Made by a program: the position numbers and the translations under genes. A DNA stretch of 63,001 bases, the filler included, from Porpidia crustulata (lineage: Eukaryota): assembly GCA_964255105.1 (NCBI GenBank). It is 6 parts of 6 records of this genome, joined end to end, with 100 filler letters (N's around TTAATTAATTAA, not from the genome) between each part and the next. Parts side by side here need not be neighbours in the genome. Positions count along the whole stretch, not along the records: positions 1 to 10,441 come from CAXUWE010000774.1; 5 more parts are not named here. One strand, 5' to 3'. Of this stretch, positions 1 through 63,001 are shown piece after piece. The notes beneath the pieces were generated by a model that was not told the DNA's origin, did not search any database, and saw nothing but the letters and a program-made list of their open reading frames with translations. How positions within the stretch are numbered: position 1 is the first letter of the stretch; each line of letters begins with the position of its first letter.

Positions 1-53
1 TAAAGTGGGGTGTGCACGGGACCGGAACGTGCACGGGCCCGGGAATACTCCTA
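1..53 (-). mobile_element. Terminus (probable TIR) of a multicopy DNA transposon at the contig edge
   Basis: Reverse complement is identical to 31445-31497 (TAGGAGTATTCCCGGGCCCGTGCACGTTCCGGTCCCGTGCACACCCCACTTTA); flanks differ; begins with TA; internal direct repeat CCCGTGCAC x2. Confidence 0.7.
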
Positions 54-1180
54 AGGTTGCACGTGATTGTAGAGTCTTACGAACATTAGACTAAATTTGC
101 AATTGACCGTTAAGCTAGGTAGACACGTAGATACTTATGTATCCTCTCGCTCTCAACCCAATGCTCTTGCGTATCCTGTGCCTATCTGAATGTTGAGTAC
201 CACGTGAGACCAAATTCCTTGTGTATACGAGTATAAGCTCGCTGTCAGCTCGCTGGTCTCAAACAAAGCTTGAGAATATGTGTGTTAGTCTGTGGTAGAC
301 TTCAGAAGCAGTAGATCGTTGTATCTGAAGAGCTAGAAGTCTGGGTAAATAGAGAGGATTACCATTTTGGTAGGTCTAATTAGATGTATCGGAAAGACAT
401 ATGTCCGGAGTCCAGCTCAAATTCCTATACCTACCTTTTTCCGGCCTTTGTCTTCCATACCACCGTGCCACCTCCTTATGTATACTCAATCGATCTATGA
501 CCTCCCGATGGACTGGTTATTCAAGATACAGACATCCGTTTCGAACACGGTTCTGTGGCCATTCTCTGGATATTCTAACGCCTTCAAACGAATATATATA
601 TCCAACTATATCCACGAATTTGTCATCAAATATGCATAAAGAACCGTATTATCGTATGAAACGAGGCTGGTTTTTAATGTCCGGACACAAAATGTTTATT
701 TTAGGCGGGAATTTTTGGTTCCCTGTCCGAAGGTTTAACACCAGCCTGAGTAGTATTCCAATATTTCTTTTCAAAGTAGACATGCAAACACACCGAAGGC
801 GACCAGACCATTCTGTCAATTGTTGATACTGAACAAACAAAATTTTCAACGCCGCTTCGAAGATCCATAGCAAAGATGGAAGGACGATTATCCGCAATGC
901 CGACTGAAGTCTGGGTAAGGTAGGTAATGGCTGTCTGAGAGAAGATGTAGGCTGCCAGAGGTGGCTTGAAGTAGAGGGTCTATACAAATGTTATTGTGGA
1001 TGTAGGACAATGTTCCAGAGTCTTCAATCCACAAGAATCGAGTGACACGTGCTCAAATTATTGTTTGGCGCCCTTATTGTAATTTGCTAGTCGGAATCGC
1101 GGTCGGTTCGTAAGCGTGGAAAGCGAGACAAGTACCCAATTTCTCATTGTATATTGCACAAAGATCTTATTCCCTCCATT

Positions 1181-3337
1181 TTAAGCCTGCCATATTTGTA
1201 CGTCCTCACAGTCCCTCGGTGTACGGCATAATTTCCTGGAATCGGCTGGTGCGGTTTTCCAAATTACCTCCCTAACTTCCTTTCCAACTTTTTCTATGGA
1301 GTCCATTGCCCAGATTACGTCTAGATGCTCATACTCTTCGATTATTTTGGAGTGCACGACTCGAACAAAGGGCTCTCGTCCTTTTTCGAAACGTCGTAGT
1401 AATCTTCTGCCATCCACAAGATCATCGGATCCAGCGACCCACAGGGCAAAGGGAGGCACTTTTTCATCGTACCATGCGTGTCGTCCTCGTGAATGCTGGA
1501 CTCCAGCTTTACCAGGAACGTCCTCGGCTGTGCCGTTCCCACAGTAGTCCTCTTTTTCATCCTCTTCATCCTCTTTCTTCAACTCATTCCGTGTAGCAAG
1601 AATACACTTTTGCGACGCAAAGCACTCGCGACCAAGCCACCAACGCATAGCCTCAGCGCTGACGTAGACCGGGGCAAATTGGAACATTCTATCTCTTAGA
1701 CCTCGATCCCAGCGAGCATCCGACCAGTTGAAAAGGAAAGAGAAAACCCGATATCCCATAGCACCGTAAAGCGTCCCAGGTAAGTATGAATGCATAGTCA
1801 TCATGAATGGAATGAAAGCATGTATGCCAAAGAAAACCCGAAACATATTAGGTGATATGATGCGCATAAATTTCAGATACATCTTTCCAATTAAAGGACC
1901 AGCGTAGACTGCAGGCGCCAGCGCACAAAATACGCTAATCTTATCCCCAAGGTCTGGCCTCTGCTCTTTAGCCAAGGCAACAAACGTCTCTGTGGTTCCC
2001 TGGGAGTGACAGACAAGACCCAGCTTTGCAAAGCCAGTCTCCGAGAGAACTCGGGAGATGAGTGCCGGCAAGTCCATAACACCCATTTGACGAATATTCC
2101 AATTCCACATTCGGGGATCGTCGTATGTAAGCATTTGGTGCTCGGGTTTGAAGCCACACCTATTGTTGCCGAGCCAAACATCGTAGCCACTGCCCGCATT
2201 TATTAGCATATGTTCCACAAAGGTTCAACAAGGTAGTCACCTCTTGCACAGGAAGAAAGCTAGACTTTCATCATCATTTGTACAATAAGCGCCAGCGCTT
2301 TGCAACAGACCGTGCACTAGCAGTACTGGATATCTTCGATTGCCATCTACATATTGAGAGCCAGATGCACCGTTTCTCAACCCATTCGAGACCTGTCTTC
2401 TCGGAAAGACTGTGGGCTTTCCAAAACCGCGATGATCCGCCGAGGCAGGTTTATACTCGAGCGGATTGTAAAGATGCCACAGCGCTATGATGAAGCCATC
2501 CTCTGTTTGAACTTTATACTCCTCAACGGCCAAGCCAACCCTTCTCGCATAGTATCCTACATCACACACCAAAGGATCTTTACCACCTTCTGTGGGCACA
2601 TAGCCATCATTCTGACCGGCTTCCTCCTCATCGCGGTCTCCTACGTTGGACACGCTCTTTCTACGCCTTTTCTGGCGCTTCCATGCTTTCGCCTCATACT
2701 TCCTCGCTGCCGTTTTTCTTTTCTCTTCCTCAAAGAAGGGTCGTCGGGCATCTGGGTTCCGCCAGGTCAAGCGAAGCCCAATGTGTTTGAACATGAGGGG
2801 TATGGAGGTGAAAGCTGATCCTAGGACGATGACACCAAGGAAAGAGAGCGAGAGGAAGAATGAGGTAAAACGGAAGCCCCAGCATTGAAGATTTCGAAGT
2901 ATTGAGGGAGGGCCGTATAATGGCAGTTCAGGGAATAAGGGGTTCGTCGATGATGGAGGAATAGCAGTTCTCAATGGTGCTTCTGCTTTGGTGGATTGAG
3001 GGGACCCTGGACATTGTGTGCTGGATTCATCCTTCGTCTGCTGCGACGTATCAAGCTCGGATGTTTCAGCCTTTTCCAAGCAATTTTCCACAGGCGGTTC
3101 GTTCTGATCGAGCACTGCCTTCAGCTTATTGAGTTTGACCGCTTCCTCAAGTGGGATCGCTGGCAGTCGATTGCCATCGCCGGTCTGTATTACCGGATCT
3201 CGAGGTGTGATGAACCGGGCCTCAACAGCGGACGTTGCTACAGCATTAGGATTTTCTGGATCATGGGGAGTAAGGGATAATTTCTCAGCGTGCTGGGTGT
3301 AGTCGATGGCAGGTGTGGCCTTGGATCTTGTGGCCAT
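1181..3337 (-). CDS. AB-hydrolase lipase / steryl-ester hydrolase (Tgl1/Yeh-like), 2 exons
   Basis: Motifs VQTEDGFII, LLVHGLLQS, GYDVWLGNNR, CHSQG nucleophile elbow, YEHLDVIWA; GT-AG intron 2190-2240 joins the ORFs in frame (CKS/GYD). Confidence 0.9.
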
Positions 3338-5342
3338 TGGGGGTGCAGAATCACTGATATTTCCTAATGGATAGTAATATAGGTACAGACAAAGTGGCAG
3401 CTATTTACATTTTCATGTTGACTAATTGTGCGGTCAGCCAAGTAAGCACAGTGCTAAGGCAATGGATATCAGCAAAGAAATGTACTGATGTCGATCAAGC
3501 GTCTGAAAATCCTAATTATTCTATCTATTCTTGTTGATCAATCACAACGCGGCGCGCTAGCTTCAAGCAATGGCATGTGATAATCACGTGCCCTAATCTC
3601 GCTCTCAAAAGTTCCCAGATCGGTCTCATAGTCTCCCTCTCTTGATCCCAGGGACCGACCCTGTGCTTGGAGGGTCATAACTGATGGAACAACAGATATG
3701 GATAGCGCTTGAATTTGAGGTTGCTATCAGGAGGATTGACGACTCCCATAATCCCAATAACAACGGTTCAAAAGCTCGGCGGTATGACCATGAGAGTGTT
3801 GGGGGCCTCTATCAAAGGTCCCTGGGGCTACTCAGGGCCATATAATATGCGACTCCATGAATTATCAGACCCTAGATTACATTTCTTCAATACATATCAT
3901 TATTTACTTAGGTTCTCAATGTCCGGAAGGACGTGAAAGTCATCGCAGTACTTACGCAAAACTCTTTTATCAAAGTGCTGCAACAACTTTTGCGATTCTC
4001 TAATAGTGGATGCTGAGCAGTTAAGACGATGAGTATGAATATGAACAAGCAGGACGTGTAATGAGGGGGTTGGACGAAGAGCAGATATCGTGCTGAATAA
4101 GAAGGGTGAGAAGAATTAGGAGAAAAGTGCGAAGAAGAGCGAATAGACAGGAAATTCTCTTTCATCTACAAATTGTCGCGTACAAGTTTTCGTATAACAC
4201 ACAGCTGTGGTTGTCTCTACTCTCTCGACGCTTTCGGTGTAAAGAGTATGTCATATCATAGCAGAGGCTCTCAGGGCCATCACGGGTCCCCGAAAGTCTT
4301 CGGGGTCCTAGCGACGCTTTGAGATCTGTTCTTAATCTTCTTGAAGATTTGAGGGAACACTGATACACATGAGCAATCTTTTCACGTCTATGATGAAAGG
4401 CTACCGATATCTTAGGTATTTAGCGTATGAAAGCAATGTGAACGTTTGTTCCCAGTTTGTTCCTGCTAGAGTATTCAATTACAATTTTCAGGTTCCAATC
4501 AAGAACGTGGTGGAGCAAGCATTCCTGGCTGCTTGGTCTATGGTGTCAAATTAGATACTAGGCTCGGCATGAAATCTCTTGATGGATTGCTTCGATCGTT
4601 GACTCCACAATGTTGAGCGAACAGATCAGACATATGACACGAAACGTGCTCAGTGATTCATTCAAAATATCAACAAAATGCGCGAACGATGTATTCTCCC
4701 TAGAGCAAATTAAAGTCCTACTAGAATAGGGTTCTACGACAAGTAATAGCGGATTCTTCGAAATGGAGGTAGAGTAAGCTATAAGGTAAGTAGTTTATAA
4801 AGATCTTCACAGACGTGTAGACGCTGTGGACGCACATCTACGTTATTATAGCGCGGTCTCTGTATAAGAAAGATATTTACATCACAGAAAATATCAGAAA
4901 GCCATTAAACTGGTTGAAAAGGAGTGTCTCCTTTGACTGATACAATCACTTTGAATACCCCATGGCGCATGACGGCAGCTTCTAGCATATGATAGTCACG
5001 TGATTGCTGTAATATCATCAGATGTTCTTATAGAGTCAGTCTTCATATATTAGAAGATGGCGAGCTGTCTTTCTCAAAACTTTCTCATTCTGACAGTCTT
5101 CTGGAAATGCTTTTACATGTAATGATTATGGAGTAATTCTTTCACCACTTTCAGTCTTCGGCTGTCCTAGATTCAAGCTTGCCATCCACGCTTCTGATTG
5201 TTATTGCTCATATCATCGAGCTCTGAATTTATAGGGAGGCTTTCGGATTTTCATAAAAATAGACTTCAATTTTGTCATAGCTTCGTAAATCATCAAAGAA
5301 CTCGCAGTCTGAACCTAACATAATTCCCCCGACGTCCCGACT

Positions 5343-6644
5343 CTACGGGGCGTTGTTACTGACGTTAGAGAGGAACACAACAAGCACGGCGGCGTACGCC
5401 GCACTCGCGCCAAGAATCTCATGCCGCTTCGCCCTCGTGAACAACGATAGGATTGCGGAAAACGCAAGAGTGAAGACAAGGAGAATCCCAACGTGGATTG
5501 CCACGGAGGTATTGTTATGGACGCTATTACTGAGTCTGTACAGAATATAGATCGGAATCACGAGCTGCGCAAGGATCATGGTCGTGATGATGAGGGCGAC
5601 GAAGCAGTCAATCCGCGCCCTCGTGTAGTAAACCTCAATCCCATGCGATTTGTTGCGGGTTTCGTTTGAGCAGAATATGTACTGGAGCGAGATAAGTGAT
5701 CCACATCAAGAAAGGAATGACATTTATCTCCCTTACCTCGATAGCCTTGCAATTGATCGCTTTCAATAGTTTCTCCACCCAGGTATCGAGCCAGGCGTGT
5801 TCGCGACCAGCTCGCAGTGTGACCATGTCTTCTTTACGGTATATGTATGAACCTTCGTCTTCAACAAGTGGCTTGTTGTTGTGAATGTAGGTCTCGACGC
5901 TTCGATAGTCGCCATTAGCGGGCTTGTTGAAGGACATCAACTGCTGTGCAGCACAGAGAACCTTGGCTGCCATTGGTTATTATTAGTGTTATTCTATGAG
6001 CCCAGAGTGCCTTCCTGATTACCGTATTCAAGATAACTCAATTCGATCTTTTTCAGCAGTTCCTTTTGAGGCTTGGCCTCTTCTTCAGTAAGATCCCTTG
6101 TCTGCAAGCTTTCAGGATCTTTATGTCTAGCTCTCTGATCCATCCTATCCAGCCTTTCTTCTAGAATCCTCATTTCATCTTGCCTCTCAAGTAGTATACG
6201 AGCTTGTACAAAGCCGAAGCGGCGATAGATCATGAAATTTTCATCGCTGTCGAGGAAGGCCGCAAGATTTGGGTAACCCCTTGGACAGTCTTCTACTGCT
6301 TGCTGTTAGAAAAAGTCCAATGGTAGAGCATTTAAAGCATGCACTCACGGGCCCTTACAAAAGGCCTCCGAGTAGTGAGCGTTGTAGAACGTCGAAAGAA
6401 ATATGCCGTCCCAAGCCATGCCTTCCGAAAGGCTTTTTGAAGCTTCTTATAAGAACCTATCGGCATTTCAGCGATTACAGCATTGTCAACCACACAAACC
6501 AGTATGAGATGCAATACTCCACTTAGCGCGTAGTAAGCTTTGTTTCGTGCTAAAGGAATGACTTGTTTCTGTATGAGACTTCTCGCTTGTGGAGATTCCT
6601 GCTTCGCACTGGTTCATATCAAGGGTGGTACTGGCAACCATCAT
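5343..6644 (-). CDS. DUF6594-family membrane protein, multi-exon; start approximate
   Basis: Spliced reading gives LEDCPRGYPNLAAFLDSDENFMIYRRFGFVQARILLERQDE and C-terminal hydrophobic helices ending AKRHEILGASAAYAAVLVVF; GT-AG introns near 5685-5736, 5970-6023, 6295-6347 and 6459-6501 keep frame. Confidence 0.8.
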
Positions 6645-6863
6645 TTCCACCTTATGTTCTCCTTCAGCAGTCAAAATTGTGACAGATCAGAATTCAATGT
6701 GATAGCGGTACTGGAAAGTCTGAGACCATAATCATGACTTGAGCTGCTCTATTTCAGTACTTCTCCTGTCCAGCCTTGCGTCTTAATTGAAATAAGGCAA
6801 ATCAACCCCACTCGTGCTGTTCACCTTCTATTCGTGCCACTGTTTGCCTCCTATTCGTGTCAC

Positions 6864-7236
6864 CTAGTCACCCTTCGTTTTCTGCAAAGCGGTCTCCGAC
6901 ACCCAAGCGCCATTGTCGTAGGAGTTGCCATTGCTATCATGCAATTTGTACTCCCATCTCCCTTCTGTGCTCTTCTGGCTGTCGACGATGGTCATTTTGA
7001 AATGGCCAGGTTCTGTTGCGATCTTCAACCAGGCTGTACCGTTTTTTTGGAATTTTGCCGTGTACTGCAAACAGTCGATGAGAACTGAGTTCCACGTCTC
7101 ACAGGAGTACTAGCTTACACTTTGCGGGCGTCTAGCCTCGGGAACATACGCCCTGCCGTCAGACGGTTCTCCCGACTATAAAAACTTAGCTTAAAAGGAA
7201 CCGTGAACACAAATAGGCTTGCTTTGCCTCAGCCAT
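6864..7236 (-). CDS. Small (~88 aa) hypothetical beta-rich protein, SH3/Tudor-barrel-like pattern, 3 exons
   Basis: ATG in AAAATGG context; GC-AG intron 7176-7227 and GT-AG intron 7065-7118 give MAE-SGEPSDGRAYVPEARRPQS-YTAKF...WEYKLHDSNGNSYDNGAWVSETAL in frame. Confidence 0.6.
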
Positions 7237-8096
7237 TTTATCAGAGGGCATAATACCATTTGATCGCCAGATATCGAAGTTCCTAAGGCAGGAAAAGCCC
7301 GTAGTCTTTGTTAGACAGCCCTACAGCTTGTCTAAAAATGTGATTCAATTTTTTTGCGAACAATTTTCAAGCAGCACGCACAGAGTGACTTCCGGCACTG
7401 CAAGGCATTCTTCAAGGCTGCGTGGCCTTCATCAGGTCTTATGCAAAGCCACGGCTATGGGAGATCAGGCCCCGCTCAGCCTTTCCTCGCTGGAAGACTT
7501 TATGAGGCTCAATAAAAGCTTGGTGATCCCAGCCTGAGGTTTGAGCCTGAAATTCTGCGGTTTCTTATCTTTCAGCTTTAAGCGGTACCAATGATAGTTC
7601 TGTGTAACTACATTCAGTCCTGAACCGGCGGGGTACTGCCTCTTCCGGCGCATTTCGGCCTGTACTATGATGACTCGATCAGTTGATCCCAAACTCCGCG
7701 ATAAGAAAGTTCTGTAGTATGTAGAAGGCTTACAAGAAATTGATGCAAAAATCTGGCCAATCGATCAAGACCTCCTCGGAAGCCTTACATTGAGGACGTA
7801 GGTCTTGCGGATGAATCGTGTGCTAAGGCGTTACATCCCAACCATACATACATCCATCTAGAGGCAACATGACAGAATCCCATGGCTGCGTACGAAATGG
7901 TTCTTGGTACATCGATTACTGTATAGAGCATGGCCGTCCACGGAGAAGCAGAAATTATATCCAATAGATTTGATCCTTCTAAAAATGGCCCAAATCCGCT
8001 CCCATACGATACGGAGAAGCATTTGGAGGTGGTACCGAATACTCAATTGTTCGTTGCCGTGGTTCGAGAGGCCTCTTCTCCACAAATATTCGCTGG

Positions 8097-9361
8097 TCAA
8101 TCCACTTCACTGCGCAGACTTGAGGAGCCCTGGGATGGTAGTGCTTCGGTCCTGATGTCGGGGATCGCGATAGAAGATAAATCCCCTCTCCGTAGGGTAA
8201 GAAATCTCCATTTGCTCGCGGCAGCTCGAACTAATCGTGTGTGCCTGGTATCCAGTAACGCTACCCGACGAGCCTGCAAGGCATCTTTTCTGATCAAATG
8301 ACTAAATAATTCCGACATCGATCCCACTTCGTCCTCGCTGGGAGTTCTATCCATGAACACCCTCAAGTCAAGGTAGTCATCAACTACCTCTTGTAGTTCT
8401 TCAGAGCCTCTGCTACCGTGAGCGTCAGCTACTGTAGGGCCATTTGTGATTGGCGCAATCACAATATGCTTCAAAGAAGCGCTACCGTCGCGTTCACACA
8501 GAATAGGTACCTGTTCTTTTGGGAATTTTGGGTACTCAATTATTTTCCGTCGCAGCTCGGTAGTAGTAAATCCGCTGGGCTCGACATATAGTCCTTCCAA
8601 TGCCCAGATGAGCGCCGATGTAAATGAGCTGTCTCCTGGGATTGGAGTCGTCGAATTGGCGCTGGTTGCACCCAAGTATTCCGAGCATCGATTAGGCCAA
8701 CGCTTCGGATGATAGCTACGTCCCAGATTTCCCGCATGGCAGCAATCAAAAATAACCAGGACATCAGCTTCAGTATCACTGATGATACCCTCCGCATTAT
8801 GCCAGACAATTTCGGCCTTGTTTGGGCCTTCAACCAGCTTCCCAGGAATTCGCCGTCTGTTAATTCAAATCAGATAGCGATCTTTGAATCAGTGTGGGCT
8901 CTGGATACGCCTTACCCTGCAAGATTTAGGGTGCCAGCTTTCTCTCCGGCAAACCCATGCCCCGCGTAGTAGACAATTAATAGGGTGCGCGGCCCATCCT
9001 CGTGGTACACAAATTCTGCAAGATATTTATGGGCCTGAACTTGAGGCTTCTTCTGAGCGTTGATTTGCGTGCTATATACTTTGAAGTTGTATTTGTCTTG
9101 GAAGACTCGATGAAGTCGTTCTACCTGGAGAATTATCAATTGACGAAACGAACAACGAACAATATAGCATTGGGCTACCTCCTCGCCTGTTTTCAGGTCA
9201 TCCAATTCAGGATCCCACGATATCAAAATCACCGCAGTTCTTTCGTGAGGGGACGTCTTGTCTACATGGACCATGTTCTCGTCCCATATCATCTGTAGGC
9301 GGGCCTGCTTAGACTGTTCAATATCTTGATAGTCGTTTCTGGCCGGCATGGTGTCCGACAT
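8097..9361 (-). CDS. Caspase-like (clan CD, C14-like) cysteine protease, ~383 aa, 3 exons
   Basis: Introns 9125-9178 and 8857-8915; catalytic His in LLIVYYAGHG, catalytic Cys in DVLVIFDCCHAG, downstream SFTSALIWAL helix. Confidence 0.85.
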
Positions 9362-9987
9362 CTTGATACTATCAAGAGTCGATGTCGTACGTATGTCTGA
9401 TATTACAGCAGTCTATAGAGACAAATTATAGGATAGAAGGTCGAGAGCAGTAGACGGGGCTCTTACGAAGGGCCAGCTGTCACTCGGTTTTCAGAGTAGA
9501 ATATATAGATTGAGTGACGCCGAAACAGGCCAACCGTCCTGATTAATCAAAGACCACAAGGCACACTTAGAAATTCGCTGCAGTCCTTTTCAATAAACAA
9601 CATAGCCTCTCTCTTACGAAATTTAGCGTTCCTTAGATACTTGATGGCGGGCCTGAGTAACGAACACTATGGGTAAACGCCAAGCTACACTTTGATGCCT
9701 CTTAACCTCGAAACTTTAATTACCAGCCGGTGCACGATATGAAAGGGGCGCAGTAGGTACGCGCGAAGCGTATCTCATTGGCATGTTGCCGCCTGTTGTC
9801 AGGCAAGTTCGACCAAGTGTCGAAGACCAAAATGGTAAATAGACATCGAGACATTGACTAGAAGCGCGCTTCTCACAAACGTCAGTAGGTAGAGACCTAG
9901 GAGTAAAGAGAGCGACCTAATCAGGCCAAATTGAGGCCATTTAGAGCATTCCTGAAGTCCCCCATTGAGGCCTAGCTGTGACTTTTT

Positions 9988-10441
9988 GGAGTCACAGACT
10001 TCCTCGGTCAAAAGGCTTAGCAGTAATGTCAGCCGAATGGCTTAGCACAGTGATACTTGGAGTTACTGACTCTCCCAGCCAAAAGACTTCGCAATGGGCC
10101 CAGCCAGATGGCTTAGCACATTGATATTTGGAGTTACTGACACCCTCAGCCAAAAGGCTCAGCAGTGATGTCAGCCGAATGGCATAGCACAGTGGTATTT
10201 GGAGTTACTGACTTCCCCAGCCAAAAGACTTACCAGTGGGCTCAGCCAGATGGCTTAGCACAGTATTGTTTGGAGTTACTGACTCCCCCAGCCAACAGGC
10301 TTAGCAGTGGTGTCAGCCGAATGGCTCAGCACAGTGGTATTTGGAGTTACTGACTCCCCCAGCCAACAGGCTTAGCAGTGGTATCAGCCGAATGGCTAAG
10401 CACAGTTGTATTTGGAGTTACTGACAACCCCAGAAAACAGG
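9988..10441. repeat. 71-bp tandem repeat array, >6 units, truncated by contig end
   Basis: GGAGTTACTGA recurs at 10059, 10130, 10201, 10272, 10343, 10414; degenerate copy at 9988. Confidence 0.95.
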
Positions 10442-10541
10442 NNNNNNNNNNNNNNNNNNNNNNNNNNNNNNNNNNNNNNNNNNNNTTAATTAATTAANNN
10501 NNNNNNNNNNNNNNNNNNNNNNNNNNNNNNNNNNNNNNNNN
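10442..10541. other. Artificial contig spacer
   Basis: N44-TTAATTAATTAA-N44; same at five junctions. Confidence 0.99.
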
Positions 10542-10816
10542 ACGCACTGCAGGCGGCGTCATATGGAGGTCATGATCAAGTGGTGCAGATGCTGCTGGAG
10601 AAGGGCGCCGAGATCAACGCTCAAGGTGGTCGATATGGCAACGCACTGCAGGCGGCGTCATTTGGAGGTCACGAGACAGTAGTGCAGATGCTGCTGGAGA
10701 AGGGCGCCGAGGTTAACGCTCAAGGTGGCGACTATGGCAACGCACTGCAGGCGGCGTCAGAAGGAGGTCACGAAACAGTAGTGCAGATGCTGCTGGAGAC
10801 AGGAGCCATTCGCTGA
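10542..10816 (+). CDS. 3' end of an ankyrin-repeat protein, probably a fungal NLR (NACHT-ANK type); 5' part not in contig
   Basis: Near-identical 99-bp repeats starting 10542, 10641, 10740 encoding GNALQAASxGGHETVVQMLLEKGAEVNAQGG; stop ends 10816. Confidence 0.8.
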
Positions 10817-12356
10817 GGCACAGAAACTCGTTACCAAGGAAAAGCCTCTATAACATACTAACATTATGAAATTAAGGAAAGTAAAAGGCTGCGAGAGAGA
10901 TAACCTAGCGGGCATAGAATGCAAGGCTTTACCTATTGTACAAATCCTTACGAGCTCTGGTTCAGTCACACAAGTAAGGTGTTTGTACTTCCGTTATTAA
11001 AACCAGGTCTTAAATTGCACACAGGACCATATCTGGTCATGTATTGAAGCATTTCTGAAGGGCATGCGTACGGAGATCGCAATCGGCGACGCGTAAAATC
11101 AAGCATGTCCGCTATAATTTTGCAATACGATGACCTTCAAGCTTAGAGAAATGCCCTAAGATTATAAGATTATACTTCGCTAGTCGATCGATACTATACA
11201 TGGAGAACGCGAAGGCTTGAAAATCGAAGTTTCTGGACCAGGTTTCATTACGCAGGGTATTTCACTACGCCCGGGTGGGTTTGAGCTAGAAAGCAGTTTG
11301 GCCATCATTGCGGCTAATAAGTGTGGCTGCTTATTGGCTGAGTGCTTCGGAGTCGGATCATCCTGTTCCGAGCGTACGTACAGCCGCAGGTCTGATAGCC
11401 ACAAGCTTGGCTTACTGATAACAATCGTAAGATATATCGTGATTATTACGTAGAACGTGCAGGATTGCTTCGTACTAGCCAGAATCGGTAAATTGGAGGT
11501 ATCAACCATGGTGACGACCTTGTATAAATTTGCGCGCGACAGCAGGCACAAAGCTGATGATGACTTTCTGTCATCGTGATATGGCTCTAAGGCTCGGATG
11601 AGACCCTTACACATGTACAGTAAGTGGTAAAGACTTCATGATAATGCTGTAGCGAAATGGAGGTTGTTTCGCCATGAACGAAGGCCCTGAGTGGATCAGG
11701 CGAGAAGGCGACAATGCGCATGTAATTTGCAGATTGAAAAGGGTCTATGTCTCAAAGTAGCTCTAGCACATTATGTATACCTAATGATGGTGAAGTTCGA
11801 CGTGTGCGAAGAGTTACAGTCGCTTGAAGTCAAAGTATCCATTATATTTTCCGGCACGGTGGGTTTTCCGCCACCCATGGAGGGACGTTACGTTAGATTA
11901 TATCAAGCAAGCGGAGGCACAGTCTTACTGAAAAAGCATTTCTATACTATCGAACTTTGTTGTGGTAATGACAGATAGTCTTAAAGAAAAGTTTAACACA
12001 GGACGCGAAATACTAAACGAGAGGCAGCATTCGCTAAAAATTTCCGCTCGGAAGAGACTGACAAGAGCTACGAGACGTTACTGTCAAGCACAAATGATAG
12101 TGTAATATGAACGAATGCTTGTAGAGTGCTCCCAACGAGTGTAAAAGCCGACTGGCTCTCCATGTTATTCTCCTTGATTTTGATTGCTGTGGAATAGATG
12201 TTGCTGAGGTTGATGTTAATATTGGTATCGATTCTGGAGCTGCTGATACTGTCGGATATTGATGCTAATCCTGGTGCTAGTGATTTCTCTCCTTAATTAT
12301 TTTCGGATCGACTGAGGACTAGGTATTTCAAATTCCCTTCTGCTCTATGTTATTCT

Positions 12357-13890
12357 CTATGCAGTCACGGCCGGTGTCAATTGTTGCTGATATTGTTGAA
12401 TTGCCTGTTGGACAGCGCTGGCTATCATCGCTTGCACTGCAGAGGAAGGAATCATATCAGCTTGAATTGACTGAGTGGCTCCTGGTTGGGTGACTCCTGC
12501 TTGAGGAGCTGCTTATTGGGTTGCTCCTGCTTGAGAGATGGCCGGTTGGCCCGCTACTGGTTGAGCGACACCTTGCTGAGCGAATCCTGATTGAGTGACA
12601 CCTGGTAGAGGAACAGCCGGCTGGCCTACTGCTGGTTGGACGACTCCTGGTTGAGCGATTCCTGGTTGGCCAGTTGCTCCTACTTGAGGGACAGCTGGCT
12701 GGCTAACTACTGGATGAGCGAATCTTGGCTGAGCGACACTCGGTTGAAAGGCTTCTACTTGAACAGCTCCTGGCTGAGGGAGTGCCAGTTGGCTGAATGA
12801 AGTTTGATTTGCTTTCGCCACCTTAAATTGGTCATTCTTGATTCGCTGCATTGCCTTCATTTCTCCGTTTAAGAGTCCAGCTTCTGTTTGTGACATTATA
12901 AAAACTTGTCGCCCTTCAAATGCAATCATTTTGCGGTATGGCAAATGATTATGAAGATCTCGATCAACCCGTGCCTGGCCAGTTATGCAAATGAGATCAC
13001 TTCGTGACATTAGCGTGTTTTTCAAGTCTCCCAGCCATTCTACCATGACAGAAATTCGGGGATATTGCCCAGCCCCCGATGTTACAGCGTCGTCAACAGA
13101 CATCGCGATCCAACGCATGCTCTTGTACCGCTGTTTGTGCTGGGCAATGAACTCCTTTGTTGGCTTCTCGACGGATAGGATGTTCTCGGGTTTTAAATCG
13201 CCACACAATTGCGCCGACTTCCATACATGCAACCCTGAACTCTCTTCGACGAGGAATTGGAAAGTCTTGAAAACTTGACGCTTAGAGATGATTGGCTCGC
13301 CGTCCAAAGTAACTTTGTTTAAGGCTTCAGTCACATCCCTCATCTCAGTATCACCATCACTTCCAGAGCCAGATCCAGATCCAGAATCAGTGCCAGAGTT
13401 AGTGCCATCACCATTCCCAGCGCCTGCAGCAGTCCCAGGTACATTGCCAGGTTCAGTGCTAGCCCCATTCGCAGCACCTCCGGCAGTTTCAGGACTATTA
13501 CCAGATTGAGCACCGTTCGCAGCATCCCCGGCAGTCCCAGGTCTATTGTCAGATCCAGTGCCAGGACCATTCGCAGCATTTCCGGCAGTCCCAGTACCAT
13601 TGCCGGAACCATTACCTGTACCAGTAGTAGGAGTAGGCTGGGGCTCTTCGGCCTCGGAAAGCCAGGTAGATTCCTTATCTATGTCTGCATATTGCCAAGC
13701 CCAAGTCTGAGGAAAGCCACGGTCCTCGCAAATTCTTGTGTTGCAATACAGAGGGCCTCGAAAATGGCGGCCAGCTCCTTTTTCTGTTCAGGATCGGTCG
13801 TCTCTTTGTATGTCGTCCTTAGTGCCTGCGTATTCTGGTACTTGTCTTGGAGGTACTTGAGAGGGAATTTTCCGCGATCCGGATTATAGC
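12357..13890 (-). pseudogene. Disrupted gene: G/N/T/S-rich linker, globular domain and QPGVA-like pentapeptide repeat tail
   Basis: Frame of ORF 12513-13343 stays open upstream to ~13786; apparent frameshift near 13715; repeats continue past the TAA at 12513 to a TAG at 12357. Confidence 0.55.
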
Positions 13891-14187
13891 CTTTTTCGGT
13901 ATTGTGGGCTTGGATGTCGCTGTTGACCTTTCGACAAAAGCAAGCGCTTTCTGATTGGCAGGATCAATCTGAAGCCGGTGAACAGCTCCTTGGAAGGGTG
14001 CTGTGTCCCAATACGTTTTATGTGATCTTTTGGGTCTTTCTGTTTCCTCTGGTGTGACTATAGAAATATTAGACTTATCCCGGGCGTTGTTTAAAACTAT
14101 GTTACGATTAGTTTGATTGTTTTGATTTGCGGTTTTTGCTTACTTGACTGTGCCGTTGAATGTTGATGCTAGGCGAGAATGCATTGG

Positions 14188-15346
14188 TCAGTCGGTCATC
14201 ATCTGCTGACCAGTTCCAGTTTCCACTGAAGGTTGATAAGGTGGATACTCTTGACGTGAATAAAACCCTTGGTCCAATGTATTCAGACTTGTGCTCATCG
14301 AAGTAGCATTGCTGTACGTCGATCGATTGTTGATTGATGACCTATCATCCTCATCATCTATCTCATCCTCGTCTGTATCCTCGGCATCTTCCTCATTCTT
14401 CTCATTCTCTAGGTTTTCCTCCTCCTCTTCTCCTTCCTCATCCTCATCCTTGACATCAGCCATCTGTTTATCATGGTCGGCATCTGGGACATCGACGACC
14501 TCATGGATGAAGCTCCGCAAGATAAGGTTATAGATCCGATTTGCGACCGTATGAGATTGAGCTTTCCCAGCTACTTCTTCGACCTCAATACATTGTAGAT
14601 GTTGTATCGCGTGACCAATCTCGGCTTCATTAAGTCTTTTCGCCCATCTTAAACAGCGATCAGCTTGCTGAACTGAGCACTGGGGTGGGTGACTCACTGG
14701 CGCATTAACAAGAGCGATGATGGAATGGCAATCAAAGCTTCAAGCTCTCCATTATCCGTTGCAATTGACTTCATTCCTTCACTGAACTTCAAGAACACTC
14801 GGGTCCATTTCGAGATGTCTTCCAGTGGGTCATCAACAAGCGGTGAGTCGAAAAGGACTTGTTCAATCTTTGCCTCCACTTCTGGCTTGAGTTGCAGAGA
14901 TTCGTTCCCGTTCAACAAAAGACGCAAGTTGAATACTCGTTTGCGAAAGAAAGAAATCGAGCCAGTTAAATTACAAAATAATAAGCTTGCTTCTGATTCT
15001 TCACGACCGGCTTACTTGATTTGCAACGCAAGACGGCTCAAGCAGAGAGACCTTAATGTCATAGAATGCTAGCGTAAGCCACGTCGTAGACAGATCTTGA
15101 GAGTTCGTTCCTCATTGTTGCAGCATCTGCTGTTTGTAGGTATTTGCTTATCTTTTGGATGTGATAAACCGGCAGTGAGACGGGTGCATCAGCGGCGTTT
15201 ACTGTACGCGTCGCGGGTCCTGGCCCCGCGGTCTCATTGTTTGGTGAACCCTGCATAAGCCTCGCCCTTATCGTATGCGTCGCAGGGCCTGGCCCCGTGA
15301 CCTGATCGCTCGGTAAACCCTGCATAAGCCACGTCCTCACCCGCAC
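14188..15346 (-). pseudogene. Fragmented hypothetical coding region with acidic tract; possibly the 5' part of the adjacent disrupted gene
   Basis: Three same-strand ORF pieces with a D/E tract and a 69-bp (23-aa) duplication near 15207-15330. Confidence 0.4.
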
Positions 15347-15619
15347 ATAATGCTTCTTCCATTTCGGGCGTTTGCAGAGCTCTCACCCATTTCAGAGTTC
15401 TCTATCCCTTTACTACGTCCTTTCTTCAATCCTTGTGCATAATCCCTTTTCCGCTGAGTCCGATCTGGCAAGAATGGCTTGGATTTGTTATATCCCTTTG
15501 TACCCTGCGCTATCATTAATCGTTCTAGCTCCCTCCCTTATTGTTTCTTTTAACAGCTCCAAACACTTTTGCGTTTTCACCTTGGTATGCTTAATTGCCT
15601 CGACTTTGTTTGACCAAAG

Positions 15620-17600
15620 ACCGGTTACCTCCCGGCAACGGATTTATCGAAAACCAACACACCTCCTTCTACGCCAACGAATCTCGATGCCATCGGCCAG
15701 ATCAGTGAGGGAGCTGAGACCCTTTGCAGCTCAATAAGAACTGGTAGACAGGTAATGTACCTCACGTTCAAGAGGTTGAGACCCCTATACCAATATCCTG
15801 CATAGACGCCCGACTTCAGCGATGGGCCGTGGACTCTTGTTCGCTTTTTGACAGATAAGATCCTGCCAAAGGACTTCGACTTGGATCGAGTCCTTCGGGA
15901 CTCGGGCATTATGATCAATATGGTTCCACACATTGTGGAATATAAGGATCCCCGGGCCTATGAACTCGTTGTTGCTACACCATGTGTCGACCTGCTCTCA
16001 GAGAGATTTCACAATTTCAAAATAGTCGTCGATTACGATCCGTTGAAGCCTGCTGAGGACGACATACGTAGCCACGGGCTCTGGGAGGCCGAGAGAAGAG
16101 CTCGACTCAACACACTCAACAACGCTGCGGAAGCGACCCGTAACGGATGGGGATATGGACCGGCAAAATGTTATCGAAGTGCTCTCGGAAAGGCTGGCCT
16201 CGGGACAGAGATCGAGAGAGCAATCCTGAATTGGGACATTCAAGTGAGCTATCAACACATCTACCTTCCAACGTACCTGCTGATAACACCTAGCATTCCA
16301 ATCCTCGGATCCTTAAGCATTTCACGCAGAACCTCTTGTACTTTGGTCTGAGATGTTGTGACCGATACAACACCCCTTCCGCCCTCGACATCCTCGAGCG
16401 GGACCAGAGCGACTGGCTTGAACCTTTTCGGAACGGTCACACAGACTTATTCAGGCTATCGATGGCGGCAGACTTCCCCGTCGGGATCGGCAAAGGATTG
16501 GAGCAGCAGACGATTTCATTATTCCGGAGCTTTCTTGAATTCTCCGATGGTAAAGTGGATTGTCGACAGCACGATTTCGGAATGGATTATACGACAAGCC
16601 AAAATGCGTACCTCTGCGCTAGTTCTCTGGACATCTCCTGTTCACGTCAATTTGGACGTTTCAACCCAGAAGAAATGCAGGGCGCGCTTTCCAAGTCGAA
16701 ACTTTTCGCGGAACAATCAAAGCTAGGCATATCAAATATAGTCGACTGGGGCCTTCATATGATGGCATATGTGCCTGTCGGTTTTCCTGACAACTACCTG
16801 GTACAGTGCTATCAAGGCTGAGCCTGGCGCACGCTAATAATGGCCTAGAATCTTCCGTCGCAACTGCTGTGCGATTTCGGTGCACGACAAGTCGATCAGA
16901 TTCGTTTCCACTTGTAAATTACCATTCTACGCATAGTGAAGAACCAATGTTGACAGAAGATAGTGAGCACACCTACCGCCGACTTGCATCCCTCCGGAAA
17001 GAGAAGAACAATATACTCGTACTTCTCACTTGGAGCTCCACGTATCATGGTCAGACCCTCGAAGTGCTGAGCAATTGGATAAAATCGGAAGAGAGCTTGA
17101 ATCTATATCAACGGTCAATTAAAGACCTTTGGCTTCAACAAACACCTGAAGAGTTTGCGCTGACCCTAGCTGCTTTGTTGTACCGCGAGCGGCTGTTTCT
17201 ATATACTGTGGACGATACTGCTCAGCCTATTGGGGATTGCTACATGGCAGACTTCGATGCTATCTTGAATGATCAAGATGTCAGCAACAGGCGGACGGTC
17301 TTTGAACAAATGATCTTGTCACTCGTGCGCGTGCTATACACCCTCAACATCAACGAAGAAACAGTTGGATTTCTAGTGAAGGTCCTTGACAAAGAAGCAC
17401 CACTCCTGAGACCGCTAGATGGCGTCTCGGATCAGTATTGCGCCAGGAAGGTCCATGGGTACGAGCACAACAGCGCTTTCGAGGAAGTGAGAGAAGGACT
17501 CTTCAAATCTGTGGAGGCAATGCTGACGAGAGACCGGAATGTTGATGCCGACTGGATGGTGATCCCGAGATTACCTCTGCAGCTGGCCAGCGCATTATAA
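15620..17600 (+). CDS. Multi-exon hypothetical protein (~600 aa); start uncertain
   Basis: GT-AG introns 15752-15805, 16244-16293, 16801-16848 and 16914-16963 join the ORFs in frame; no family recognised. Confidence 0.65.
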
Positions 17601-17715
17601 ATGCCTGGGAGTTTCTCTTGTACGAGTAGATAATTTTCATCATTAGGGGATAAGCAACTACTGCGGAAGGGGTTATCACTTCTCGAAAGGTCCAATGTCG
17701 ACGTCCTTCAAATGG

Positions 17716-18438
17716 CTAGACCAACACCCAACCATCAATCACCTCACATTCGCTTCGGTCATCCACTTGATCCTCATCATCGCTGTCTTCGTCATCATCA
17801 GTCTCGTCATCTGTATAATCCTCGCTCCCATACCCACTCTCGTCGCTTTCCAAAACTTTGTTATCCTCAAATTGCCGAAAGGCGTCCTCTCCGCTATCGG
17901 TATCGGTATCCTCATCGTCTCGTTTTCCAAAATAGATGTTTATGTCTTTGCTGCGTTCGGTTTGTTTCAGCAGTCCTCCAATATGGGACTCCACAATCAT
18001 GTTAAAGACATCTCGATAGACGCGCGGTTTTTCTTTCCCTCCTGCATCCTGTACCACTTCGGACCAGTCAACTTGGTCAAGAATCGATTCCCATGCCTTC
18101 ATCAGTTCCACTGGAGGAATGCCGCCATACTGATTGACAAGAGAATACCCAGAGTCGAGTGACGGAAAATTCGCCAGATGAGGCGGCGTGCTCCGAATCT
18201 CTCCCTCTCCAGCAATCTTTCGTTTCTTTGCCTCTCCTCCCTGCGGAGAATCATCTTGTTCGCTGGACGAGATAGATCGCTCAGACCCCTTGCTCGGCAT
18301 GGGGTAGGGAGTGCGCGGCAGGTCCGCCTCACGGTGTTTACGCACTTGCTGCGGTGGCTTGAGCTTCGGAGGTTGCAGAGATAGCATGCTAGGCTTTCGC
18401 TTTGTGCCTGCAACGCTCGATTGTTCCATTTTGCTCAA
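17716..18438 (-). CDS. Hypothetical protein, 240 aa, basic NLS-like N-terminus and acidic tail
   Basis: ATG-initiated ORF with TKRKP and KKRK, short helical core, D/E tail. Confidence 0.55.
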   Translation of the reverse strand: MSKMEQSSVAGTKRKPSMLSLQPPKLKPPQQVRKHREADLPRTPYPMPSKGSERSISSSEQDDSPQGGEAKKRKIAGEGEIRSTPPHLANFPSLDSGYSLVNQYGGIPPVELMKAWESILDQVDWSEVVQDAGGKEKPRVYRDVFNMIVESHIGGLLKQTERSKDINIYFGKRDDEDTDTDSGEDAFRQFEDNKVLESDESGYGSEDYTDDETDDDEDSDDEDQVDDRSECEVIDGWVLV

Positions 18439-18545
18439 GGCTGAGGGAATGGTTGGAAGGAGGTGGCGTTTTCGCCTTCGATCGAGGTATTATTCTCCAT
18501 TGTTGTCGTCCCACGAATTCTCTTAAGAGTCCCTATCTTCATCCA

Positions 18546-19006
18546 GTTCTGGCTCCCCTCCATTCTGGCTCCTCACTTCCTCACTGGCTCCAGTCTTAGC
18601 TCCCTTCAATTCTGGCTCCTTCGCTCGATGTATACCTTTCAAGAGTACATGCTTTCTAGATGTATATACCTTTCGAAGGTACATGCTTCCTAGATGTATA
18701 TACCTTTTACCGGTATACACTTTCTGGATGTACATACCTTTCAAGGGTACACGCTTCGTGGGACGTATATACCTTTTACCGGTATACACTTTCTGGATGT
18801 ACACACCTTTCAAGGGTACACGCTTCGTGGGACGTATAAAAATTTTAACGTTTATAAGTGAACCAAANNNNNNNNNNTTATTTAAACACTTTTAATGGTA
18901 AAACGCTTGTTGTAGTTATATACCTTTTACCGGTATATACGTCCACGAAGCGTGTATCCTTGAAAAGTATATACATCTAGGAAGCGTGGAGGTATGTACC
19001 TTTCGA
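18546..19006. repeat. 17/34-bp minisatellite with an inverted arm around a 10-N scaffold gap (foldback-like)
   Basis: Six ~34-bp units at 18627-18837; 18934-18988 is an inverted near-copy; CTGGCTCC x4 at 18546-18620. Confidence 0.8.
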
Positions 19007-19086
19007 GTGGATAATGCGGGTATAACTCATCGCCTAGCTGCTTCGTGGCCTCCTAATGCACCGTAGCAACTTGAAGCTGAAAACCT

Positions 19087-20512
19087 TTAGAATCTCAATG
19101 GCTGCCATCGATTTTTACCACGAATTTTTGTACGCTTAATTTCTGGTAGTGAGTTCTTCTCGCTGCTAGCAGAACTGGAAAACACTTCTTCAGCAACAGG
19201 GTGGCCTTTTGGCTTCCCAAACTCTGCCCACAATTTACCCGCCTCAGTCTCAAGGGAATTCTTGGAGCTATAGCTGTTAAGTAGGGGAAAGGGGTTGGCT
19301 TGTGCGCTTCGTTCGGCATTTGGCGAAGTGTCAGGGTCGTCGACGACTGAAAAGCCTGCGATGAGACTGTCAATGTTTGCGGATGACCATAGACCGTCAG
19401 AGACATGCGTCCTCCAGCTCGACATGTGCGGCTCGTTGGCATTTTCAAGAACTGGGAAAGAGCTGAGATCGAGATTATCTGGCTGTTCCTGATCTCCACT
19501 AGATACTCGCACGCTCTGATAGCTGCTGAAGAAGCGTTCAGTGTTGATATAATTCATTAGACTAGGTCTATCGCGTTCCGTTTCACTCATCTCTAAAAGT
19601 GAGGGCAGCATCCAGGTCCGGCCAATTTGTAGAGAATGGGGCTTATGTTTAGAAGTATTGTGGAGAGAGCCACCATCATAGTCGGAGAAGAGCGCTCTGA
19701 CTCGAACATATGGATGATTTGCTCCATATTCACGGGCTGAGATTGGCCTTTCCCCGACAGACAGCGGCCGGCTTTCGAGGCTTTGATTTGCTCCAAATTC
19801 GAGCAACACCCTCGCTGTTTCGAAGATCTCGTCAGGACTAGGATTAAGATAACAGTATGATTCTAAAGGCGAAGGGCCTTGCAGCAGCGCATGATGAAGG
19901 GGCGTCATTGCACTCTCGTCTGTATTATCAACGTCTGTACCCTCATTGAGAAAATACCGCGCACAACCCCAAAGTCCTAGGCGACATGACACATGTAAGG
20001 GAGTCAATCTTCTCGTTGAATCCACCAAGCAATTTTGTAGATTGCTAATACGTCTGGAAATGGTACGAGTAACCTTTTCGTGCCTTGCAATAAGTGCGAA
20101 AAAGAGGGGTGTCAAGCTCTCTTGAACTCTGGCCTCAGGATCGGCTCCGACTCCAAGCAACAGTTTCACCATGGCAAGATGGCCCTTCTTAGCCGCCAAA
20201 TGAAGAGGCGTCAAGCCAGCTCGTGGCCCACTTCCATTGCTTCTGGCCTCCTGTACTTTGACATTAACGTCTGCTCCTAGGTGAAGCATTTTGCGCGCTG
20301 TTGATTCACGACCATGCTCCGCAGCCCAGAATAGAGCACTGCATCTCCGATGTTTTTATGTTATAGCAATACAAGTAGTCGTCGAGAAGATTGTAAAATC
20401 GCCTACTGACGTGGATCAAAGAATAAATGTCTTGCTCCTTGTTCAAGTTTTCAACGACCTCCATTATAATCTCATTGGGAAGACTAAAGAATGTCATTGT
20501 CGACAAAGACAA
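19087..20512 (-). pseudogene. F-box + ankyrin-repeat gene with a single-base frameshift
   Basis: F-box FFSLPNEIIMEVVENL; removing one base from the run at 20353-20357 gives NIKHRRCSALFWAAEHG, fused to the ANK ORF (TPLHLAAKKGH). Confidence 0.75.
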
Positions 20513-20972
20513 TTGGTACTGCTAATTTCACATTGTAAAGCATACGAATAAGAATAGCTCGAGGCACGCAAGTATGGGGATGTTATCAGCGGGGTCATAA
20601 TTTTCTTCGAGTTTCTTTGCATTTCTTCTCAGACCCCGCTCAGCCCTAACTGCTAATCCTGTTACGATCGTACCCAACCTTTACCTAACTTGGGTTCTAA
20701 CTTAGGTTCATCTAACTTAGCTAGCTCTAAGAGCAAGTCACTAGTCTATTGAGGTTAGCCTATGGCATTGTTTCGGCCGCGTCAAAACACATCTCCCTTG
20801 TGTTCCAACATCTTCGTTTCGGAACTAGCGTCGGTTTCCCTGCGGGCTTAAATAGCTGTGACTTCCCTTTCTTTCTTCTGTAGTTTTAAACTCTCGTTAC
20901 AGCTACCTCTATAGATCAAGGGTCACAATAACGATACACCACCCTACCCTACCCGTACACCACCCTTTCAAT

Positions 20973-21072
20973 NNNNNNNNNNNNNNNNNNNNNNNNNNNN
21001 NNNNNNNNNNNNNNNNTTAATTAATTAANNNNNNNNNNNNNNNNNNNNNNNNNNNNNNNNNNNNNNNNNNNN
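20973..21072. other. Artificial contig spacer
   Basis: N44-TTAATTAATTAA-N44. Confidence 0.99.
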
Positions 21073-21141
21073 TTCAATAATAGTAGGATCACAGAAGTTC
21101 AAAGTCGTACAGCGGATATCTCATTTATTTAGGAACTAAAG

Positions 21142-24100
21142 CTATGTAAATTCCCTATGGCAGCAATACTCCTCTACTTCTTCATCGCTTGGCCAGCCAC
21201 CCCACTCCTCAACCCCTTCGATCAGATAGTACACTTCCTCCACCAACTTCATTGGGGCACTCTCTTCCGTATCCACATCTTCCCCTTTGGTCCACCACGC
21301 ACCGCGACCATTAGTGGTCCAATCCCTTTCTAAGAATACCCTCGCAGCAATCACACATTGCCTGGTCTTGTAGGCACCCTGTATGGCCTCGGCAGCGACG
21401 GCCCTGAGCTCAGGCGCGAACCGAGCCATCCATTTAATCAAATCCAATATCCCGGTATAGTCGGCGTTGAGACCGAGGACGCGGATGAAGGTATGCAGTT
21501 GGCTGGGACGGGGAACTTCAAGAAGTCGGGGAAGGCCAGTACCAGGATGAAAGTTATCGTCGTCAAGGACCCCATGAGCAGCCTTTTCGTTATCAATATT
21601 TGTGAGTGCCCCGTGCGCTGTGCTTGAAGCAACAAGAATTTTGAACATCATCTTCACGCGCGGGAGGCCATGGAGCAGGACTTGTTCGGCGTAAAATCGA
21701 ATACGATTGTATTGACCAACATTCTCTATCAAGAATTCTCGATAAGTGGCGTACGATGGACATGATGAAGTGGCCGATTTCTTCGAAGACCGGATGAAGC
21801 GTTTACTTGCCAATGCTGCTTTCCCCAGAGCCGTGCACACAATATGAAATCCTTGAAGATCTAGATCAAGCTCGATAACCCGCATTTGTTCTAAAACATC
21901 GCAGATACTATTCCATGCAAGAATATCTTGCACCGTCTGCACTCCAGGTAAGAAATCACTTTTGATAATCTTTCTAGGCCGACCAATAGCCGACAGCAAT
22001 GAATACCACGGCGGACGATAGTGTGGCTTTCGGCAGGCCATAAGGCAAAGAGCATTCTCAAGTGGACTTGCAGGATTCACTTCAAATGAACGAGTATTAT
22101 CAAGGATGCTTCTCCATCGAATCGTCTCCTGTGTAATTTTGTTATTAACGGATGGCGTTGTTGTCCATCGGCATAGAAATTGAATAAAAGCGCCAAAGAG
22201 ATAGTCTGGAAGCGAGCCGAGCTCAGCTTGGATCGAAGAATCTTGATTTGGAAATTTTGCAGTCAAAGCTTCAATCGTTCGCCGGGGTAGTGAGCTTGTC
22301 TTTAAGTATGTCATACCTGCGTGGAAAGATTTAGCATAGCTGAGGAGAAATGCTAGAAATCTGCCCGACGGATGGATGTTGTCTTTGATCATTCTGTCAA
22401 AGAGTTGTTCTTCAGATGGTGGTGGTATCCGTACATAGACCGACACTCGAGGGTCTTGAGGACTGCGCGCCACCTCCAGTCCGTCTCCAGCAAGAGTGGG
22501 TGGAGTACTGCTGTCGATGGGAGCTTTCGTTGCGCGAAGGTCACGTGTTCGTTGCCTTTTGTCGTCATATATGATCTTTTCAAACATTGCATAGTACTGC
22601 GCCGCTGACGGGGTGCCCTTTTGGTCCACAAACGCTAGAAAGCATAGCCAGCCCTCGTTGAGTGTTCTGGTAGCTTTGATGCGAGCGGTCCAAATGTCTA
22701 CATGTTGCTCAGGTTCAATTCGCATCCGGGTCTCCTTCAAGTCTCGAGAAAGTAGAGGCTTTTTAACAACCGTCCGTACCTGTATCGTTGGACTACGATC
22801 CGTGTCCCAGCCAGCCAGAATTTCTGCGGCTCGTTCCCAATTAAGCGAAGCATACCCTGCTTCTCTCGATCGGCGAATCGATTCACCTGCACGACTGATA
22901 CCATGCTCTGGACCTACAACCACGTCTAGCCTGTTCTTCTCCTCTTTCCATGGTGGCCAAGACTGTGCCTTCAGACTTGCCCAATTACGCTCATCTATCG
23001 TTTTTTTATGGGCGAGCTGAACAAGGGTAATAGCGCGATAGCCTTCTCTATTGACAGCTAGCGCGGGCTTGAATTGATGCATTTTTCTAAGGATGGTGAA
23101 TTGGGCGCGCTGGTGATACGCCATGGATTGAATTGGGTACGTTGAGGACGGCAATGATAAAAGGGACAACATTCTGTTATACAATGCTGTGAGCCGAGTA
23201 TGAGCTGATCCTACGGTCTGTGACAGGGTTTCAGGGCTTCTTCCATCAATAAATTTGGTGAACATGACAGCAATGTTCACACAGGCTGCAGGCCATAGTC
23301 GTCGGCTGTGACGCAAAAGTCGAACTATCATGGTTATTGTAGTAGGTTCGGACATCTGTCGCCAGGCAGCCTTCTTACTGTGATGGTTAGCTTTCGTATG
23401 TGGCTCCCATAGAGTTGGTATCTCTGCGTGGTGTGTTGTTACGTCCTGATTCCAGATCCACGGAGTGCTTAAGCATAGTAAACGATCCCAAGCGTGTGAA
23501 ATCAGCAGTCTCAATGCCTGCACATTCATATCTCTGCGGCGAAGCAGGAACATAAAGACAAATTGCGGGATTGCTTCACCACCTGTCCCTGATGGCGGGC
23601 TGGCTAACATCATAAATCTTGTTGCTGCCCTTTCCGCGGATTCGGCAGTCAGAATCCATGCCCAGGACATGAGGTCTGAGATTTCCCATCCTTGGGTCTC
23701 CAGCAGTCTTAGTGTTCCATCATCGAAGATCTTGAGCAAAGCAGTGTTGAGGTCTTTTTGTTCTAGATTGCATTGGCTAGACGAAATGAGAAGAGGATGT
23801 ATGTCTTGGATATATTGAGCTAGGATGAGCCCCACGTGATTTTTGTAGAAGATTGCTTGATTTTCGCGCGACTCCCCACCCGAGAAACCCCCAAAATCTG
23901 TATTGACTGACAACGGTATAGGACCTCTTCGAAATTTTGTGCCCGCCGACAATGGCGCATAATATGACAAGTCCGATTTAGAGGTGAAATTTCGAGGTTT
24001 CTTGTACCAACGGCCAATTGGTCCAAGCGTAGATATCAGAATGTTGGAAGGACTACGAGAAATCTTAGCTTGGTCATCGAAGCTACCTTCAGCTTCAAAG

Positions 24101-24467
24101 AAAGCTTCAAATTGCAGCTCTGCGTCCGAATAAGCAGAGGGTCCAGTACAAGCGACATCGTTCGAGTGCTGCAAACTAGGACTGCTCGTGACTTGCTCCA
24201 CCTTGGATTGATCCTTGGTTAGACACAATGCGCGATATATCCATCCTCGAAAACGGGATGACGGCACAGTTTGAGATGATCTGCCATTATAATGGTATCG
24301 TACACAGCGCTTTGCCGGACACTATAACGCAAATTAGTATGTGCTGGTGAGCTATTTGCTTGGAGGCTTACATCGAGCCATAACCACGATGTAGTAATGC
24401 AACGTACTAGAAGTATAGACGCCCCTGATGCCTTACCTAGGTGAGAAAATCGTGAGGCTTGTGGCAT
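21142..24467 (-). CDS. Large conserved-looking helical-repeat (PPR-like, probably mitochondrial) protein, ~1090 aa
   Basis: Intron 24322-24371 (GTAAGC...TACTAAT...TAG) joins MPQASRFSH exon to the long ORF; blocks GWDTDRSPTIQ, WTARIKATRT, WGGWPSDEEVEEY. Confidence 0.7.
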
Positions 24468-26110
24468 TCATCGCAAAGACCCAGTTCTAGAGAGGTCGCT
24501 TGATGAAGAGATATCAGGAACAAAGCATTCAATGGCTGGTAAGGTCAAATTGTTCTTGCGAACAGTTTTTCTAGGGACGTGCTTTTGGGGGGAGGAAAAT
24601 AATACTTACTAGGGACGGGTTACGTTACCTTACGCTTTTGTGATACCTTAGCTCGGTTTACTTACCAGCCTTGGCTGAAAGTTACTGCAGCATTTAATCG
24701 GGACTCCCCACGGAAGTGCTGCGACGACTTTTGATATATGTAGTAGTAGTAGTATTCATTCCGCCCGGAGGCACGAAGCCTAAAGGGCACTATTTGCTTT
24801 TGGCTTTACATTACATGCGCTGTGATCTGTACCCATTTTCGAGAGGAAAAGCTGTAGCAGCTGCAAAAACCCCCTTAGCCCATACACTGTATATCCTGTT
24901 CCTCTTACACTTGCGTTTCCTTGTTAACCAGCAGCCCACCCCTTTCCTAAGCCTATTCCTCCACCCCGCTAAATATCCCTTTGTAGTTTTGTAACAAACC
25001 TCTTCCCTTAGTAGCGATTTACCGAGAGTATTCCTCAAAATAAAGCCCGAAATAGCTGAATGCCTCGCTGGTGACAACCCCAGATAGCAGACGAAGGATA
25101 TATGCAGATACTAGTGACGATCGAGAGAAGAGTAGGGTCGATAGGCTGCCGTACTTCGAGCACAACACAAATTATTAGCCGGATCGTTGCGACGGGTTGA
25201 CTAGACGTCAGGGCTGACTAGAAGGGTCGTCGGCGATGCCGCGCGGTTGCTGAGGTCGTGAACTCGACGTGGTGATACTCGCGGTCGAAGGTGAAAACTC
25301 TGCACGAATGCTTCCATCTCCACCATCACGGCGACGCGCCGTATCATCACCGCCGCCGCGGTGACTGGCAATTCCTAGCTTCCTCTTCTCCTAGGAGATG
25401 AGTACTGGTCCCCATCACCACGTAGAGGTGATTGCCACGATGGGGACTTTTGATATATTCTAATGACTTACCTCGCTTGCCGAATGTATTACTAATCACT
25501 CAGGTAGATGGGACGATAAGTACATTCAAAGTCATTCTAATTGCACTCTTGATGGCTTAGGGTGAATACTCCGTTTCATTCTATCTCGAGCTAGGGTAGA
25601 ATGATGCGGATGCTTCAGAGGTTATCTACGAAGCGTAAGGCCTCAGCAGGTCGTAGTGGGGTTTTTGGCTCCGTCCCATTCGCGCGTGATAACCATCGAC
25701 TCATGGTTTAGCCGATAGGCCAGAGGAGACAGATATTTTGAGGACCTTTCTCCGGCTTATTTGCATACATTTCGTGGTTGACCGTGTTGGAGCTTCGAGT
25801 ATCTGAAGTGCTCATTGGCATGGGCTATGAACCTGAGACAAAGGAGTATTGCTGTACATCGACGTTTGTATTGGAAGGCTATAGTGTCCTCACGATTTGA
25901 CCTTGATGGTGCATTCTATGGCTTTTCGATTCGTGTGCGACTTGATTCTCTCGAACTAGGAAGTGTATGCTCTACTTGTAAAGAAAGATCGGAATTAGCT
26001 ATCATAACTACGAATATAGATGACAGTTTTATTCAACTTACCCATATAGGTAGCTGAGAATTGGAATCCCTGTAGGGAGTTGTCGTTTGCCCAGCGGCTG
26101 CTTTAATAAT

Positions 26111-27352
26111 TCATGGTACGAATGTCTCAAACCCGAAGTTCCATATTTCTCCAGCGTGTTCATCGTAGCCCCAGCCCTTGGAACTTTTAATGCCAACGTG
26201 CTGAAGAAGGCTTGGAAATTGAGCAAAGCGAGCCAAGTCTTCCGCATCCGCAAAACGTTCAAGAAGCATATCGATATAATAGTCCTCGTACATCGCTTTA
26301 TGGATCCTTTCAATCACGTGTGGCACAATCCTTCGAGGGAAGATGAAGCCTTGCGAGCAACACCCAAAGCGTGACATCAACCTGACGCCGGCAGGTGGGG
26401 GTTGCACAGTCATACGGCCCGCCATGAAGTAAAGGCCGATGAATGCGGGTAGAAAGCAGCAGCAAAGCAAAGCGACGTCGATATTGGAGATATGTCGACG
26501 AAGGAGTGGTAAGCGGGCACGTGAGCCAACCAGTAAAGATAGTAGGGTTCCAAATAGAAGAAACGACCAACCAAGATACCGAGGCCATTCTTCACTATTC
26601 CAGCCTAGAAGCGCTTCCGTATAGAACATCCTTAAGTATAGCCAATCGGCACGTCCTACCTGATCCTCGACATTCCGCAATGAAGACTTAGCCATGCGAT
26701 ACCACCCCTCTCTTGCAACAACGTCGTCTTCAACGATGGTAATCCATGTCGCGCCGGTCTTCAGACAATTACTAAGAAGATAGCCGTAATCGTACATCGA
26801 TTTATTTCGTGGATGATAATTTTCCTCGAAAAAGCGTAGTAGGGCTTGATCAGCGTCAGATACCTCGTAAGTCAGTACCTTATTAGAGATCGCTTTCGGC
26901 CATGATTCGTGATAGACAGGGTGAACAGAAGGATCTGTGTGAGCGATGAATAAGATGAGATATATTTCGGCACGCTCTGCGTCGGAAAGACCTTCTAGCA
27001 ATGACCCTACAGCGCCCCTAACATATTGTTCCTCAGAGCGGCGCGCTATCGTGGCTACTCCAATGCACATAGACGGATTGTCAGAAGATGACGGACCAGA
27101 GGAAGCTGTGTGATTGAAGCGTTCAATATATGCGTAAGCTTGCTTCTCTCTTTGGGCGGAATACGTTCGCTCGTATCCTTTTCTCTCATCGAAGAAGTAC
27201 GTTGTTGGATCACGAGCCGAGGCCACCATATAATACCGAAAGCATATGTACCAAGTAACTGAGAAGAAAAGCACAATCCAAAGAGTCGTAGAGCGTCCCA
27301 AATGGCGGAGGGCAGACCAAGATCTCCTCTCGCCAGATCTTTCAGGCTTCAT
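26111..27352 (-). CDS. PGAP4/TMEM246-like membrane glycosyltransferase (GT-A fold)
   Basis: N-terminal TM, CIGVATIARR, VEDDVVA, LYLRMFY, two inserted TM helices, CCSQGFIFP, PSLLQHVGIKSS. Confidence 0.65.
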   Translation of the reverse strand: MKPERSGERRSWSALRHLGRSTTLWIVLFFSVTWYICFRYYMVASARDPTTYFFDERKGYERTYSAQREKQAYAYIERFNHTASSGPSSSDNPSMCIGVATIARRSEEQYVRGAVGSLLEGLSDAERAEIYLILFIAHTDPSVHPVYHESWPKAISNKVLTYEVSDADQALLRFFEENYHPRNKSMYDYGYLLSNCLKTGATWITIVEDDVVAREGWYRMAKSSLRNVEDQVGRADWLYLRMFYTEALLGWNSEEWPRYLGWSFLLFGTLLSLLVGSRARLPLLRRHISNIDVALLCCCFLPAFIGLYFMAGRMTVQPPPAGVRLMSRFGCCSQGFIFPRRIVPHVIERIHKAMYEDYYIDMLLERFADAEDLARFAQFPSLLQHVGIKSSKGWGYDEHAGEIWNFGFETFVP

Positions 27353-28365
27353 TCTGGCTGTAATTTCGCTGGCGTAAGCCAGATTGCGTAAGTTGGTTCA
27401 AGACATCGCACGACGCTCTTCGATGCTGTCACCAGATAGATGTAAAATTCGAACTCAAGCCTTGGGGCACGACAACGGTGATCGCAATAGCCGCTCAGAG
27501 GGTTAAGTTACGGGACGCTGCCTACCTAGGTACGTAGGAGGTACCTAGGTACCTACGTGACTCGTCACCATACCAGGACGAGCTAGATCGCGACTATAAT
27601 AAGTCCCGGGGAACAATCCATCCGATCCCCGACGCTCCCGTCCACTCCGTCCTACTATGTACACATTTGTCACTGCAAGCTGACGGCGTAGCAGCGCCAA
27701 AAATTTACCTCAAGCCAAAGTACCTTCCTATCCCGTTCCTACCTACCTACCTGGCCAGAGGTCACCTGTGGTTGGGGAATATGGACCAGTAGTTGTATTG
27801 TTGCCGCCGAGAAGGCTGCAAGCCAGTGTGATTGGCCATTCATACTCATTGGACTACCGCTCACGGTCTAGTATGAATGGGTTCTTGGCCTTGCCGCGCA
27901 TCACCTCGACCTTTGACGTAACTCCAGTCACCCCAGTATGGCTGTATGCTAATTTAATAACTGAATTACAAGGGAGGAGACAATCAATGTTTTACGCTGA
28001 GTCGGAGTTTTGAAGAAATGGAAGCAAGTAGACGAGGAATCTATATCTGCGGATTACTGGTACGACGAACAAAAACTCGTCAAGCGCCAGTGCCAGACAT
28101 CTGTGACAAGCTAATGTAGCCTCCATCTCTTCTATGGCAAGATAGCCGTCCTGTTGGGACAATAATGCAACTGCTCATGGATACTGCTTACCCCAGGCCC
28201 TTCCTTTCTAGCCCTCCGTCTAATACAGACATCATCCCCATCATCGAGAAAAATCGATTTTGAATAGCTCTTCAACATCCCCTCACTCAGAATTCGAATT
28301 GTTGAAGTGTCGTGCATTGCCATCGAGACAATTTTATCTTTCTACCATTGTCCTTCAAGTGAGCA

Positions 28366-30831
28366 ATGGAAGCTGGTCCTGTCCCATCTATGTTTCGACA
28401 GCAGTTTTTTCGTAATACTGGCTTGGGCGTACTCAATGATTTTAACACATGGCTTGGTGGACGGCGACACCGAAGCGAGCAGAAAAAGATAGTCATTAAC
28501 AGTTCTCGCTGGACTGCTCTTGGCCGATGTGGCGTTCACGTACTACCTGTTCTTATTTCCATCGGTATTGTCATAATAAATATCCGACAAGTATACATCG
28601 GAATCGACTTCCAAAGTCTCGTAACTTCAGAGACAATCAATATCGCCTTTCTCCAAACTGCAGCAAAACTTCAAGAGCTACTTATCGTTGCAAGCCTTGC
28701 GACCATTGTCTTTCAACTACTCCGTGATGAATTACTTCATGGCGATGGGATACCGTTAGGATTGGTTGGAGCTGGGATGGACTTTACAAAGCTGAGCTTC
28801 TTCTGGTCACCGGAGATTTTGGGTAGCGTCACAAGCCTATTTAAAGGCCGTAGGAGGTACAGAAAGATTCAGCTGGGGCTCTTCCTGATCTTATCTGGAG
28901 CACTTGCTCTGCTTGCAGGTCCTTCATGCGCTGTGCTACTGGTACCACAGAATCAAGATTGGCCCGCTGGCGGAACTTCGTTATTATTGAACGGCACCAT
29001 GGACGAATTTTGGCCGGCTGAACTTCCTTCAAATCCGTCTCTTGCGCCAATGTGTTCTTCCTCCTCTGGAACCCGTTATGGTATCTGCCCAAGCGGAGGC
29101 TATCACTCACTTTGGTCGCATTATGCCAAGCTTGACCACTTAACATTCACAAATGTCGTACCGCCTTACGCTAAAGATCTTTCAGGAAATCGATATTATT
29201 GGTCCATTGAAAGCATGCAGCCTGTTTCGACTAGAACAATTTCTCTTGGTCTACCGCAGGCTAACCGTTTCGTCATCCAACCTCATTTGTCCGTCTCTGT
29301 ATTGTTAGATCAGCTGATGCAGGATTGGTGGAATGCTCTGCTATCAAAGAAGCACTACAATCAGCGGGATATCGATGACCGGCAAGCAGTGTCCTCAAAT
29401 GTTTGGAATCCACTCGTTCACGTAGATTGCTCCTCGGCCCAAGTACTGTCAGCATCAAACCGTACAATCCAGTTTCCTACTTTCGAATCATCTCAACCTT
29501 ACCGAACAGAAAATATAGCATCTTCTGTCATCTCCGATCAACCAGTGGACCACCTCCGATTTTCCTGGATTCCTCTTCCTACAAGCTACGAGTCTGTCAG
29601 CACTGGGGCTGTTCTGCAATCAGCTTGGGGCTCTGATAATCAATCACGCCTCGTTGTTGGCTGCTCCATCCAAGCGCGATGGGTGCCCGCTCATCTCCAG
29701 TCAGAAGCCTATACCTTTTGGCAAGGCTGGTACCCTAAGAACATCACGTTCGCGGAAGCATATCCTATCCGAGGAGATCTTCTACTGGATGGAGTAAGTA
29801 AGAGCACGCGAAACTCCATTGCGATCAATCAGACTTGGCTGGATATGCTCACACCTCCAACCCCAGTAGAGGGACCCGGCTACTCTAATTGGGGTCCGTC
29901 AACGATTGAAAGCATGCTGAGCAGTGTCAAGCTGACAGAGGGCCTGGCATCCGACGCTGGATCTCTCATTGATAGTTGGCAGCCTCAAGGCGACACGAGC
30001 CGGCTTGATTTGCTCGCGTCGGTAATAGGAAGTGTTTTTGCGGATGGGCTCGCACGAGTGAGTATGGAAAAAATATACAACATCCAAGGCAGCCCGTCTC
30101 AGTGGACGCTTGCAGATTATGAAAAAGAGAAAGACTTTGACAATCTCATCCTTCGAGGAGACCGCGCTCTGAAGAACCCAAACTCATCCCAAAGTCAAAC
30201 TAACGAAATAAGTGTGGAATTTTCCATTAGTGGTCTCAGTTACAGGCGCACTCTGGTTCAAAATCTTGCGATGGTAGTTTTGTTCTTGCACATGGCTGTT
30301 GCAACATCACACACGATATGGACAGTAGGAAGAGGCAAATCTTCTGCTTGCTGGGACTCCATAACAGAGATTCTGGTCCTGGCGCAGAATTCAAAGCCTG
30401 CTTATCGTTCGTTACAGAATACAGCAGCTGGTCTCCAACATTCTTACACATTCGCAAAAAGAGTCAGTATCCGGCCAACAAAGCTGCCAAACGCTCAGGA
30501 GCCTGATCATCTTGAGCTTGTTTTTGAGGAGGAGGAAATCCATGCTGAAGATGAGATGACTCACATGGAGCGGCCGAACCGACCGGTATCTTCATCTGCC
30601 AAGAGCTCGACTGCCCATATCGATGAACCATCGACAGCTTCAGCCGAAATCTTGCACCCATCGACCTGGCCCACTCTTCGACGGCATCGTAGCGTACCAT
30701 CCTTGTGGTCGTTTGAGCAATCTAATGATCCAAGACATTCAAACTCAGACTCATCTCTTCTTGTTCTATCCGACCAAGACTCACGCATTCAACCAGGATT
30801 GAGAGTCAAGGACAACCATGCTTACGGATGA
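28366..30831 (+). CDS. Hypothetical multi-pass membrane protein, 821 aa
   Basis: Intronless ORF: N-terminal TM segments, large lumenal region with NxS/T sites, C-terminal TM. Confidence 0.75.
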   Translation: MEAGPVPSMFRQQFFRNTGLGVLNDFNTWLGGRRHRSEQKKIVINSSRWTALGRCGVHVLPVLISIGIVIINIRQVYIGIDFQSLVTSETINIAFLQTAAKLQELLIVASLATIVFQLLRDELLHGDGIPLGLVGAGMDFTKLSFFWSPEILGSVTSLFKGRRRYRKIQLGLFLILSGALALLAGPSCAVLLVPQNQDWPAGGTSLLLNGTMDEFWPAELPSNPSLAPMCSSSSGTRYGICPSGGYHSLWSHYAKLDHLTFTNVVPPYAKDLSGNRYYWSIESMQPVSTRTISLGLPQANRFVIQPHLSVSVLLDQLMQDWWNALLSKKHYNQRDIDDRQAVSSNVWNPLVHVDCSSAQVLSASNRTIQFPTFESSQPYRTENIASSVISDQPVDHLRFSWIPLPTSYESVSTGAVLQSAWGSDNQSRLVVGCSIQARWVPAHLQSEAYTFWQGWYPKNITFAEAYPIRGDLLLDGVSKSTRNSIAINQTWLDMLTPPTPVEGPGYSNWGPSTIESMLSSVKLTEGLASDAGSLIDSWQPQGDTSRLDLLASVIGSVFADGLARVSMEKIYNIQGSPSQWTLADYEKEKDFDNLILRGDRALKNPNSSQSQTNEISVEFSISGLSYRRTLVQNLAMVVLFLHMAVATSHTIWTVGRGKSSACWDSITEILVLAQNSKPAYRSLQNTAAGLQHSYTFAKRVSIRPTKLPNAQEPDHLELVFEEEEIHAEDEMTHMERPNRPVSSSAKSSTAHIDEPSTASAEILHPSTWPTLRRHRSVPSLWSFEQSNDPRHSNSDSSLLVLSDQDSRIQPGLRVKDNHAYG

Positions 30832-31444
30832 CGAATTGATTCCGCAAAACCCTGGAGTAAAGAAAGAGGGAGCAAGGAAGTTGTGCAGCTTCCTTCAACG
30901 TTGCCCAGACGCCCCCTTAGCAGTAGCGCAGGGTCTTTTGATTGCAGCGAGTCCATTCTCAAAAGCCCCTGATAGAGGCATGCACTACGGTCGCCATTTA
31001 GCACAGTAGACAAACATTTCTCTGAGTCATCTCATATGCCATGTAGCCATTCAAGTGAACGTAAAAATCTCCCCAACTCAAAAGTGTCACCGTACTCCTC
31101 CCCATACTCTTGGTCACCTGCAGCGATGTTGCAATATTGACTGCTACGTGGTTCCGGCCAAGGAGGACAGTCATCAAGTTGTCAGTATGAGATGTAACCC
31201 CTATTCAAAATTGATGCCACACGCGCGAGATCGGATCCGTATCCTCTATTCTTCATGAAACGAGGTTGGGTTTGTGCGATTCAGGATTGACTCATGTCAT
31301 CATTGGTTCAAACCTTTACCTTGATGGACAGATTCTGGTTATATGCAGTAGACATATAGACTTTGAATAAGCTTCTGGACGCACGGATCCATAAGATGAG
31401 AATTTCAAAAAAAAAAATTTCTCCGAGGGCGAAAAGTCTCCACA

Positions 31445-31499
31445 TAGGAGTATTCCCGGGCCCGTGCACGTTCCGGTCCCGTGCACACCCCACTTTACT
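31445..31499 (+). mobile_element. Second copy of the transposon terminus at the contig end
   Basis: 53/53 match to reverse complement of 1-53. Confidence 0.7.
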
Positions 31500-31599
31500 N
31501 NNNNNNNNNNNNNNNNNNNNNNNNNNNNNNNNNNNNNNNNNNNTTAATTAATTAANNNNNNNNNNNNNNNNNNNNNNNNNNNNNNNNNNNNNNNNNNNN
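31500..31599. other. Artificial contig spacer
   Basis: N44-TTAATTAATTAA-N44. Confidence 0.99.
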
Positions 31600-33595
31600 A
31601 CCCCCCTCCTTCTTCCCTTCCACCTTCTCCTTGCCCTCGCTCCCCACCTTCCCCCACTTGTTCACCACATCATCCACCTCACTGCGGTACTCCCGCTGCG
31701 AGTTGCACTGCTCCAGGAAAACCTTGTACTTGACCTTCAGGAGCTCCTTCTCGTGAGGGTCACTCGTCGGTGGTACCGCCTTCCCAGGCTTGCTCATTCG
31801 ATCCATAATGTCCCACAGCGGCTCTGTCTTGCCGTCTTTGCCGGCCGATGCGGCTTTGGCGCCCAGCATGGCGGCACCGTGGACGACGGCGGCGTGCACG
31901 TACTGCGGGATGAGGACGGGCATGTCGCAGGCGGAGGCCATGAGGCGCATGAGGATGTCGTTTTGGCACTGGGAGCCGGACATGAAGATGGATTTGATCT
32001 GGTGGCCGGCTTTGTTCATTGACTCGATGATCTGGTGGGTTTGTAGGGCAATAAACTCCATGGTCGCGTAGTAGTAGAGGGCGAGGCCGTCCATGCTCTT
32101 GTCATTGGAGAGGCCGATGACTGCGCCAGTCATGCGGGGGTCGGCGATGGGGGAGCGGTTGCCAAAGAGGTCACCGTAGAAGAAAAAGTGGCGGCCTAGA
32201 TAGGAGATGGTAGGAGCGTCGGTTTTCTTTTGCATGTCGCGGAGGTGCTCGTTGAGGTAGTCGTAGATGTTCATGTTGTAGGATTCTGCGATGCTGAGGG
32301 TTTGTTGGAAGGCAGGATGGGTTTCTAGGACGTGCTTGAGGAGTTCTCCTGTGGCACTCTGTCCTCCTTCGGCCATCCAGTAGTCTGGAATCAGGACATC
32401 GCGGTAGGGGCCCCACACGCCTGGGACGAATACGGGTTCCGGCGACATGGCGATGTGACAAGTCGAGGTTCCAGCGACGGCCGCAAGACGAGTAAAAGCT
32501 TGTGATCGATCATTGTTCGCATAGTGGGAATCGAGCTCATGGCTCCCAAGCTTGACCTTGGCCCCAACCGTACCAACCCAGCCAGCGTAAGCATCAATGA
32601 CACCGCTGCCCACGGCGATTCCAGCGGGCAGACCGAGTTCACCGGCAGCTTTCTGGCTCAAGGTACCAACCAATTCGCCGGCACTGATATATTTTCCGTT
32701 CTTGCATCGCTGTTAGCCGAACTTTGCTCGAAGTAGGTTTAAAGAAAGAGACTCACTACCCCATTGACACCACCCAATCGCTTGAAGTTATCTTCCGTAA
32801 GCTCACCCAAGCCAATATCTTTCAAGAAATCTTCTTGCCAGCCTTTGACACTACCGTCGACACCTACAGGAACATAACCCTGCTTGCAGACGGTGCTGCA
32901 AAAGCTCCTGGTCTCGTTCCCAGTAGCTATGTGCGTCAACGCATCGGCCAAGTCGTAGAATTTGCATCGATCAAATAGTTCCTTGGGCATATTGTTCTTC
33001 AGCCACAGAACTTTCGGGATCTCCATCTCAATTGACATGGTGCCTCCGACATATCGTAAGAGATTGTGTTTGGTGGCATTGATCTTCACCGTCTCATCGA
33101 CAGGTCGATGATCAAGCCATAGAACGACATTGCGATCGTTATCGAATTTCGGTCCTGTCACCGAGACGGCCTCGTCGGTGTCGTGAGCGAAGACGGCGAG
33201 GGAGCAGGTAGCATCAAAACCAATCCCACGGATGGTGGAGGGGTCAATGCTCTGTTGATTCAGGATCCGTTGGACTGAGGAACAGATGCAACGCCAGATG
33301 TCGTTGGTGGATTGTTCCTATCGATGCTGTCAGCGACTGGCTTGAATGCACGAACGGACGATTGCGGTAAGCTTGAATGCCTTACGTAGTAGCCTTGCTC
33401 TGGCTGCCAGAGACCAATATTCTCCGATGCTAGACCTAGAATATCGCCTTTCTCGTTTATCACACAAGCCCGAGCACTGCCGGTGCCAACGTCGATTCCG
33501 ATGTAGTGGTCCATGTGGGGATTCAATTCGTTGTGAGGATCCGTTGACATCTGTCGAGACGGTTGTCGACTCGGATTCCTGAAGGGCAAAGACAT
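31600..33595 (-). CDS. FGGY-family pentulose kinase (D-ribulokinase, Ydr109c-like); 3' end at contig edge
   Basis: YIGIDVGTGSARA, GFDATCSL, WLDHR, AVAGTSTCH, EGGQSATG, GNRSP motifs; multi-exon. Confidence 0.92.
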
Positions 33596-34624
33596 GCTGA
33601 AATAAAGCAATTACGTTTCTAGGGCAGGGAAAGCGTCAACGAATGTGTAGCGTATAGCGGGAGGAGATCCGTCTGGTCCAAGAATGGGCAATTCACTTGG
33701 TCAGGCCAATTTGCTGTCAATTCGCCAATACTTTGACGACGTCAATGGTCGCTTCGGATCGTGGCGGTTTTGTTACAAGGATTGATAGAGAAGAGGTGCA
33801 TGAGAGTTGGTAGGTGCGGCAGAAAACAATAATGAGAAGTTCACGATGACAGAGAACTGGTCTGTATTGGGGCCAAGCTAGCAGGATGCGTTGAGAAAAC
33901 GGGAGAAGCGCCAGGCACCAGGGCAAAGAAGATTTACGGAATCTGGCACCGCTTGGACAACGTTCAACAATAGATTGTGGGTGCACACGAAGCTGTACTT
34001 TAGTGTGCGATTGATTGTTGATTGTCGATTGTTATACCTAAAGTAGGTACCCTAAAGGAGCTCCCCGGATAGCTGGGTACAAGCTAGACAGGTACCTCAG
34101 CTCACTTCCAAATCGTGAGAGCATAACGGTACCTATTGAGCATGGAAGTTTGGGTAACGTTGAACCGGACTCGATAGTGGGGGTGATCGAATGGTGGGGT
34201 AATTCTCAATCACTCTTGTGAGCTCCCCGCTATCCGACACCCCCACCGAAACCATCGTTGACACTGCCAATGGGCTCCTTGCGCTTGGTGTATTACTAGA
34301 ATCCTTCAGGTAACAGCGACAGTCCGTGATAGATTGCCCATTGGCATACGGAGGCGTGGATTAACGATGCTTTGAGTTTCTGAATGTCCACCAAAGCCGC
34401 TGACCTGCGGTCAATAAGAGATTGCTCAGCAATAATCCAAATCAATAACAAATCGGATCGATAAGTAGATCCATGCACGCTTCATCACCGCTGCAGAAGG
34501 GCTCTGCAGAAAGCAACTTAGCTGCATGTCAAAACCTGATTAAAGAAGGACGGCAGGTTGCAGGAGACGATCAGCAGCAATCGATTGGGATGGCATGGAC
34601 TGAGTAGAATTCAGCTAAGAAGCT

Positions 34625-37600
34625 TCATTTACTGACAATGGCCGACATCCACTTCTGTTCGTCTTTCCTGTACCCAAATTCAGCCTCGTCATCAATTGAG
34701 TCTTCAGCGGAGAACTCGATACTCACCGGTCAAAATGCAACAGCATACCAAGAACCGGAATAAGCTGTTGCTGGTGCTTCTTGTCTTTCTGCTCTAAGAA
34801 TTGCAGAAGCACGTTCTTCAGATACACAAAGTCAATGGGAGCTGCACCTGGGCCATTGGCCGAATCAATTGGAATTGCAAACCCAGGTTTACTCTTCGGC
34901 GTCGGTGAGCCAAGCCGTGCTCGGGACAAGTTCGAGTCGATGGATGACCGGGAAGATTGTGCTTCCGAGTCGATGGCCTTAGTCTTGGCCGTCTGGATTG
35001 CTCGAATGTCATCGGCCATGGACTGCGACGGCGACCACGTCAGTTTTCGTTGAACGTCAAGGAAAAGCTTCTCAGACATACCTTATTCGACTTCTGGAGT
35101 TTTTCAAGCCGATGCTGTGTCTCCTCAACTGATCGACGTAGCTCGAATTTCTGCTTTTCAAGTTCTCTGGTCTGTCTTTCGCTCTCGTTAAGTGCATCGC
35201 GAAGCTCGCCCATCGCCTTTCGGATCTCATCAGCTTCTGAAGTAGACTGCTCCGTCTTCGCTTCCAGCTCATCACGCCTCCTCTTCCAGTCTCGCTGTGC
35301 CATTTCAAGCTCCTCTTTATCTTCCTCCGCCCTCTTCAAACTTCGCTCTATGTCGCGTACTTTATTACGCAGATCCTCCAACTCTCGTGCCCTTCGCCTA
35401 CCTAAGGTGCTGGCTTCGTCCTCGGCACGATCTCTTTCTTCGATCGCAGTGTCCATGCGCTCCTTCATTTCTCGAAACCGGGTATCCGCTCTCCCTTCTA
35501 CATCTGCCAGCAGTCTCCTCATAGTTTCACCCTCTCTACTACGCTCGCTGAGAAGTCGGTGAGCTTCGGCAACTTCTTCCTCAAGACTCTCACAGCGTTC
35601 ACGAGCTTCTTTCGTTTGCATGGCCATCTCAGCTGTCTGATCACGCATGCTACTCATTAGACTTTGCGCGCTGGCATGTTGAGCTGTTTTGAGCTCCATA
35701 TCTTCCTTTAGACCTTCATTATCCCCGTATAGCTGGGATGTCTGTAATTCGACTTCTTGGAGTCTTTTCCTGGTGGTGTTGATTTCTTCTCGCGCTTTCG
35801 CAAGGTCTTGAGAAAGTCTATCGAGGGACTCGCTAGCTTGTCGTCGCTCAATCTCCAAGCGTTGAATCTCCTGAACTGCTTTACTGCCAGACTCCTCAGC
35901 CCCCAATCTGGTATTTTCCTCTTGAATAATCTTCTGATTTAAGGTCTTGATATCAGAATCACGTTCAGATATAATCTGCTTCAACCCTGTAATCTCAAAG
36001 CACAATTGCTTATGTTGAGTCTCCAACCTGGTAAATTCTGCATTCCTCTTCCCAAAATCCTCTTTGACCGATCTGAGTTCCAAAACCTCACTTCTTAAAG
36101 ACGTTAATTCTGGTTGTGCTTTCTGTAGAACACTTCTTAAATCGCTCAGATCCTTGAACCTAGAGGAAGCAAGCTGCTGGGCGGCTGCCAAGTCTGTTTG
36201 CAGTGCTGTAGCTTTAACCTTGAGCTCTTCGAATTGAGCGGTTAGCTCGTTATGTTTCTGTTCCGATCCGGCAGTGGTGGAAACTTGAGTGGCATGTAAC
36301 GTTGTAAGCTCGTTTTCTAGATCCTCCACTGTTGATTGTAGCGCGGCTTTTTCGACTTGAAGACTTTTTACGTTGTCCTTGGCCTGAACATGACCCTGCC
36401 CAACATTAACGATATCGTCACGCAGGGATTCAATCTCTTCTTTGAGCGCATCCTGGTCTTGCAGCTTCCCGTGCATCCTTTCAATAGCCTCATCTTTTTT
36501 CTCTAAGAGCTTACGAAATTGTTCAAGCTCCGCTTCTATTCTTGCGATCGTGCTATTTGCATCGATAATTCCATCAAGCTCCTGGGACCCTTCATCAACA
36601 GTCTCCTGAACAACACCCGAATTTACCTCCTTCATCTGCTCAGGGCCAGGTCTACCACCCTTCTTCTTCTTCTTGTTTTTCTTCTTACTTGTAGTGGTAT
36701 TTTCAGCTGACGCGGGAAGCGCATCTGCACTATTTGGGGTGGTAATATTTTCAGCATCATTCGTTCTCAGGTGTGCCTTCGTAGCCTTCGATTCACTTGC
36801 CACGTTTCGATCTCTCTCCTCCAAATCACTCAATTGGATCTGTAGACTCCTAACAAGGTCATTCAGGGTTTCAATGCGCTTTTTGTCTTGCAATCGTACT
36901 GCTTCTAGATCTGTAGTCTTCGTCTCAATATTCTCAAGGGCTAGACTAAGCTGCTCAGCCTTAGGGTCGCCTACTTCGAATTTCTTTACATGCGATCGTA
37001 AAGCAATAAGTTCTGCATTAGCTTCTTCGAGTCGCCCCTCAAGCTCGGCAATCCTCCCAGATTTACAAGAACCATGCTCGTCGCGAACATGGTTCAGACT
37101 GTCTTCTGTATTTTGAAGCTTTGCTTTGACTTGGTCTAGTAGGTTCTCTGAAGAGACTCGATGCTCTTGAAGCTCTGTCTGTGATCGGTCCGTACTCTCC
37201 TTGAAAACACTTAATTCTCGAGTAGCCTCTTCCAGCGTTTGAACCATGCTTTGCGTTGATTCCCTGGCGACTGCCAAATCCGCTTTCAGAGTCTGCACTT
37301 CTTTGCCTAGATTGTTTATTTTCTCTTCTTTCTCTTCGAGCTCGGACTCCATTCTGGGTAGCTCACTGTCGTACGAGAATAGATCTTCGGATCCTTTGCG
37401 CATCACGGGTGACCCGGTGGCCTTGGATTTGGGAGAAAAAAGCGACAAGTTTGGTACTGGAGAAATCCGGGACTTGATCAATGTTGTCGGTGATTTCGCT
37501 ATAGCTTCGACAGATTCCCCGTTAGCGCTGTCATGTTTCGAGGATATCTTTTCAGATGCGCTTTTCTCTTTGCCCGAATCATCACCAGATATGTATAAAT

Positions 37601-38425
37601 CAGTTCCTTTACGCAGGTTGGTGACTTCATCCCATGCGTCTCGAGTACTTTGTTCCGCTTTTTCCAATTTCTGCTTGTAAAAATCCCTCTCAGTTGAAAC
37701 TCGTTTGAGTTCATCCAAAACCATATCCCCCTTGAGATTAACCTGGTTCAAGTATTCTACCAATGCGCTTGGATCGCTGATAGATGTCAGAGGCGTATTT
37801 TCCCGAAGAGAAGTCTCGAATGGTTCAATAGAAAGTACACGAGCGTGAGCAAGACGATAGGATCTTAATAATTCTAAGTACTATTAGCTTGAGGCAATAC
37901 CTGGCGATACTGGAGGCAGACCGTGGTATCTTGACTCTAACTTTTCCAGCTTTCGTAGCTTGACTCGCACATCAGCAGGTAGCTCTGCAGGTTTTACGAA
38001 GGCATCGTTCTTAGAAAGCTTTTTCGGGGTCTCCTTGGTCTCTGCTTGGAGAGGTACTCCTGCTGAAGCTCCGTCATCGGGAGCAGTCTCACTCTTCTCA
38101 GGTATTGGTCTTGGAGTCGAAGACCTGCTGGGGGTATCATCCCCACCAATGACAAAGTCGGGCTCGAATTCCGACGGGTCAGGACCCTTTGCCGACAATT
38201 CGCCATCCCTACTCTCACGTCCTTCAGATCGTATAGTTCGTCTGCTTGATGACAAGTTACGGGAGCTGGACCTCTGAGTGCGGGAATTCGATCTCGATGG
38301 AGATTCATGTAGAGTCCTTTGTCGCGCTTGCTCCTCAGCAATTCTGGAGTCGATTGCTCCTTTTAGGCGCTGTTCATTGGTTAATAAAAAAACGTTTCAA
38401 AGGCAGAAGGTCTGACCTGAAACAT
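34625..38425 (-). CDS. IMH1: GRIP-domain golgin (Imh1-like)
   Basis: Long coiled coil; C-terminal GRIP DFVYLKNVLLQFLE...LIPVLGMLLHF; MFQ first exon. Confidence 0.85.
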
Positions 38426-38716
38426 GCTGATCCGCTAGCACTTCTCTCTTACTCCACCCCAGTTAAGTACTCTCCTCGGTAGAAAATATCTACAAATATG
38501 TCTTGCTCCATATTAGTGGTAGGTAGTTCTCTACACCTTTAATTATTTGGTGCTCCGTATTCCTTATGACAGATCAGCTTTGCTAAAAGCGGGAAGTACC
38601 CGTCCTGCGGCTCTAACCGCACTAAATCGCCATAGGATGCATATAATAGTATCCTCGAAATGTCTGTGACGGGATGAGCGTATCAAGTCGACAAGAGAGC
38701 CCAGAATCCCCTTAAG

Positions 38717-40073
38717 ATGGTCTCTCTATGGCCATGGAAGGTCTGTATCCATCTTACTTTGTACTCGAGGAGAATCCACGTTTGCATGTCCCTGCGGCTG
38801 CTGATTGATTTAGGGCGATGACACATCTCCAGCTTCCTTCGAGAAGACTCTTTCCAATCTGTCAGATAAGATCACAAAGCAAAGTACGAAGCTCGACTCT
38901 CTGCGTCAGCGCTCAAGAAGATACAAAGCTCTGTGGACACTCTACACGACATTCGCGTATCTACTGTATTCAATAATTCTAGCTCTTGTTGTGGGCTGGA
39001 GAAACTGGGCCCTCGTTGAGTATGGAGCAATAGCTGGAGGACCAATTGTGTGAGTGCAAACTTTCTATCCCGAAACATTCGACGAGTCTGATATGGTTAT
39101 GTATAGAATATATGCTGTTCGGCTTGGTCTTACCACTTACTATAGCTACCGTACTTCGACGGTCCAAAGTAATTTAGATGTTCTACAAAAGCAACGAGAA
39201 GCTACGATAGATAAATTGAAGACTGCTACAAAATATAATACGACGCAAGAGCTGTTAAAGAAGTACGGTGGAACACCGACACCAAAGGGAAGGCCTCAAG
39301 GGAGTAGTACCCCAAAACCCAGCCCTAATTCAGCGGCCCTCAAGGGTGGAAGGACAGCGGGGGTGCCACCACCGACTGCTAATATCCCGGGACGAAACTT
39401 ATCAACCTCGTTTCAGAGTACCCCAGAGCGCTCAGGGGTCGCTCTGCAACGTCCGTTGGGGGGCAATTCGTCATTATCGCCAACAAGTTCGACATTACCT
39501 CGGCAACAACTGTCGACATTCTCCGATGAGTCTGCCGATTTTGCTCCCAATGCATTTTCATCCTCCCCACAATATGTTCAACCTGATCAAGGCTCAAGAT
39601 GGTATGATAGAATTATGGACGTGCTGCTAGGGGAAGATGAAATGCTCCCCAAGAATCGCTTGGCTTTGATATGCAGCCATTGCAGACTTGTCAACGGACA
39701 GGCTTCACCAGGCGTGAAGCGCTTGGAGGATGTAGGAAAGTGGCGTTGCTCAGGTTGTGGCATCATGAATGGTCAAGAAACAGATGCAGAGAAGATTGTG
39801 GCAAACATTAAAGACCAAGCTAGTTCTGGAATTGAGAAGTCAAACGTATATCTAAATAGCGGTAAAATATCGGGAGACGATGCGACAATGAGCAAAGAAG
39901 CTAATGTTAACGGCGGCCACGAAAGCGATGTTACTCAGTATTCGGAAAATTCGGAAGTCGAGTCCGGTAAAGTCGAGATTGCAGAGGAGAAGGTGCCGGA
40001 GCCTTTGGTAGAGGATGAACCGCCAAGACGTCGAGTTGGACGCCCGAAAGGCTCTGGGAAGAAGGCGAATTAG
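38717..40073 (+). CDS. LNP1: ER junction protein Lunapark
   Basis: MVSLWPWK start, two TM segments, WYDRIMDVLLGEDE, NRLALICSHC...CSGC zinc finger. Confidence 0.9.
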
Positions 40074-40534
40074 AGTATGGATTACAATGCAACATCTATG
40101 TAAAAATCGTGTGATTTATCATTCACAGGAACCAAGAGGCAAAACGCTATTACATGCTGTATTTGAAGTAAGTAAACAATCATGCTTCACTATTGCGAAC
40201 TTAGTCTCGGATTAACACTGTTACGAAAAGCAGTGCAGTTTGAATAGGAGGTGGTCTGCAGTGACTTTGAATCCATGTCGATAGAAGGAGGCATGAGTAG
40301 AGAGACAAGATCGTCAGGCTTACACAAAAATCGAATTCTTCCGTTAATACGATATATCATACGTGAAGCAACACGCATACATTAAGTTGTCAAAGTCGGG
40401 GTCACGGAGAGCACATCGAGACGCCTAGCTGAGTACGCGTAAGAGATACTTGCCGACTATCGAAGATTAGTCGTCTACAATCGAACTATCAGCCCCAGAT
40501 TATTACTTAACTCCAGGCAGGTAGCTCAGGAAGT

Positions 40535-41272
40535 CTAGAGCTTGTTATCTATCGATCGCTTGGAAGCTCTCACTGGATTGCGGCTCAGTCTGACTGATTC
40601 TTCAGTGCTTGTGCTCTCGAGTCCGCCCTTTAGAGCGCTCCTGTCCCCATGGCTTTGCCACTTCTCACGGATGATTTCTCTGCCCTTAAGGGTTTGAGAG
40701 TCTTGGTGTGGTCTGTGCCAAACGCTCGACACTCCCAAATCATCATACTGGTATCCATCTTTACTGAATTTGGGGGCTGATTCCTCACTTCCATGCTGAT
40801 AGGTTCCTGAGGCTCGCCCCGACTCCATGTCTTTGGCCTCAACCACATCGTCGAGCCACTTTGCCACTCCCAAATCTCCATGATTCTCGGGAACCTCGGA
40901 CCGGAAGGAGGCTGTCGCTGAAAACAAATCCGACGCTATTGATGCGGTTTGTTGTGCTATTTTGGAAGCTTCGCTTGCTGCCTTGGTAGCCATGACATAA
41001 CCTCCTTTAGCGACCTTGATTGTGGCATTTACAGCAGATTGCATTTGCTTAGGAGAACGAGCCACAAACTTCGTTTGGTCTCCATCCTAGACCCCCGTCA
41101 CATGTCAGATCGGGTCCGGTCATGTTGTGGGCTGATGAGAAAGATCACACCTACTTACCCATCTGGCTGTGTCGGTGTTCTCGTTCATCAAGAGAAATCC
41201 TTCATCCACATCATCCCAGCTGTCAGAGCTAGGAGGGCTTTCGCCTCTTCCAGTCTTCCTCTGCTTGTCCAT
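40535..41272 (-). CDS. Hypothetical protein, 2 exons
   Basis: MDKQRK...ARW exon spliced (GTAAGT...TAG, ~41087-41158) in frame to ORF 40535-41065. Confidence 0.55.
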
Positions 41273-42013
41273 CCTGAGCAAGGATGACCTTATTTTCGCG
41301 GAAGTTACCGCGAATAATTATAGTTGCTGCTGATGATCTTGGAGTCCTAGGATTAGAGTGTGGCATGGAGCAAGATCTGAACGGCGTTAACGCATAGGAT
41401 TTGTCGTTAAAGAGACATTGAAGATTGTGTTACTATTAGGAGGTGAGTCCGAGATATGAACCGTGTAATCCCGCTGGAAGAACGCGTGCTTGAAGAATTT
41501 AATCATGATGATTTGTGATATGGGTGAATAGGTGTGAGTGAAGTGTGATGTGTAAGGATTTATGCAGCGGATTCCACCAAGAACAGCCGCCACCACGACT
41601 CAGGAACGACTCAGCGAAGAGATGTAGCTCCAAACTTATGAATGTATCCCGGTATTCGATAGTGGCGAACACAATATGCTATCGATTGACTCAAGCGATT
41701 CCAAATCATCGGGTTCCCGCAGCGTTGGTTGCCAAGGAATACAGCTTGACTCTTTCCCATATTCTTGTCACCAACTTCTTTTTGATTATGGGATATTCTT
41801 CGTTCAGTCATCGATATCATGGCCGCGCCAACATTCACCGCTATCCACTCCAGTAGCCTTTCCATAAATACATTCTGGGACAGAGTTTCTCTTCCGTAAT
41901 CTTCAGAAAAGTCCACCATTCACCCCTAGATCGAGAAAAGGGGGAAAGACATATAAAGCCAGTGACAGTGACCCGAACCCGTGACTCCTCCCCTTCCCTA
42001 CCCCCGACCACCG

Positions 42014-42113
42014 NNNNNNNNNNNNNNNNNNNNNNNNNNNNNNNNNNNNNNNNNNNNTTAATTAATTAANNNNNNNNNNNNNNNNNNNNNNNNNNNNNNN
42101 NNNNNNNNNNNNN
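42014..42113. other. Artificial contig spacer
   Basis: N44-TTAATTAATTAA-N44. Confidence 0.99.
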
Positions 42114-42825
42114 CCCCAAGCCCATCGACCTCCCTTATCCTTCCCCCATCACCGACACTATCCAACTTCCTCACAGACCTCTCTAACACTCTCTCCCTGA
42201 CGCCTCTTATCGGCTTCCCTCAATACCCTCCTCTCCTCTCCAAGTCCCTACCCTCACGCGGACATCCCCAACCACCGCGCACGCTCGCGCACGACAAGCG
42301 CACTAACGATGCGTTACATACCAAATATATGAGAGGCGTTTCTGTCAATGCAAAGACTTTCACCTTCACCACTTACTACCCGTACCCTCGGACAATTACG
42401 CATGCCCCTTGCATAGCCAACGTAATGGCGCATCAATGCACGACAGACATCCAGCCTAGCAACAGAGTCAGGTAACACAAAAACCGCCGCACGTGACTCC
42501 TGGGCCCCTTTTCAGTCCTTGTACTTATGAAACCCGTACATGCATCTACCTCGACCGGCGCCCCTTGCAGAATGAACTGTGTGAGGGCCATATGGGTTGC
42601 ATTTTTATGCAGGGGATGAATCGTGGGAAAAGTCGCGTGACAAGTCAAAAGGGCCAAAACCTCGCCAGAAGATGGCTGGTTGCACATTAGGAGGAATGAA
42701 TGAATGGAAAGAAAGTGTCCCATCACGTTTCTAATTCTGCAAAGTCATACCCGTAAATACCAAAACTCGTCAAGGGTGCCAATTGCATCTATATGAAACA
42801 CCGTGCTTTCCCTGAAGGGTATCAA

Positions 42826-43690
42826 TCAAATTTGATCTGCAACGCCAGTCAGCAGGGATTCTTGACATTGGGAGATCTGGAAATCTGGAAGGGCCATACC
42901 CAGAGTCATGCTCATCGAAACGTCGGTGTTCTCCACCATTTTCGTAAACTCCTCGAAACTGATTTTCCCGTCCCGATCTGTGTCTGCTTCCATCATCGTC
43001 TTGTCGACAATCTACAAAATTGCTGAATCAGCAGACATACTTCATTTGAAGCCCCACACTGTAACCATTCTCCTCTGAGCCACGGCTTCCTACCACAAAC
43101 GTACCTGCTGTAACTGCATATCCTTCAAGTTGCTACCCACCATCATCTTCAGCACAATGAATAGCTCCCCGTTACTTATGTACCCATCGCGATCGATATC
43201 GTAGACCTTGAACGCGAATCGCAGTTTCTCTTCCTTATTGCCTTTGGAGCTAAAAGCGCTGAGCCCCGACACAAATTCCTGGAAATCGACATCGCCTCCA
43301 CCGTCTTCGTCGAATATGGCAATCATACTGTGTGTCGATGGTCAGTAAGGATGGGCTGAGGCGCAAGAGCGAAGGAATGCAAGTACCGAGTAGCCAAGGG
43401 GTTGGAACTGACTTGAGGTAGGGAAAGGAATTCCTCGCGCTCGATGGTTCCTGAATTATCCTGTGGATATGAGTCAGCTTCTTCGGTACCAGGTCTTGGA
43501 AGAATCATCTTTGGAGTCATATCTACCTTGTCGAGCTTCATAAACCTCTTTCGCAATCGGTCTACCTCATCCCGGTCGACTGTTGTGCGCCACGGTCAGC
43601 GCCACGAGGAATCAATCACTATTCAATCACTTCGGCCTCACAGTTGGATCCTTCTACGATATTCTCGAGCATGGTTCCACTTGAGGCCAT
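42826..43690 (-). CDS. CNB1: Calcineurin B regulatory subunit (possible upstream GUG start at 43735)
   Basis: [40 protein letters not shown] and fourth EF hand; multiple GT-AG introns. Confidence 0.95.
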
Positions 43691-44249
43691 CCTCTTGCGC
43701 GCATCGTAGAGCGCTGCTTGGTTTGCGGACGCCACTTTTGCAATTTGCCCTTTCTGTACGATTCGGACAGGGGACTGCGCAAAGTTCGCTGTTCACGTGG
43801 GGTAATTGATCAAGTGCTCGAAGATTGTAACGCGGTTTCTCCAATAGATTGTGGGTTGATCGTGGGAACTACTGTTGGAATTGTGACGTGGTGGGGGGTT
43901 GATGTAGTGATGGGTAGTTGCAATTAGCAGTGAACGAGGTCAAGATTGATAGAAGGTGCACCCTACGGTCTACGGTCTCCCGTTTACGGAGTGCGAATGA
44001 AGCCAAGATAGCCATGGATTCACGCTTGGCCGGATTGGGTGGACTATTACGACCCAATAACACGCTCATCCAAGAAACACCGAGGGGTAAAAGTCAACGA
44101 CATCCAAAAGTCGAATATCACAAAATCGTCCAAATCAGCCCCAAATACCACCTTTTCATCGGTTTTTTTATCGTAGAATGATCTCTCATCTTTTGCGCTT
44201 TTGATCATGTCAAATTTGGAATTTATCATCACGCAAACTTGTCGCTCTA

Positions 44250-46147
44250 ATGACACGATCAGCCGCCAACCCATCGGCAAGATTTCGACAACGGAAACTC
44301 AGCACTCGACAAACGTTACAGATCCTCCGAGAAGACCAAGTAGAACAAGATGACGATATCACACAGCGCAATGTTCCAAAGGTCGAAACCGGTGTTGAAA
44401 AGGGCGAAGAGATCGTGAGTTGTGCCCTGTTGATTTTTTCGGATATGCTTTGCGACCGTACGAGCCTGTGTCGCGTCCGTAAGATTGATGTTTTTTCGCC
44501 TCTAGGAACACCATCTCCAAGCCGCTTTGTCAGCTTCACAGGCCGCTGCTGTTGGCGGTAAAGTCGCACAAATCTACATCCCCACCCCAGACACGATACA
44601 GAGCTCCATACAATATGAGCGGCTCTACCCTCTTACCTTTCCTCAACCAGCGACGTATATCCGATTTTCTTCCACCGTAGAGGACTGTTGTGGCTGTCCT
44701 TATGACCTTGATGATGAGGATGCTGCCTTTTTAAAGCCAATGAACAAGAAGAGAAATGCATCAACGCAATGCTCCGAAGATCAATTCGAAGAAGCCATGT
44801 ACTTCTTCGAGGAGACGGCGCAAACTAAGCAACCATACGCCGCCGTAGACAATCCCCCTGTACTTGCATACGATGAGATGGAATCCGCTTTCGATGAAGA
44901 CCTTGATGATCATGCAAGACCATTTGCAGAAGAAATTTATCAGCACTGGAAAAAGCGAAGGTTACAAAACGATAACAGATCCCTGCTGACCAGTCTCAAG
45001 GTAAGAACTGAATTTCTTCTTCCCTTTCGCCGTTGCTGATCGTCACACAGTTCGAGACTGGGGTCGACACAGATGATGCCGATCCCTATGTCTGCTTCCG
45101 AAGACGAGAAGTTCGACAGATCCGTAAAACACGGGGCAGGGATGCTCACAGCGCGGAGAAGTTGAAGAAGCTCAGAAAGGAGCTCGAGGAATCAAGACAG
45201 ATCATGGCACTGATCAGGCAGAGAGAAATTACCAAACGAGAGCAACTTGTAATAGAAAGACAACTCTTCGAACAGCGAGCCAGTCTTCGGCAAGTGAAAC
45301 AAAATCTTCCAGAGCAGTACAGAGATGGGGACGAAGACATCTTGATCAACCAAAAGGTAATACGAGTCGATAAGTCTTTCGTGGCAATTGGTCGGAAACT
45401 GACAATGCACAGCCTCAAAAGAAAAAGCCGCTCGAACTTACCTCTCAGCGCAACTCTGGGAATCAGCTTAGATTCCCGCCGAGGATCGATGGCAGACCTG
45501 CAGAAGCAGACTTGGTCTTACTGCAGGACCTGTTAGCTGATCAGGAGAATTACCTGCAACAGGAAATTGAATCGAAAATCGCACAACATAAGAAATGGAA
45601 CGAGGGCTATGTGGACTCAACCAAAGCACCGTTAACGCCTCCATTAGAGGTCAACATGCGCTCGAGTTATCTCAATGCCAAGATAGATGTTCCCTTACCT
45701 ACCCCACCAGCATCCATATCTTCAGAACACATGGCTGACCTGCCGGCCGAGTACAACTCACCAAGTCGCGGTAATGATGAGTCCATCACAGTCCGTTATG
45801 AGTCTCCTTCCTATGTTGAGCCGGGCCAGAATCAACCCTCGTTTCGGCGCAGAATCGGGCGAGGAGGACGTCTGATGATCGATCGTAGAGGAATGCGCTT
45901 ACAATCGACGGAAGGCCTGGACGATCTCGTTGTAGATCGATACAGGTTTGACCAAGATGAGGACGAGGACGAAGTACCAACATATCTGGTCGATCCATAT
46001 GACATTCCTAGCATGCGATACCGAGCGCACGTCCATGCTCAATCGCAAGCTTCGAAGCGTGCAGGACAGGCGCAGCTTGAAGGTGGCGTCTCAAACCCTC
46101 AGCGAGGTGGTTCTGGGAGTGTTTCACGTCAACCTGGTTCTGACTGA
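44250..46147 (+). CDS. EPL1: Enhancer of polycomb-like NuA4 subunit
   Basis: RFRQRKLS, ETGVEKGEE, YIRFSSTVEDC, DPYVCFRRRE, RRRIGRGGRLMIDRR. Confidence 0.93.
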
Positions 46148-46504
46148 ATACTTCGGTTCTTTCTTTTAATATTGCCCGTTCAGCGCAGGAATGAGATCAT
46201 ACGATAGGAATGCTTCCTCAAACCACATGTGGGCATGATAGGCTCTCTAACCGTAGTCGGACATGCGACTGTGCTCGCTGCAAGCGGATGGCCCGGATTA
46301 GATTTCATCCATACTAGCGGAGGGCTAGGGCAGCCTCTTAAAACCACGTTATTTTAAGTGGTACTTGTATGATAGTGTACGTTGGTTATCATGGCGAAGC
46401 CCCTTACGAGGAGGTTTCTTCGGGAGCCAAAAGATAACATAAGGTGTTATTGGGGTCTTCTGATAATGTAGCTCTGGACGAACGGGGTTTCGTGTACACG
46501 TGCC

Positions 46505-48060
46505 CTAGAATTTTCTCCTCTTGTTCCGGAAGCCATCTGCATTTCGATCATGGACTTTTTGCAATGGTGCTTCCAGAGTAAGGGTGCGTATCTTTGTCTC
46601 AATGGTATCCAATGCCCAAGCCAAAATTTCCTTGTCACCGAGGCGGACCTCAGTTGCCATTCTATGTCGTATTTCTGGTACACCATTCTGTAGTAGAACG
46701 CCGTCTTCGTTTATACTGGTGCGGTAATCACCACGCCGCGTCATGATTGCTTTTTGGAGGACTACAGCCGTATCCAAGGTGAATTGTGGTGATGGTGGCT
46801 CCACTCTCTCAGCTGCAATTGCCATCGTCAATGTTTCGGTATCCATCGTAAGGATATTGACCATAAGTAAAAGTGCTTGATCAAACTCAAATGCCATGCC
46901 GCGTGGTGGACGTTGCATATCATAACCATTATCAAAAACATCCCAATTTTCCGCAAGTTGGAACTGGTCGGATTTAGCGTTGTCTCACTTCAAATAAAGG
47001 CACAGACTCACTCTTGCTTTTTTCTGGCTTTCGTGAAAGCTCATATGCGAATCAGCAATGGATACAATGGTTTCAATATCAAGCTCTACAACGTCCCACT
47101 TCTTGTAGTTGTCCGTTATATAGCCATATCTTCGAAGCAGGTCAGATCTTGGCAGTTGGCCATAGTCATTGAATATCTCCTGTCCTGCTTTGATTGGCTT
47201 AAGTGCAACCATCGTCATTCTCTTTTCGTCTTGCACCAAATGAGCCTAATTTGATCAGTACGTTAATGAGAATATTAGCTAGATCTCACGTTGTTCCTGT
47301 CACCATCTGCATTAAGTAAATCTGCCAATGGTACCATCGCTTTAAGAAGGCTGGGAATCTCTGAGGAATCTTCCTGCCAGTCTTCATCTACCATCTCTGG
47401 TTCGAAGTCAAAGGCGTATGCCATGATCAACGTTGCCATCCGATGAGCAATTTTAAGGAACTGTGTCTCGGAATCTGCGCCAGCGAGTATCACAGCGTAG
47501 TCACCAAATAGAATGTCTTGGCTTTGGACAATAGGTAGTAGCTGTTCAATAAACGATGAGTCCGCCTCTTCTTTACCGATTTTCTTTACCACAGCGCTGC
47601 CTTGCAACTCGTTCAACTCAGAGGGAGACCACTGCATAAGAGTATCGAAATCGTCGGGAAGGATGCTAAGGTATGGCCACCACCTAGATTCTTCTCGTTT
47701 GCCTACCTCAAACATCATGACTAGGATCAAAGACATCCATGGGTCGAGTTTCTCAAAGGCCTCTGGCAAACGCGTTCGGAGGCTCGAATTTTCGACGCTT
47801 AGGATATCCGATAGACCTACCGAGAATAGCTCTTCGTCCTCGTCGATATTATGCGCAGCCTCTGGAACGCATTAGTATACTCGACTATGACATCAGAGTA
47901 GAATGCTCAGGTCTATACCAATGCCTCTGCCAGCCCCGTATTGTCTTTTGTCAGCCACCCTGATCTTAGAGCTAATGCTGGCTCCTGGTCGATGCCTCAG
48001 CCAGTCCATAAAGTCTTCCGACTTTTGCTGAAAGTCATCACTTTGCGCGCGAGTTGTCAT
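46505..48060 (-). CDS. SET-domain lysine methyltransferase (Rkm4/SETD6-like)
   Basis: GAGRGI, IMAYAFD, MVPLADLLNAD, GQEIFNDYGQLPRSDLLRRYGY. Confidence 0.88.
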
Positions 48061-48255
48061 GTTGAGGCGCGGTAAAGTAGAGGAAGATGTGACGGACAGG
48101 AAAACTAGATGGTTGGTAGAAGTGATCATGATTGTGCGGCAATTCAAAGCGATCAGGGTCCGAGCTTCTCCAACCCCACCTAAGTCCGAGTACCGACCCA
48201 CGCCGACTACGATAATGACAGCGCCAAAGAGCGCCTAACTTTGATATCAGACGTT

Positions 48256-49308
48256 ATGATTGCCCTAGGCCTTGAAGGCTCAGCAAACAAGCTGGGCGTT
48301 GGTATTATCTCACATCCTCCCGACGGTGGCCCAGCCCAAATTCTCGCCAATATTCGTCACACATTCGTCTCCCCGCCTGGAGAAGGCTTTCTCCCCAAAG
48401 ACACCGCGAAGCACCACCGATCATGGCTCGTCAGGCTCGTAGGGCAAGCTTTCAAAGAAGCTGGTATGACGGTGGATGATGTTGATTGCATATGCTACAC
48501 CAAAGGCCCCGGCATGGGTGCTCCGCTGCAAAGTGTCGCTGTCGCGGCCCGTATGCTAAGCTTGCTGTGGGGCAAAGAGCTCGTGGGAGTAAATCATTGC
48601 GTCGGCCACATTGAGATGGGACGGGAAATCACTGGCGCGCAGAATCCCGTCGTTCTCTACGTGTCTGGCGGTAATACCCAAGTTATCGCATATGCCTCCC
48701 AACGATATCGAATCTTTGGAGAAGCACTCGACATTGCCGTTGGAAACTGCCTTGACAGGTTTGCCCGAACGCTGAATATCTCCAATGACCCTGCGCCTGG
48801 CTACAATATCGAACAAATGGCAAAGCATGGTAGACATCTTTTAGATCTGCCGTATGCCGTCAAGGGGATGGACTGTAGCTTTTCTGGTATCCTGGCCTTC
48901 ATAGACATCTTGGCTGAAAAGCAGGAAAGCAACACTAGAAAATGGACCGATGAGGTCACTGGGGAAGTAGTCACTAGAGAAGATCTGTGCTTTAGCTTGC
49001 AGGAAACTGTTTTCGCGATGCTGGTGGAGATTACGGAAAGGGCAATGGCATATGTAGGCTCCAATCAGGTATTAATAGTCGGTGGTGTTGGATGCAACGA
49101 GCGTCTGCAAGAAATGATGGGAATCATGGCAAGAGATCGAGGTGGCAGCGTGTTTGCAACCGATGAACGATTCTGCATAGATAATGGGATCATGATCGCC
49201 CACGCTGGACTGCTGGCTTATAAGACGGGCTTCACAACTTCCTTGGAGGATAGCACGTGCACGCAAAGGTTTAGGACTGATGAGGTATTTGTCAAATGGA
49301 GACACTAA
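48256..49308 (+). CDS. KAE1: tRNA t6A threonylcarbamoyltransferase (KEOPS)
   Basis: [47 protein letters not shown]. Confidence 0.97.
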
Positions 49309-49601
49309 ATAATTGCTGAAGATGCGAAGCGCACGGTGCTATGGCCTCCAAGACCTTCGAGATGTATATTATGATGCCGCACTAGCGATCTTGCCAGTCT
49401 ACCCTTGAGAATGGCTTTCCAACGACCATGCGTAAACCAGACGTGGAAGTCTTTGGTGGAAATAAATAGGCCTTTGGAATGATATGCAAGAAATGCATGG
49501 AATATACGAGCCCGCCGTAATGGTATGGGATCTTTCTCCTCAACTCCGTCGCTGTAGGAAGACGATTTCAAGATACGTTAGAGAGACATATAGTAGACCG
49601 T

Positions 49602-51222
49602 TCAATCGGTTCCGTCAGTTGTTGGCTTGTGCATGATGGTGGTGACATACTACTCGCGGGTTAAGTCAGTGAGAAGTAGAGCCGTACAAAGAACTTACCT
49701 TTCGTTTGTAGCGAGTGGTCACACTGGTGGCAAGGACCTGGTTTTTGATGCTACTGGTGGCCAAATGATTGAGCACTGTATGATTAGGCATATTCAACAC
49801 ACTGCTATCGTCCTTCATGGGAGTCGATCCATTAAGTATTGACTTTCCAAGGAAGAGCGGTAGACTTGGCGGTGTGGCAAATTCAGAACAGCCTCTCAAA
49901 GAGCGCTGATGACGTTTGTTGTGCTCGGACAGATCGAGGTTGCGGATGTATTTGGGGATATCACCACCCCAGAAGACGGGCTCGGAAGCTTCGGTAGGCT
50001 GAGTCTTTCCGGTGGAATTTGGATCATGATCCTTGGCTTCGGTGCCCTCAGATAGCAGTAAAGGCGGATGGATTATGGGTTCAGGCTTTGTATCCTTTGG
50101 CAAATCGTCGGCGCTGACTTCGATATAATTGACCAGTATGTTTGTGTAGTCGACCGCAGTCGGGAGCTCATTCGAGAGCTGCATTTCACCATCAACAATA
50201 AATTTAACATGGTGAGTTCCGGGAGGAAGCTGGAGGATTGTTGACAGTATATTCGTTTCAGGGCTATGGTAAAAGCGCGATTAGTATACCTGTGACGCCC
50301 TTGAGCCGGATGATCAGATGCCCCGGGGTACCAATGCACATGAGACATGAACAAGGTTATGATAATGCACGTTTAGCAGCCTTGTACACGGAAAGACGCA
50401 TCTTGCGGGGTTCGCGAATGCAGTGACAAAACCAAGCGTGTTCGATAAACAAAGACGCTTGACGTGATATACGAGAAGCTAAACTTACTCCCGAGTCATT
50501 CGGAATTTCCTACTCCATGAAGTGAAAGTTCCCGTCACGTAAATTTTATCGCCCCCTTGTTTCCACTGCACTAGGGTAGGCACAGTACCCTGTGACCCAT
50601 CGAAAGGATATGGCTGGAGCTCATCTCCAAGCTCGTCGTCGTCAATTGTGGTATTACTGACAACGGAGGCTTGACGAGGCAAGGCACCCTCAACGTCGTC
50701 ATAGTGCAAGGCCGAAGAGAGGTCTGCGGGAGTGATGATAGGGGAGCCAGGGGTGTGAATCTCCTCCTCAATTGGTAAAGGTAGACGTGGTGGGAAGTTA
50801 AGATTCGAATGGGGGATGTAATTAGGATCTCGGGGTGGGCCAGATGGCTCGAATTGGGAGTCAGGACCTCTCTGTCGCCGGGATTCCGCACCACGAGGTA
50901 CTTTGACCGGCGTCGACTGTTCCTTCTTTTTCTTCGACTCAGACTCATGTACCTTGTCCTTCCATTTTTGACGCGATTGCTCATTGCCCATCTTGTCGGC
51001 TTGGCTGTGCAGCTGTATAGGTGATGAATTGGCGGAGAGCGAGTGATGTTGGAGATGTGCCGGTGGATGCGACGAGTGCTGTACGGAGGCACTTCTGGAA
51101 GCGGTATGAGCCGTGGAATTCTTCGGCTCTTTCCGTGAATGGTTTGTTGAGGAGCTCGATGAATGACTGACGACGGGAGACACAGGCTTCACGCCATCTG
51201 GTTTGGATGGATTCGCTCCCAT
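49602..51222 (-). CDS. SNF1/AMPK beta subunit (Gal83/Sip2-like)
   Basis: CBM48 (YVTGTF, LKFIVDG) and ASC domain PNHTVLNHLATSSIK...RYKRKYVTT. Confidence 0.92.
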
Positions 51223-52515
51223 TGCCACGTACGGCGGTGACCAGCCCAAAATAAACAACCACCAGAAAGTCGAGCAATGTCAGCAAGATTCGAGGGAGAG
51301 GTTGAATTAAAGGGACTGCGGTCGAGATAATACGTTGATCTACGTTAGCATGACTGGACGTTGCCTGTGGGCTTCTCCATGCAGATCGACGTTTACGGAC
51401 ACTAGTGATGTCAACCAAACTTCATGGCTTCCCTTCTTGTAAAACGGCAACATCAATGTCAAATTCGACCGATCTATTGATGTTCAACAGATCTGCAAGG
51501 GCCCGAGTCATCTTCATCAATATATTATTAATCACAGCATTGTGGTACCTGAAAACCACTTTGGGGAGGCGCAGAATTAAGGTCACTGTGCAATGTGAAC
51601 TCTAAGTATATCATATCTAATCATGCCTTCACTCGGTCACGCAGATTTCCGGCATCTACCCTTGCAAAGATCTCAACAGCAACGAGGTCAATCTTGCGGT
51701 CTTGATCGGAGACGCGGAGTTCTTGCATTCACTGGACCCCGATCTCACGCAGACTACCTTTCCTGCCTACTTCCTCATGCATTGCTGTTGTGTAATTACG
51801 GCCACTTTCAAATACACAAAGGATGAATCACGCTGACCGCCTGGCATGAAAACCAGCTGTGACTTTCGTCTACGATCATACCAACGGCTGATGCGCTCAA
51901 GAACTGCAGAGGATCTTTACGTTTTCCTACGTGAACCCGACTGTGAAATGAGGAGAGTAAGCCTGGATTAGAATCTCCGAGTTCAGAAAGCATGCAATGT
52001 CAATCTGCCATCACTCTATCGTCGAGACGATCTGGAGAAGCTTCCTGAAGCGTCGGTGCCTTAGATCATGGCATGTAATTCGCCGGTTTTGGCAGTCTTT
52101 GAATAGACTTCAGATGCCTCTTGTGTCTATTTATCGATAATGTCGACGAAGGAGAGCAAAAGCAATTGTGCAGGTAGATAGAAAATAAAAAGAGAGACAT
52201 GTCTGGCTCAACGAGCGAAACAAATTCTTTTGATTACAGAAAAATGTGCTGAATGCATGTATGTAGAGGGATTGGGATGAAGAAGAAGGGTTTTAAATCC
52301 AACAGGTAGCCAAGGTCAACGAAATCACTTTATGAACGTACATATCTAGATTCTTGTTCAAGTAGACATCAAAACCGATCGTGAAAATCCATACACTCTC
52401 GCAAGCCAACCTTCAATGAATCCGGCCGCATCAAATCCATACCTTCAAACCTCAGAGTCTTTCTGGCATCCCAGCCGCACTTCAATACTCTAGCGCAACC
52501 TTAACATCCAAAGCC

Positions 52516-52615
52516 NNNNNNNNNNNNNNNNNNNNNNNNNNNNNNNNNNNNNNNNNNNNTTAATTAATTAANNNNNNNNNNNNNNNNNNNNNNNNNNNNN
52601 NNNNNNNNNNNNNNN
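52516..52615. other. Artificial contig spacer
   Basis: N44-TTAATTAATTAA-N44. Confidence 0.99.
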
Positions 52616-54153
52616 GTCGTAGCTCGGGTGGGGGGGGGGTAGGAACGGTTGACCGGGGCGGTTGCGGTAGGGGGACCCGGTGGCGGAGGGACGGGCACGG
52701 TGGTTGTATTCGATGGCGGCGGCGACTTGGGCGACGGAGTTGGGGGGGATGTCGACGGAGGAGGGGTGGATGATGGAGAGGGGGAGTTGGACTTTGAGGC
52801 GTTTGGGGGGGAAGGAGAGGGTAAGGTTGATGTTGAGGAAGTAGCGGATGCCGAAGTAACGGCCTGTTTGGCTGTTAATTGGGGGAGTGAGGAATATGAG
52901 AGATGGAGGGGCCACCTGTATCGATGGACACCAGACCTGTGGGTAGTTGGAGTTGGCACGTCCGGATGTCTTCCGAATGGCCTTTAACACCTTGCCAGCC
53001 GTCCTTGGACTCCTTCATTGCCCACTTCCTCACTATTTCTTTTTCGCAATGATCTGGTAGGCGAAGGAGGTCGGCGTTCGTCTCGTCCGTAGATGCTGCT
53101 GCGAGTTTGTGAAACGCCGTGATCTTTTCCAATTGGAGTTCGATGCTTCTAACGGCTTTCCGGCTGCTGTTGACGACGTGAATGTCGACGAAGACGATGT
53201 AGCCACTTATCCAGATTTGGCGATGCAGACCTGCAGTCAATTTGATTTTTCCGTCTGATATTTGGATTTCATCGGAAGCAAGCAACGGACTGGTCAAGTT
53301 TAAGAGAGCTTTTTCGGCTAGCGGTTGGTTCAGTGAGGTCTTTATTCGGCATGTATGATATGTACGTACGATCATGAACGGTTAATACTGAAATCCTCTG
53401 GGATTTTCGGACAAGCACTCGCTTTTCAGCAATATTGGCTCCGATGGTTACACTGAGCAAGTAATAGATGGCAACTCTCTTTGACTCATGAGAAGGTGGG
53501 CCTACAATGACCGGGAGATTGAGGTGGAAAGGGAGTATAGATCTGGACGGTACCACTCTCCATGTTGCCTCCGCATTCGGTTCATCTGATCCTATCATTG
53601 TGGCTGGAGGAGGATGTGCTTCGTCTAAAAGCTCGGTTGCCAACGAGCGGAAAATCCACTGCCTGCTATTTGAACGCTCGACACCAATCAGAGTAACCGT
53701 TATTCGATCGATCAATACCAAAGGCCGGTCTTTATTTCCAGTTGGCGATTTTGCTTCATCAACAACCAGACACACCTCTCCTTCGACGGTTGCGCCGCCA
53801 ACGAATAGCGACGATGATAGGTGAATGGTCAATACGATGCGAGGATGGCTGAGCTTGGGGAAGTCCAAGATTTCCGTGAGCACTCCCGAGGGAATAAAGG
53901 TCCTGGAAGGAGCTTTGCGCAACGCTCTCAATTCTGTCCGACGAATAGGTGATATCGATCTACCTCGCGAAGGAATAGCCTTGGCTAGTGCTGGTGGAAG
54001 AAACAGAGCATTAGGGAGGACAAATTTGTTTTGCCTCGGCGTCAGGTTGTTGGAGTTCTGTTGTAGAGCATTCTGCGATGATCTCCTATCGGGAATCGTT
54101 GTCGTCGTACTTTCTAGTGAAACTCGACGGGACTTGGAAGTTGGGGGTTCCAT
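52616..54153 (-). CDS. Arrestin-domain protein, 3'-truncated
   Basis: Beta-sandwich patterns LFVGGATVEGEV, LPFHLNLP, HRQIWISG, GRYFGIRYFLNI. Confidence 0.75.
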
Positions 54154-56173
54154 ATCATCTCAACCGTTGATTGTTGTACGTACATCGAAGGTGATTAATG
54201 TCTATTTCATGGCAGCTTGTGCCTGTGGTTCGGACCTGCCGTTTTGGCCGACGCCATTATACCAACATATCATAAACTTCATGCTCAACAGTCCTAACGC
54301 ACTCATTGTCAACTGGAAACCTATGGTCCTATGATCATTCTGTCCAAGTGCTGCATGCTATTGTTGGCCAAGAGGAGTGAGATGAAAAGGGTAGAAACAG
54401 ATTTTCCATTTGATAAACCTAGTTGTTGAAATAATACGACTGCGATATGCATTTCTTGCAACGTTTAAATCGCCCTACCGCGGAATCAATCGTACTGATA
54501 TGTGGGTATTGTAGAACTGAACTTATTTGAGGAGCTTCCCGTGCTTTAACTAGCGAAGTCCGATACAAAGTCTTCCCAAGCATCTCGAACACATATTATC
54601 ACATTAATACCACTTTGAAAGGAACATAATAAGAATGTCCCACAGCTGTCTGAGAAAGGCTCGCTGATACGAAGACTGCGGTTGCTTGCGCTCGAGTGAA
54701 AGACCGTCTAACACCCGTTTCAAAGCCTAGCTGCCAGCAATCTTGAATTTCAAGACGACCGAGCACACCCTCATTCCAGGACTTCGCAGACATTGGGAGC
54801 ATGAACAATCAACTGCTAATAAAAATTTGCTAGAGATTGACTAGCTTACACACGCTTTACATTGATGGCCTCGGGCGTATACCGGTTGTTCGGGCTCCAG
54901 GCTCACTTGATTTTCTTAGCCTTCCCATCTCATATTCCTACATCCGAGAAGGGTGTATGGTGCAATATACCGCTGATCCAATCAACGTTTCACTGTGGCT
55001 GGAAAGCTGGATCGAACAGATCTCACACGCTCTGCGCTCTGTGAGCAATCAATATCAAACTTATCCGCGCGTCGATGCGTTGACGCTCTAGATGATGACA
55101 ATCGGTTGTATTCAGTCGCATACGCTCCTCAGGCGGCGTCCTCCGACGGATCCGGGAGACGCAAGATCCTGGACGCAGGGTGCTTCTATGCGACAAGGCA
55201 GACTGTGAGACAGACTGACCACACCCTCGGGGACATGGAGGGTGACATGGAGCGATGGAAGAAGTCATATCTTATCAATCCACGGTTCATGCCATGTGGT
55301 GTGGTTTTTAAGTTGGAGGGAGACGTCAAGCTGCTTTTATTTGTGTCGATCAGGGCGGGAGAGAATCAGTTCGGGTTCACCTGGAATAGTTCCCGGTATC
55401 TGGTCCGCGGAATTGCCTAATCGTTTCCAAGAAAGCCTCCGCCCCCGCTTCCTCGCAGCCTACGACGTTTCAAGGCAAAGGATGCGCAATCTCAGCAGAA
55501 TTGGCTGGGGAAGCAGCCAATGAGTCGCCTCCTCCGCTCGAAACCAGTGGTTGTCTCTTCCCTCTGGCCCAACTACATTGGGCTGACGCCTGAACGCCGC
55601 GGCCTCTACGTCGAAAGCTTTGGATTTTCAAAGGGTAATAATTTGTAGGGCGAAAGCGCAAAACCCCGGCCAAGTCCAGAAAATTCTGCTAGGCCCCCTG
55701 ACGTGGTCCCCAGGGTCCAATACCTTTTTACATCGCTCGTATGATCGTATCAACCCCACATTGCTTTCTACCCAGCGTGACTTGTTACTACTATGTGCCG
55801 ACTTCACGGGCTAAGACACTGGGAAACCGAGCTTTGTTCGCTCGGGTGCCGTGCTTACCTACATGAAGCAGTTTCATTCGTCTAATTACTCTTACACTCT
55901 TCCATTTTTCCACACAAATCCTTCTCCTCCCACTCCCTTCTCGTCTGTTTCCATTATCTAAGAGTTTGATCCTCAACTAAGGTATCCCATATACGATTCT
56001 TCATTTCTTTTTGCGTGGATACTCAAACAGTTAGACCCAGTCTCAGCTCGGGTTAGGGCTGTCAAGCGCGTGGCTTGACACGCAGACGAACCCTGGCGCC
56101 TTTTCTGGACGAGCAAGTCATTGGTAGACTCAACCGCGTGGTCGACGACGACTCGGATACCAACGATTTGGGC

Positions 56174-57593
56174 ATGTCCAGTATCGAAGACGCACCAACG
56201 GCGCCCAAAGCCGAGCACTCGGATGAAGAATCTTTCTCCGAGTCCTCTCCAGAAGACCTCGAGCAGAGCTTTGTGCAAGAAGTCACACAGGTCCAGAAGC
56301 GTAAAGGTGGAAGGAAGCCTGTGCGTGACAGTGATGGAAGTGAAAACTTTTGTATCAGTGGACTGACAATTTATCAGATCTATGCAACCTCGGAGGAGCG
56401 GAAACAGAGGAACCGTCAAGCACAAGCAGCGTTCCGAGAACGTCGTACAGAGTATATCAAGCAGCTCGAGACCACAATTAAGCACCATGAAGACACCCTC
56501 CAGAGTCTACAACAAAGCCACCGCTCGGCGGCCGACGAATGCCTTATGCTGCGGTACAAGAACTCACTTCTTGAACGTATACTTCTCGAAAAGGGTCAGT
56601 ACACTCAGTTGAGCTTTAGCCCACGGAAACTGATAGCCAAGTAGGGATTGACGTCCAGGCCGAGCTAAAATCGAAGACGGATACCTCGCACGGCTTACCT
56701 GCCAACCCAAACCCACCACAACATCCAGTCTCGCAGCCGTCCCCTCAGCAAAGAGCGGTCATGAACCGTCATAACCAAGCACGTCGGTCAATTTCTGGAA
56801 GTGGGTTGAAGGTCCTGCATCCTCAATCCTCCCAAGGAAACTCAATGACCAGTCAACCATCACAATTACAATCGAATCCTTCACTACAAACACATTCACC
56901 ACTGATGACCAAGTCACCAGCGAGCTTAGTACAAGGTGGGATAGCCTCACCTGGCGGCGATTTGCAAGCTCAGCAACAAACACAGCCGCAGCTTAAGCCT
57001 CGGAACCAACCTGCTCGAGGCAACCTCGGCTTGGCAATCCCAACATCAGCCCCCAACATGCAAGCTATGTCACCCAATGAAAGAGGTGGAGGTGGAGGCA
57101 ATGAGATGAACAGTGCTGCAAGTAATCCGTCGAGCTATTATCCATCACCGTTCCAGACTCATATAGAGCAACTCGGCAAGCTGTCCCGCCCCCTCCTTTC
57201 CCTGTTTTTTTTATAGAGCTATGTTCGTCCTAGATTGATTCCGTGAGTACAGAACAGGAGTACGATGCGCATGCCGACATGCTTGACGACCAAGATCCCA
57301 GTGATCATTCGGCAGGCCCAGGGCCTTACCCACAACAGTTCGCCCATCCGCCTCTTCCTCCGGGTCAGCAGCTCCCGATGGGCATGCCAGGGCACCCGCC
57401 CATGCAGCCGATGCAGCCGATGCATCCGCCACCGACCTCGCACCCGGTGGATACAAGCCAACCGGGGTATGATGGGATGAACCAGCTTTTCGACCCATTC
57501 GACCCCATGCTAGACGCCGATCCATTTGGATTGACCGCAAGCATGCATTTCCCAACCCAATTCACTTTCCAGGAAAGCTCTATGAGGCAATAG
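56174..57593 (+). CDS. bZIP transcription factor (AP-1-like; resembles the Fcr3/ADA-1/ZIF1 group)
   Basis: EERKQRNRQAQAAFRERRTEYIKQLE basic region and zipper; C-terminal DPMLDADPFGLTASMHFP. Confidence 0.88.
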
Positions 57594-58240
57594 AACTGTT
57601 TGCCATTTGACTATTACAGCGGGTGGCGCTAGTGTGTTTAATTTGGTTATAAGTACGGACTTGGCGGACTGCATCTCAAGGACTACCCGGTGGCGGCCTG
57701 TTCCTACACAACTGGTCTGGATAGCATAGCATGGGCGCTTGGCGTCGTCTTATGGGTCTCTTCTTTGGATTAGGCCAGGAGGTCATGGATCGGAAAAGTA
57801 AAAGCGCCGGACGTGTGTACGATTATGGGGTCATCGTTTTCCAATCCATTCATCGGATGGCTCCAAAGCAGGCTGCTTGAAATTGGAAGAGGCCCAGAGT
57901 CATTCAATAGCGACGAAGCGGCGAGGATCATTCGTTTGAGCGTTGCCTCAGCAAAAGTTTGAACACAATTGCCGTTTCAGGATTGGCATAGTCGGACTCG
58001 ATACGGGTACTAGGATATAATATACGTTCATTCCAACCTCTATATGCCCCACAATAACACTATTGTTTGAACCATAAGTGGGTGCAAGTACTCTATCGCC
58101 GACGAAGATAAACTCTCCGCCGTACTGAACTGCAAGGATAGAAGATGGAGAACATTGTAAAGTCTTCTAGCGCCGCAATGCTCAGAGGTCAATTGAACAA
58201 TCGCAAAATCATCCTTTTGTATCTATATGCTCGATATCCT

Positions 58241-58379
58241 ATGACGGAGTGCTGCGTCATCTCAGCACTTCCGCCATGATTCTGGTATCTGTGAATCCGC
58301 ATTTGGGTGGAAGGATGTCCCCTTGATCACATTGGCGATAGACTCATATCAGGAGGGTATTCTGGCCATTCGTGCGGAT
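58241..58379 (+). ncRNA. Candidate structured RNA (two hairpins), class unknown
   Basis: Hand folding of 58295-58379 gives ~29 pairs with 7 G-U wobbles on the + strand. Confidence 0.3.
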
Positions 58380-58736
58380 GCAAGAAAGGTGCTTATCAGT
58401 GTTGAATGAGCTCTCCATTCCCGAAATAATGCTTAAGATGTATAATTGCTTGGAGTAGCACAGATGTGACAGTCACACAGTCAGGGGCTCGGGAGGAATC
58501 CCTTTCGTAAGCGAGCTTAGCTCTGTCACTAGCGGCAGCAGAGAGTAAAATTCGCACAATTCTGGGGGAAACCACTCAACTACAGCGCTGTTCAGAGTAC
58601 CGCGACCTGCGATATTGACACCGGGAGATAAGTCTTGAAAATGGGGTCTCTTAGCTCGTGATACCAGTACAATCAGAGAGAATTGCTGCGATAGCATTGG
58701 AAGCCTTCGCCAGAAGGCTGTCGTAGGTTGGACGAC

Positions 58737-60211
58737 ATGACGGACGTCAAATCCAAGGTAAGGAGCTACATTATCCGACGATCCCATGTTCACAAGATGT
58801 GAACTATCACTTTCTGATGTCTCATACATGCCCTGCGTATCGATCACTAACATTGGGATCACCAGAACCTTTACGAGCTCCTTGGTATACGCTATATTAC
58901 CTCGACCATCTCAGCCGACTAATTACAGAATAGGCAATGACCATGACGAGGACTCTGACAAGGAACCAGAGCCACCTACCAAGGTCGTCGACAAGCCAGT
59001 TGCGAGGAACAGCAAACGCAATGCTCCTGATGCCCCGCCCAGCGAACCTCGGGGAGGCGCTGTTGGAGGCGATCGTAGTGGACGCGGTGGACGGCGTGGA
59101 GGATTTTCTGGTAGCGAGGATGGTTCGTGCTCAACCCGTTCGATCCAGTTTAGATTTCTTCTGCCACTTTGAAGGGTTTCACCTTGAGCACGAATCGCTG
59201 ACTTTTACCCTAGCCTTCCGTGACCGCACAGCCGGATCCGTGAACAATCGTGGTAAGCCAGTCGACGACGGCCTACGCCAGGATCGCCATTCGGATCGTT
59301 TTGGAGGCGGTCATGGCCAAGGCAACTACGAGGGACGAGGTGGACGGGGAGGTCGTGGAGGCAGAGGTGGTCGAGGCGGCCGTGGGGATGATCGACATAG
59401 TCGTGGTCCACCCAAGTATGCAACTTCTTGCAATAGCAGCTTATGCATTGACTGACTATCCCGTTGAAGTGATCATGTCAAACAAGCCGACCAATCTTGG
59501 GGTGCTCCAACTGGAACTTCAGAATGGAATGACGAAAAGGCAGGAGAAGCTATTGCCAAAGCCGATGAGAGCGGTGCAGGCTGGGACAATACCGGTGCTG
59601 ATCCAATCGCCGGTGGCTGGGACAGCAGTGCTGCCGCCCCTGTGGATGGCGCCAATAAGCCAGCGTATACTGAAGGTGCTACTACCGCCGACGCTGCTGC
59701 TCCTACCGAGTCTCAACCGGCAGCAGAGCCCGAGCCAGAAGACAACAGCAAGTCCTATTCCGAATATCTGGCCGAGCAAGCGGAGAAGAAGCTCAAACTG
59801 GGCGGCGGAGTACCTGAAGCGCGCAAGCCAAACGAAGGGCGCAAGGTTGACAAGAAATGGGATGCCGCCAAGCCCATATCCAAGGAAGAAGAAGCCGAGT
59901 ATTTCGCAGGCAAAGGCGAGAAGGCGAAGCAGCAGAAGACGCGTAAAGAGAAGAACGTGCTGGATGTCGACCTGCGCTACGTCGAGCCATCTTCCGGTAA
60001 TAGGGGCGACCGTGGCGGCCGAGGCGGTCGCGGAGGACGAGGCGACTTCCGTGGCGGAGACCGAGGGCGTGGCCGTGGACGTGGGGACGGATACCGAGGA
60101 CGTGGCGATGGCGACTTTCGTGGCGGATACCGCGGGGGGCGCGGCGGCCGCGAAGGCAACAACGTCAACGTCTCGGACGAGAACGCGTTTCCCAGCCTCG
60201 GTGGCTCGTAA
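58737..60211 (+). CDS. STM1: Stm1/HABP4-family ribosome-associated RGG protein
   Basis: SKNLYELLGND, AFRDR, DRHSR, KSYSEYLAEQ, RGG repeats, FPSLG end. Confidence 0.88.
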
Positions 60212-60539
60212 GGAACCTATCTACCCTCGCAGGCCGGCAGGATTGGCAGGATTGGCAACACTCGCCCGCGGTTCGAGGGAGAGGGGAGAGGAGAGGATCA
60301 TAGAGCAGGGCCGGGACGATCTAGTCCTTTTTTCACTTTTTACCGAGAGGGAATTCTTCGACGGGTTTAGGGCGTATGTAATATAGCCGGCTGGCGTAGC
60401 TCGTAGCCCGTGGCTCGTGGTTGGCGGCGAGAGATACAAAAAGAAAAGCACGTTTTGACGGGTTGGTTTTTGTGTTCTTTGAGTGGATGTGGAAAGTGAG
60501 GAGGTGGTGGATGGGAGATGGATTTTATTTTCTAAACTT

Positions 60540-60860
60540 TTATGTGGGTTCCGGTACTCTTATTCTTTTCTCCTTTTCCCCAAGACTTTTTTTTCCTTTT
60601 GTTCTCCCATCCGTCTGAATCTCCTTTTGCTTCTGTTCTTGCTTCGTCCTTTATTTTCTTCATTCTCTTCTGCTTTTTCTTATCTTTTCTTCACTTCATT
60701 TTCCTTCCCTTTTATAAGTTCTCTTATCTCTTTCTACGTCTTTTTTTCTTTTTTTTCTTTTTATCATTTCTTTTTTTTTCGTTTAAAAATTATATCGATA
60801 TCACATTAACCTTCTCAACTTTTCAATTCTTAATTATCTCATTCTCAATACCCTCATTCT
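60540..60860. repeat. T/C-rich low-complexity tract
   Basis: Almost purely pyrimidine on the + strand. Confidence 0.8.
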
Positions 60861-61507
60861 CATCATCATCATCTCCGCATCCACACACTCATTATCACGC
60901 AAAACCCCACCCATAGTCACGGATGCTCCGCTACGAGAAAGTACTCGGAGAACTTAATTATTGAAATATCTAGATACACAACGCACGCATGTAGAAAAAG
61001 AATCATAAACAAACTTTCTCTACAAAATATCTTTCTTAACGTTGCATTATCATATAATCGAATCGAATCATCATACAATCTAAATCCATGTTAGATCAAT
61101 TCATGTTCATCAGAAGTATCTCGGAGATTCAGTGCAGCTGATTCATGACCAAGAACGGCATTTAAAAACGACCGTCGAAGAAGAGGTCAGAATGTATGCC
61201 GATTGTCGATTGAGCGTCTGCGGAAAATTAGGTAGCTATGGAGATGTTGTTGGTTATCTCGGGGAATCTTTCTGGAGTTAGATACTCAGTCATGGAGCGA
61301 ATGTGCTGTCTACTCAGAGCGCAAGCTTTGATTCGGGAGCTGACGCCATCGTTTGCTCATCCAAAGAGACATGAACTATACGAACAGCTCGTCCTTGGCT
61401 GGCATATACTAGTCGCTCCGGGACAAGCGTTTTTGATGATCAGATCCGTTAGGGGGCAGCTGGAAGACAACATTCACTTTTCGCATGATCGTCTCGCTAG
61501 AAAGAAT

Positions 61508-62196
61508 CTACAACAGTTTTTTCGCGCTCAACTTTTCAACAATGTCGTCCTGGAACAATCTTGTAAAATCGGGTTCCCCCGTCTGTCCCTTGAAAGTATC
61601 GTTCAGGCACGCCATGACAGCTTCCGAATACGAGGTCCCCATGTGATACGGCACGCTTTTCTGCGCGATACCCTCGAGATGTTCTTGCACCGCAAACCTG
61701 TCGATACCGGCACCGTCAACGCAGAGCCCTGCCGCTGCCCTCTCGAAGTGATCTTTGGCAGTCGTCCACGTTGCGATCTCGAGTAAGACCACCCCCAGCG
61801 CATAAAGATCGTGGAGCTTGGTGAAGGTCATCCGTGGCCGGCCCGGATGAAGATACAAGGTCATGGAATCAGTGGCCTTGTTGTAGTGCTCAAACGTCCT
61901 GCCGCCTACTGGACGGGAGTACTCGAAATCGACCAGGTAAGGCGAGTCGAGCATCCAAGCTTTGGTATTCCGATTCCGGAAGAATACAATGGACTGACTG
62001 CAAACGCTTTTGTGAACCCATTGATCGGCATGGAAGACCCCAATGCTTTGCGCGATCACTTGTGCGACGTGGAAGCGGGATTTGAGAGGGAATCGGGATT
62101 CCGAGGCAGTAAATTTGATAAGTTGATGTAAAGAGATTGGTTGAGAATGTTCGGCGTGGAGTGGAAACCTGTAAATGAATGCATATCTTGGTCTGA
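61508..62196 (-). pseudogene. Kinase-like C-lobe fragment of the fungal HeLo-associated type; N-terminal part absent
   Basis: FHADQWVHKSVCSQSIVFF, PYLVDFEYSRP, LYLHP, HDLYALGVVLLEIATW; preceded by a splice acceptor and low-complexity DNA. Confidence 0.6.
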
Positions 62197-62766
62197 TCTG
62201 ATGGATTAACGTGACCGTAAAATGGCAGCATTCGGAAGGGAGGGAAACTGAACTCGCATTCGAAAGAGGTGGGGGAGACGGGAAATAGAAGGAAAATAGA
62301 GGCGGAAGAGAGAGGAGGAAAAGAAAGAAATGAAATGAAAATGAGAAAAGGAAGAGGGGGAAAAAAGAAACGAAAAGAAAAGAAAAGGAGGAAAACAAAG
62401 CCAGAAGTAGTGAAATGATTATATATATATCAAAAACATGTAAATGAAATCTCACCGCGGCATCTATCCAACCCAACCATTCTAAAAAACCGACTCGCCC
62501 ACCCGGCAGTTCAGATCTACACGCCCACACATCAACCAATAGACATTTTAGAACAAAAGCCCTCGTATCGTAAACCTTTCGTCATTGTCACGACCCTGTC
62601 TATAATGCCGGATTGTGCCTACATGACACGTGCAGCCTATGTCTTCAATCCCTCCTTACTCCCCCTCAACCTCGTAATTGCCTAAACGCCATCACCTTCC
62701 AACTCCCATTCCTCAATACTAATTCCCATTCATATACCTCCCCCCCCCGATCCACCCAATCCAAAA

Positions 62767-63001
62767 TCACCGCTTCCCCACCTCATCGAGTTTATTCAAC
62801 ATCGCCTGCGTCTCCCTCACCAACTCCTTCCTTCGCGCCCGCAGCCCCTCGTCCCCGTCCGTCTCGACGGCGTCGCACTTGAGGATGATTTGCGCCAGGA
62901 TGGTCTCACTCAGCTTCTTGTACTCCAGATCGCGCGCCTTGCTCTCGTGCGGCGGGTTCGACATGAACTGGATGCATTTGGGCACGAATTGGGTGTGGAA
63001 G
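62767..63001 (-). CDS. BAG-domain co-chaperone, C-terminal part
   Basis: YKKLSETILAQIILKCDAVETDGDEGLRARRKELVRETQAMLNKLD. Confidence 0.85.
   Translation of the reverse strand, partial: FHTQFVPKCIQFMSNPPHESKARDLEYKKLSETILAQIILKCDAVETDGDEGLRARRKELVRETQAMLNKLDEVGKR

Follow-up and report, generated by a model that had tools for sequence, protein, structure and literature searches.

We asked whether three adjacent genes of Porpidia crustulata, which encode a caspase-like protease, a small β-barrel protein and a DUF6594 membrane protein, belong together and, if so, what they might do. The genes lie in the window, by which we mean the whole 63,001-nt stretch of DNA that was analysed, at positions 5343–9361, and are referred to here as P (the protease), S (the small protein) and D (the DUF6594 protein). 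To our knowledge, no substrates have been described for those metacaspase-like proteases of fungi that are not of the Mca1 type.

Gene models in the window

All three genes are spliced and are encoded on the minus strand (Table 1), and the ends of the region are gene ends, the stop codon of D on one side and the ATG of P on the other. P is a metacaspase-like C14 protease of 383 aa encoded in three exons, S is a protein of 88 aa with a predicted Tudor/chromo-barrel-like fold and D is a DUF6594 protein of 363 aa with three predicted C-terminal membrane helices. Exon 1 of P is 62–77% identical to its relatives at nine loci (L001–L009), exon 1 of D is 51–58% identical to L001–L005 (E 2e-11 to 7e-11) and the last exon of S (66 aa) is 76% identical to its relatives. 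In the exons compared, dN was 0.12–0.32 with synonymous sites saturated, and dN/dS was ∼0.09–0.21 where it was defined. Because dN/dS was low on all exons compared, P, S and D are real coding genes, and the values indicate that all three are under purifying selection.

Table 1. Exons and other features of P, S and D (positions along the window)
Feature	Position	Strand	Remarks
P exon 1	9179..9361	-	ATG at 9361, 61 codons; followed by GT..AG intron 9178-9125
P exon 2	8916..9124	-	catalytic His, YYAGHG
P exon 3	8097..8856	-	catalytic Cys, DCCHAG; conserved blocks PG..SFTSALIWALE and YLDLR; stop 8097-8099
P C-terminal tail, degenerate remnant	7858..8133	-	out of frame; other frame still encodes ..IRYHLQMLLRIVWERIWAIF..
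S exon 1	7228..7236	-	ATGGCTGAG; uncertain, inferred donor GC
S exon 2	7119..7175	-	disordered leader SGEPSDGRAYVPEARRPQS; D-G-R-A-Y-V motif at 7143-7160
S exon 3	6864..7064	-	66-aa β-barrel domain; stop 6864-6866
D exon 1	6500..6644	-	low-complexity leader, ATG 6644; alternative start ATG 6466
D exon 2	6359..6456	-	basic part of leader (..FFRRSTTLTTRRPF)
D exon 3	6023..6302	-	conserved N-terminal motif GYPNLAAFLDSDENFMIYRRF and coiled-coil hairpin; PF20237 positions 1-86, E 1.7e-19
D exon 4	5737..5966	-	helical middle region (..KEDMVTLRAGREHAWLD..); PF20237 positions 88-155, E 2.3e-10
D exon 5	5343..5681	-	three hydrophobic helices, conserved AKRHE loop, stop 5343-5345; PF20237 positions 154-238, E 8.6e-22

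The first-pass annotation had described three co-oriented, spliced and frame-intact genes, and all of this stands except the intact frame of P. Compared to its relatives, P in the window carries a 1-base deletion at ∼8134/8133 as well as a TGA at 8109–8107, where their homologous frame has AGA. As a result, it ends ∼75 residues early and is without the hydrophobic tail. A sequencing error was ruled out by these two independent lesions together with an identical, independently assembled Logan contig from the one run with this locus, probably the source sample. Without its tail, the copy in the window would be either a soluble or a decaying one.

Two short upstream exons of S, which are conserved in L001, L003 and L007, together with the 66-aa barrel exon give a total of 88 aa, the length first estimated for the small protein. 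ATGGCTGAG is conserved in the window and in the same three loci; exon 1 is nevertheless uncertain because the first intron needs a GC-AG donor. A different exon 1 starting from the ATG at 7146 (MFPRLDARK) was rejected, as exon 2 is conserved in the other frame. The first intron of D, at 43 nt, is unusually short.

Linkage of the three genes across fungi

In a metagenome scan with P as the query, 128 of the 231 pattern matches encoded a P relative; the best 80 of these 128 loci were kept and formed 51 clusters at ≥90% identity. Among dereplicated clusters flanked on each side by 2.5 kb or more, D was found beside P in 19/20 and D together with S in 18/20, within ∼2.6 kb, and when at least 5 kb was required on both flanks the counts were 15/16 and 14/16, respectively. 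Within 3 kb of P (120 kb in total) there were 20 D-like genes, and beyond that distance (231 kb) there was one, so that their density was ∼38-fold higher near P. No fourth recurrent family was found near P, the other recurrent clusters being antisense shadows of P and D. Neither D nor S was present beside a divergent P paralogue with long flanks (L064), and at a further locus with long flanks (L074) D was present and S was not detected. Three more P/D pairs from the protein database are on contigs of exactly equal size (P0040/P0086 from Viridothelium virens, P0055/P0081 and P0064/P0103).

The trio was found in four arrangements (P>S>D>, S>D>P>, D<S<P> and P>D<S<), two of which occur in separate clades. 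S was located directly 5' of D and on the same strand in 20/20 clusters, 489–1159 nt from the D core motif, a distance mostly filled by the D leader; in the window, the S stop is ∼220 nt from the D ATG. Co-transcription of S and D is possible. The evolutionary distances of the three proteins were correlated (Mantel r of 0.80 for P–D, 0.81 for P–S and 0.75 for D–S, each value reached in 0/5000 permutations), which would also be expected from plain co-inheritance. Judging from the organism names on database homologues, P, D and S occur in at least four classes of Pezizomycotina. Diverged copies of the module were also seen under one contig-name prefix (L005/L028, L006/L029 and L002/L077), although these come from metagenome assemblies and may belong to different organisms.

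As the trio stays together across very distant fungi, P, S and D almost certainly form one unit, and the persistence of their co-location through at least four gene orders gives good support to the functional cassette that had been proposed from the window. The first-pass annotation had named a lack of recurrent co-location elsewhere among its refuting outcomes, and the opposite was observed. That the three genes make up a functional module is highly probable. The trio appears to be a conserved and so far undescribed module of filamentous ascomycetes: as far as our literature searches show, there is no description of a fixed upstream S gene and a linked protease beside DUF6594.

The three proteins and a possible mechanism

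In P, the catalytic His was kept in 45/46 covered clusters and the Cys-Cys pair in 51/51 clusters, in line with the initial description of a clan CD protease with an intact dyad. Almost all relatives have an Asp two positions ahead of the catalytic Cys. In Arg/Lys-specific metacaspases this Asp lines the S1 pocket, and from it P would be expected to be specific for Arg or Lys. The Peptidase_C14 model (PF00656) matched exon 2 of the window alone with an E of 0.0028 and 17.8 bits, below the cut-off of 21.4 bits, which was exceeded by the full-length relatives (30.6, 31.6, 25.3 and 25.0 bits, 4/4 tested). A PDB sequence search with the P profile returned chance matches only. The N-terminus of P (∼40 residues) contains neither a Pro/Gln-rich nor an LSD1-zinc-finger prodomain, so that the first-pass annotation was right to set P apart from Mca1 on the former count, and Pfam found no repeat or sensor domain in the relatives of P (∼380–470 aa). 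Hydrophobic C-terminal helices or transmembrane segments are common to many of these relatives. Taken together, P is best explained as an active cysteine protease of the metacaspase-like (C14) kind that has neither a prodomain nor a sensor domain.

S consists of a disordered leader and a folded domain. The AF2 model of S (pLDDT 83.4) had its closest structural matches among chromo-barrel, Tudor and PWWP domains. Against the MRG15 chromo barrel (2f5k), 62/66 residues were aligned with a Z of 7.9 and an rmsd of 2.3, and as a Z below 8 is common between unrelated small barrels this match may mean a shared SH3-like barrel arrangement only; with Foldseek, PWWP, Tudor and chromo domains were matched with TM values of 0.6–0.7 and a best E of 4e-3. 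No Pfam family was found at E ≤0.001 in any of 23 members. The conserved positions of S include W, F and Y residues. An exhaustive profile search found 303 homologues and a word-based search found one. Barrels of this type are also present as C-terminal domains in other proteins, one with a KH domain, one with DUF6590/DEK_C and one a TPR-kinase. An annotated protein of Scytalidium lignicola (P0106), in which an S-like N-terminus is merged with D, suggested that S might be a mere N-terminal exon of D. We rejected this, as a stop follows within a few codons of the barrel in 36 ORF matches, including the window, and as separate S proteins of 87–93 aa are annotated in named fungi.

The leader of S carries a conserved D-x-R-[A/S]-x-[Y/V] motif, which is short. 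It was found in 12/22 loci, compared to 4/22 in a reverse-complement control, and in 13/49 database leaders, where 1000 shuffles gave 0.9 on average and 4 at most. In 10/22 loci, including the S>D>P> clade (L023, L032, L036 and L046), it was missing or different. The motif is a plausible candidate for an arginine cleavage site; alternatively, it could serve for docking instead of cleavage.

D in the window matches the whole PF20237 profile (positions 1–238) across three exons, and with its low-complexity leader and three C-terminal hydrophobic helices it is the DUF6594 membrane protein that it had been taken for. The D homologues P0080 and P0086 scored 206–208 bits against this profile, and the motif region of exon 3 contains invariant columns in the homologue alignment. 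The AF2 model of P0086 is all-helical with three long C-terminal helices and is a poor one (mean pLDDT 59.8, pTM 0.37); Foldseek with this poor model gave nothing at E ≤0.001. Apart from DUF6594 itself and generic small barrels, atlas searches gave no usable match, and no gasdermin family match to D was found. The leader of D is variable, basic and of low complexity, ahead of a sharply conserved core, and inspection of the aligned leaders found no conserved cut-site motif. DUF6594 is a large family, most members of which may work without a protease. Our search for papers on 'DUF6594' or 'PF20237' found none, consistent with the earlier remark that the family has no assigned function.

How could such a trio work? 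Our best explanation, to which we give a rough probability of 0.4, is that P cuts after arginine and in this way switches a membrane complex of S and D. In many relatives of P, the C-terminal hydrophobic tail would hold the protease at the membrane. S and D form a fixed tandem unit, S always being encoded directly 5' of D, and D would combine a cytosolic coiled-coil domain with three C-terminal membrane helices. P would then make a limited cut after an arginine, most likely in the D-x-R-[A/S]-x-[Y/V] motif of the S leader, the basic, low-complexity leader of D being a further candidate site, and the cut would switch a latent S–D complex to its active state. The output might be membrane permeabilisation and cell death, or signalling or a stress response. 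Since S stands in fixed tandem with D and its leader has a conserved Arg motif, S is to be considered a target of P at least as much as D. Proteolytic action of P on S and/or D is, in our judgement from the sequences, close to an even bet, and a protease-gated effector appears plausible as a mechanism. The tight conservation of the trio supplies specific candidate partners for each of its proteins. With the leader Arg of S there is also a defined residue to mutate, and three 'hypothetical proteins' become a directly testable system.

That the output of the module is regulated cell death seems to us rather unlikely, and the same holds for the model put forward in the first-pass annotation, a cell-death or nonself module with P as the activator of D and S as an adaptor or inhibitor. 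In it, P would cleave D, for example by removing its leader, to produce a membrane-damaging executioner. The conserved clustering of a protease with a membrane protein does resemble the fungal clusters of gasdermins with S8 or CHAT proteases (PMC8851545; review PMC12881547). The contrast between the D leader and its core would also suit such a cleavage, and several diverged copies under one contig-name prefix would fit an expanded accessory system, if these metagenome copies do not stem from different organisms. However, the lack of a conserved cut-site motif on inspection of the D leaders speaks against it, and so does a D that is predicted to be all-helical with built-in membrane helices, unlike a gasdermin-like latent pore former. 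Moreover, repeat and NOD sensor domains are absent from P, while 93% of HET-Q2-like proteins have long additional terminal regions (PMC8851545). A new three-component executioner of filamentous fungi, in which a membrane-anchored, Arg-specific P would cut the S leader and thereby free or activate the three-helix DUF6594 protein, is quite unlikely. If this three-component reading were true, it would provide the first function for the large DUF6594 family and a non-gasdermin, non-HeLo effector class under a true C14 protease in fungal regulated cell death.

The strong purifying selection on P, S and D, their retention across at least four classes of Pezizomycotina and the absence of a sensor domain from P would also fit a non-lethal membrane module, in which P, S and D form or maintain a membrane complex with an everyday role such as stress signalling or membrane or organelle homeostasis and P is a maturation peptidase or even a scaffold, and the presence of an S-type barrel in other proteins suggests a general interaction domain. 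We consider this reading decidedly unlikely as well. The catalytic dyad is almost perfectly conserved, which makes a pure scaffold role of P unlikely, the much-diverged sequences and differing gene orders fit an accessory system better than core housekeeping, and no function can be named for such a module. Finally, it is very improbable that the linkage reflects expression only, with S and D sharing a transcript or promoter, P being co-regulated and the products having no mutual action: the closeness of S to D in the window and in the 20 clusters, mostly across the D leader, and the merged protein P0106 would agree with this, but it leaves unexplained both the adjacency of P through four orders and orientations while every other neighbour was lost and the matched divergence of the three proteins.

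Comparison with known systems

Type I metacaspases, such as yeast Mca1/Yca1 and Podospora PaMCA1/2, carry the catalytic His in a YxGHG motif and, after it, the Cys in a DxCH(S/A)G motif. They are also marked by a Pro/Gln-rich or zinc-finger prodomain, Arg/Lys specificity at P1 and a calcium-dependent p10 region. P resembles them in its dyad motifs, in the acidic residue at Cys -2 and in similar blocks downstream of the Cys. It differs from them in lacking either prodomain, in having a C-terminal region of its own (YLDLRF block), often with a hydrophobic tail, and in its weak match to the Pfam model (25–32 bits). In plants, metacaspase 4 reportedly releases the danger peptide Pep1 from PROPEP1 by a cut behind a conserved Arg (the work of Hander et al., 2019). 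P, if Arg-specific, would parallel the plant enzyme, and S is similar to PROPEP1 in its small size and in the small residue (A or S) that comes after the conserved Arg of its leader, whereas the genes of the plant pair are not clustered, a membrane partner is absent and the product is a secreted peptide, while the conserved part of S is a folded barrel. The predicted fold of S resembles that of the Tudor, chromo-barrel and PWWP small β-barrels, perhaps only in the general SH3-like arrangement, and no sequence-family match was found. The whole-profile match of D places it in Pfam DUF6594 (PF20237), a family without an assigned function.

The analogy with gasdermin clusters, which had been drawn at the outset, thus holds for some features and fails for others. 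Examples of these clusters are HET-Q1/HET-Q2 of Podospora anserina and the TPR-CHAT protein Q2L-6 with gasdermin Q1-6 (PMC8851545). P is a Peptidase_C14 metacaspase-like protein without a sensor or repeat extension, as opposed to the S8 or CHAT proteases of those clusters, and its partner D is a DUF6594 protein, predicted to be all-helical with three integral membrane helices and not to have a gasdermin fold. The P–S–D module also has an obligatory third gene, S, and the proteolytic activation and cytotoxicity that mark a gasdermin cluster are for D a possibility. In both cases, a protease gene adjoins the gene of a membrane-acting protein in many fungi, the partners include clan CD (caspase-related) proteases, and the trees of effector and protease are associated over long evolutionary times. 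If P does switch the S–D complex, protease-controlled fungal membrane effectors would extend beyond gasdermins, and the trio would add, for eukaryotic microbes, a new case of membrane proteins controlled by the caspase family.

Recurrence of the trio across loci

The first-pass annotation had set recurrent co-location in other genomes as a test of its protease–effector cassette, and this is what we observed for the metacaspase-like C14 protease (P), the 88-aa small barrel protein (S) and the DUF6594 (PF20237) membrane protein (D). A metagenome scan queried with an alignment of P relatives (A1) gave 231 pattern-matching stretches, 128 of which encode a P relative, and the best 80 of these 128 loci were retained. 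Among these 80, tblastn with the window exons found D exons in 36–40 loci and S in 18, and an iterated S profile brought S to 36 ORFs, the window among them. Because many loci are short or redundant, we grouped the 80 at ≥90% P identity, obtained 51 clusters and restricted the counts to clusters with sufficient flanks. With at least 2.5 kb on both sides, D was present in 19 of 20 clusters, S in 18 and both in 18; the corresponding counts were 15, 14 and 14 of 16 clusters at ≥5 kb, and 21, 19 and 19 of 26 at ≥1 kb. The sole long-flank cluster with neither D nor S, L064, encodes a divergent P paralogue (LDCCWSG); in L074, where D is present, no S was detected. As an internal control, D-like genes were counted close to P and further away: 20 in 119,831 bp at ≤3 kb and 1 in the 230,695 bp beyond. 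In three further P/D database pairs, including P0040 and P0086 of Viridothelium virens, the two members lie on contigs of the same length, and named homologues of P, S and D belong to Dothideomycetes, Eurotiomycetes, Leotiomycetes and Lecanoromycetes. An all-against-all ORF comparison of 20 long loci and the window gave three families and no fourth recurrent one, the remaining recurrent ORF clusters being antisense shadows of P and D. The lipase gene beside the module is common only to the window and its closest relatives, L001 and L007. In L032/L035 a second DUF6594-like gene (3135–4822, plus strand) lies ∼4.7 kb upstream of P, directly before the module S, and could have arisen by tandem duplication of D.

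Four arrangements were seen: P>S>D>, S>D>P>, D<S<P> and P>D<S<. The first is that of the window, L001, L007, L011, L015, L038 and L063, and the second and third are each found in two distinct P-tree clades. In all 20 clusters in which S was found it lay immediately upstream of D and on the D strand, with 489–1159 nt from the S stop to the D core motif; in the window the S stop is ∼220 nt from the D ATG. As S is always directly 5' of D while the position of P varies, P moves around a fixed S-to-D unit. The pairwise divergences of the three proteins were correlated (Pearson r 0.80 for P–D, 0.81 for P–S and 0.75 for D–S, each reached by 0 of 5000 permutations), which shows long co-inheritance, down to ∼30% P identity, and does not thereby demonstrate co-evolution.

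The three genes and their surroundings

All three genes are spliced and co-oriented, as first annotated, but the C-terminal tail of P proved to be out of frame. Between the window and both L001 and L007, dN was 0.12–0.32 with saturated synonymous sites in all exons tested, which marks P, S and D as real genes under purifying selection.

Features of the window
Feature	Position	Strand	Details
P	ATG 9361, stop 8097–8099	minus	exons 9361–9179, 9124–8916, 8856–8097; 383 aa
S	7236–7228, 7175–7119, 7064–6864	minus	three exons; 88 aa
D	ATG 6644, stop 5343–5345	minus	five exons; 363 aa
Lipase-like gene (Abhydro_lipase)	1184–3400	minus	downstream of D; syntenic in L001 and L007 only
Tandem array, 71-bp unit	9985–10433		6.3 copies, 82% matches; runs into N gap at contig end
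Ankyrin-repeat coding sequence	10542–10816	plus	directly after gap; 99-bp units 91% alike
Ankyrin-repeat coding sequence	19090–20355	minus
DUF7580 ORF	61511–62581

P exon 2, which holds YYAGHG, by itself scored under the cut-off for Pfam Peptidase_C14 (E 0.0028), and all four full-length relatives tested exceeded that cut-off (25.0–31.6 against 21.4 bits); exon 3 holds DCCHAG. Across clusters from the best 80 of 128 loci, the catalytic His was kept in 45 of the 46 covered and the Cys–Cys pair in 51 of 51. The Asp two positions ahead of the catalytic Cys is nearly invariant in the alignment of P relatives, a position that lines the S1 pocket in structures of Arg/Lys-specific metacaspases. P has no prodomain, in agreement with the first reading, and a Pfam search found no sensor or repeat domain in it. 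Five database homologues 65–69% identical to window P (P0001–P0005) extend ∼75 residues beyond its stop into a hydrophobic C-terminal helix (e.g. '..IRYHFQMLLLAILGKLWAILL..'), and more remote relatives have two or three transmembrane segments at the C-terminus. In the window this tail is put out of frame by a 1-base deletion at about 8134/8133, and the homologous frame has TGA at 8109–8107, where relatives have AGA. Given these two lesions and an independently assembled contig that matches the window exactly over 5300–9400 (from the only run containing the locus, probably the source sample), we read the truncation as real. On this reading, window P retains its catalytic domain and is without its likely membrane anchor.

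The two short leader exons of S keep their frame in L001, L003 and L007, and the first intron requires a GC donor, so that exon 1 is modelled with the least certainty. A Pfam search gave no family for S. The barrel exon was modelled with a pLDDT of 83.4, and its best structural matches were chromo-barrel, Tudor and PWWP domains (Foldseek E 4e-3, TM 0.6–0.7); the match to MRG15 (Z 7.9, 62 residues aligned, rmsd 2.3) has Z <8 and thus supports a small SH3-like barrel only. An exhaustive S profile search returned 303 cluster representatives at E ≤0.001 and 48 at ≤1e-10, most matches being 40–130 aa long with the barrel C-terminal. A few larger proteins (P0114, P0120, P0181 and P0109) also end in an S-type barrel or carry it as a four-copy tandem, the partners being a KH domain, DUF6590 + DEK_C (3 copies) and, in Phaeosphaeria sp., TPR + protein kinase. 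P0106 of Scytalidium lignicola, annotated as a DUF6594 protein, is S-barrel-like at its N-terminus (residues about 45–100, ..KYRVNDQVWLRGSTREDGVFPMKV..); either the gene model has merged an S-to-D tandem, or the fusion is real.

Three D exons cover DUF6594 profile positions 1–238 (E 1.7e-19, 2.3e-10 and 8.6e-22). With a pLDDT of 59.8 the D model is of poor overall quality, though all-helical; it shows a coiled-coil hairpin and three long helices at the C-terminus, and its leader is disordered. A structure search matched no solved structure.

At 10443–10541 two N runs around the linker TTAATTAATTAA look like an artificial join between contigs, so that sequence right of ∼10.5 kb need not physically adjoin the module; the Logan contig with the module also stops near 10.2 kb. 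The ORF comparison of 20 long loci and the window revealed no link between the ankyrin sequence and the module in other loci. Ordinary housekeeping genes occupy 26–62 kb (Kae1/TsaD, AMPK beta subunit, lunapark, FGGY kinase, EPL1 and a bZIP factor).

The S leader and a possible mechanism

A single short motif stands out from the otherwise variable S leader, for example as DGRAYV (window and L001), DGRAFV, DYRAYV, DRAFV, DDRSNY, EDRSHY, PEDRSAF or PEFRSFY. Written as [DE]-x(0-1)-R-[AST]-x-[YFHWV], the pattern occurred in 13 of 49 database S leaders (Met-starting proteins with a leader of ≥15 aa, some of them ORF calls that are not true leaders), versus 0.9 on average and at most 4 in 1000 shuffles. 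Of 22 loci, 12 carry it no more than 260 nt ahead of the barrel exon, compared with 4 of 22 when the reverse complement is read, and no instance was detected in the S>D>P> clade L023/L032/L036/L046. An Arg-specific metacaspase would be expected to cut at an Arg with a small residue behind it, as in this motif, which is therefore a candidate site.

We propose that P would cut the S–D unit in a limited manner after Arg, most likely in the S leader, and would thereby switch a latent membrane complex. The trio may instead have a non-lethal membrane role, or the three genes may merely be co-expressed. The first-pass model, in which P cuts D and the output is cell death, may also hold, but it has three weak points: P is without a sensor, D is not a pore-former of the latent soluble kind, and the D leaders inspected contained no conserved site.

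Comparison with known systems

A literature search of main texts found no paper on DUF6594/PF20237 or on the trio. Among described systems the fungal gasdermin/protease cluster comes closest. According to PMC8851545, most gasdermin homologues lie near S8 proteases and 19% near CHAT proteases, and 93% of gasdermin-linked proteases have long extra termini; a 2025 review (PMC12881547) mentions CHAT and contains neither 'metacaspase' nor 'C14'. The trio shares the clustered-protease logic of these clusters, whereas its protease belongs to another family, its membrane partner is unrelated and it has an extra obligatory small protein.
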